From the NCBI RefSeq assembly GCF_009914755.1, contig NC_060934.1: DNA of 64,000 bases; one strand, written 5' to 3'. Below are positions 1 through 64,000 of this stretch, piece after piece. Origin of the DNA: the human T2T-CHM13v2.0 reference genome, Homo sapiens. The position numbers and the translations under genes were made by a program. Position 1 is the stretch's first letter; every line of letters begins with the position of its first letter. Under the pieces are notes generated by a model. The model did no database searches. It had not been told where the DNA came from and was given only the letters and a program-made list of their open reading frames with translations.

Positions 1-486
1 GGATCGAGGGCATAATGAGTCCAGCGTGGCTTTGGGCATGTCTTATACTCTGGGTGTAAGTGTTTGCATCTGTGAAATATGCCGTTAGAACGCTCTGTCT
101 TTTGTTTCCTTTGTGACCCTAGGACTCCATCAGCTCCTATATGTGAAGAGTGGAACATCAGATTTGAAGCCTGATTGCAACTTGAAGGCCTCATCTAATC
201 ACACAGCTTGTGTGCCTGGGCCCTGAGTGGTATTGGCCTAAAGCATAATGCAATTCACCCTGCATTTACATTCCTCTTCATCTGATTTGCCGGAGAATCT
301 GGATTTGTTAAGGATCTCAGCTTATTTTCCTCAGGCAGATGCTCTTAGTTTCTCAGCAATCCAGCAGTGGTTACAGAGCCTGGGTCTGTAGGAGATGAGG
401 GGCCCAGCACTGGAGGGGGGGCTACCTTGGAAGACAGCTCCTCCCATCCCCACTGATTTTTCAAGTCAACGGGGGTAATGGTTTCA

Positions 487-911
<425 letters not shown>

Positions 912-1149
912 TTAATGGAGATCTCCAGGGACACGGATGAGTGAAAAGAGGTTTTATGCATTGATGAAAGCCTTTAAAATCCCCAAATCTGTTCAGAACT
1001 AGTGAAAGATGGAGAGGTTGGAAACTAGAAATTGGCTTTTGGCACCTCTGAGTCTCTCCAGCTGAGCCCAGCCACCAAACACCCTTATGGCTTCTCCCAG
1101 ATCAGCCTTGAGTGATGAAGCCAACAGGGAGGGAGCTGCTGATGGAGGA

Positions 1150-1169
1150 GGGAGAGGGATGGGAGGGGG
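1150..1169 (+). other. Canonical G-quadruplex motif GGGagaGGGatGGGaGGGGG within a purine-rich tract
   Basis: Four G3+ runs with loops of 1-3 nt. Confidence 0.5.
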
Positions 1170-2762
1170 AGAAAGAGGAAAGGAAGGAGGGGCTGGGGGA
1201 CACTGACAAAACCCCGGCTAGGCTGCTCCCAGGGGCTGAGGCTCTGGAAAACAAATTTGGAAACATTATCCCATATCCCACAAGATCTCCATTGAAGACA
1301 TTAAGCCCAGAGGCCCAAAGGGACCCATTGAAGAGACAAGGCCAGAGCCAGGGATCTTGAAGGCTCAGCCGTTCCGGTGAAATCAAAACAGCATGAGCCA
1401 AACAGCTCATGAAGAGATAAGGGATTAGACCACGCTCAAAACCATGTGAAGATGAGGAACTTGCTAACATTCTTGAGTTCCCCATAGAAAATGGGCTTGT
1501 TCAACTCAGGAATGAACTGTGAAATGCTGAATTCTACTCTGGGGTCTCTGATGAAGCATAAAAAGCCAAAAAATTCTTCCACAACCCATTTGGGGGAAAT
1601 GGCACATGAACTCACTCTCTACTGCTCCAGGGCTGGCTACACAGCAGACCCCACAGCCCTGCATTTGTTTGTGATTGCACCCGAGTTGTGAGTTCAGGAG
1701 ATTTTTAAATCCACTGATAAAATGAGTTCTTATTGGAATTCAGAAATTAAACATGAACCAGGGGGTATTTTTATTGTACTTTTCCCTTTACTGGTAAAGT
1801 CTTTTCATCTTGAATTGGATCCCAATTTTTCACTGGGAAGCTGCCATCCAGCCTTGCAGGAAAAAAAAAAAAAATTAAAAATTAAGCAAAGAAAGCTTGA
1901 GGCAACTATAAGTAGTGGAGTATAAGTAATACCATCAGAAAGGAAGTTGTGGGTGGACATGGGGCAGGTTCCTTGCTGTTAGGGGATGCATGGGTCAAGG
2001 ACTGGGTTGGGGGCACTCATACTTTATGCTGAACATTCAAAAAATCACTACCTGGAACACCACGGTTCACACCAAGGTTCCCCAGCCAGCGCATTATGAA
2101 CATAATCTGAGCTCCCCAGAAGACTGTCTCAATTTTTTCCAAGTATGTTTTCAGTTAGAAAGTGAATTTTAATACTAGGCAGAGGGCAAGGCCTTTTAGG
2201 GATCTCTCAGAATCCTGAAATGCTGAAAAGCCACCCACAGAAGTTCATCATCCACCCCCTGCAGCAGTGACTCATACTTATGTGTTAACATGAGCTCGTG
2301 TGCTCTGCTTTCATGTTCTCAGGAGTCAGAAATGACTCTATAAGATGTGGCATTATTAGCCGGGAGGGTTTGGTGGCATGGGGCCCGTCAGAACCAGGGA
2401 GATGGGAAGATTCTTATCAATGGAGAGCTCAAGAGACAAGTTCTGGACCCAGATCCCTCAGGGCTGTGGGGAAGGGACTGGGCACTGGGAAACAGGAGGC
2501 CAAGAGCAGGTGCTCCCCTGAAACTCTCATTTTCTTAGCCCTTCATCTGGTACTGGAGCCCCTGGGGGTCAGATATCTGTCTGCTCCCTCTAAATTGGTT
2601 ACGAAATGGCCAGGACATCAACGTGATCTACCCCAAGAAGTCCACTTGATGATGCTCCAGCTTCACTATACGAGATCCCCTCTGGAGTGAAGCGCAGAGA
2701 TCCAGGCTGCTGACTTATGTTTCTTCCTTCCCTCTTGTCTTTCATGAGTGCTGCCCTTGTCA

Positions 2763-3100
<338 letters not shown>

Positions 3101-3411
3101 GGCTGGGGGGAGTTCCTACTCTTCCTTCACCCTCAGACTAACCACCACCCAATGGGGTTCAAAGTTTGTGAGTGTTGTCCTTCTGAGAATACACACTGTT
3201 CATCTCTTGGTGTGAGGCTAATTGAACAGAAACACAATGGTTAATATTAATCAGAAAATTGGGAAACGAACAGAGAAGAAAATACTGGTGAAAGTGGAAG
3301 GTTTGGGACAGAGTAGAAAAAATGAATTGAATTAGTTAGGGTAATTTTAGATGCTATAAAAATATAAACTGTTAAATTTTAATGGCTTCACACACTAGAA
3401 ATTTATTTCTA

Positions 3412-3710
3412 GGCCGGGCGCTGTGGCTCACACCTGTAATCCCAGCACTTTGGGAGGCTGAGGCAGGCGGATCACGAGGTCAGGAGATCGAGACCATTCT
3501 GGCTAACACGGTGAAACCCCGTCTCTAATAAAAATACAAAAAAAAATTAGCCAGGCGCGGTGGCGGGTGCCTGTAGTCCTAGCTACTCAGGAGGCTGAAG
3601 CAGGAGAATGGTGTGAACCCGGGAGGCGGAGCTTGCAGTGAGCTGAGATCGCGCCACTGTGCTCCGGCTTGGGCGAAAGAGCGAGACTCCGTCTCAAAAA
3701 AAAAAAAAAA
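3412..3710 (+). mobile_element. Alu (AluY/Sc-like) with TSD agaaatttatttcta
   Basis: Alu consensus; direct repeat on both flanks. Confidence 0.95.
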
Positions 3711-3815
3711 GAAATTTATTTCTAGCTGTTGAGCAGTTTGATGCAGGTATTTTTGGTTGAGCCAAGACTTGCCACAGTGTAGCAATCAGGATACCTGGTT
3801 CTCTCTCTCTCTCTC

Positions 3816-4100
3816 TTTTTTTTTTTTTTTGAGATGGAGTCTTGTTCTGTTGTCCAGGCTGGAGTGCAGTGGCGTGATCTTGGCCTCCTCCTCCCAGGTT
3901 CAAGTGATTCTCCTGCTTCAGCCTCCTGAATAGCTGGGACTACAGGCGTGTGACACCACGCCCAGCTAATTTTTTTTATTTTTAGTAGAGATGTGGTTTC
4001 ACTGTGTTAGCCAGGATGGTCTCCATCTCCTGACCTCGTGATCTGCCTGCCTTGGCCTCCCAAAGTGCTGGGGTTATAGGTGTGAGCCACTGCACCTGGC
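3816..4100 (-). mobile_element. Alu (AluSc/Y-like) with small internal deletion
   Basis: Reverse Alu consensus; degenerate TSD ggatacYtggttct. Confidence 0.93.
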
Positions 4101-4229
4101 TGGGATACTTGGTTCTTTTCATCTTGTGGTCCGACGGCCTTGGAGAAGGAGAAGGTGTGGAGAAGGCATCCCCAGTTCCTGAATGCCTGGACTGGAAGTG
4201 ACAAAGATCATTTCCACCCACATTCCCAT

Positions 4230-4720
4230 TCCAGTTCTTTATTGATGTGTAACAAATCACCCCAAACTTGGTGCATTACAGCAGTGACAACATCTGTTTT
4301 CCCCATGAATTTGCAATTTGGGCAGGGCTTGGTGGGGACTGCTTGCTTCTCTTCCACTTGGTGTCTCCCAGGATTGCTCAAAGGCAGGGGTGGAGGTATT
4401 GGACAACTCACCAGCCCCTCCCCTTCACCTCAAAGGCTGGTGTCTCTGTGTACGTCAACTGTGGCCATAGCCAGGACACCCACACTTGGACTTTTCATGT
4501 GGCTGCTGGGCTGCCTCACACCTTGGTGGCTGGGTTCCAAGAGTGTCCCAACAGGCCTGGACGGAAGCTGTATCACCTTTTGTGACTTGGCCTGATAAGC
4601 CTCACAAGCTTACCCAGATTGAAAGGGAGAGAACATAGAGACCATGGCTTATTACAGGAGTGCAACATCATATTATGAAACAATATGAAGTGGGAGTTAC
4701 TGGTGTGGTCGACTATAGGG
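4230..4720 (-). mobile_element. MaLR LTR (MLT1-type), degraded
   Basis: aacaaatcaccccaaactt...tttgggcagggcttggtgggga motifs typical of MLT1. Confidence 0.65.
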
Positions 4721-6530
4721 AATCTGTCACAATTCCTTTGGTGAGAACTAGTCATATGAGGCCACCCAGATGCAAGATGAGTTAGACCGTATAGCCGTAG
4801 CTGGGCAGCCACTTCAGAGTGGCAATGATGGCAGGAAAGCCTATTTTGGTTGTAGCGAGTGACCTCTGACTCATGCAATAAGGAGCTTTTTCACTTCATG
4901 AATGGGTCCATTGTAACGCTCACTGGTCAAATGGAGACATCTGCAAAGACACTTTGTAGGGTGCTGGCAGAGATACCAGCACCACGCTGTGAGCTCTTGA
5001 GTCTCTGTTTGAAGGGAAAGTGTGACCACATGGTTCCCAGACAGTGTTCTGATGTTCCGACACTCTCCACTTTTAACACATCCCAATGGAAGTGGACCAG
5101 GCCAGGCCGACCTTAGGCTCAGCTTGACAGCTGCAGAAATGTAGCAAGGCAGACAGATACTCTGTCATGGGCTCTGTCCTCACCAGCCATTTTCTTGTCC
5201 TCTGATCCTCTCATTTATAGAGCTTCTCTGACTTCCTGTGGCAGTAAAACATTTCAGTGATAAAAGTAACACTCTAGAACATTCATTCATCCATTTAGTT
5301 AACAAATTTAATGAGCACTTACTATGTGCCAGGCACAGTGCTGGGCACTAGAGAGACACTGCGAATTCGACCAGAAGGACAGTGTTACCATGCCGCAGGT
5401 GCTGTGCCTGGTTTCACCTGCAGTTCAGCGTGGGGTATGCTGTAATGCATAAAGACAAGGTGGCTAGGCAGCAGACAGTCTAGTGACTTCCACAGTATAC
5501 TGGCGGTGCAGCAATTAACCTAATTAAACTGCCTAACTGGTAAACTCATGCTCCTTGTGTCAGATGGATAAATCATCAACGATGAAAGATGAAATGATGG
5601 AGATATTCTTCATACACTTATCTGGGGGCAATTAATTATAACAGTCTGGAATGGCATTTGTGCCTTGCAATACGGAGGCAGCTGAAGAAATTATGTATGT
5701 ACTGCTGCAACTAATTTGCATTTAATTGTAATCGGCATTCATTTAGGGTCCTGGCAGCTGAGCTGCACACTGTGTCACCCAGACACTTCAGCAGATCACA
5801 AAGTTACCCTATGAGTGTTTCAGGGATGCCGACTGCATTTGTAACAAGTGGCATTTTGGCATACAAGAATCGTCTTTCTTCAAAAAAGAGATGAACCATG
5901 AAAGAAATGTCAAAATTGGGAATGGAGAAAATTGCTGGGTGCTTTTGGAAAATACTTCTCCCCACCTACCCTTGAAAAAAAATCCCAGACCCTCTTTTAT
6001 CCTTCCTTTCAGCTGTAGCAGTAGAACGAAAGCATGTTTTTCTAAATTGGCAGGGAATGAGTGGTATTTGAACAAAGGACACATCAAATGTGGGACAACT
6101 TCATAGGAAGAGCTTAACAGAAAGAATAAAGAAAACAGAAGCCCAAACCCTTGATGGTTTTGATGCCTGCCAAGGGAGAAGACTTCATTGGCCATTTTGG
6201 CCATGATGAATCCTTGTTTTTCAGGAAGTTGGAAGCCACCCTATAGGACGTGCCTCATTTAAGTGTATAAGTTGGGGCCGTAGAAATAAAAGACTAAAAA
6301 ATTATTCATACACAGGGCTTCTGTGTTCAACTGTATGCTGTCGCTTTTGAAGGACTTATCTTGGATGGTTCTAGGCTTACCTTGACTTTCATTTCTCAAA
6401 GCGTTGTTTGGAATTCCTCCATAGACATGAAGGCTTTTTTTTTTTTTTTTTTTAGTATTTTAGCTCTAAAATAATTTAGAACCACATCTGAGGAATAGGA
6501 TAGATATGCAAGCTGAATCTAATATAGGTG

Positions 6531-6950
6531 TGTGATCGTTTGGATGTTTGTCCCCTCCAAACCTTGTGTTGGAATGAGATCCCCAGAGCTGGAGGTGGGG
6601 CCTGGTGGGAGGTGTCTTTGTTGTGGGGGCAGATCCCTCATGAATGGCCTGGTGCCTTCCCCGAACTAATGAGTGAGTCCTGGCTCTGTTAGTTCACTCG
6701 AGAGCTGGTTGTTTAAAAGATCCTGGCATCTCCTCCCCTCTCTCTTACTTCCTTTCTTCCCATGTGACATGCCTGCTCCCCCTTCACCTTCTGCCATGAG
6801 TAAAAGCTTCTTGAGGCCTCACCAGAAGCTGAGCAGATGCTGGTGCCATGCTTATACAGCCTGCAGAACCGTGAGCCAAATAAACCTCTTTTCCTTATAA
6901 ACTGCCCAGTTTCAGGTATTCTTTTATAGCAATGTGAAATGGACCAACAC
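6531..6950 (+). mobile_element. MaLR solo LTR (MST family)
   Basis: Starts tg..tttggatgtttgtcccctccaaa; ends aataaacctcttttccttataaa...tttatagcaatg...aca. Confidence 0.85.
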
Positions 6951-7254
6951 TGTGTATGTGTTTCCCATATGTGTGTGTTCGTAATAATAAGAGACGTGCC
7001 ACAATGAGATGAATTATATCATTAATGTCAATAAGTTTATGTGGATTTTAAGTTGGCTCGGAAGGCATTTATTGAAGAGTGCTACCCAACTTGTTGAAAA
7101 GATATTGCCATTGCCGGACATTGCTTGTGACCTAACAATTCCCTTGTTTTATTTGGCCATGGAATCCTTTCTTTATATATTTTGATTAACACCCTTGTAA
7201 ACACAATTCCTCAAAACATCATTTGGGAAATGCTGAACCACAGCAATCACAAAG

Positions 7255-7785
7255 AAAAGAATTAAAAGCAGGGACTTAAGCAGATATTGTACACCCATGT
7301 TTATAGCTACATTATACACAATAGTCAAAAGTTAGAAACAACTCAAATGTTCATTGATGAATGAATGAATAAATAGAAGATGGTATATACATACAGTGGA
7401 ATATTTTTCAGTCTTACAAAGGAATGAAATTCTGATACATGTTGCAACATGGGTGAACCTCAAAAACATGCTTATCTAAATATACCAGACACAAAAGGAT
7501 AAATACCATGTGATTCCACTTATATGAGGTACCTACAGTAGTCAAATTCATAGAGACAGAAAGTAGAATGGTGATTTACAGGCACTGGGGCGAGGGAGGA
7601 ATGGAAAGTTGTTTAATGGGTAGAGTTTTCATATTGGATGAAAAAGTTATGGAACTGGCTTGTGAAGTGGTTGTACAACATTGTGAATGTACTTAATGCC
7701 ATTAAGTCGTGCACTTAAAAAATGTTTAAAGCGGCAAAGTTTGTGTGATATGTGTTTTTCCATAATTTAAAAAAAGAAAAGAAAA
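7255..7785 (+). mobile_element. Old L1 3' end (L1MB-like)
   Basis: Typical L1M 3' sequence (tgattccacttatatgaggtacctacagtagtcaaattcatagagacagaaagtagaatgg) with A-tail. Confidence 0.85.
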
Positions 7786-7828
7786 AGGAATAATTAGAGA
7801 ATACGAATGAAGCTATGGAGATTAAAAC

Positions 7829-8132
<304 letters not shown>

Positions 8133-8169
8133 AAAACTAGAATATCTCCTCTTACAGCATTTTATTACA

Positions 8170-8610
8170 AAGGTTAGAAGAGGGAAATGGATTTTTTTAA
8201 AAAAACAGACATGGAAAATAGAAAATGAAAAACTGGAAAATCAGAATTGAATGAGGAAATCCAAGATCTGATGGACAGGAATTCCAGAAACAGGAAATAA
8301 GAAAATAGAGTGCACAGAATTATTAAAATATTAATACAAGAAAACTTCCCAGAGCTGATGGACACAAGTTTCTAGATTGAAATAGCCCATAATATGCTGA
8401 GAACATATCAAAGACTGAAAATACGCCTACATAGAGACGTAGCATCATGGAACCTGTGGTCATGGAATGACCTAAAAGATTCCAGAAATCAGCCTTAAAA
8501 GAAGGATTAGGAAAAAGAATAGTACTGGATTTTCCAACAGCAACACCATGAGCCACAAGGCAATGGACCAAAGCCTTCCACATGCAAAGGGAAAATGATT
8601 TCCAACCTAA
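8170..8610 (+). mobile_element. Ancient L1 ORF1-region fragment
   Basis: A-rich remnant with aagaaaacttcccagagctga and agacaatgga-like motifs. Confidence 0.55.
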
Positions 8611-8611
8611 A

Positions 8612-8914
8612 ATTATTATTATTATTATTTTTGAGATGGAGTTTCACTCTTGTTGCCCAGGTTGGAGAGCAATGGTGTGATCTCGGCTCACCACAACCTC
8701 CACCTCCTGGGTTCAAGTGATTCTTCTGCCTAGCCTCCCGAGTAGCTGGGATTACAGGCACGTGATACCACGCCTGGGACTGATTTTGTATTTTTAATAG
8801 AGACAGGGTTTCTCCATGTTGGTCAGTCTGGTCTCGAACTCGTGACCTCAGGTGATCTGCCCACCTGGGCCTCCCAAAGTGCTGGGATTATAGGCGTGAG
8901 CCACCGTGCCTGGC
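8612..8914 (-). mobile_element. Alu (AluSp/Sq-like)
   Basis: Reverse Alu consensus, (TTA)n tail, TSD cctaaaatt. Confidence 0.94.
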
Positions 8915-10087
8915 CCCAGCCTAAAATTCTATGCTTAGCTGAAAGATTGATAAGAAAATGCTGGTCATCCTCTTGCAGTTGGCACTAAATTCATGTAAGA
9001 TTATTTGTTCTTTAAGGCTCTGTTCTGCAGGCCAGTCAATGTGAGGATGTTTGCTATCAAACACTTTTTCAAAGCATTTTTAGTTCATCTGTTCTTTCGT
9101 TCAGCCCTTAGAGAGGTCATGTAGTAGCAGAGAAGGAATTCAGAGAACTGGCTCAACTTCCTTTTGCCATCGTTTTATTTTTGAGCCTGTGTGTTCTAGA
9201 TCCTGTGACTTCTTGTTTCTTGGTTTAATCTCTCATTTGGCAAGATCATATCCTCCAACAGCTGCAGAGATATGGAAAATATGAGTACCTACACATCAGC
9301 AAATGTCTTTAGTCTATAATTAAATTTGACAGTACATTAAGAAACATAGGATCCCAAAGCAGAGGAGCCCAAGAACGACAGCGATGCCTGTCTTGTTCTT
9401 TATTGGCCAGTTTGCCCCATGCGGGCATCCCAGGGCCTGTAGGCTTTGAGCAAGCGAGATCCTTGAACATCACTGAAGTCTGGGAGGGATGGGAGAAGCA
9501 GACCCTCCAAGGGATCTGGTCATGTGGGGCCAGGGCATGGGATCTATAGTTCTTCGTGCTTCAGCTCCCACCACGGCAGGTGCCAGGAGAGAAGCTGAGT
9601 CCACTGGAGAGGAAGCAATGGCTAGGGTACTAGGCTGTGCACTGAGCTCTCCGCTGAGAGCCTCGGAGGTGGAGAGTGGATGGGAGAGAGGGCACAACAA
9701 AAATTGGGGTGGTGCAATCAAGTTTATTACACTTCCCCCTCCCAACCAAACCCATCCTCTGAGAAGTAACCCTGTTCAACAGCTTAGCTTGGAAATATTA
9801 ACATCTCTGATTGTTGGTCAGGAAGCATGATGCCATTTTTATCTTTTTCATCTAAACAAAGTCAAACAAAACCTCTCTCTCTTCAGGGCAAACAACCTTG
9901 ACAGATGGGTTTCCTGGGCAACTGTAGGCACCTTGAGTATTTTCTTCAGTGCGGTTACCTCTGTACCTGACACTCAGTCAATGTTGCTTGAGTGGACAAG
10001 TGAATGACTGTCCAGCATCAATACATTCCTGTTGATTTGTTAGATGAGGAGACCATAAGGAAAAAAAAAAGTCACATCATGTGGATC

Positions 10088-10280
10088 AGTTGTTCTCAAA
10101 CTTGAGCATGCACAAGCATTGCGTGGGGAAGATTGTGAAAACTGCAGGCCTTGGTTTCCAGTGTTAAAGTTTCCAATTCCGTCGATCTGGGGTGGAGAGG
10201 AGAATTTGCATTTTTAAAAACAAACATCTCAGGTGAGTCTGGTGCAGGTGGTGTGGAGACCACATTAAGAGAAGCAATGC
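10088..10280. mobile_element. MER5-type DNA transposon remnant
   Basis: cagtNgttctcaaactt...atttgcatttttaa...accacattNagaa termini. Confidence 0.7.
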
Positions 10281-10660
10281 TGAAAGTGCTGGTCATTTGT
10301 GGCATGTTGCCTTAGGGATGTGAATGGTAGAAAAAGACCATGTTTTATGTTTACTCCCAGCAAGGGCCACACCTACAGGACACAGCTGCAGATACCACAT
10401 TTGCCTTCCTATCCACCTGACATTGGAGAGAACTTGCTACTGAAAAAGGAACTTGACCATTATTGCAACAAATGACCTGTAAATACACAGTGTGAGCTAT
10501 CCACACAGTGTGGGCTGAGACATGCCGAAGTCCTATATCACTCCCAAATATCTCTCATCCTATGGCATTTTATCCCATAGGCATTTATTAGGTACTTACT
10601 TTGTGCCAGGCACTGTGTTCAGTTCTGGAGACAACAGGTGTTTCAGAAATATAAGTCTTG

Positions 10661-10800
10661 AGCCAGGCAGCGTGGTGCACACCTCTAGTTCCAGCTACTT
10701 GGGAAGCTAAGCCTGGAGGATCACTTGAGCCCAGGAGTTCGAGGCCAGCCTGGGCAACATAATGAGATCCTGTCTCTAAAAAATAAAAAATAAGAAAAAG
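10661..10800 (+). mobile_element. Alu monomer (FLAM)
   Basis: Single-arm Alu with A-rich tail. Confidence 0.85.
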
Positions 10801-13800
10801 ATATAAAGGTTTTTGAAATCTTTTATCATATTTGTACTTTCTTTGGGCAAGAATGCAACCACGTTCCCTGTGAATCTAGTAGCAAGACGAGTGAGCATGA
10901 AGTCAGCAATGGTGAGTGGATGAAGGGTAGTAGAAGGTGTGAACCAGAAAAAACTGATTTTGTTAACCAACCTCAGTGAAACTGTGGAGAACCCATGTTT
11001 TCTAAGATCCCACGCTCTGAGAAAGTTTGCTGTTTGGTTCGCTTTGATGGGAAAGGGCAGCCCGTTCTTGTGGAGGGGCCAAGCCTCATGGGTCACTTTG
11101 ACATAGGGAAGCAGCCTCGGTTTCCAAACCAGACGATAAGAAGTTTGAACACAACATTCCACAGTTATCTTAACTTTGCTGTTTCCAAGGAAACAGGACC
11201 CTGAGTCCAAGTCTTAGACCTGCTGGTTATCAGACTATGATGTTCCCAATAGAATCTACAAAGAAAAAAAAAGTTCGTGATGGGACTTGGCCAAGACCAC
11301 ATAAATTTACAGCGTGCCTCCCAGGCCATCCCACAGCTGCAGAGGGATGGGCAACCTCTGTCCTTTTGAGCAATTATTGCTTTCCTACCTAATGGCGACT
11401 TCTTTCCCAGTGACTCCCTCAGCCCCACTTCACTCTTCTTCCTCCTGAATAATGATTGCTGCATACCTAGTTTCTAAACGCCTGTTCTTCATGGCAGCGT
11501 CCAATATAGAGCTTTCCATCTTCCCTAGCCCCTCTTAAAAATCATTCTGCACAAGCCCAAAACCCATAACAAGCCCCGCTGCAACCCCATCTTAATGAGA
11601 TGCTCCACAATTCCCGTGGTGTTCCATCAACCTTGTCGTAGCTGGTTAACAAACCTATTTTTTTTTTTTTTTTGGCCACAAGTATGTTCTTAGTAATCCT
11701 TATTTGATGGACTTTATCAAAGGGTAGAGGTTGGCAAAGATGGGATTCTTCTCCTTCAAGAGGTACATGTTTTGCAACCAGATTTCTGAGAAGACTTAAT
11801 AGTAACAAGCCCCGAGTTGCAGTGTTTGCCAGCCTTTGTGGTGTAACTACTCAACATTCTGGTCAATTTCAAGCTACCAGCATGATGCCATTTTGAACAC
11901 AGAGTTGGGAAGAGATGCACTCAATCAGCTTTTGGGGGTCTTCACAAGTTGGCTTCAGCAAACCACTGTCCCCAACTTACCCATCTTTCTCAAACAAGAA
12001 CTTTTTTTTCTCATGGAGTTTTCCAGATTTGTTTCTCCACAGAGTAGCTTATGATCTTGTATCCCCCTGAACTTGAGCAAGGAATCTGGTGCTAAGCTGA
12101 TGTATAAGCAGGTTCTGAGGAATGTCATGACAAATAGACATCACCAACACAGATCCTGCATGTAAAAATTGACGAATGGGAAACAGCCCAGAGATTCAGA
12201 GACTAGTAAACGCCCATTCATATAGTTACCGTTGGTTGCTTCTTGGAAGGTAGCTTCACAGCTAGGACTGAAGCCCCATGGTTTCATCTTAGAGAAGAGA
12301 TACACACCCTCTTAGGTATCAACATGAGCTCATCTTGCTTTGGCCCAGGCTTAATGAAAGCCTTGAGAAAGACCTGGCTTTTTTTTTTTAATCATACAAA
12401 GAAAATTATCTTTGTGGAATATCTGTGAAGTGATTATAGATAATGGTCCACGATCTGATGGCTACAAGTTCAGCCACTTGGCTGAGAAACGAATTCCCTA
12501 TCTGCTACTCCAAGACCTCATTATGTGCTCACGCTGGCAAATTGGTAACGAAAAGACTTAAAAAGTTTCTGAGAGCAAAGCAGCTCCTTTCTTAGCCTGA
12601 CTGGCCTACAGAGCAGGGCCCTTGGGAGCAGAGAACTAAATTCAATGCAAATTTCAAACAAGATTACCAGTGGCTTCTCATCCTCCTGGAAGTTTGAGAA
12701 TGTGTAGACTGTACAAAGCCAACAGACAAAGATGGAAACACCGTAACTGAAGGGAGGAAAAAAGAAAATGGTTTAGGCTAGGCTAAGAAGGTTGGTATTA
12801 TTTTTCTAAAGAGGCATAAGCTCCTTTGACAAGAATACAAAGGAAATGGATCTTACTTTCAGTTCAGCACTTTACTCAGCAAACTCGTGTAGTATCTTTC
12901 TTGTGCTGGAGAAATCAGAATGAAACTCTGTGTCTACTGAGAGAGATGGGTATGGGAGGCAGTTACTTGCTTCTTTGCTGTCACATCCAGTCCTTGGCCA
13001 TTCTCTGAAATCTGCATTTCCCAGATAGCCTTAGCAACAGGCGTTGGTCTCTGTTTAAGGCCGTGGGGACACTGGCTTGAGATTGGAGGATGGGTATTGG
13101 GTAGATGGTGGGAGAATCATCCCCATCTCTCTTTGCTTCAGGTGGTGTTCCAGTGATCCTAGTTCCACTGGACCAGATCTAGCCAGGGAGCCTTGACTGC
13201 TGGGCTCTGGTAACAGCTTATGCTTTACCTTTGTTCTTTTAGCCCTGTGACTGCTAGCAGCTTCCTAGTGTAACTAAAATCTGAGATGCCCCCTTACGTC
13301 TTCTTTGGTTTATTCACTCTCTCAACATCTTTGTAACTGGCTTATTGCATTAAATTCCTCCTGTTGAACTACCTGGAAAGGGCTTTATTTTATTGACCAT
13401 AGCCTGACAAATACAGAAAACAAATACATAATTTAATTATAATATGATGCTGCTATAAATAGCGCCTGTACAAGGCCCTCTGGAGACACAGATGGTGGCT
13501 GTCTCTCTCTCTCTCACTTGCGGGGACAAAGAAGAATCTCATTGAATGGAAAATTTGAGCTGCAGCTCCAAGAATGAGTAGAAAATCCCAAGGGAATGGG
13601 GAGGGAGTATTCCAGGCATTTTCCAGAAGTATGGCAACGTGACAAAATACGAAGTTTTAGAGGAATGGCAAATACTCACCAACCATTGAATAATGGGTCA
13701 AACACAAAACAAGCAGACTACTCAGAGCTTAGATATTCAGATTTCAGTTTTTATGCCTGTCGGCATCACTAATGCCACAGAAGCCTCAAATTCCCCTGGA

Positions 13801-14646
13801 CTTGGAGAATGGAAGGGATCACCTGAAAATCGCTGGAAAACTTAGGACTCTGTCCTCCTTCTCTACCAATGCAAAGGGCTATTCGCCTTACTAGCAATCT
13901 CTGGGGAAACTTTAAACAATGTATTTGCAAATGATACTTATTTAAAATCTTTAAACTGCAAGACACTATTGTTGGAAATCAGATTGTCATCTTCTGAAAG
14001 ATTCACTTCTTACTTGCCTCTCTTCTGCAAGAGTGAAGGGTCGGGAAGAGACTTCCGAAGTCACTGATGAACAAAATAAACCAGGGCTTGGAAAGGGCCC
14101 AGAGAACATCTGTTTAGTCTTTTTCTTTTGGTAGTGACAAAAATGGTGTCTAAGACTTAATCATCACCCCTTCCTAAAATACACACATATGGGAAGCAAT
14201 GGTGGTCTTTCTGCTCTGGGGGTGGTTCACAGCTTTCAGTTTGGAGCTGAAGACTGCCACCACACACACCATTCTCATTAAAGCAGAATGACTTGCTTGC
14301 CTTCAAGGATGATATTTCCATTTCTATGCTTTAGTGCATCTTTCTGTAGTAGCAGAGAATGGTGTATTTTCAAATATGCTCCCTGTTCATGTATCACTTA
14401 ATGCTCTCACAAGACCGTGATCAGCTGGCACAAATGGAAAGAGTTCAGTTACTTGCCCAGAAATCTCCAATAGACACTCATCAAGACCAGGGATCGCACC
14501 CAGGTCTCTATTTTTGGCAGGCACATTTTCTGCCACTCCATAGCCCTTTTTGGGATAGCCACTTTTGTTGCAAATTCATATCCTGTGAGAGCTCCAGGGC
14601 CAACACTCCATTAAAAACACAAGAGCTGTCAGGTTGGCCCTGTGAC

Positions 14647-14649
<3 letters not shown>

Positions 14650-14692
<43 letters not shown>
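14650..14692. repeat. (CT)n microsatellite
   Basis: Seen directly. Confidence 0.95.
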
Positions 14693-14693
<1 letters not shown>

Positions 14694-17049
14694 ATCTACT
14701 TTTTGGAGACAATGTTTAAGGAGAGATGTTCAACCCAAGACAATGCCTCCAGGACTTTGCTTTCTCACCACCAACCACCTGACCCCAGAGAGAAATGCCC
14801 TTCTGACCCCTACTGGTTATGATGGGGCATACACCAAGTGCAGAGAATTCTTTCCAAGCTGATTTCAGAATATTCTCCAAAACACTCTCCAACAATGATT
14901 GGACAAGAAGGTTAAACATAGAGAACGTTGACTCAGTCCTGATTAAACAGGCTGAAAAGACAGAAACAAATAATCACCACGTATGTAGCAATAATGGAGC
15001 AACAAAGTAAATATGAAGGCAGAGGCTTGCTATCAATATTTAACTAGAGGATTAATATACAGAGAATGCACTTCCGAGAATACCAAGGTGACCAGGGGGG
15101 CAGAAATGACTCAATTATGATACACTGTCACAGTCAGGGAAGAAGAAAGTGTTGTCTGCATTGTTTAACTTAGTGTTATAAACGCACAACTGAGGCAATC
15201 ACGGTGATTAACATGGAGATGATGATGAGTGATAACGCCAGACTCATTAGCATGAAGCATTTGTTGATAGAAACGGATAGGGAACAAGTTGTAAATTCTG
15301 GCCAAGAATTTCTCCCTAAGAGATTCCTGTACATCGCACATCGCAGTCTTGCATATCGAGACTGTTCTAAGGCTTTTTTTTTTTTTTTTGGTCCTTTATT
15401 TGCTCAATGAGACCAAATGTCTCAAGAATCACTTCTTTACATCTTGGGGTAAAGTTTCTAACCATAATGTGCCCTGATATTCATTTGTACAAACAAATAT
15501 GTTTCTTAGTCTATTGCTATTCAACCATTTCTTAGAATGGGGACATTATCAAAGTATTGAATATGCAAATTTTTCCATGAGTAAGTAAATTTGGGGAATT
15601 CTGGATTAAAGTGTACTTTAGCATATCAAAATGGCTTTAGTGTGGTGAGATACACTGAGATTCTTCAAGAGGGATGTAGTTGTATATGGCACTTCCCATA
15701 AACATTAGTCTATACCATCGTCTCTATAGAAATATCTTAAATAACCAAGATTCCTTAGGAGGCTCTTGAGGAACGGCTTTTCTTTCCTGATTCTTTTCTT
15801 CAATCAGTCCAGTCCATTGCTGGGTTTCCTCTACACCATCTTGCCCACACTTCCTTTATGTATGGAGTGAGATGGTCACCAGCTGGTTTTCTGAAAATCT
15901 TCATACCAGAGGAGGTGAAAATGCTCTGTAGTATCATCCAGAGACCCTACCCTCGAGTGTGCTAGGAAGGACCATATACTCCTGAGTCTTCTCTGACAGC
16001 AATGATCCCCACCAATGTCTTGTTCTCTTTCCTATTAGAACAGCATGCAGACACATTGGCACCAAATACCTAAAAGTCATTGCTCCTCAACAGGAAATGA
16101 CACATTTTCAGTCCCACTGGGATTGCATCATATTCCGATACTATTTCTTGAAGAGCTAATGCTATGTGAACCTCTAAGATTACGGGACCTTATATGTTCC
16201 CATCTCCATTTCCATGATTTAATATTGCAAGATTCCGGCATTTTCCTTCTTGTCCCCTCTGAAATCCTATTCTTCCCTCCACTCTGTGTCTCACTAACAA
16301 CTCCTCCTGGAGCTGCACAGAAATAGAGACCATTAGTCTTTGAGACAAGGCTGAGTACAAAAAAGAGTTGAAACAAGTGACAGTGAATTTCAGGAGTCAG
16401 GTTTCTCTGCAAGGAGCCAGGTTTCATTTCTGCCTTGGCCATTATGTGTTTATTTGGGTGAACTTGGTCAGGTGGTTACCACCTTTGTTTTTTCTCTGTC
16501 AAAAAGGGATCATGGCACCCAAGCAGCATATTAAAATGAGCAAAAGCCACAAAAATGTAAGGCCACAAAATGGTGAAAAATGACTGCCACAGACATTCAT
16601 AATTTTTTAAAATTTTATTTCAAGGTTACTGCATTGATTCTTTCTCTGATAGTGAAAAACCTGGTACGGGTCAATTTTTTTATAATAAACTTCAGGGGAT
16701 GGTACATATTCAAGTGGAAATGAATGGACGGCATGGCTGCGAGTCAGTTAGTCAAGCTGTATATATTCAGATTGAAATGGGCAACTGTCTAATTGCACTT
16801 ACGGAGAGAGGGGGCACCAAGGCACCTTTACCTCTTCCTTGCGTCTTGGTAAGTGTTTGCTTGACCTTGGCTTAGGAAGGAGCCTGCCCTGCCGTAGGAC
16901 AGTAAGAATTAGCTCAAAACGATTCTTCCAAGGAAGAGCCACAGAGAAGAGATCAATGAAGAATATTAAAGATCTGTAATCTTGCTTTGCCTTAAATAAG
17001 CCTATGGGTTTGCCTTAGGACAAGACTAAAAAAAAAAAAAAAAGAAGCT

Positions 17050-17921
<872 letters not shown>

Positions 17922-17984
17922 TTAGTTTGGGGCCTGGAATGTCAGAAAAAGAGAGAGTAAGAGTCCCTGGTATAGCTGGTTAGG

Positions 17985-18230
17985 GGAGGCAGAGAGCATG
18001 AACCTGGAGTCATACTGCCAATTCCTCAATCCTGCCTCCGCCACATGCTGGCTGGGCCATCTCCTTCATATTCCTTAACCTCCTTGTGCCGCCGTTTCAT
18101 ACTTTGCAAGTGGTGATAATGATGATTATATCTAGCCAGTGGGCTTGTTGTAAGGATGAAATAATACATGCATGTGAAGTGCTTAAAATAGTACCAGGCA
18201 CATGGCAAGGTCTTAAATAGCAATTATATT
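17985..18230. mobile_element. MIR remnant
   Basis: ttgttgtaaggatgaaataa...gtgctta core. Confidence 0.6.
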
Positions 18231-19277
18231 ATCAATACTAAATAAATATCCTGCCTGCTCTCGGACTCCAGGGGTTGGAGTGGGAAGGAGTGAAGGGTGG
18301 AAAATGCAAGAAAGAAGAGAAAATGTTCTAAGCACCTTAGCAGAGGAGTAGCTTGGAGTGCCTTGTGGTGCCGGGGCTTTCTTGAGAAGCCCATGGAGGT
18401 GTCCCCCATGTTGGAAATAGCTGCATAAGGTGAGGGGATGGATCATGCAGTTCTGCTTTCAGTTATTTGATAATGATGTGGCTTTTAATAACTCCTCTGT
18501 CAACTCCCTACTGCCCTATTCCACAGCACACCCATTTTTACTTAAAGACTTTAAGTAAAACTCTGCTTTAAACAATGACCTGTGTGCATGGCTACTTAGG
18601 GGGATTAAACAAAAGGTGTTGTGTTCTTTATCCGGGCGGTGTTGCCTGTTTAGTTGTGATGGGGTAAGAAGAGATGAGGTACTGGATGTGAGGCTCCAGA
18701 GAGATGGAGAATTCAGAGGAAGCAACATCACAAAGAGAGGCATCCCAGAGAAACTCAGGAGAGACTTGGGCGTGGAGGATGCAGAGAATTTCACTGTATG
18801 TGTGTTGGGGGGCTCTTGGAACTTCTAATGAGAGCCTCAAGGAGGGGAGATTCTTTAAAAGTGGGGATTTGGCTGACACCGGTTCTAGCTTCTTCCTGGG
18901 AACTGCGTTCCTAGTTCTTAGCCCAGCTGTGAGGCTAGGTCTTCTCACTGGCGGCTGTCATACTTCATGGACATTCCTGCCTCTTAGTCAACTTGCTCCT
19001 TCAAAGTTGACTGTTGCTCCTGACTGTTCTCGGACCCCAGCCTCTTGGCCCATCTGCTACCAGCACTACACCTGTCTGTCAGTTCCACCCGGAAATGCCT
19101 CCGTGCTTGACCTGTTTCTCCACATCAACCTCCCCTGGAGCTCGAGACCCACATTCCCTACATTCTCACTGCCTGCCCCGCTCTCACAGCTCAGCAGGAG
19201 ACAGATGCAAACAGTTACTTAAACCAGCATATCATTAATATCTTAATCAGTACAGTGTGGCAAAAGAACAGGGCCTC

Positions 19278-19582
19278 TTTTTTTTTTTTTTTTTTTTGAG
19301 ATGGAGTCTCCTCGCTCTGTCGCCCAGGCTGGAGAGCAGTGGTGTGATCTCAACTTACTGCAGCCTCCACCTCCTGGGTTCAAGAGATTCTCCTGCCTCA
19401 GCCTCCTGAGTAGCTGGGATTACAGGCACCCACTACCACGCTCAGTTAATTTTTGAATTTTTAGTAGAGATGGGGTTTCACCATGTTGGCCAGGCTGGTC
19501 TTGAGCTCCTGACCTCAAGTGATCCATCTGCCTCGGCCTCCCAAAGTGCTGGGATTACAGGCGTAAGCCACTGCACCCAGCC
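19278..19582 (-). mobile_element. Alu (AluS-like), TSD aagaacagggcct
   Basis: Reverse Alu consensus; TSD. Confidence 0.95.
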
Positions 19583-19929
19583 TCAAGAACAGGGCCTTTT
19601 AAAGAGAGTAACAGGGGACAAAGTTTAAGTTGAGGGGTCAGTGAAGACCTCTAAGAGGAAAGGATATTTAAATTGCAACCTGGACAATTAATAAGGGACA
19701 ACTGGGTGAATGGGACACATGGGAGAGCTAACTAAGAAAGGAAAGCATAGGCAGCGCTTTTGACATTTTTAAGGCATTGAAAGACCAGTGTATCTGGACC
19801 TCAGCAAGCACGGCGTAAAACGGCATGAGGTGAAATGAAACAGATAGGGAGCCCTGTTATTATTTATTAATGTAGGTATACTGTAGTATCTGTAAGTCCT
19901 CAGATCATGCAGAACTTATAGACCACAGG

Positions 19930-20650
<721 letters not shown>

Positions 20651-20849
20651 ACCAGGGTACGGTGACCAGGTTTTATTCTAAAAGCAATGGGAAATCTGAA
20701 TATTTTAAAGCAGAGGGATGACGATTCAATTCACATTTTGAAAAGTAAAAAGTGAAATGAAAGAATATTTTATTGCTATCCCACATTCAGTATGCCTAAA
20801 ATTGCCCTCGTTTACTTTTTCCCCAAATTAGCTTTTCTGTTTTAAAAAT

Positions 20850-20970
20850 TTTTTTAGAGACGGAGTCTCACTATGTTGGCCAGGTTAACCTCGAACTCCT
20901 GGCCTCAAGTGATCCTCCCACCTCAGCCTCCTGAGTGGCTGGAATTACAGAAGTGAGCCACTGCACCCAG
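20850..20970 (-). mobile_element. Alu monomer (FLAM)
   Basis: Single reverse arm. Confidence 0.85.
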
Positions 20971-21564
20971 TTAGCTACTGCTTTTGTTGTTCTTTTTAGA
21001 ATGGCTGATGCTGCTATACTTCTGGCCAACCAAACTGAGAAGTAAGCATCTTCTTGAAGTCTTCTTGCCTCCATTGTCTTTTAATGTCTTCATGTTTTAC
21101 CTCCATGTGTACTCCCTGGAGCTCAGAATAACAGCCTCAAGTGATTGTAAGACAGACAAATTGGCTGTTGTGCGTTAGGAGGTGGACTTTACCTTGTGAT
21201 TTCGTAACAAGAATACTTTGCACTTGCAGATGTCCCTGCATCTACTCTTTTATTTCTCATGGTCACCAATCAGAGTTTCCAAACTTTTTCCTAATAGACA
21301 TCCTTGTCTTTTTCTCCTAACTCTACGTGCACCCCTATCAGACTACTACCAATGTAATCTTTCTAATCAACCCAAGTAATTCCTCTGCCAACATCTCCAC
21401 TGTATCTCCATTGGAATAAATGACAGTACTTTTTAGGCAAGAAGGAGGTGTTCATGATAGGCTAATTCAATTCTGCCTTTATTTGAGGGAGGTTTTAGGA
21501 CCCGCAGAAGTTACAGGACTGCTCCAATGTTGCACCTGTAGCAGAGTCAGAATTTGTACCCAGT

Positions 21565-22198
<634 letters not shown>

Positions 22199-24010
22199 TA
22201 ACTTTCTGAGTGTTTTAGACATTTTGTCAATTTAGTTTTCACAACCAGTTTTTGGTTCCCATGGTATTGTCTTCATTTTTATCAATGCATTAACCAAAAC
22301 TCAGCAAAATTAAGTAACTTGAAAAAAATTGCATGAAGAATGAACAATTAAATTGGTTATTTACACAAAGTGCTGCTAAGTTTCAAAGCCCATGTTATAG
22401 CTTCTTCTTCCTGTCACTCATCTTTCCCACACAAATCTACAAATCACTTGAGGGCCTAATCTAGATCTCACATCCCTTTTTATATCACGTAACACCTTGT
22501 GCAGACAGGTACTTAATGAATATATTTAGGGAAATGGAAGAATAATAGAAGGAAACAAAGAAAGAAGGAAAGAAGGAAGAAAGAAAGGAGAGAAGGGAGG
22601 ATTTAGATAAATACCAAGGCCTCCGGAGGCCAAAGCCATTGTCCTTTCCGCTCTAACAAATGATATCTTGAATATTATTGATCAGAACAAATGCAAAGAA
22701 TGGGCCCACAGTAAATTATCTTGATATATTTCTGGTTTCCATCCTCCTTTTGTATGAGGAAATACGAATATGAATATACTGATTAAGAATAGTGTGGGTT
22801 GGCTTGCAAGTTAGCATAAGTTATGAAGAGTTAATGCAAAGTTTAATAAAGACGTTTATCTCCACTGCTCAAATAGAAGTGAATGGACTTAGAAATAAGG
22901 TTTGTACAATGCAGATCATTCAAGAGCCCCGTGACTAACTAGATGTGAGAAGTGGCTGAATTGGCTGAAGTGTCACTATACAAATATTAACATTTTGCAT
23001 TGTTTTACTTCATTTAGAGATCATTTAATTCAGAAGGGAAATGGAATAGCTTGTCTTTCATGATCTATAGCACTCTAGTTCATTTAAATAATAGATCTTT
23101 GTGTTTGGAGCTTTTTTTCACTTACAGTTTCCGTTCAGCTTCCTGCCAAGATTGGGTTAGAGAGGCTTAATGGTAATGCGTGACATGTGCTTTGTGGAGT
23201 GTGTTCCCTGGAGCTCAGAGTAACAGCCTCAAGTGACTGTAACACAGCCTGAAAAATTGGCTGTTGTGCATTAGGAGGTGCACTTTACCTTGCAATTTCG
23301 TAACAAGAATACTTTGCATTTGCAGATGTCAATTTGTGGATCCGTGTTTTTAAAATGTTTGCTGCATCTTCCTGTACCCCGGGGACCGAGGAATGGCTCT
23401 GGAGACAAGCAGACAAATTCCACATTGATGCATCACTGTGCTCGGGCTGTGCCACCACCAAGGAGGGCTTCCGCTGACTTCAAAGGGAACTCAGAGCATG
23501 ATGGGAAAATTGGACCTAATAAGAATATTTCTTTTTGAAAACTCCTTTTCTAAGGTGCTTCACTGAAAAGTGCTTTGCCTGTTATATATTCCCTTAAGCC
23601 AAAATGCATGTAAATGCAGGAGCTTACAAGCAGGGGTTACAGACTAGAATGACTTCCTGGGGTACCATTGTCAGGTGATGGTACAAATAATGCCACTATC
23701 AAGATGAACTTGAAAGCCCAAAATGCTGCCAGGGATTTGACAATGGTGCTGAGATCATGGAGTGAGGTTGACTGAGTGGTGCCTTCTTTCGACTTGCAAG
23801 AGAACCTAAAGGGTCAGCCAGCCAGAGGCTGTCAGGTATATACCAAGAGAGAGTAAGTGTGACATTTCTGGACCCTCAATAGAGAAAGATAGGCTTGAGC
23901 CTGACTTACTGATGCAAATATTTATTTTCTAGAGTGAGTTGCTTTGAGGGTAGTTTCTAAAACAGAGATGTTATTGAGGCTCTTAGCATTTGGGTGTTGT
24001 TTTTTTGTTT

Positions 24011-24398
24011 TTCTTTTTCCTTTTTTTGAGATGGGGTTTTGTTCTGTTACTCAGGCTGGAGTGCAGTGGTGAGATCATAGCTTATTGCAGCCTGGAATTC
24101 CTGGGCTCAAGCCATCCTCCTGCCTCAGCCTCCCAAGTAGCTGGGACTATGGGTGTGTGCCACCACACCCAGCTAATTTTCATATTTTTTGTAGAGAATC
24201 AGTTTTGCCATGTTGCCCAGACTAGTCTTGCAATCCTAGGCTCAAGTGACTCTCTCGCCTCAGCTTCCCAAAATGCTGGGATTACAGATGGGAGCCTCTG
24301 CAACTGGCTCTGGCTAATTAAAAAACTTTTTGCAGAGATAGGGTCTCACCATGTTGCCCTGGCTAGTCTCAAACTCCTATCCTCAAGTGCTCCTCACA
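24011..24398 (-). mobile_element. AluJ-like element plus an additional partial arm
   Basis: Full reverse dimer followed directly by a third arm fragment. Confidence 0.85.
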
Positions 24399-25659
24399 TT
24401 TGGGTTTTATGAGCAGTTGTTGCTTTCTTGTGACAGACACAGATCCATAGTGTTGGTCAGCCAAATATAACCATCTAGACCCCACTTCCTGGTGCCTTAT
24501 ACTCTCTAGAGTGTGCCATTTTCCAATCACTCACTCCTCATTCATTCCTCAACTCACCCAGCCTCTACTTTCGGCCAGGTCATTCCGACATTTGCCTCGC
24601 TGTGTAATCTGATTGTGGATTGACAACTTATTGGTTAAAAAAAAACTCATCTTCCTAGTGGGACCTGTTTCAGGAGTGAGTAAACAGGCAATTTGTTTTT
24701 GGTTTTCATGTCTCCTTTCCCTTTGTGGAGTCTCCTTCTTTTCTTGATACTTTCTCCAGGTACCCAGGTTTCCTTAACTCCAGAGTTGATTTCTGGCTGG
24801 GATAACATATCACAGCCTGCTCCTGGGCTCCTCCCTTTCCGGTGTGTCTTCCTGGCATGATATTTCGTCCTCTAATAGCCACACTCTCTTTCAGTGGTAA
24901 TGAGTGGGACAAGGATAATGAGATAAACCTGTTCCTGCCAATGTTTTGCTCAGCAAATGCAGTTCCTTCTTTGTAATGCAAATGCCTTAACAGGATAGCT
25001 GACACATGGAAATGAAACGTAGGAAAGTGATTTTAGTTATTTTTAAGATAAAGTTGATTTATTTAGAAAGTAATAAATATAATTTTGAATTTTGTTTTAA
25101 AATTCTCTTATTTTTCCACTCCCAGGGCATGAGGAGTTTTAGGCAGATGGGGAGGCGTACATCAGTGGAGCTCACTCCTGTTCTTAGGTGCTGCCATGGG
25201 GACGTACGGAACCCAGAGACCTTCCTTCCATTTTCATTCTCAGTGAATTTCAGTCCCGTCGTTCTTTGCCTCCCAAATCATTCTTCTCTCCTCACTTGCT
25301 GTGAGATACTTAACATTAATTTTTCAATGGATTTATGTTTTTACAAAGTTGACTTCAGCTGCTTGTCATCTAGCAAAAATGCTGGAGGCAAGGAATTACA
25401 AAGCTGGCTGCCCGCTTAAAATGAGGGGAAAAGGAAAAATATATAATAAAGCAGGCACACAATACTCTTCAATAAATTGCATTGGCACTTCTGTTTTTTT
25501 TTTTTGTCAGTCTGATACCAGTTTCTTTCTTATGTTACTGTAAATTTTTAAAAGTACAGAAAAAGACAGGTAAAAATCAACATTCATCAACATTCCTACT
25601 ATTAAAGCAGTAATTTAAAGGTATAATTTATATTGATAAATGGATGAGTGGATGGATAG

Positions 25660-26305
<646 letters not shown>

Positions 26306-27419
26306 TTATAGACGCAATTTTAATGAAAATTATCCAATTTAATTTTACTGAAAGTTCATAGCAAAACACTAAATTAAAATGAAAGAAATGTTGAACTGAA
26401 AAAATGTTTCTTTACTGTTAGTAATATTACTTACTAAAAGACCACTTCATGCTCAGCAAAGGAATTAGGATAAATTTTCAGACCTTAGAGTTATTAGAAA
26501 AACAAACAATTGTTTCACTTTAAGATAATATAGACTGAATTCTTGCTCTTAAAGAAGAGGACATTGGAAAGAGAATGCCAGCAATCTCACCTCCCTTGGC
26601 CTCATTCTTCTCACATCCTGACCAATACATGTTTATTTGAAATACGCTAGTATTTTTACATTATTCAGATTTATAGCATTCACATTCTGTAGTGTAAATT
26701 TGATTCTCACATAGATAGCTTAGTAGTCATCCTTTTGCCCCTTTCTGCATCGTCAGCCTTCCTTGTTTTCAATTTATATCTGGATCGTCTGAATTTGACA
26801 ATAGCTCTTTCAATAGCATCTAAAGAATTCTGTACTCCTTGACATTTTTAAAAAAGAATGTCTGCCTATTACCTTTATTGTTGAATAACATCCTAGATTA
26901 GCAGAGTTTTCTTGGTATCATACTTTCTTTTCTTTGGAATTTTGTAGATTTTACTCCACTGTTTTGGATGGAGTCTTGTATGTTACTCTAGGCAAGACTG
27001 AGGATGGACTGATTTTTTTTTTCCCTTCTTTCTTAGTAATTTGTTTTTATTGCTTGGATGTCTGAAACATTCTTTGGTTCAATGTTCTTAGAGCTTAATA
27101 GCCTAACTGGCATATAGCTCAGAGCTGAATACTCTATGTCACATTTTACTGAAACATAATATTCTTTTCAATCAGCAGGTTAACTATCACCTTTATTTCA
27201 AGACAATTTACTTGTGTCACAACTCTTAATATATTGTCTCTCCTCAGGTAAGTTCTTTAACTTAGGGACACAAAGTATCTTTATGTTAGATTGCTTTTTT
27301 TCCTTCCCTTTGTAATAGTGTTAATCAAATTGCTGTAATATATTTTTATCTGAAATTATCATAATTATCTCAAAATCCCTCCTCTTAAGTCAGTAATTCT
27401 ATTTTAAGCAGTATTTTGA

Positions 27420-27764
<345 letters not shown>

Positions 27765-28652
27765 TAATAATGCTATTTTGGTCCTCATATTTGTCTTGTT
27801 TGCGAGCCCTATTTTTGTCATATCCTGTTATTTTATTATCTGATTATAAGTTTTTATTATATTCATGTTCTATATGTAGCATCAAGCAATTATCAGTAAA
27901 TTCCTGTTTCTTGATTTATGTTTTCTACTAGATTGTGCTATTTGTTTTCTTCATGATGTTTTTGTGTTTGCTGTTATTTGTTTGCCTGGTGCCAAGATGC
28001 TTTTTTAATAATCTTATTTACTCTTAAATAACTCTGCCTGGACTTTCTCTTTGCTCTGATTGGGAGTGGGTAATTCTCGACTCTCATCCCACCATATCTG
28101 ACTTATTGTGTGAGAACACAAGAAAGGAAGGAGACAAGATCATCGTGGTTGGTGCTCAGTCTTTGTTAGACTATCTGGGCTCAGTTTTCTCTTCTAAGAT
28201 TTTGTTAAGTGTCCCAAATTTGATATCTAATCAGTTCTTAGATGTGATACTGGTTTAGCTACAAAGGACAAAACAATGATTTAAATGACAGAGAAGTTTA
28301 TATTTCTCCTCTGTAACTGAACATAAAACAGCCCAGGTTGGCAGCACAGATGTGGTACCAGGCAGTTCTGTGGTGTCAGGAATCTCAAATGCCTCTACCT
28401 GGTTGTCTGTTAAACTTTCTATACATTACAATGACGCTCAGCTCCTACTGACATATCCACAGTTATTCAGTGCAGAAGGAAAAAGGGGAAGGAAAGGGAA
28501 TGATCTCACTTTTTAGAGACAGGAATGGGAGTTCAAGCATCATTTCTCCCACATGATTGGTTAAAATATAATCACATGGCCACATAGCACCTAGGGGGTT
28601 GGGAAATGTTGTCTTTGTTCTAGGCAGCCATTTGTGCAGGTGAAAGTTTAGG

Positions 28653-28920
28653 ATGTATATATATATATACACATCCTATATGTGTGTGTATATATACACA
28701 TCCTATATGTATATATATACATATATGTGTGTGTATATATACATATATATGTGTGTGTGTATATATATATACATATATGTGTATGTGTACACATACACAT
28801 ATATGTGTGTATATATATACACACACACATATATATGTGTATATATATATACACACATATATATGTGTATATATATATACACACATATATATATGTGTGT
28901 ATATATATATATATACATAT
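28653..28920. repeat. Compound (TA)/(TG)/(CA) alternating purine-pyrimidine microsatellite, ~270 bp
   Basis: Seen directly; explains the six overlapping YI/CV-rich ORFs. Confidence 0.97.
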
Positions 28921-28922
28921 AA

Positions 28923-29093
28923 TTTTATTTGTTTGTTTGTTTGTAGAGACAAGGTCTCACTCTGTCGCCCAGGCTGGAGTGCAGTGGTGTGATCATAGCT
29001 CCTTGCAGCCTTGAACTCCTCGCCCAACCTTGAGCTCTCACCTTGGCTTCCTAAAGTGCTGGGATTTACAGGCGTGAGCCACCGTGCCCGGCC
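28923..29093 (-). mobile_element. Alu monomer/partial AluJ
   Basis: Reverse Alu arm. Confidence 0.85.
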
Positions 29094-29725
29094 ATGGGAT
29101 ACAATTATTAAAGGAAGAAATCAGTGAACCAGACAGCTCTGCATCACCATGTTACCCTTCACCTAATGGTGGGGTGTAGCTCATTCTCAGGGTGAGGAAA
29201 CCCCTGGGCTTCAGAAGCCTTCCCTAATTCAGAGAGAGCTTTATGGTGTCCGCCTCCCCCTAGGTCCTACCAGTTTTTCCCAGTGGTCTTCCAGCTCTCC
29301 TCAGTCAGGAAAGGAAGAGGATGAGGACATCCTTTCAGTCAGAGTAACTCAAGATTTCGTGCTGACTGTCAGTGAGGACTCGGGATTTCTTTGATCCAGC
29401 TGTACGTGTCCCTCAGAGGGACAGAATCAGGTGAGAAGCCAGGCCGTGTGGCACTTCCCTGCCGGCTCAAGAGTTTTGTGTTTCTTGGATTTCAGGCTTG
29501 AAAGTACATTGAAATTGATTGTAGCCATTACCTGTTTCAATTGCTTTAGGTGATGATTTTTGCTGGGTTTTGCTATTTTAGTCTCATTTTCACAGTTAGT
29601 AGAGGAAAATTTTGTGATGCAGGGCTTTTTTCCCCCAATTTCTGTTTTTCAATATTTTCTCTTTTACCATTTGTAACCCATCTTTAAGCATTCTCTATCT
29701 CCCTGTCTGTTTAATTTTCTTCTTC

Positions 29726-29852
29726 TTATTATTATTGAGATGGAGTCTCGCTCTGTCTCAGCTCACTGCAAACTCAGCCTCCCAGGTTCAAGCAATTCTT
29801 CTGCCTCAGCCTCCCGAGTAGCTGGGAGCAGAGGTGCACACCACCACACCTG

Positions 29853-29886
<34 letters not shown>

Positions 29887-30000
29887 AAGACAGGGTCTCA
29901 CCATGTTGCCTAGGCTGGTCTCTAACTCCTAGACTCAAGCAATCCGCCCACCCGGGCCTCCCAAAGTGCTGGGATTACAGGCGTAAGCCACTGCACTCAG
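29726..30000 (-). mobile_element. Old Alu with expanded poly-T linker
   Basis: Reverse Alu consensus. Confidence 0.9.
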
Positions 30001-30623
30001 ATCTGTCTGCTTAATTTTCTTCCTTGCTTGTATAGGATATAGTTTTAGTTTACTATTTGAGCTACTAACTCAAAAGTTTCATAGTCTATCTTACTCGTTT
30101 TCTGCCTGTATTTTTTCATTTCCATTCTGCTATTGTACTTATTTATTTTTTAAGCTTCATTACACTTTTATTATGTTTAAGGTATTGTTTTTATATATAA
30201 AATAAAATCTAGGGAATAGGGAAAGTAGTAGTGTATGCTTAATCTGTCTTTGAATGAGAGGCGGGCTCAGAGCTAGGTGTTTGGAGACCTTTCAGTAATC
30301 CTGAAATAATGCCACTCAGGAAGCTGTCTGCCTCCCTAACTGATCCTGCAGGTGGCCTGGTTGTGTTTCTAAAACCTATCCTTAATGCTGGCATCTCACA
30401 GAGCTAACCTTTCATGCCATGTTCAACACAATATCCAAAAGGTTGGTCTTCACCCAGCTGCTGGGAGAGGAGCTGCCATGAAGCCATGAGTGATTTTGCA
30501 CTCAATAAGTTTTGTGTGGTGAGGATGGATAGAGATAAGAAAAGAAGAAATTTAGGCAGGAGGACTGCTTGTCTCTGTAGAAGAGATAAGTAGTAGAGGA
30601 GGTGTCATCCTGGTACAGAGTAA

Positions 30624-31331
<708 letters not shown>

Positions 31332-32155
31332 CATGGTTCCGGTATTCAACAAATACTGATTTAACATCTCTCATGTACCAGGTACTGTTTATTCCATGTG
31401 TTGTAGATACTGCACTAAACTAAATGGATGACAATCAGTGCACTCATGGAATCTGTATTTTAATACTGTAGATAGATAATAAAATAAGTCAGTAAAGTAT
31501 ATATTGTACTAACAGGTGATAAATTCTAGGGAAAGAAATAAAATAGGTAGTGGAGACAGGAAGTCTTGTGGATGGGAATATTCACAAATATTGTGGATAT
31601 TGGGTTCCACATATTGTTTGACTTCCTTCCTTAGGTTTTGGCCCAAATATAAACACAAATCTTTCCCCTCTCATTTGGAAAGCTGAGATGCATGGCGACT
31701 TTAAAATCACTGCATATTACTGAAGTTACTGAATACTAAATGACTAAATATGAAGGGAAACTCAAGTGGAAATACACGAGCACACATGAGAAATGTAAAC
31801 ATTGGTTCCCAGGACTCAGAGCCTGTCTCATTTCACATGGTGCCTCCTAAGAGCCTTTTTCTTTGAACCCAAAGGGCTTAAGTAATTCTAAAGGCTCTTA
31901 GTGCCGATTCCTCACTTCCTGTCTCCTGACCTGCTTCCACATGGAGGATGCCCCTCACAGTCCCACACTCAGGAGGCTCATCTTTGACATGAGCCATCTC
32001 ATCTCATTTGACATCTTGTTTGACTGCTCCATCTAAATTATGGTTGGTTTCCAGTCGGAGAAGAACCTCACTTCCCTACGTGACAAGCATAGCGAATTAT
32101 CTCATCTACCCTTCTATGGCAGAAGTGTGGCTTTGCCCTTGAAAGTTGTGGCAGA

Positions 32156-32284
32156 GGCTGGGTGCAGTGGGTCATACCTCCGATCCCAGCACTTTGGGAG
32201 GCCAAGGAGGGGGGATTGCTTAAGCCCAGGAGTTTGAGACCAAGCTGGGCAACATAGCAAGACCCTGTCTCATTAAAAAAAAAA
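32156..32284 (+). mobile_element. Alu monomer (FLAM)
   Basis: Single arm with A-tail; TSD-like aaagYtgtggcagag. Confidence 0.85.
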
Positions 32285-32739
32285 GAAAGCTGTGGCAGAG
32301 ATGCCAACAGCTCACTGAATATACAAGTGCTCCACCTCTTTTCTCAGAGCCCTTGAAATGTGGTAGGGTCTGTGCCAACTCCAGGCTAAAGCATCTGAGA
32401 CAGTAAGCATCTTTCTAGTTCTCTCTTGCACAGAGACTAGAAGTCACATATTCTGGTTAGTATGGCAGCAAGAGGTAACCAGCCTGGATCCTTGAATCGC
32501 TGCATGGAACAGAGCTGCCCTGCAGAGCCACCAGACCCATAGTAGAAATTGTGTGAGCAACAAATACACCTTTATAGATTAATCCACTAATATTTGGGAG
32601 TTTATTTCTTACCTTATAGCCTAACCTAACTTGACTAATACCAGGCCTAATAGTAAAGTGAGATCGTAGTTTAACACACTGCAAAGCATTTCTGTAGCAA
32701 CTGAAAGACCATGTCTTTACACTGAGAAAGCAGCATAGG

Positions 32740-32940
32740 GTAGCTATTAGGATTGTAAGCTTTGTGTTAGACAGACCTGGGTTTGAATCTTGCAAATGCA
32801 CCTTACCAACTAGCTGTGTGACATTAGTTACTTTTCTTAGCCTCTCTGAACTTATTTTTATATGCCCAAATCACAAGGTAGCTTGAAGGATTAATTGAGG
32901 TATCTAGCAAAGTCTGGTACAAAGCAAACCTTTAGGAAAT
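32740..32940. mobile_element. MIR remnant
   Basis: agacagacctgggtttgaatc...tagctgtgtgac...cctctctga core. Confidence 0.7.
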
Positions 32941-35900
32941 TGTAGTGGTTATGATATTAAGGAGTTAAGAAATTTATGCAGAGTGGATTTGACAATGTGC
33001 TTCCTGAGTAGTTGGAACATAAATATCTACTGTAGTGACTCTGCGTGTTAGGGTACAAGGGAGAGATCACACTGTTGCCACTGCATGGACCTCTCCAGCC
33101 ACCTAACTTTCTAATGTGTTGGTAAAATTAAATAGAAGGGATAATTTGTTATTTGCATAACAGAAACAGTATTTCTTCTTACAAGTAAAGAGAATTTGGG
33201 TGACTTAAATATAAATAAAATTAAAAGTTGACCTAACAGAAATCATGTTTAAGACTCTAAAAATGAGTTTCTTATAGTTGGAGGGCTTGAATTCCAGCAG
33301 AATTGCAAAAGATCAGAGCATAATAATTGAGTCTGCTTTGAATATATCACGTATCCATAGTCAAGGAGCAATTTAATCAACATTGAAAAATTTCAGAAGT
33401 TGGACAAAATTAGAGCAATGATAATCCTGATAGGTGATGGAATGGCTCCCTGGCAGGATGACATCAAGATCATGAGCACTGCCAACATCATCTATCTGAA
33501 AAAATGATAACGGGGCCTTAAGAAAAGGGTGTGGAATTGGCTCATGTCAGAAATGATGGGGCAGAGATGCCCAGATCACTGAAAGGAGCATTATGAGGAA
33601 CAGAGAACTGCTCCTCATCCGGGTGAGTCATTGTCTTGTCCAAGCTTCACAAAGGCAAGACTCAGAAGCCCCTTCCAGGACAGTGAGTCCATTTCCAGTC
33701 CAACATTCTGCCAGAGCAAGCGACTTTCCAAATCCATTTACAGGGCAGTGATAAAATTAGATTATTGGCTATGAATATTATACACTTGTGAACGCCTGCA
33801 TCATTACAGGACAATTCCATTTAGATGTGGAGATGAGACAATTTTTCTGCATAGAAAAACCCTCTCTTGGGAGCCACTATTGACAACAAAGCTCTATTAT
33901 CTGATACTTTCTTTAATAAGAAAGATTAAATAGAGTTCCATCTAGTTTTACCATTCAGGAATTTAATATCTTTGGAAGGTATTAAGCTGTGTGTGCTATG
34001 TAAGGCAACATGTTTTGAATAGAAGGAATTGGATATTCACATATTGGTGTGCATTCCCCTTTCTCCACTGACTGCACTGTGAAAAGGAAAAGAGCACTTG
34101 CTATGCTTCTGCTACACTTTTAAAGTTTTTAACCCAGCAAATTACCACATCAGCAGGCTCTCTTCTCTATCAGAAAAGCCCACTTTTAGGCCCCCCACAA
34201 GTAATCAGGTAGAATGACCACAAAGCGCACTTCTGGGTTAAGTGAGATTTTAAATTTACCATTGTTATTCCAGGCTGCATTGTATTTAGACGCTTCTGAA
34301 AAGTGCTTTGTGTTCAGACACCACCATCTGAAGCATGCAAACTTTTGCACACCTGGCTCAGGTGGCAGCAGACCACGTGGGGACTTCTTAAATCCGAATG
34401 TGATGACAGGTGGTCTGGGGATCTTATTAAAATGACTCAGCAGGTCTGGGACACAGCCCCAGACTCTGCATTTCTAACAGGATTCCAGTGATGCTGCTGC
34501 TATTGCTGCCTCTTGGGACACATTTTGGGCAGCCGGGCCCCATGTGAACCTCTCCCAAGTTAATGCAGAACTATGGAACGGTGGGTGGAATGGAGGAGAG
34601 ATGAGACCAGATACATCCTGGACTCATCACTCAACCTCTCTGAACTTTGGATTCCTCATTTATAAAGTGGAATGAATAATTACAAAACTTAACTTACTTA
34701 CCTTTCACAGAGCTGCTGTGAAAACAGCTAGTGTTTCAACAAATAGCAGTGCAATGCCATCCATAGAAATCCCTATACTCTTTCTCTCCTAAAATGATAG
34801 GATCAGCTCCTAGGACCTTTCTTACATGCATATGATAATGTGATGTTCTCCTCTGAATCATCTTTCAATGTTTCTTTGGAACATTGCGGGGAAAAAGTCA
34901 GTTCTCATTGTTGTCTTCCATGCTTCTTGCTGCTAAGTTCTACTCAACGTGATAGTCCCTTCATCTAGGTTTCTCAATCCCCAAGTTGAAATTCTGCTTA
35001 AGATCCCTTAGTGGATATAGATTAGGGAAATAGAGCTAATTCTTGGCAAAACTGTTTTTTAATGCAACACAAACTGTTATAATTACCATTGGGAAGCAGG
35101 AACATTATGGAATGCCGATTTGATTTGCATAAAAATACAGTGCAGTTCAGCCCAAGTGGCAATTAATAAGTTATCAGGGAAGACAGGAGACACAACAATA
35201 AATCATTTTTATGTTTTAAGTTAAATGTTTCAGTCCTGAATCTGGGAAGTATTATACAGCGATTTAGCTTCTTAAACCTAGTACGAAAAGCCTAGCTTAG
35301 TCTCTAACTAGGGAAAAGAGTGAACAGCATTCATGTTGAAGTTCTTCTCAAACAATGAAACAGAGATAGTATTAGTGCATGGCCCTTAGCATTTTTCCGA
35401 AAGTATGTGTGGATTCATTCTAATAGACTCCTTGGAAGTCATCATATTTTTCTGGAAACATCCATGAATTTAGGTAAAATGTAACTTTAGTAAAGTGATT
35501 CTCTATCTCTGACTCTTTTCTGTGAGTAGAGAGACCTAAAAACCCATGCATTAGGGAAAATTTTCTATTCTTGGTTAATCTTGGAAAATGCAAAAAGGCA
35601 TAAGTGTCCAGAGAAAAGCAGGAAGTGGAAGAAATATTGATTAATGGAGCCTGGCTGTCCAAAGCAGCCCACTCCTCAGGGAGTTCCTGTGCTTCCAGGA
35701 ATACGTTTTCCTACAGTCAGAGGACGGTGGTAGAGAAAGACTTATTGGTCTGTGAGTAATAGAAATTAAGCTAGGCCAGTTTTGTTGTAAAAAGGGCCCC
35801 TTTGACTTGACACTTCTGTTGTCTTTGTTATTGTTATTATTTTTCCTATTATTCTGGTCCTAGATGGAATAAAACTCTCCTAAGAATTACCAAACAGCCA

Positions 35901-36312
35901 GTTGTAATGTCATACCCAACTTTTCCCATTACCTAAATGCAGCGTGGGTGCATGAATAAATACTGTCAGGTTCATTACTATTTTCTGCAAGAACAAAACT
36001 TACCAAGTTATGAGTGAATATGATAAAAGAAACTTTACCAAATGAAATATAGAACATTTGACACACAATTTAGGATCATTCCCATTCCTAACGTCAAATT
36101 CCGTATTCCTTATCATGACAGGGTCCAATGTGAGTTGAGATTCTACTTTCAGAAAATGTCTTCTTAATCTTCTCTCCTTATCAGGATATTTTAAAAAAGA
36201 GAATTTTTAAAAATCTTGGAAGTTATTGGATAGTGGCATGTCACCAACTTCTTTAACTAGAACAGTGCTAATATAATAAAAGCCATCAGGTGTGGGATAT
36301 TTTATGAAAATG

Positions 36313-36318
36313 TTTAAT
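36313..36318 (-). terminator. Distal poly(A) signal ATTAAA of full-length NRP1
   Basis: Plus-strand tttaat; minus reads ATTAAAcattttcataaaatatcccaCA then ctgatggcttttattatatt. Confidence 0.75.
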
Positions 36319-37686
36319 TCAACTGTTTCTTTGGAATGTAGTAGTCATAGTTTGGAATTTAAGTTACAGTTCAGTTCTATGTGGTTTTTATGCTACTCAG
36401 TGTCTGAGAATACAAATGTCATTTAAAGTTAAGGCTTCGCTGTTCATTTTGAAACAACAATTTACAAGTGTCATATTGTCATAGAAAATAATAATTTCTG
36501 TAAAAAAAATCTGCACAAAATCTTATGATGGTACAAAACATGAAGCAATAATATACCAGTAAAATGAAAACATTTTACTACAGAAAGTTTTATAGATTTC
36601 CATAAAGAAAAAATATGTTATTTTACACCTTTAAAAATTACAAAACAATCTAAAACAATATAAACTGAACATTTTGTAACACTGCCTTTACAAATTAATA
36701 ACTTTATAAACATATAATTTTTAAATATATTTATCAGTGCAAGATACTTTAAATTTTAAAGTTGCAGTATCATTTTTCCTTGGCTGAGGACAACTTTAAG
36801 TCTGTTGCCTTTAAAAACAACAAACGAGTGTTTCTTAGTGCTTTCCTTCTGGTAGGATTATATCAACTAAATGAATGTCTCTGGGGACAAAAAACTATTC
36901 TTCTTTCATGGTGATCAATATTTTCCTGGAAACAAAAGGCATTCTCAATCCAATTTAACTAAGATGAATGGACTGTCTCGTCTATGATGCAAATGTGACT
37001 CCCAACAAATGTCTTTGAGTGAGACGTCTAGCAATGTGGGAAGGAAGATCTAAAAAATCTCATGTCCAACATGGCATGATAAAAATCCACCAAAACCAAC
37101 CAAAGCTTCTTTGGGTTAATTCATAGGCTGCCTGGTAAGATATTTGCTTCCCTGTGCTGTTAGAGGCTTAGATGTTGCCAGCCCTAAGGCAGGCTTATTC
37201 TTTGTGAGCCGCTGGAAGTTTCTAGAAGCATTCATTTAAGTCTATTTTTTCAAGGTTGCTGTTATGAATTTTTAAAACATTTGTTTGACTTTATGTGTTT
37301 TTCCCCCTCTTATCTTAAAATACTTGACCCCCAGGCATCAGGATTTATAGTTTCATTCTTAAATTAACTGTTCTTCCTTCCACTTCCCTTGTGTGACTCA
37401 GTAGCAAAATAAGAAAGTTCTCTTGGGTCATTTTTGCATATTTGGATAGAAAAATCTCATGCTTTTGGATTTGGAAGATTTTATCCAGTTCTTCCTTTGG
37501 GTCTCACTTGAAAGCCAATTTGTATTATTTCTTTCCTCAACTTATCACTATTTCTACTAAATGCCAACATTTCTATCAAAGGTCATTTTGAATAGAATAG
37601 ATAAGGAAAAAAGATACTGTCACTTTAACCAGTTAACAAGAAAACCAAAGTTAGACTTTGGAGGGCAAAGTTAGGAATTTCCCTTA

Positions 37687-37696
37687 TTTATTTATT
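37687..37696 (-). terminator. Overlapping AATAAATAAA, candidate proximal poly(A) signal in the 3'UTR
   Basis: Two overlapping AATAAA hexamers followed on the minus strand by a U/GU-rich tract (ctttggttttcttgtt). Confidence 0.5.
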
Positions 37697-38875
37697 TTTA
37701 AACATAAAGTCTAGTAAAATCGTTTGCCATTCCCAGCAGGTTAAAGCTGCAAGTTTCTTTCCTGGACAATGGCAAATCCTCCAATTCTAAGAGAGAAAAA
37801 AGACAGAGAGATAGGAGAGAGAAAGAGAAGAGAGTTTACATTTGAAAATACATTCCATATGAAAGAACAATAAGAGAGAATATTGTAGCTTTATACAAAA
37901 GGGTCAAGAAACATGAAATTGAACTACAGAAAAAGCAGAACAATTAAGCCACGTTGCCAAATCTTCAGAGCCCTTGCCTGCCCGGAGGGGCTGGCATCTC
38001 ACACGAAAATAAACTTTCTTCTTAGTCAGTGGGCCACCAGAGTTTGATTAAAGAGCAGGGCTTTCACCAGCAAGAAGCAGAGTGGGTCGTTAATGTAACA
38101 CAATGAACCAGTACAAACAAAAAGGCACTTGAGAGGACATAGACTAGCCAGTGCCAAGGATTTGTGTTTTTGTTGTTGCGGTTGTCAGCAGTATACCCAG
38201 TGGCCAGCCGTGTTCAGGGATGGCACCGTTTTCTGTATGGAGTTCACAAGCACGAGGTTTAGTACAACACCGGAAAAACAGCAAGAAAACTGGACAGTAT
38301 TGCTTCGTAAACAGAGCTGACACACTACACCAGTACTGAGGCTACAGTACTTTAAAAAGAAAACAGCCTAATCCTTCTTTGCCTATGCACGACGCGGGCA
38401 ATTATACACAAGTACAACTTCAGGAGTCCACTGAAATGCGGTGATTCTAGTATATTCTGGGCACTGGGTTTCAGGTAGCATGTCCATCCAAAGGGCCACA
38501 CGGAATACGCTTGGTGCCAGCATCTTGGATTTCGCTCAGTTTCCAAAAAGAATCCACAAAGGGGAGAGGAGAGAGAGAGAGAGGGGCAGGAGGGGTCGAA
38601 ATGAATGATTATGTCAATCATACTTGGTCTCAACACCAGCATCTGATTATTCAAATGAAACCAACAGGAAAAAAGCTGACTGCACATGAGTCCGATGGTG
38701 AACACAGCTCCTTGTCCATGTCTGTCGGCCATACTCATTGAAGCTCCTGAGAAAAGCCTGGCTCAGTGGTCATCAACACACTTCCCAGCCTGTATAGTGA
38801 AAGATCAACAGCTCCCCAGCTCACTCCCGTCCTTCCACTTCCGTCCTTTGACTGTCTTTTCATCTCTGTCTGCCT

Positions 38876-39165
38876 TCATGCCTCCGAATAAGTACTCTGT
38901 GTATTCAGTTTGTCTTTTTTCAACTTCACACCATCCACAAGTTCAAAGTTATAGTTCTCCAGGGCAGACAAGTTTCTTTCTGACATCCCATTATGCCAAC
39001 AGGCACAGTACAGCACGACCCCACAGACAGCCCCCAGGAGGACCCCCAGGGCACTCATGGCTATGATGGTGATGAGGATGGGGTCTAAGGTCTTCAACAC
39101 ATTGCCTGGCTTCCTGGAGATGTTCTTGTCACCTTCTCCTTCACCTTCGTATCCTGGCGTGCTCC
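38876..39165 (-). CDS. NRP1: NRP1 exon 17 coding part: stalk, transmembrane helix (ILITIIAMSALGVLLGAVCGVVLY, GxxxGxxxG), cytoplasmic tail ending in PDZ-binding motif SEA, stop TGA
   Basis: ORF 38876..39283 peptide ends NTQSTYSEA; acceptor ttttccatAG|GG at 39167-39166; TGA at 38878-38876. Confidence 0.98.
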
Positions 39166-40617
39166 CTATGGAAAAAAACAATATTGTCTCCGTGAGCACC
39201 GCCAACAGACCAGATGAAAGCAGACAGAAAAATAGAAAGGAACGAAACAGGAGCAAATCACACACCCCAGTTTTGCCTGTCATATCTGACTCATTGTTGG
39301 GAACAGAAGTGTGGGAGGTGGTAGAGGGGAGTGGGCGCTGGGGCTTCTGACAGACTGCTTAGCACGTGGAAACAACCCATTCTGGATCAACTGGGAGGTT
39401 CCTTGCTCATCTAACTCAGATTTCATGCAGCCCCATCTGTCCTAGATTGTAATCTGTGTTTACAGTCCTTGGCTAGATAGGTGATCATTAAGTTTTGCAA
39501 AATGCTTAGTCACACATTAGTCTAGCAAGGGGATTTTACCATTCCCAGTGCATGTACCTAACCCCAAAACAGGCACAAGAAAAACCTTCATGGCTGCCCT
39601 TCTACGTGGTGCTGTTTCCAGGATCTGGCATGGTTTATGCATGTGTTTGTTCTCCCATATGGAAAATCTTCAAGTGAAACGAATTTTGCCCAAAGTCTAC
39701 AGTAGTTTCAGTAAAGAAGGAGTGATTTTTTAGAACAAGAGAATGCTTGCTGCTGACATGTAAACAGAGTGTGGCTCAAATCGAGAAACCATGTCTGTCA
39801 TGCCAAATAGAAGACATTTACTAATAATCAGCATCTTTGCAGCCCTGGTAGTTTAACTGGAGACAGTTGCACTGCTCTGCAGCTCAGTCACTGGGGACTT
39901 GTTTTCTTTGGAGTGGAACAGGAGAAATTGTTAACATGGGAGCTTTGAGCCTAATTACCTGGTACTAGAAACGGGATGAAAATGTTAACGCACAATATGC
40001 CTGGGGTTTACTTAATGGTGTTCTGATCAACAAAGATTCCAATCAAAGAAAACTAAAAATATGAGATGCAAATCCCTAACCAAGAGAAAACAAGCCTTGG
40101 GGCATATTAATACTCTCTCCCTTGATGAAATATTGTTTTGAAACAACCTCTAATAAAGTTTACATCTCTGTGTGGACTTGGTAATGTGTTCATATTACTA
40201 ACAGCAAGGTGCAATATTTATTTGTCTCTATGAAGTCCACGGCTGGCCATAGAGTAGGATCCCATTTCTAAGGGCAACAGATGCTGACATGCATTGATGA
40301 TAAGGGTGCAGCACCATCCACACAGCAGCTGTGAGTGATGGTGGAGCAAGTGTCCAACAGCCCACAATGCTGGCTGGGAGATCTGGAAACTTCTGGGAAT
40401 AGACTAATACCAGGCAAGGCCTAACTCTGATCAAAGGTCTTGCATTTGATCACAAAGCAGCGTTCAGCAAAAACACACATTTATAGTTCATCAGGCTAAA
40501 GTGTGAGGCTACCACCTAATTAGCTATGCTACTTAAGTTTCAGTCTCACTATCTGTAAAATGGGGACAAATACAACCCCTAGAGCTGCTGTGAGGATTAA
40601 ATAAGATAAGGTATGTA

Positions 40618-40916
<299 letters not shown>

Positions 40917-41497
40917 ATCAGGTAAGTAAAGTGCTCAGAACATACTAACTCTTCAATAAATCCTTCTTATCATCATCATCATCATCACAAAACCAAGGTT
41001 CTAGTAGAGGAAGATGGGAAAAGATGAATCAAACACAATGGATTATCTCAGAAATTGGGCTCTGGTCTCTTAAAGATCCTAGCTGGATATCAACAAACAG
41101 AAGAATTTCGGTTGGTTTCAAATAACTGTGTATGGAAATAGTCTTCACTAATTTTCTGTCTTTGTAGTGATAAACTGAGTGTGTTTGAGCTGATTATCCT
41201 TTATGTTCCACCTCTAGACTGGGCAGGGAAGGGCCAGGGTGAGCACACTTCCCAGGCTCAACCAGGTGTACAAGCAGGACCCGTCACCGAGGCTCCCCAA
41301 GTCTTATGGGCAGCTCGGAAGTGGGTACTCTGTGAGCACAATCCGATCCACAGCACCAACCCAGGGCCATGGGCATAGATGTTTTTTATTTGAACTTTTT
41401 GACATACCAGTGTATTAGAGTTCCACAAAGTTTCTTCATAAACACAATGAAAGCCATAGTAAAATTTTTTAAAAATTGGTCAGCAAGACAAATTTAC

Positions 41498-41548
41498 CTG
41501 TTTCATCAATTTTAATTTCTGGGTTCTTTTTATCCAGGTCTGCTGGTT
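41498..41548 (-). CDS. NRP1: NRP1 exon 16 (51 nt, phase 1-1): KPADLDKKNPEIKIDET juxtamembrane stalk
   Basis: Peptide within ORF 41469..41660; acceptor cttgtcAG|AA, donor ACAG|GTaaat. Confidence 0.95.
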
Positions 41549-41632
41549 CTGACAAGTCAAACAAAATTGAAAGAGATATTTGAACTGCCATCAAAATATA
41601 ATGCACCAAACTACACAAACCTTTAGGTACAT

Positions 41633-41633
<1 letters not shown>

Positions 41634-41662
<29 letters not shown>
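41634..41662. repeat. (CA)14 microsatellite, (UG)n on the NRP1 pre-mRNA
   Basis: Seen directly. Confidence 0.97.
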
Positions 41663-41665
<3 letters not shown>

Positions 41666-41848
41666 TCTACTGGGCTCCTTTTGGATTTTTTAGTTCAATC
41701 AGAAATCACCAAACAGATCAATAAAGAGGCAATGTTAAATGACCGGGAAATTGGTAATGTGACATCACAACACTGCCTTTAAGGTGCCATATCTAAATCC
41801 AGGTAGCACTGCTGCTAGCAGAATCTGTTGTTTTAGGAGACAAGGGTG

Positions 41849-42150
41849 GGCTGGGTATGCTGGCTCGTGCCTATAATTCCAGCACTTTGAGAGGGCAAGG
41901 CAGGAGAACCACATTAGGCTAGGAGTTTAGGACCAGCCTGGGCAACATAGTGAGATCCCATCTCTACAAAAATAAAAAAATTAGCTTTCCAGCTGCTTAG
42001 GAGGCTGAGGCGGAAGGAGAGCTTGTGCCCAGGAGATGGAGTTTACAGTGAGCCATGATGGTGCCACTGCACTCCACCCTGGGTGACGGAAGCAAGAGCC
42101 TGTCTCAAAAAAGCAAAAACAACAACAACAAATTTAAAAAAAAAAAAAAA
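41849..42150 (+). mobile_element. AluJ-like in intron 15
   Basis: Alu consensus with internal deletion. Confidence 0.9.
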
Positions 42151-42812
42151 GAAGAGAAGGGGGAAGAGACATGGTTTTGGCATCTGAAATGTGGAAAAAA
42201 ATCTGGTGAATATAGGTTCTACTGAAGTAGATTCGTACATATGGTGACCATCCTATAGTTTGTAGATAACTGCTTCCTAAATTTAGTGTGCGTTAGTTTG
42301 GCTTCTCGAATAGTATGCCAACTCTTTGAGGCAAGAGACTGTGCCCTGTGTATTACAAAAATAGATAAATACATAAAATAGCTATTGAAGAAGTAGAGTT
42401 CCAGTATTCCTGTGGTACTAAGTACAGAGCAGGAATTTTTGAGTGCTTTGTCCACTGCTGTATTCCAGCATTTACAACAGTGTCTAGCACATCATAGGTG
42501 CTTTAATAGATATTTGTTCTATGTATGAATGAATGAAAGATTAATAAATAGTTGATAATCTCATAGCATCCACACCCAGATGTTCAAGGATGCATATTTG
42601 ATGAATCATTGTACAATTGTCTTACACATATTTTTATTGGTAGCAGCATAAACAAATAAACAAAGTGGTTTAATGGAGCCGTAGTTGTGAATTTCCCACT
42701 ACAATGTCTGGCAGCAACTACAGCTAAATGGACAAATCACAAGAAAAGAAAAAGTCCCATAGAATTGTCTCAACTATGTGCTTTCTTTTCTTTTCTCCCT
42801 TCCTTCCTTCCT

Positions 42813-43114
<302 letters not shown>

Positions 43115-44427
43115 TCAGCCATGTACTTTCACTGGAGCATCCGCATGCTGCTTTGCATATGGTATGTAGTCAGTTAGAACTTGTTGAACCGAATTGAATT
43201 TCGTTAGAACTTGTTGAACTGAATTTAATTTCGTTTCTTTGTTTTAGTCTGTGGAGTTTGTTCTCACATCCCAAAACATCACCATCATCACTCTCACTTT
43301 GGAATGGAGAAGTGAAGAAATCACAGACACTGTGTTACTACATGAAATACACATTTTTACAGCAGTGTAGATATGGATGTGGGTAATTTGTAAAGGAGTT
43401 GCAACTAAACTATTAAGCCTTATCATTCTTGTGAAGATTTGCTAAATAGTGCAGCACTAAGCAGATTCCCTTTAATAGTATGAAGAAGCAAGCCTTTATT
43501 CATTGCTCCTTTCTTTTTGCCCAATTTCTTCGATGGATCCTATCAAATTATTGCCGCTTTAGGGATTATATATATTCAATATATTATATAATAAAAGCTT
43601 TGTAAGTTGCTGAAGTGACCAAAACCCCCATTACAGCCAACAGACCTCCTTTGTCTTAAATTGGCCCAATAGGCTTATCCCATTTTGTTATAATTAACAT
43701 CCTATTATATAATGATGTATAACAAAAGTTTCAATGTAGCAAATGGAGCTGAAGACTAATTACTGTGCTATTACACTGCCATTAGTAATGCTATTTGTAA
43801 TTATATATCAAGAACTAGGGAATATGAATTGGTTTTCTATGTCTTACATCCACCTAGTACAAGACCCATAAAGACCAACTCTGAAATACTAGGCCAAGTC
43901 TCTGAATCTCATTGAAGTCCTTTAAGTCATTTCAGATATTTTAAAAGTCAGAAACATCTACTTGTGATAAAGCAAAGAATTATGGCTTCTATGGTTCATT
44001 AACAATGCATTCTTAATTAAACTTATTCTGATCAAAGTTTTCAGAGGCCTGCTGTTTTGTTTATACACCCAGATATTTGGAATTATCCAGATGTCTGACT
44101 TTCCACTGTTCATCAAAATGTTTCGGTATGGCATCTATAGCTTGTAAGCTGGGTCTTCTTAGCTATCATCTTTGGATTCTGCATTATTTGTGGAGTTTTA
44201 TAGGTATCAAGCAGCCATTATGAAGGACCTAGGGTAGGTGACGGGGCAGACACAGGTAAATTGGGCTGATTGTATGCCCTGTTGCACCAGAATACGCATT
44301 TCCTATGATGTGCCGAGAGGCCACACCGAAATTCTAGGTAGAAATGAGCAAAACAAAGACCATCATATTGGCAAGAGTCTTGCCCTGGGCAAGCACTCCA
44401 TTGGTTTCTACAGCAGCTCATACTTAC

Positions 44428-44524
44428 TTGCACAATCTTCTTGTGAAATGTGGTTATTAATACTAATGTCATCCACAGCAATCCCACCAAGGTTTCCTTT
44501 TCCGATTTCGCCCTCGAAAATCAC
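44428..44524 (-). CDS. NRP1: NRP1 exon 15 (97 nt, phase 0-1): end of MAM domain VIFEGEIGKGNLGGIAVDDISINNHISQEDCA
   Basis: Manual translation gives the MAM C-terminal motif IAVDDI; acceptor tttgttAG|GT, donor GCAA|GTaagt. Confidence 0.96.
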
Positions 44525-45016
44525 CTAACAAAATAAGATCATTTTCACAGTATTGAAATGCTCATCTCACATGGCAGTGTTTACAAATGCTTGTTCAGCT
44601 CCAGCTACGGCACATAAATTAAATTCATCAGATTCAGCGTAACACAGACTTCACTCATCAATCCACATTAGCTGCCTGGTGATGGTATGCACCTTCTCCT
44701 TACACTCTCTTCTTATAATACAAACTTTAAAACGGGAGAAAGCAGCAAACAAAAGGAATGATACATTGTGAAAGCCCAGAAATAGATGACACGGAAGCCC
44801 TTTGTGTTCCTTCTCAGCAAATTGGTTCTATTCCTGCAATCTAGGAGACTGTGAAATCTGCTATTAAGGTGGTTATCATTGCAGCAATATCTCAGGGTTG
44901 GGAAACACTGGAAATAATTTCGGAATAATTCCCATGTCTCATTTGCACAGCCTCCAACATATCATCTCAGCATTCCTGCAGCCACTGCCCTCCCCAGCCT
45001 TGGGAAGAGGTCATAC

Positions 45017-45288
45017 CTGATAAAGTTTCAGAGACTTGTGGAGCAAGACACGCCCTTCCTTCCAGTGGTCACCTTGGTGTCCAATGGCCATCCAGACCAG
45101 CTGATCGTACTCCTCTGGCTTCTGGTAGCGCAGTTTGACCCTGAGTGTGCCGACGTGGGACCCAGACATGTGATACCAGAAGGTCATGCAGTGGGCAGAG
45201 TTCTGGGAATAAACCACAGGGCTCACCAGGCGAGCCACTTTGCCCTTCTGATTTTCGTCAGCTTGGGAATAGATGAAGTTGCCATCTC
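45017..45288 (-). CDS. NRP1: NRP1 exon 14 (272 nt, phase 1-0): MAM domain GDGNFIYSQADENQKGKVARLVSP...LLHKSLKLYQ
   Basis: ORF 45011..45238 peptide; acceptor cacagcAG|GA, donor CAG|GTatga. Confidence 0.97.
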
Positions 45289-45660
45289 CTGCTGTGACAA
45301 AGAACTGTGTTAGGGAGAGTGGCCAGGATTACCACACTTTTATCTCTCTTCTTTCAAGTCTCACTAATCAAAAGCTTCCTGCGCTGAGCACCAAGAACCC
45401 AAATACGTAGTGGAAAGGGATAAGTGTGCACACTTGGGGACCTCATGGGCACCTAAGGCCCTGCTCTCAGCTCTTGCAAAATGGACATTTGATTAGGGGA
45501 AGGCTGAGTGGCACTAATTAGGATACTACTTATAATGGAATGCATTTTCATATGGACACATGCTATGCCTCAAGCTGGCATTTGCACCATCACAAGCAAA
45601 CTGAAAGCAAAGTCTGTGCATAGACTGGACTGAAAACTCCTGGCTCTTCTTAGAGAAACC

Positions 45661-46042
<382 letters not shown>

Positions 46043-47397
46043 TGAAATCATTGAGATGTATTTTTATTTATCATTTGAGCAGCAGGACTTCTGATTAATG
46101 AAATTTCTGTCACTATGACTGCTTGATAATCATAAACCTGTAGTTTTTCCTAATAATGTAGTAATCTTTTTTTTTATACTTTTCAAGTTCAGATTATTTT
46201 TCCCGTAGTTTGTTTTCATGGTTTTCGAATTCCTTAAACACACCTGAGAGCTTGAATCTCTACTGTGAGCCCTGCTTCTATTTGATGTGGGCTTCTGGCT
46301 CAAGGAGAGGCAAGGTTGCCTTGTTGAGGTTCATTAGAACGTGCCATTTTGGCAACTTAGACACTTGCTGAACTGCGAGGACTTTCTCTTGGCTTCGCTT
46401 TTAATGACCCCCACTGGGAACATTTCCTCCTGCCACCACCTGGTCAACACAGCTCATGTTTCACTGTTGGCTCTGCAAATAGAAATCATCTTCTCTAACA
46501 CCTCACCTGATTAAGTGTGAATCTGCTGCTCGGGCCTCAGTGGGCAGCAAGAGGTTGTGTTTGTTGCCCAAGAGACTTGTGTGTTTGCAAGGTGCTTTCT
46601 CACTGTGCACACGTGGGCACATACTCCTTTCCGCTTGCCTGTGTCAACAGTGTCCAGGTGGATGTGGACGTGTTCATGGGCAGCTTCCTTTCCTTACCTG
46701 GTTGCTTATGTGAGAGCCCGCCCTTCTTCAAACCAACGGGTGGAATCATAAAGGAAGGGTGTTCACAAATGGCAGCTCTAGCAGTAGGTTTGATACTGCA
46801 GGATGAATGTCCCTCTCGCTCTCTGACCTTGCAGGTGTCCTCTGTGACTGAGCTGATCCATTCACACTTAGGATTTGTTTTGCCCACTAATTTATCAAGA
46901 TGTGATTACTTGTCTGTGGGATGGTGCCATTTCACTGTGATGAATCCACCACGATGGGAAAAAAATACACCCATCGTGCCTCTGTCCCCTCAATCTTACG
47001 GAAAAAAGACTGAAATTGGCAATGCTGCTGCCATGTCTTAATCCCACTTATTGAGCTCATTGCTCAAAGTTTATTGAGGCTAGTCAGAGAATGGGTGTTA
47101 GAAAGAAGGAGAGAAGTGGACGTAGGTAGAGGGATGCTCTCCCATAGGACATCCTCACTCAACTGCACCATAATCACTTCCCATCCACAACTAGACAGTA
47201 AGTTCCTCAAGCACAGAGACCCCCTCCTTCATACCTGTATTTCCAGTGCCCAACACAGCACCTGCCATGTAACAGGGCTTCTCAAATGATGCCTGTTCAG
47301 TGCAGTAGGAGAGATGCCAGATTTCAAGAATCCTCTGCCTGAGGAAGTTCTTATGGTCCCTGCCTTCTCACACTGTGGTCTTTAAATATGCTCGTGT

Positions 47398-47804
<407 letters not shown>

Positions 47805-49639
47805 CTATCCACACTTCTTCACAAAGAGGGAGCGCTGGCAGCCCCTCCAATGGACCTTTTATCCACCCCCATCCTGTTTTCCTCCTGGTCACTGCATCAC
47901 CAACTTAAGGTATAGTATAAAGAACCAGCAGTGTCCTGCCAAACACACACACACACACACTCACTCACAATAAACACCCGATCCACAAACTTCTGCTCTA
48001 CTCAGTGAAAATGGAAGGAATCCAATTTCATCAATTTCCTTGTCAATCTCATTAGGCAAGGAGGTAGTTCCCAAAGTCATGCACACTCTGCCTCTATCTA
48101 ACTGCTTCCCATACAAAAACCTGTGCAAAGCACACCAAACATGAGCCAGTAAAATAAGCCTAGCTCAGCCGGTGTCTGAGACAGGGCTGCTTTCCTTGAC
48201 CCCTCTTCCGTCATCTTTTACATGGTCCATTGTCACTGGCCTCTGCCATTGGAAGCCCTCACTGAACTGCACTGTGGTTGCTTCCCAACCATGATCAGAC
48301 TGCGAGTTCCTCAAGCGTAGGGACCTCTTCCTTTACACGTGTATTTCCAGTGCCCAAGTCAGCATCTGCCCTGTAACAGAGCTTCTCAAATACCACTTGT
48401 TCACTGAACCAGGGAGAGATGCCAGACTTCAGGAATCCTCTGAAAGGAGGTACCTAGTTCCATTCTTTGAGGTCAAATGCAGAAAACCAAGCAAATGGGA
48501 TGCCTTTCGATAAGCAGCAGGATATTTTACCTAGCTAGTGTTCATTTTCTTTTTAAACAACCCAATGTCTGGCTTGCAAAGTTTCACCAAATAATATTAT
48601 AAAAAAAGCACCATCTACTCTCTAATGTCAGTCTATGCGCGGGAGCTTCGTGAAGGGCTCTTTTCATCTGGATCTTTTTCCCGTTAACAAGTAGTTCCTG
48701 CCTTTCAGATGTCGGGCTCACCCATCTCTCTACACAAATGATTGTGTTTCTAGAACTGCAGGGGCTCTTTCTAGTCGGAGCTGACCTGGCACAACTGCCA
48801 AGTAAATCTGGGTGGCTGAGAGAACAAAAGAGTCAAACCCTTCTGAAGGAATCGCACTTCTCAGCTGTTAATCTACGACAAGCTCTCCTTCTCTGATACT
48901 CTAACACATAAAGCACTGATATTTTCCCTTTCAAGGGTTTTATCACAGTTCTGGGTCAGGAACTCTGTCTTCATTTTCTCAATTAGCACTTTACTTCTGC
49001 AAGCCTTTTAGCTTTTGTCTCTGGCTAACATAGCTTTTAACCTCCTTTGAATGTCAGATCCTACTGAGCCATTTTGCTTCACTTTGCATCAATTTTTCCA
49101 CCATTACTGCCTTCATTTTGGCTAATTGCATTTAGTTAATTTGATGCCATTTATATGTACAGTGCCATTTACAGTCAAAGTATTTTAAGTTTTCTAAAAC
49201 TGCCTGTCTTAAGATTCAATTGAAAGTGTCTCAGATTTGAAGGAGTCCAATTTTATCCAATTTCCTTGTCATTCTCATTAGGCAAGGAGGTGGCTGTGGT
49301 GGAAGGAGGCCTATTCAACCTATTTAATGGTTATATTCACTGGGAGAAAAGTGAACCACAAAATGGGAAAGGCATGAAGTACCCTTGGCCCAGCCTTCAG
49401 TCCACTGACTCACTCACCCAAAGAGCCAAGATGGGGAGAATTTAATGAGATTTCCTAGCATCAGCAAATGCCCCCCTGGGGTACCTTTTGGGAAGCCACT
49501 ACTTGAGCAAGCAGTGCTCTGTAAGTATTTCTGAGTGGGTGCAGAAGTTCATGGATTGGGCGTTTGTTGTGAGTGTGTATATGTGTGTGTGTGTATGTGT
49601 GTGTGTGTGCATGTGTGTTGGGCCAGACATGGCTGGTTA

Positions 49640-49958
49640 TTTCTTTATTTTTAATTTTTATTTTTTTCTCTTTAGAGACAGGTTCTAATTCTGTCACCCA
49701 GGCTGGAGTGCAATGGTGTGATCATAGGTCACTGCAGCCTTGAACTCCTAGGCTCAAAGGATCCTAAAACAGACTCTGAGTAGCTGGGACTACAAGTGTG
49801 CGCCCTTATGCCTGGCTGATTTTAAAAAAAAAATTTATTTTGTAGTGTCAGTATCTTGCTATGTTGCCCAGGCTGGTCTCTAACTCTCTAACTCAACTGA
49901 TTCTCCTGTTCTGGCCTCCCAAAGTGCTGGGATTACAGGTGTGAGCCACCACGTCCAG
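49640..49958 (-). mobile_element. AluJ-like in intron 13, preceded by (TG)n at ~49575-49618
   Basis: Reverse Alu consensus. Confidence 0.9.
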
Positions 49959-50498
49959 TCTGCTGGTCCTTTATACTGTACTTCAAGTTGGGCAGTGAAA
50001 TGACTAGGTGGGTAGCAGGAAGGGGGCAGATAATAGAGTTCACTGGAGAAGCTGCCAGCTTTTTCTGTCCCCCAACCCATTCCTCCCCCACCAATTAATC
50101 TTAGGAAGAAAGTAAGGCAGGAGGTGGTGGGAGGGTTGTGATCTAGGGCATGGTGAGGTTTCTACCTGCTCAAAGGAAATACACTACACTTTCAATCTTT
50201 CCCCAGTGAATAAGAATTCCACACCGTCTTTCCCCACCTCCCCTTCAAGGGTCGGGAGAGAGCAAGCATTGTGAATTGTTTCTTTAGTTGTAAAATAAAC
50301 GAGGGGACATAATATATGCTTGGACTTGTTTGAAAATAATTCAGAGTCAGGGATGACAGACATAAATTAAGTTTCCTATGATCTGATAATTGTTGAAGCA
50401 GGGTCGTGCACATAGAGAATTCATTCTACTATTTCTTTTCCATTTGTGAATATGTTTGAAATTGCCCAAAATAAGAAGTTCAGAAAAAGTATAAGATG

Positions 50499-50802
50499 AG
50501 GCTAGTTGCGGTGCCTCACACCTATAATCCCAGCACTTTGGGAAGCTGAGGTGGGTGGATCACAAGGTCAGGAGTTCGAGACCAGCCCGGCCAATGTGGT
50601 GAAATCCCGTCTCTACTAAAAATACAAAAAATTAGCTGGGTGTGGTGGTGTATGCCTGTAATCCCAGGTACTTGGGAGGCTGAGGCAAGAGAATCGTGTG
50701 AAGCCAGGAGGCGGAGGTTGCAGTGAGTGGAGCTAGTGCCACTGCATTCCAGCCCGGGCAACAGTGTGAGACTCCATTTCAAAAAAAAAAAAAAAAAAAA
50801 AA
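50499..50802 (+). mobile_element. AluS-like in intron 13
   Basis: Alu consensus; TSD ataagatga. Confidence 0.94.
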
Positions 50803-51083
50803 AGGATAAGATGAATGCTAATTCATAGATCCTTGCCCAATTTGCTGTTTTCAAGGAGGCCAATCAGTGGCCAACTTCAAGGGGCATTACTATGATTTGC
50901 CCTATGCTTCTCGCTACTAGGGAAAGAGACATTGTTAATTCTAGAAAATAATAGCACATGTGAACGCCTGTAGTAATTCCTACCCGCCCTAAATTCACAG
51001 ACATTAGAAACCCTCCCAGTAACACAGCCTCGGAATCAAAGAGAATCTGCAAAGCCATGCAGCCGAAGTGAACTCTGTGATAC

Positions 51084-51221
51084 CTGTGTGATCCTGAATG
51101 GGTCCCGTCTTGCTGGTCAACACACTCCACTTGAGCTGCACGTGATTGTCATGTTCCCAGTGGCAGAAGGTCTTGTGAGAGCCCCAGCCAAATTCACAGT
51201 TAAAACCATATGTTGGAAACT
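51084..51221 (-). CDS. NRP1: NRP1 exon 13 (138 nt, phase 1-1): start of MAM domain EFPTYGFNCEFGWGSHKTFCHWEHDNHVQLKWSVLTSKTGPIQDHT
   Basis: Peptide within ORF 51004..51318; acceptor ccactgaAG|AG, donor ACAG|GTatca. Confidence 0.96.
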
Positions 51222-52324
51222 CTTCAGTGGGTGGGAAGTAAAAATAAGAGACAAGCAAAGAAAGGCAAATTTGATCATTTAGGGTCACAAAGGCCCTTGG
51301 TTCACTCATGGAAAGCACGATTTATACAACTTTATGTCTGTTTGAAAATTCCAGGAAAGCCAGGATTACCAAGAAACCAAAAGATGCATGGAGATGTCAA
51401 AATGTTTGCAAAACCACATTTAGTAATTTCTTTAAAAATCCAGCTTTAAAAGGATTATGGACTGCCTGTCAAATTGGGTTTACATAAAATCTCCAGGAAG
51501 GCTATTTTCTAAAGCACGTGTATTACATTTGCTGCACTCTCCCCATTTCCACAGTATTTAATATGAAAGCCATTCTGTTCTTGAGGATAAATCATATAAG
51601 TTGATACCCACCAATGAAAAGAATCTTAATTAGAGATTGACCCATGAAGCCTCAAAAGTGGAAAGTAACTTGGCGAAATGCCTCACCCAGGAGGTTTTCT
51701 CTATTTCCACCTCACCAGTTCATGCTTCAGGTCTTTAATGTCAGGGTTAGAATCTCTTAAGCATTTTAGGATTATTTTTTTTTCTTCCATGCCTTCTATA
51801 AGGTCGATTAATTTAAGTATAAATTTCTGCTTTTTTAATTTCTAAATTTACATATAAATTGTTCACCCGGCTTAAAACCTCAATGTAAGGTCATCTAAAT
51901 CCAAAGCCCATTTCAATAGCTACCCGTTTTTACTTCTCTTTTCTTTTTTTTAATGTTCAAAAGGCTTCCTTAGGAATCTGAAAAGACAGCGTGAATGAAT
52001 TCACGGGAATGACTTGCCTTGTGTGTGCCCTACAAGGTGCTGTTGGACTATGGTGTTTTTAAAACCCACAGCCTGACATTTTACACAGCCTCTTTTTGAA
52101 AGGAGCTTAACTTTTAAGTATGGGAAAAATGAAATCATTGCTACTTATTCCAAGTATGACTGTTGTTTTGGTAAACATAAGCTAACAATAAAAAAAATTC
52201 TAAAGATGAAATTCTCGGGCTTCTGCCCCCTCCTTTCGTCCTCCTATAAAGAACGAAGCCCGCAGATGCAGCTGTTTTCTCCAGTGACGAAGGGCCTTTA
52301 GGCTTGTCACTGACTTTAGGCAGT

Positions 52325-52338
52325 CCACGAGGTGGCAG
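52325..52338 (+). promoter_or_regulatory. Candidate CTCF core motif CCACGAGGTGGCAG in NRP1 intron 12
   Basis: Close match to the CTCF consensus CCASYAGRKGGCRS (one deviation); motif only, no binding data. Confidence 0.55.
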
Positions 52339-55300
52339 CATTGAAACAAACAGGAAGGCGCCTGGGGCATCTGGACCGTTGAACTTAAAAATAAGCCTCA
52401 AAAGAATCCCTATGAACAATAAGGGAAGTCTGGTATTAGATGCTGTATTAGGGTCAGGCCAAGACCTTATCTCATTTTGAGCTTCTTTAACTTGCTTGTG
52501 TTTATTAACAAAGTATCTCGCCTTCTGCTCTGAGCCTTGTCTCCATGGCCCCTCCCCCAATGGCAGGAGGAATTTTAATGGGAAGATTTATTGAATAGAT
52601 AAGAATGATTTACTTTGCATTTTTAGTTTATAAGGAACCCTTTTCTAGAGCTAATGTCAAATTTTGGAAGGAATCCACCATAAAAACTGTCCAAATGGAG
52701 CAGTTTGGATTCTCCCAATGATAATGTGACCTCCCAAAGGGTAGACAGAGCCAGTTTGGGAAAGTAAACTAGTAAGCTATGTGATGTGTAAAATGTGAGT
52801 ACTTTCATTTAGTGCAAACAGGCTATATTTCACAGCTGTAGTGTCATCGGAGAGATATATTTCATGTCTAGTCTATCATAGCCATGAAATAGGACTTCTT
52901 AAGGCATGGGAAACCCTCTCCAAAATTTACCACTCTTTTCCGCAGCAAGATTGAATTATGTAGATGAAGTACAGTCAACTGAACGGTGACTGAATGATTG
53001 AGCAACCTTGGATGCCAACGCCCATGACCCTGAAATGTACTGTTGCATAATCTCATGTTAGAAAATGTTAATATTGGAACATGTTAATGTGTGTGTGGTT
53101 TTGATTTTTCTCCTTAAATGTACTTTATAAAACATGCACATTCAGGATAAAGAAAGCCACCCCAGCACACACAGTTCTGCCTGTATTTACTTTGTTAATA
53201 CATTACATTTATTGTTTATAGAACAGAAAATGACATCATCCATTCTTTTGGCTCTTCATATTCTGATGATACCATAAAATGTAGGAACTTGGATATTTTT
53301 GAAATGACCAGGACATGGAACCGCTTTGCCTGAAAAAATGTTTCAGGCACTTCTCGCTTCAGAGAATGACAGTCTGCCTTTACCTTCCAATGTCCTTCCC
53401 CATCCTGTACATTTAACCAGGTGAACCGCTCTAAGTTTTTGTATTTTACTGCTCTTTTATCTTCTTGTCTTGATCATGTAACTTGTGGCAATTTGGTTAT
53501 TTAAAGGATATGTTTTTAGATCAATGCCTTTTGTTGGGGAGGGTTATGGAGTGAGAGGTTCAATGTGGAAACTTCCAGCCTGGCTAGAAAGACAAACACA
53601 CAAACCACCCATAAACATTTATAGAAAGGGAAAAGAAAGAGAGAAGGACAGAGGAAAGGAGAAAGGGAGAGAGAAAAGGAGAGAAAAAAGCAAATTAATG
53701 AATGAAACAAACATATAGGACTACTGACGTTTACGTTTTCAAAATATTACCCAAGCCCTGGCGGGGCACACAACTCTCATTAAATTCAATGGGGGTAATC
53801 CAGCTAAATCCCTTCTTGACTCTTAAAAATAGCAGGAAACAATATTCTGAACTTAAAACAAATTTACAGCCTCTGAGAGCAAGTACCAGCTGTGCTTGCC
53901 CAACCCATCTTGCCTGAAGTTGGATCATTAGCACCATATGTATGCATAAGGATTTAATTTTTATATCTGGTATTCCAAACTTCTATAGAGCAGTTTAACT
54001 CACTTGTTCATAGACTAGTCTTTCAGTCTAAACAAGCAGAGGTGCTCAGGCCCATACAATCGTAGGTGATGAATATACTCCGAACTGCTGCAGGAATGCT
54101 GGAGGAGCCTCAGAGGGTTAGAGCTCTCGCCAGAGAGAGCTAGATTAAAAATGTAAGGATCCCATCACTTGCTGGCAGAGCATTAACCAGCTTTTATGCA
54201 TCTGATTACATAAAAGTATATAAATATTATATGCCCATGGAGTTTATTATATTGATGAGAATCAGCAAGATGAAATAGTAAGACTCTGAGTTGAGTCTAT
54301 AATAGCAAAATGGAATTATGATGAAGGTTTTGAGGTCTCATTGACTGCTGCTTGTGATGATGCTTGAAGAATCTGGAGCCTGCAGAACAGTGTGGATCAA
54401 AGTATCAGGTGACTCAGGCCACTGGGTCAACTCTTCAGAGTTAGACCTGACCCCTGGCTTGAAGCATGCTCAAGTCCCCATGCAATATTCTGGGCATTGA
54501 CTTAGCCAGAAGGTGACAATCAACAGAAGTCCTTCCAGGAAGGTCAGACAGCCCATTACCCACAAACAGAGCACTTGGAGTCCAGATTCATGACTCAGAC
54601 AATGGAGAAACAGGAAAGCAAGTCAATTTGAAAAGAACTCTGCACTGACTGTGAAATGCAAACCGGACCTGACCACCCCTGATCAGTAGACCCGCGTGGT
54701 TTGGATTGAACTTGTTCAGATGGTGATAGCAACGGGTCCTACTGTTTGCAATTTGCATACCTGCCCTCTGACCACAGTAGACTCTGTGACAGGACCGACT
54801 GGCCCCTCTGAGAAGCCATCCCTTGAGTGACCTTGAGATTGTGCACAAATCAAATGTGTTAACAAAACCGCTCCTGCTCTGACAATATTGACCTTCAACA
54901 TTCAGGGAAGATTACCTAGATTTGGAATCTGATAGAACTTTCCATTTTCTACACAGCTGTTGTTCACTTTTATTTTTTTTAACGATCCCTACCCCCTTTC
55001 ATAGTCAAGGAGAAGAGAGATGAGATGAAACAAATTAGCTGGCGACTTCATAGTGGCTTTAATTACCTCTCTGGTAAGAGAAGAAACTGCAACAACAGCT
55101 AAAATGTTTGTTATATGATCAGAACTTCATTTGTTCACCTCACCCCTCTTCCCTATCCCAGAAAGGACATAGAGAACCAACTGGTGGTCACTACCCTTCA
55201 TCCACAGAAAATCTTCCTGAGGGCTGAGAACTTTCAGGAAAGGTACAAAGAAAAGGAAAGGCACGGCTTTTTTCATGAGATACCTTCAGCTATGGGAGGT

Positions 55301-56424
55301 GCCTGCGCAGTCTTTGAAAGCCACATTTTACAACTTAAGATGTGTGTAGGACGACACCATTTTCTGAATTTAGGCAGTGACTCTTCTGTTTCATCTCTTG
55401 GTTTTGTAGAGGGTGTCTGGGCTGTGTGGTAGCAGGAATTTTGTCAACCTGAACATGCTACAGGGCAGCTGGGGGTTAAGTTTGACCAAAGAGAAGTTTG
55501 TTTTGCAGTTTAATCAGGTCAACAGTGACAGCGTCCTTTAAGGAAGCATACTAATTAGGGCGGCCCTTTCTACTTTCTGCCTAGCTGGGTAGTGTCATAC
55601 CATAGAGGAAACATTGATATACACCACACGCCCCATTAATAAATGACTGCAGAAGCCAAGACTGAGTGAGCTTCAATAGAGGAAATGGGAGAAAGCTGGA
55701 AAACTGACCTGTTCACCTTAGTCTAATGATTAACTTTAAAGTATTTAAAACCTCTGATTGCTTATACTGACTGTTTCCCTTCATGTACGTCTGCCGGGAA
55801 GAATTTCACAGGATACTAACAAAACACAAAGGCCAGTGAGAGGAAGGCCACCGTTTAACCGTGACTGGCCCCTGATCGACAGCAAACCGAGGGCTTTAAA
55901 AGTCGTTACGCTTTTCTATTAATAAAAGGATGAGGAGGTGCTGTTCCCAAGGGTGTGCTTCTCTCTGTGCACAATTATAAACTCTGGTTTCCTGAACCCC
56001 GTTTTGTGGCACGCCCACTGGAAACACTGTTGTAAAACTGCCAACTCCATGGCAGGCAAAACTGACAAACTTTGCCTGCCTGGGTTTTGCAGGATTGGGA
56101 TGAAAATAAATAGTCGGGCTGTGCTGCCTGTGAGATTTCCTTCTCCTGTAGTTTGCAAACACAATCCATGTCCTAGATGTGCTGCGTTTAAACAAAGTAT
56201 GTTACTCCGTTCCTTCAGTGGAGAGCTGGGATTGTCACCATTTGGCAATTACTGATGGAGAAGGAAATCTCACTCCCTGCTGCATATACATGTGGATGAA
56301 AGGAAAGCAATATTTATGGCTCATGCTTGGAGACCAGATGCTGTGTGGCATCTCTCCTTCTAGGACTTTCAGAGAAACTGAAAGCGAGGAGCGCAGCCGC
56401 GGAGAGAAGAGAGGTACATGGAAT

Positions 56425-56452
56425 CTGTCACATTTCGTATTTTATTTGATAC
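56425..56452 (-). other. NRP1: Intron 12 read-through terminal segment of soluble s12NRP1: Gly-Ile-Lys-stop with overlapping AATAAA
   Basis: G|GT ATC AAA TAA; AATAAA at 56446-56441 overlaps the stop at 56444-56442; matches the known GIK C-terminus of soluble NRP1. Confidence 0.9.
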
Positions 56453-56512
56453 CTGATTGTATGGTGCTGTCTATGACCGTGGGCTTTTCTGTGGCCAGCA
56501 CAGTGGTGCCAC
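56453..56512 (-). CDS. NRP1: NRP1 exon 12 (60 nt, phase 1-1): GGTTVLATEKPTVIDSTIQS
   Basis: Manual translation of the minus strand; acceptor tttttcAG|GT, donor TCAG|GTatca; in frame with exons 11 and 13. Confidence 0.96.
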
Positions 56513-56719
56513 CTGAAAAACAAAAACAGGAACATGCAAAAATAAGAAAACAGTAGCGAATATGCAGGAGAAAAATGTATGCTTACAAATGTCTATCAGA
56601 GGCAAATATTTTCCATAGAAAAATCCTTTTAATTTCAATGATAGCAATTGTTTCCCTTCAATTTTGCTCACCACAATATCAAATTCAAATAAACCATTAT
56701 TTTTTTTTTTTACCTAACG

Positions 56720-57265
<546 letters not shown>

Positions 57266-57879
57266 GTATCCTAACACCTTTCTTTACAAAGCATCCAGAA
57301 GGCACCCAGAAATTGGGACTTCACTCCACGGGCACTCACTGATTCCCAGACGACGCATGGCACACAATTGCAACAGTGAAAAGCAAAGGCCTCTGAAAAA
57401 GCAAAGCCACCTTCTCGGTGACTTGGGTATTAAACTTGACCTCAACCTCTAAGCTTCAAATCGTTTTCCAAGGTTTCAGGTGTGTGCCTTTAGGGAAGTT
57501 GCAAGGCTAGTCCCCACAATCTATTTTAAAAACTAGAAAACTGAGGGTTTAAAGTAAGATGCTATGGTTCCTCCTCTGTTTGGCTACTGGAGCTGTTTAC
57601 TTTTCTCAAGGACAAATACCCTGCCCTGTATGTGGTTTGGAGAAGCTGCAGGAAGCAGCAGGAAAAGGGGAACAGGAGAAATATTTCATAGTCCCAAGGA
57701 ATTGGAAGACTGAACAAATAACACCCTGAGTGCTGTGAACTTCCAATTAGTGCAGGCCTACTGCATCTCACTGGTCAGGGGACAGGCTGTAACCTTATCT
57801 ATTAAGACTTAGCTTTACCCTCTCTTCCACCTCTTTACTCACCCATTTCCCACTGTTCATCATTATACTTCTGTTTTAA

Positions 57880-58410
<531 letters not shown>

Positions 58411-61400
58411 GTTTGCTGTTATTACGTAGGTGGTTGAGAAAGCTGTTTTTCCTTATGTCTATCCACGATGCAGATTATGGTTGGAAGTAACCTGTTATGT
58501 CCAGATACAGTATTGAACCAATTCAGGGTAAGGGAATGGGGTGGGCCCATGCCTACCATGGAAAGTTCTGGAGGTGGTTACAGGGTGCCATAATTGTGCA
58601 CTTCCCAATAATATCATTCAGTAAAGATTTGTGACGATCTTTATTTGGGACAGGCCTATCTGGCAGCTCCCACAGATCAGAAATCATGTTACATATCCAT
58701 AGCATGAATCAGAGGGCCATAAAATCGTGCTCTTGGAATGGTCTTAAGATTTCTAGGCTAATCAACTGCAGCACCAAGTCATGGTACCTCAGTTCTCCCA
58801 GCAAATATGCTGGATGAGTGGTCACATGTGTGCATGGCCTCAATAAGGCAGGCACTAGGAAGAAGGAATTATATGTATTATGGGTTAAGAAGGTGAATCT
58901 ATAATGGCAGAATTGGAGGGAGGCCAGGATACATTAGCGTTCTGTTCCCAGTGGTCTTATAGGAGAAAGATTCAAGGTGAAAATTCGCTTTTTAAAACCG
59001 ATATGCATTATCAGTTTTGCTATAGTTTGGGAGGCAAATTCCACGGTTGGGTACACACAGCTCCAACGTAAAATTTGGCTGCCTGGTGCCTTTGAGGCCA
59101 AGTGTATTATCTAATGACTTCAAAGGCATTTGCAAATGAGTAATTTCAGGGAAGCATTTTCACCTTGGCTAGCAGGTCTGGGAGAGCACATTCTACTCAT
59201 TTCCATGCATTTGGTACAGTACACCTGGAATTTGGTGTGGTTTGTAAGTAACGAGCATTTCATTACAATATTTCTCCCCTCTAGATACAAGTAGGTCACC
59301 CCAGGAGAAGAAATTAAATCCACACCACCTGTGCTAAGGAACAGACAACCCCTAAAGACAGCATTGATCCCAATTTCCATGTTCTACCTATTAGGGTTAA
59401 AGCAATAACGCTCTTGGTTTGGTTTCATCACACTAAACATCCACGTTTGTAGTCCTGACAGCAAAACCTATGCCAGAATTAGCAAAAAGGATGCAAAATT
59501 GCTTGTGAGCATAGGAGATGTGTAGTTTCCATATAAAAAGGTGTCTGGGTTAGGTGAGGTTTTTGCCTCTTGCAAACAATGGCATGTGAGCACATCCATT
59601 TTCAGAAAAGAATAGCAAATGGTTTTGTAAAGTAAAATATGTTTTAAAAAGAAAAAGACTGCCTTCTTGCAATAATGAATATGAAGCAGGAGAATGTCTT
59701 CCAAAATGGCTTCTTCTTGATGGAGGTGTGGGGCAGGCCTTATCAACATCCTCAGCGGTTCTTAGTATATGAGAGTATTTATAGAATTATTGAGACAAAC
59801 GTGCTGATCTGGGAATAACTCTTTTTTTCACCATGCTAATATGTAAAAAGAAAAAATCAGAATGAACTTTCTTCTATCTACCAAAGAAATAATTGAAACA
59901 CTGTAGGTAAAGCAAAACCTTATAGTTTTGAAAGGTTGTCAGTGTTTCCACTATAAATGACCCATTTTCTGTGGTTTGTAACTCGCTGCCATACACAATT
60001 TGCTCCAGGCTAACATACTCGCCCTATTTCATTCAAAGCCTTCAGTTTCAATTGATTCAGTCATGAACTAATGCAAAAATGAGAAGGCTGGTTGTTCTGA
60101 TATGAGGAGTAAATCTGAGGCTTTGTTTCTAATCAATATTAACTGACCACTTTAGGGTTTATGAAGAAAAGAACCCCTTCCACAAGAGGGCAATTGAAAG
60201 GGCACACTGGGATCCTGCAATCATTCCTTTTTTATGAGAAATTTCACTATGGATGTGTGACGGGGTCTGTAAAAAGCCTGAGGTTTGTGGCAGAGTGTTT
60301 ACAGGCAACCCCGGGAAGCTTCCAGAGGACTTGGTTCATGGAATAGTACTCTGTTTTTTATATCAGTGGTTGAGTTTTCAACTTGAACTTGACATGTTAC
60401 ACAGAAAATGTCTCTGCATTAATTAATCTAAGTTTTGTGGCTTGTGGCTGCTTGTATACAAGATTTGCATTCAAAAGCTCATAGCAATGTGACATTTATT
60501 GGCCATATGAATGTAAATGATTATCCTGGAAATTTGGAGAGAGACAGCTTTAGGAGGTGGGATTTAAATGTAAACTCAGTTCACAGTACTAAATTTCTGG
60601 GACAGATTTTCAATTTTTTTTTCTTTCTTTTACTCTTTATTCCATCTTAGAGTGCAGAGCCCTCTCACTCCTTCAGAGGAGAGCTTTTGAAATAATTGGA
60701 AATGTACTCTAGGACACTTCCTTCCAGATTTTGTACGAATGCATTAGCCAATAACATGGCTTTATTATGAAGTTACATGGTAACGCCTTCAGTTTTGCCC
60801 ATGGAAATTAATTATGTGGGCTCTCCGAGTCCCTTCTGGGTAAAAATGCAGACCTGCATTCAAAAGCTCATGTTTAATCTCAAATGAGAGTCAGATGCTA
60901 TTGAAACTGCGTTTTGACCCAGGGAGCAGTAAAAGTCCCACGATACCTTTTGCAACCACAGGGTGAAAACCCTAGTGCCTTGGCCAATTTCCAAATGGTA
61001 TAATCCCATTTCTCCACTTGCCTAATATTTCCTCTGCCATTCCAAGTGGAAGAGAAGGTCATTTCCTAGCTTTTAGGGTTTTAGGAGATTAGAGAGTAAT
61101 ACTCTAGATTAATTAGTGAGACATTTGGCACACAACATCTCTGATGCATTTGCTGGTCGGTGGTGATGTGAAATAGCAGCTAATTCTGCCTTTGTAAATG
61201 TTAATGTACAATGATTTACCAAATCCCAACTTAAAAGCCGCACTTCAAATATAAGCCTAACTTTATCCATTTGTTGGATAAAGGATCCACTCAAAAAAAC
61301 TTGTCCTCATTAGAAAATGAAAATAAACATTCTGAAGTGTGTGGTTACGTAGGGGTGGTGCACGTGTTATTGGGGGGGGGTCTGAAAATAATGAAAATAA

Positions 61401-61443
61401 GGATCGGTTTAGTACATTTAGCCATGGGGAAATTCTTATTCAA

Positions 61444-61694
61444 TTAAGATAATCCTAGCCTTTGGCTCTCGAAATGGCTCAAATTATTGTTACAAATGGT
61501 TGTGGCTATTAAGAACAACTCATCTATCCAGATGACATGAGGAAATGAAGATGCACGTGTTCTGGCAAGGCAGCTTCTATTCCTGGGCAGCTCTCTGCCA
61601 TGCGGAGTTACAAGCACACACACAGGCGTTAGCTGGTCCCAACTAAGACATGAACTGAAATGGTACAGCAATGGGATGAAGATGGTTTCTGCAC
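61444..61694 (-). CDS. NRP1: Intron 11 read-through extension (83 aa, GAETIFIPLL...SQRLGLS) of soluble s11NRP1
   Basis: Open frame continuous with exon 11 to TAA at 61446-61444; 621+83=704 aa agrees with the s11 isoform length as I recall it. Confidence 0.75.
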
Positions 61695-61799
61695 CTGTGA
61701 GCTGGAAGTCATCACCTGTTCCACTGTGGCAGTTGGCCTGGTCGTCATCACATTCATCCACCAAGTTCCCGTTGGGAGTGGTCGGTCCAGCTGTAGGGG
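61695..61799 (-). CDS. NRP1: NRP1 exon 11 (105 nt, phase 1-1): b2-MAM linker APTAGPTTPNGNLVDECDDDQANCHSGTGDDFQLT, includes the Ser-Gly glycosaminoglycan site (Ser612)
   Basis: Peptide matches human neuropilin-1; acceptor tcttgtttcAG|CC at 61801-61800; donor ACAG|GTgcag at 61694-61693. Confidence 0.97.
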
Positions 61800-62519
61800 C
61801 TGAAACAAGATCCAAGGATTATTATCTCACACCTTGGAAATGTATTCTCAAGCCTCTGGCTGTTGGATCTGCTAACGCTTATGCAGAAAACTTTAATCTG
61901 CGGTAAGAAGACCAGGGGCATGGTTTGCCTCTCTTTCAGGAGCTAGATATACTTGGATTCTGCAGAATATATAATAGCAGAGGCTGCTTTGTTTTGGTAT
62001 TTGATTCGTATCTGCCGAGTAGAGTTGTCTGCCTTAGCATTTTATACATTGTTATCTACATAAACATCCTTCTTCTGAAAAGCTCTTGAATTCTCACTGG
62101 TTATTTATTCAGGACCCTGGAGTTGAGAACTTTGAAGACAGAGATTTTGCTTGAAACGTTTTCCCTTTCATTTTCAAGGTGTTAGAGCACTCACTTGTCA
62201 TAAATTCTTTTATATTCTTAGTATTGACTATGTTTGCTAAGTTTATATTATAATTCTTCCCCAAAGGGAGTCAACGTTCACATTTAGTGCAATAGTGTTT
62301 TTTTAAAAAAAAACAAAAAAACTAAAAAAACAGTGATTCCATTTCTCTGTAAGTAGCTTCTCAAACTGTGAGCCCTCTCTCCAGGGCAGGTGTGTGAGAG
62401 AAGTTGTCTCAGATGTCCCGGGGTCATTTTACATGAACTCTCATAGGACTGCATTCCACTGTTCACAGGTATTCCCATATCTTTGAATTTGCAGTTGAAA
62501 GGTATCCAATATTAATCAA

Positions 62520-62805
<286 letters not shown>

Positions 62806-63535
62806 CAAAGACTGCTTTTGAAGTCCTTTAAATTTCGTTCAGATATTTTTTTTAGCCTGTTACTCATTTTTGCAATCTGTTTAATATTTTACAGTTTTTG
62901 GCATTACGTTTCACTTTACAAGACTTGAGATAATGGATAGTTCTCGTGATGGCTGAGAACCATACAAGATGTTGGTGGCTGGGGCCTGTTCTCTTCTCGC
63001 CAGTAGGAATGTGTCAGTAACTGCTGCTTTCTTAGTAAAAATTTGACACTGAATGGTGCTGAAACACCAAGCAGAGTTACGGCACATGGAGAAACAGAGC
63101 CAAGTTTCAACTTCTTCAACGGCCCAAAGATACACACCAGTAATAACTAAGAAGTCACCAAGTGCAAATAACATACATGCCACTCAGGCCTGCAATCCAG
63201 ACTTTTTTGCAAAACACATACACCCGAATTCTGGCCTGTATTTATTGCTCTTGCTGAAACAGTAGTATCTCCTCTGGCAAGCCAGATAGTTGTCTTTCTT
63301 CCCTAAGCTCTCCTTGCTCCAGATAATGTGCTACCTTTAAGTATTTAAAACTCTATTCATTTTGCTGATTTTTCTGCATTCATCAAGCTGTTTCTAAAGG
63401 GGAGTTCCGCATTGTAAATGGCCCGAGGTAGTCCCTAGATTCACTAGATTCAACGGAAAAAAAAAGGAGGAAGCAAATGATATGTATGTTCCAGTTTTAC
63501 TATTTGAAAATATATTATCTTCTATGGTTCTTTAT

Positions 63536-63875
<340 letters not shown>

Positions 63876-64000
63876 TAGGACAGACACTCCTGGGAGGCTG
63901 GAGTGGACTGCATCTTTCTCCTGCATTCCCTTAGGTGTCTCCCCTAGAACAAGGCACACAGTAGATACTTAATAAGGGCCTGTTAACTGATTGAAGGGAG

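What the first reader, a model, noticed from the sequence alone, without database searches (positions are those of the whole stretch)
41340..41497. Candidate undescribed soluble NRP1 isoform: intron 16 stop + AATAAA + GU-rich element
Seen: reading through the exon 16 donor gives G-K-F-V-L-L-T-N-F-TAA (stop at 41471-41469). On the minus strand this is followed by a canonical AATAAA at 41390-41385, a CA about 15 nt later, and a GU-rich tract (GGGTTGGTGCTGTGG...ATTGTG). This is the same layout that makes s11 and s12 NRP1. Known: the described soluble isoforms stop before the MAM domain. Inference: cleavage here would give a secreted ~836-aa complete ectodomain (a1a2b1b2 + MAM + stalk) with no transmembrane helix, NMD-immune because it is a terminal exon. 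It would be a different kind of decoy for VEGF165/SEMA3. I do not recall such an isoform being described; AATAAA also occurs by chance in AT-rich introns.
Basis: partly seen in the sequence, partly recalled or inferred. Interest (0 to 1): 0.8.

Follow-up and report, generated by a model that had tools for sequence, protein, structure and literature searches.

The report
Latent poly(A) site, NRP1 last intron
Just past exon 16 of the human neuropilin-1 gene there is a real stop codon followed by a well-formed but probably silenced polyadenylation signal, which could make a secreted full-ectodomain receptor, though nothing I could reach shows it is used.

Summary
Exon 16 ends CAG|GTAAAT. Read-through gives G-K-F-V-L-L-T-N-F-TAA (stop at 41471-41469). 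AATAAA lies at 41390-41385, a CA at 41371-41370, and a GU-rich tract at 41363-41337.

The hexamer alone is ordinary, about one per 955 nt on this strand. Its setting is not. Only 2 of 6 donors in the window have a hexamer within about 110 nt, and the other is the known s12NRP1 site. Its downstream GU-richness falls in the top 2.5-5% of 200 hexamers.

Evidence for use is missing. No RefSeq transcript ends here, no paper I found describes it, and two IPA catalogues list other NRP1 sites or none. The exon 16 donor is the strongest in the window, and a second donor-like motif sits 17 nt before the hexamer. Intron 16 is only 2.3 kb. These features suggest U1 silences the site.

Best reading: a competent but suppressed cryptic poly(A) site with no or trace use. 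Poly(A)-site data and cross-species conservation could not be tested. A near-complete soluble ectodomain is already known from ADAM shedding. Interest is low to moderate.

The parts
41498..41548 (-). NRP1 exon 16 (51 nt; encodes ...PADLDKKNPEIKIDET plus the first base of a Gly codon)
   Evidence: Hub annotation; sequence; translation
41492..41500 (-). Exon 16 donor CAG|GTAAAT. It matches the consensus at 8 of 9 positions and is the best of the 8 donor rows scored in the window.
   Evidence: 8/9; U1 duplex -8.3 kcal/mol, the lowest of the rows
41469..41497 (-). Read-through codons (G)KFVLLTNF followed by TAA (41471-41469)
41402..41410 (-). Donor-like motif CTG|GTATGT (7 of 9 matches). Its GT starts at 41407, 17 nt upstream of the hexamer. 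It may be a second U1 binding site or a cryptic donor.
   Evidence: the only other motif with at least 6/9 matches in 41560-41200. Motifs with at least 7/9 occur 40 times among 3245 GTs on this strand, about 1 per 1600 nt.
41385..41390 (-). Canonical poly(A) signal hexamer AATAAA, 107 nt into intron 16. It is followed by an A-rich run, which carries an internal-priming risk.
41370..41371 (-). Predicted cleavage dinucleotide CA, 15 nt after the hexamer (inferred, not observed)
   Evidence: (CA within 10-30 nt = True)
41337..41363 (-). GU-rich downstream element with a G-run. Best 20-nt G+T fraction is 0.85, with 12 GT/TG dinucleotides in +12..+55.
39166..41497 (-). Intron 16, the last intron of NRP1 (2,332 nt). 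Plain retention would encode the same 836-aa protein.
   Evidence: Hub annotation; (length; AATAAA at 41390 and 40222; no ATTAAA)

Best explanation
This is a latent, sequence-competent cleavage and polyadenylation site. It lies 107 nt into the last intron of NRP1 and is normally overridden by splicing.

The proposed mechanism has three steps.
1. CPSF could read the AAUAAA at 41390-41385. CstF could bind the GU-rich tract at 41363-41337. Cleavage would fall near the CA at 41371-41370.
2. U1 snRNP bound to the near-consensus exon 16 donor about 110 nt upstream suppresses 3' processing (telescripting). U1 may also bind the donor-like CTG|GTATGT 17 nt before the hexamer. The short 2.3-kb intron is then spliced to exon 17, giving full-length NRP1.
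3. Only when the donor or U1 is blocked, mutated or limiting would the site yield an mRNA for an 836-aa secreted NRP1. That protein would comprise a1a2, b1b2, MAM and part of the stalk, ending in KFVLLTNF.

The elements and their positions are shown. That the site can be cleaved, that U1 silences it, and that use is absent or at trace level are all inferred.
For: - All elements are present at the stated coordinates.
- The region is single-copy in its genome.
- It shows no special RNA structure: z = -0.03, and 92 of 200 shuffles fold at least as well. It has no Rfam match.
- Competence: the downstream G+T score of 0.85 is reached by 10 of 200 hexamers, and the GT/TG count of 12 by 5 of 200. The values resemble those of the annotated alternative terminal-exon site at 53213 (0.9 and 11).
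- Suppression: the exon 16 donor matches the consensus at 8/9 and has the most stable U1 duplex of 8 donor rows. The exon 12 donor, which allows s12NRP1, matches only 6/9. A second 7/9 donor-like motif lies 17 nt before the hexamer. The intron is only 2,332 nt.
- It is established knowledge (recalled; search listing only) that U1 suppresses nearby intronic poly(A) sites, and that used intronic sites favour weak donors and large introns.
- No evidence of use: no RefSeq exon among the listed transcripts ends in intron 16 (hub table). NRP1 occurs 0 times in the immune IPA table. The 4 InPACT novel NRP1 sites all lie elsewhere. The GTEx-based NRP1 IPA event maps to window 53170/53186, not here. 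The tail KFVLLTNF appears in 0 papers. None of the 2 scored proteins, out of 15 candidates, carries the tail.
Against: - The arrangement is better than a typical chance hexamer. At the threshold G+T >= 0.8 and GT/TG >= 10, only 2 of 200 hexamers pass. One is a verified intronic poly(A) site and the other is this one.
- Only 2 of 6 donors have a hexamer within ~110 nt, and the other is the proven s12 site. The remaining four have theirs 816-1516 nt in. That could mean the site is maintained.
- My scores are home-made and were chosen after seeing the candidate. They pass only 1 of the 3 annotated sites I printed.
- The negative catalogues are weak evidence. One covers immune cells. The other lists only 'novel' calls from fetal bone-marrow single-cell data. 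The RefSeq rows in the hub table also show no exon ending near 60613, where InPACT calls the s11NRP1 read-through, although s11NRP1 is described in print.
- The protein database clusters sequences at 90% identity, which would hide an isoform differing by 8 residues.
- Endothelial, placental and neuronal 3'-end data were not available.
Confidence: 0.55

Rival explanations
1. This is a real, regulated minor isoform. In some cell types or states, cleavage at this site makes a stable mRNA for a secreted 836-aa NRP1 with the MAM domain. It would act as a ligand trap, or as a dimerising decoy for VEGF165 and SEMA3, and would contribute to the ~120 kDa soluble NRP1 now credited to shedding.
For: - The core elements and spacing are canonical.
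- The GU-rich element ranks in the top 2.5-5%.
- The hexamer is unusually close to the donor, as at the s12 site.
- The gene already makes soluble forms by intronic polyadenylation at three other places in this window.
- The stop lies in what would be a terminal exon, so there is no downstream junction.
- A ~120 kDa soluble ectodomain species exists.
Against: - No transcript, catalogue entry or paper supports it (hub table).
- It sits behind the strongest donor in the window, with a second U1-like site next to the hexamer.
- The intron is short.
- In HUVEC, release of the ~120 kDa species was inhibited by ADAM10 knockdown or inhibition. That points to proteolysis as the source.
Confidence: 0.12
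2. This is pure coincidence with no competence. An AT-rich intron happens to contain AATAAA near GU-rich sequence, and the site is never cleaved, even when splicing is blocked.
For: - AATAAA occurs about once per 955 nt on this strand.
- In-frame stops soon after donors are the rule.
- There is no UGUA motif in the 100 nt upstream.
- With loose thresholds, the chance of a comparable site near one of 6 donors is about 0.10.
- If the exon 16 donor were blocked, the cryptic donor at 41407 could take over in place of cleavage.
Against: The hexamer, the 15-nt spacing to a CA, and a GU-rich plus G-run element 8-34 nt after the CA make up the textbook core of a working site. That context matches or exceeds three annotated, used sites in the same window.
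Confidence: 0.2
3. The same 836-aa protein arises, if at all, from simple retention of intron 16 with the normal gene 3' end, not from cleavage at this hexamer. Intron 16 is the last intron, so a retained-intron mRNA also has no junction after the TAA.
For: Intron 16 lies between exon 16 and the last exon (hub table). The stop at 41471-41469 is reached regardless of where the mRNA ends.
Against: I had no data on retention. Such an mRNA would carry a 3' UTR of about 5 kb (window 41468 down to 36293), and retained-intron transcripts are often held in the nucleus (general knowledge). The donor is strong.
Confidence: 0.08

Closest known systems
s12NRP1 (NRP1 isoform b; intron 12 read-through)
   Same: Same gene and same principle. 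The donor is read through, the split Gly codon is completed by intron bases, a short new tail follows (G-I-K), then a stop and an AATAAA that ends the mRNA. The annotated terminal exon is 56424-56512 (hub table).
   Different: - The s12 hexamer lies 6 nt into the intron and overlaps the stop, right beside a weak donor (CAG|GTATCA, 6/9).
- Here the hexamer is 107 nt in, behind an 8/9 donor.
- s12 ends before the MAM domain; this product would include it.
- s12 is documented as mRNA and protein; this one is not.
s11NRP1 and the intron-12 alternative terminal exon (53170-53583)
   Same: Both are intronic polyadenylation products of NRP1 within this window. The 53213 hexamer has a GU-rich downstream element like the candidate's. 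The s11 read-through of 83 codons, and a catalogue 3' end at about window 60613 behind AATAAA 60641, were recovered.
   Different: Both have support from annotation or catalogues (hub table). Both truncate before the MAM domain. One is a skipped-type terminal exon with its own acceptor.
ADAM9/10/17-shed NRP1 ectodomain (~120 kDa sNRP1)
   Same: The protein content is nearly the same: most of the extracellular domain, soluble, and proposed as a decoy (passages of PMC6092111).
   Different: It is made by proteolysis of the membrane protein, not by RNA processing. Its C-terminus would differ, with no KFVLLTNF tail. It also leaves C-terminal membrane fragments that signal.
sFLT1 and other soluble decoy receptors made by intronic polyadenylation; U1 telescripting of cryptic intronic poly(A) sites
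   Same: A general mechanism in which splicing and intronic 3' processing compete to decide between membrane and soluble receptor (search listings only; otherwise recalled).
   Different: sFLT1 use is abundant and regulated through conserved intronic elements. No use or conservation is shown here.

Membership tests
Composite-terminal-exon (intronic polyadenylation) isoform | Read-through of an internal donor into an in-frame stop | tested here: met
   GKFVLLTNF then TAA at 41471-41469
Composite-terminal-exon (intronic polyadenylation) isoform | Canonical hexamer 10-30 nt upstream of a cleavage dinucleotide, with a U/GU-rich downstream element | tested here: met
   (CA present; G+T 0.85; 12 GT/TG)
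Composite-terminal-exon (intronic polyadenylation) isoform | Observed polyadenylated 3' ends or transcripts ending at the site | tested here: inconclusive
   - No RefSeq exon ends in intron 16 (hub table).
- NRP1 occurs 0 times in the table of PMC5928244.
- 0 of 4 InPACT NRP1 sites lie in intron 16.
- Paper reading closed before two further supplements could be searched.
Composite-terminal-exon (intronic polyadenylation) isoform | Typical context of used sites, a weak donor and/or a large intron (a tendency, not a strict criterion; recalled) | tested here: not met
   The donor matches 8/9, the best in the window. The intron is 2,332 nt.
Composite-terminal-exon (intronic polyadenylation) isoform | Conservation of hexamer and stop in other mammals | not testable with these tools
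   No mammalian genome other than the window's own is held. A long-shot scan of prokaryote contigs for contaminating orthologues gave 14 loci, all chance matches confined to the 24-28 nt pattern.
Described spliced soluble NRP1 isoforms (s11, s12, sIII, sIV) | Contain a1a2 and b1b2 but lack the MAM (c) domain; 551-704 aa | tested here: not met
   The stop lies after exon 16, downstream of the MAM-coding exons, giving 836 aa. The definition comes from passages.
U1-suppressed cryptic intronic poly(A) site | A poly(A) signal close downstream of a strong U1 binding site | tested here: met
   An 8/9 donor lies 107 nt upstream, and a 7/9 donor-like motif 17 nt upstream
U1-suppressed cryptic intronic poly(A) site | Activation on U1 or donor blockade | not testable with these tools
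   Needs an experiment, or U1-inhibition 3'-end data

The most novel reading that the evidence does not exclude
NRP1 has a fifth, undescribed soluble isoform and the first that retains the MAM domain. It would be made by polyadenylation 107 nt into the last intron and held in check by U1 at the exon 16 donor. It would be released in particular states such as U1 limitation, rapid transcriptional induction or donor variants. It would supply part of the ~120 kDa circulating NRP1 now attributed wholly to ADAM shedding, and could be identified by its unique C-terminal KFVLLTNF tail.
Probability: 0.12. Interest if true: 0.55.

Novelty: new member of a known kind. Interest (0 to 1): 0.25.

Why it matters
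NRP1 is a co-receptor for VEGF165 and class-3 semaphorins and a drug target. Its soluble forms act as natural antagonists.

If this site were used, three things would follow.
- It would be an RNA-level route to a full-ectodomain soluble NRP1 that includes the MAM domain.
- It would have a unique C-terminal peptide, which would let assays tell it apart from the shed ectodomain.
- An antisense oligo at the exon 16 donor could then switch cells from membrane to decoy NRP1, as has been done for FLT1.

As it stands this is a sound, cheaply testable hypothesis rather than a discovery. The protein it would make closely resembles a known shedding product. The local sequence argues that the site is normally silenced.

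Tried and rejected
- translated the region in the wrong frame and gave nothing useful. Searches replaced it.
- The notes of earlier agents were closed.
- The 25-aa tail query was too short for the protein search. I resent a 50-aa translation of unaltered window DNA, which includes 24 intron-15-derived residues. It gave 15 candidates and 2 scored hits, neither with the tail. One is an 836-aa tamarin gene model whose length is a coincidence. It reads intron 15 into exon 16 and then continues normally into the transmembrane exon.
- Paper searches found no intron-16 NRP1 isoform. The 'intron 16' hit that I opened refers to ACE. Two NRP1 hits were in reference lists only.
- The NRP1 event in PMC13187750 maps to window 53170/53186.
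- The IPAFinder supplement showed only gene-model rows in the 2 passages I saw. Its file 1 was not searched and its file 2 had been cut when stored.
- One search failed on a syntax error and was resent. Only the listing from that search was used.
- Paper reading closed, before the supplements of PMC13322065 (IPA induced by splicing inhibition) and PMC10227441 (GTEx IPA) could be searched. Both may bear on whether the site is used.
- One search did not retrieve the paper I recall on a ~120 kDa circulating NRP1. That paper is not cited as seen.
- A scan of prokaryote contigs for contaminating mammalian orthologues gave only chance matches.
- RNA structure and Rfam showed nothing.
- I rejected a transposon-borne poly(A) signal. 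The stretch is single-copy and is not among the masked stretches of 100 or more in the hub's 'longest' list.

Full report
**What is there.** I read the minus strand of window 41200-41620.
- Exon 16 of NRP1 (41548-41498) ends ...GAAACAG and is followed by GTAAAT.
- Exon 16 ends on the first base of a Gly codon. I derived the frame from the annotated coding lengths. The last exon holds 290 coding nt, which is 2 nt + 95 codons + stop.
- Intron bases complete that codon. They then encode K-F-V-L-L-T-N-F before TAA at 41471-41469.
- AATAAA sits at 41390-41385, 107 nt into the intron.
- A CA lies at 41371-41370, 15 nt after the hexamer.
- The next 35 nt are GU-rich and include a G-run (41363-41337).

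With a 923-aa canonical protein (a length I recall, not from a call), the Gly is residue 828 and the product would be 836 aa.

**Is it more than chance?**
- The hexamer alone is not unusual. AATAAA occurs 72 times on the minus strand of the window and 29 times in the 27,708-nt genic part, about 1 per 955 nt. ATTAAA occurs 22 times there.
- Early in-frame stops are the rule. Five of the six read-throughs in the window stop within 26 codons.
- Hexamer position is unusual. The first AATAAA or ATTAAA after the six internal donors lies at +816, +6, +1244, +1516, +927 and +107 nt. The +6 case is the proven s12NRP1 site and the +107 case is this candidate.
- The downstream context is unusual. I scored all 200 AATAAA/ATTAAA on both strands with a home-made measure. 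The candidate's best 20-nt G+T fraction of 0.85 is reached by 10 of 200. Its 12 GT/TG dinucleotides in +12..+55 are reached by 5 of 200.
- With a CA required, the numbers passing are as follows:

| G+T threshold | GT/TG threshold | Hexamers passing (of 200) |
|---|---|---|
| >= 0.75 | >= 8 | 11 |
| >= 0.8 | >= 8 | 5 |
| >= 0.8 | >= 10 | 2 |
| >= 0.85 | >= 12 | 1 |

- At the third level, the two that pass are the candidate and the annotated intron-12 terminal-exon site (hexamer 53213). These counts put the chance of such a site within 200 nt of any of the six donors at about 0.01-0.10.

There are two caveats. I chose the measures after seeing the candidate. The s12 site (0.6, 3) and the main gene end (0.7, 4) score low, so the measure detects only 1 of the 3 annotated sites I printed.

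**Surroundings.**
- The stretch is single-copy in its own genome.
- It has no Rfam match.
- It folds no better than shuffled sequence: z = -0.03, and 92 of 200 shuffles fold at least as well.
- No UGUA lies in the 100 nt upstream.

**Features arguing for silencing.**
- The exon 16 donor CAG|GTAAAT matches the consensus at 8 of 9 positions. It gives the most stable duplex with the U1 5' end among eight donor rows, at -8.3 kcal/mol. The exon 12 donor that permits s12NRP1 matches only 6 of 9.
- A second donor-like motif, CTG|GTATGT (7/9), starts 17 nt upstream of the hexamer. Motifs this good occur 40 times among 3,245 GTs on this strand, about 1 per 1,600 nt.
- Intron 16 is only 2,332 nt.

Established knowledge says U1 snRNP bound near a poly(A) signal suppresses cleavage. 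It also says used intronic sites tend to have weak donors and large introns. I recall this and saw only the search listing of relevant papers. On that basis this context predicts suppression. The 41407 motif could also serve as a cryptic donor if the real donor were blocked.

**Evidence of use.** I could reach none.
- The hub's RefSeq table lists no exon among the listed transcripts that ends in intron 16.
- The immune-cell IPA table of PMC5928244, the one xlsx supplement that could be read, does not contain NRP1.
- InPACT's Supplementary Data 4 lists novel IPA sites in fetal bone-marrow single-cell data for 12 cell types. It has four NRP1 sites at hg38 33201810, 33253019, 33255443 and 33328907. 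The first maps to window ~60613, the s11 read-through behind AATAAA 60641. All four were called in pDC, and none lies in intron 16.
- The GTEx-based NRP1 event in PMC13187750 maps to window 53170/53186.
- The IPAFinder supplement showed only gene-model rows in the two passages I saw. One of its files was not searched and one had been cut when stored.
The supplements of PMC13322065 and PMC10227441 stayed unread.

**Novelty in print.**
- Six searches found no intron-16 NRP1 isoform.
- The string KFVLLTNF occurs in 0 papers.
- Passages of a 2019 review list six isoforms: s11, s12, sIII, sIV, delta-E16 and delta-7. Passages of a 2020 review list the same soluble forms.
- Passages of PMC6092111 state that the spliced soluble forms are 551-704 aa and lack the MAM domain.
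- A protein-database search with 50 aa translated from unaltered window DNA gave 15 candidates and 2 scored hits, neither with the tail. This is weak evidence, because the database clusters at 90% identity and held few vertebrate NRP1 entries.

**Protein-level context.** PMC6092111 (passages) reports a ~120 kDa soluble NRP1 holding most of the extracellular domain. It is released from endothelial cells by VEGF-stimulated cleavage that depends on ADAM10, and ADAM9 also takes part in NRP1 cleavage. The paper cites earlier work on ADAM10/17 shedding in axons. The hypothetical isoform would therefore not be a new kind of molecule functionally. It would differ in origin and in its C-terminus.

**Intron retention.** Intron 16 is the last intron. 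Plain retention would encode the same protein, also with no downstream exon junction. The 'NMD-immune' argument therefore does not depend on the hexamer.

**Verdict.** The best-supported reading is a competent but U1-suppressed cryptic poly(A) site with no or trace use (0.55).

| Rival reading | Confidence |
|---|---|
| Real regulated isoform | 0.12 |
| Incompetent coincidence | 0.20 |
| Intron retention as the route to the same protein | 0.08 |

Conservation could not be tested. No other mammalian genome is held, and a scan of prokaryote contigs gave 14 chance hits only. The decisive data are 3'-end clusters, long reads, RACE after donor or U1 blockade, and conservation. All of these are easy to obtain elsewhere.

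Noticed in passing
P0003 (protein database hit): An 836-aa tamarin protein named 'Asparagine-rich protein' by its source is a faulty NRP1 gene model. It lacks the N-terminal CUB region and carries intron-derived stretches, including the residues encoded just upstream of exon 16. It then continues normally into the transmembrane exon. Its length equals the predicted isoform's by coincidence. It also shows that the 3' end of intron 15 is near-identical in a New World monkey.
   Followed up: partly
window 60613-60641 (minus): The catalogue 3' end of the s11NRP1 read-through (hg38 33201810) lies 28 nt after AATAAA 60641. It sits directly after a long A-rich run, so part of that signal could be internal priming.
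   Followed up: partly
window 56444-56452 and 51075-51083 (minus): The donors of exons 12 and 13 are identical (CAG|GTATCA, 6/9) and weak. Only exon 12 has a hexamer right behind it, at +6 nt; for exon 13 the first hexamer is at +1244 nt. This fits s12NRP1 being the read-through form that is seen.
   Followed up: partly
whole window: AATAAA is strand-asymmetric, with 72 on the minus (NRP1 sense) strand against 42 on the plus strand. ATTAAA is 49 against 37. The base composition of the two strands is nearly equal.
   Followed up: no
window 41381-41390 (minus): The candidate hexamer runs into an A-rich stretch in which 9 of 10 bases are A. Oligo(dT)-primed data could show false 3' ends here from unspliced pre-mRNA.
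   Followed up: no
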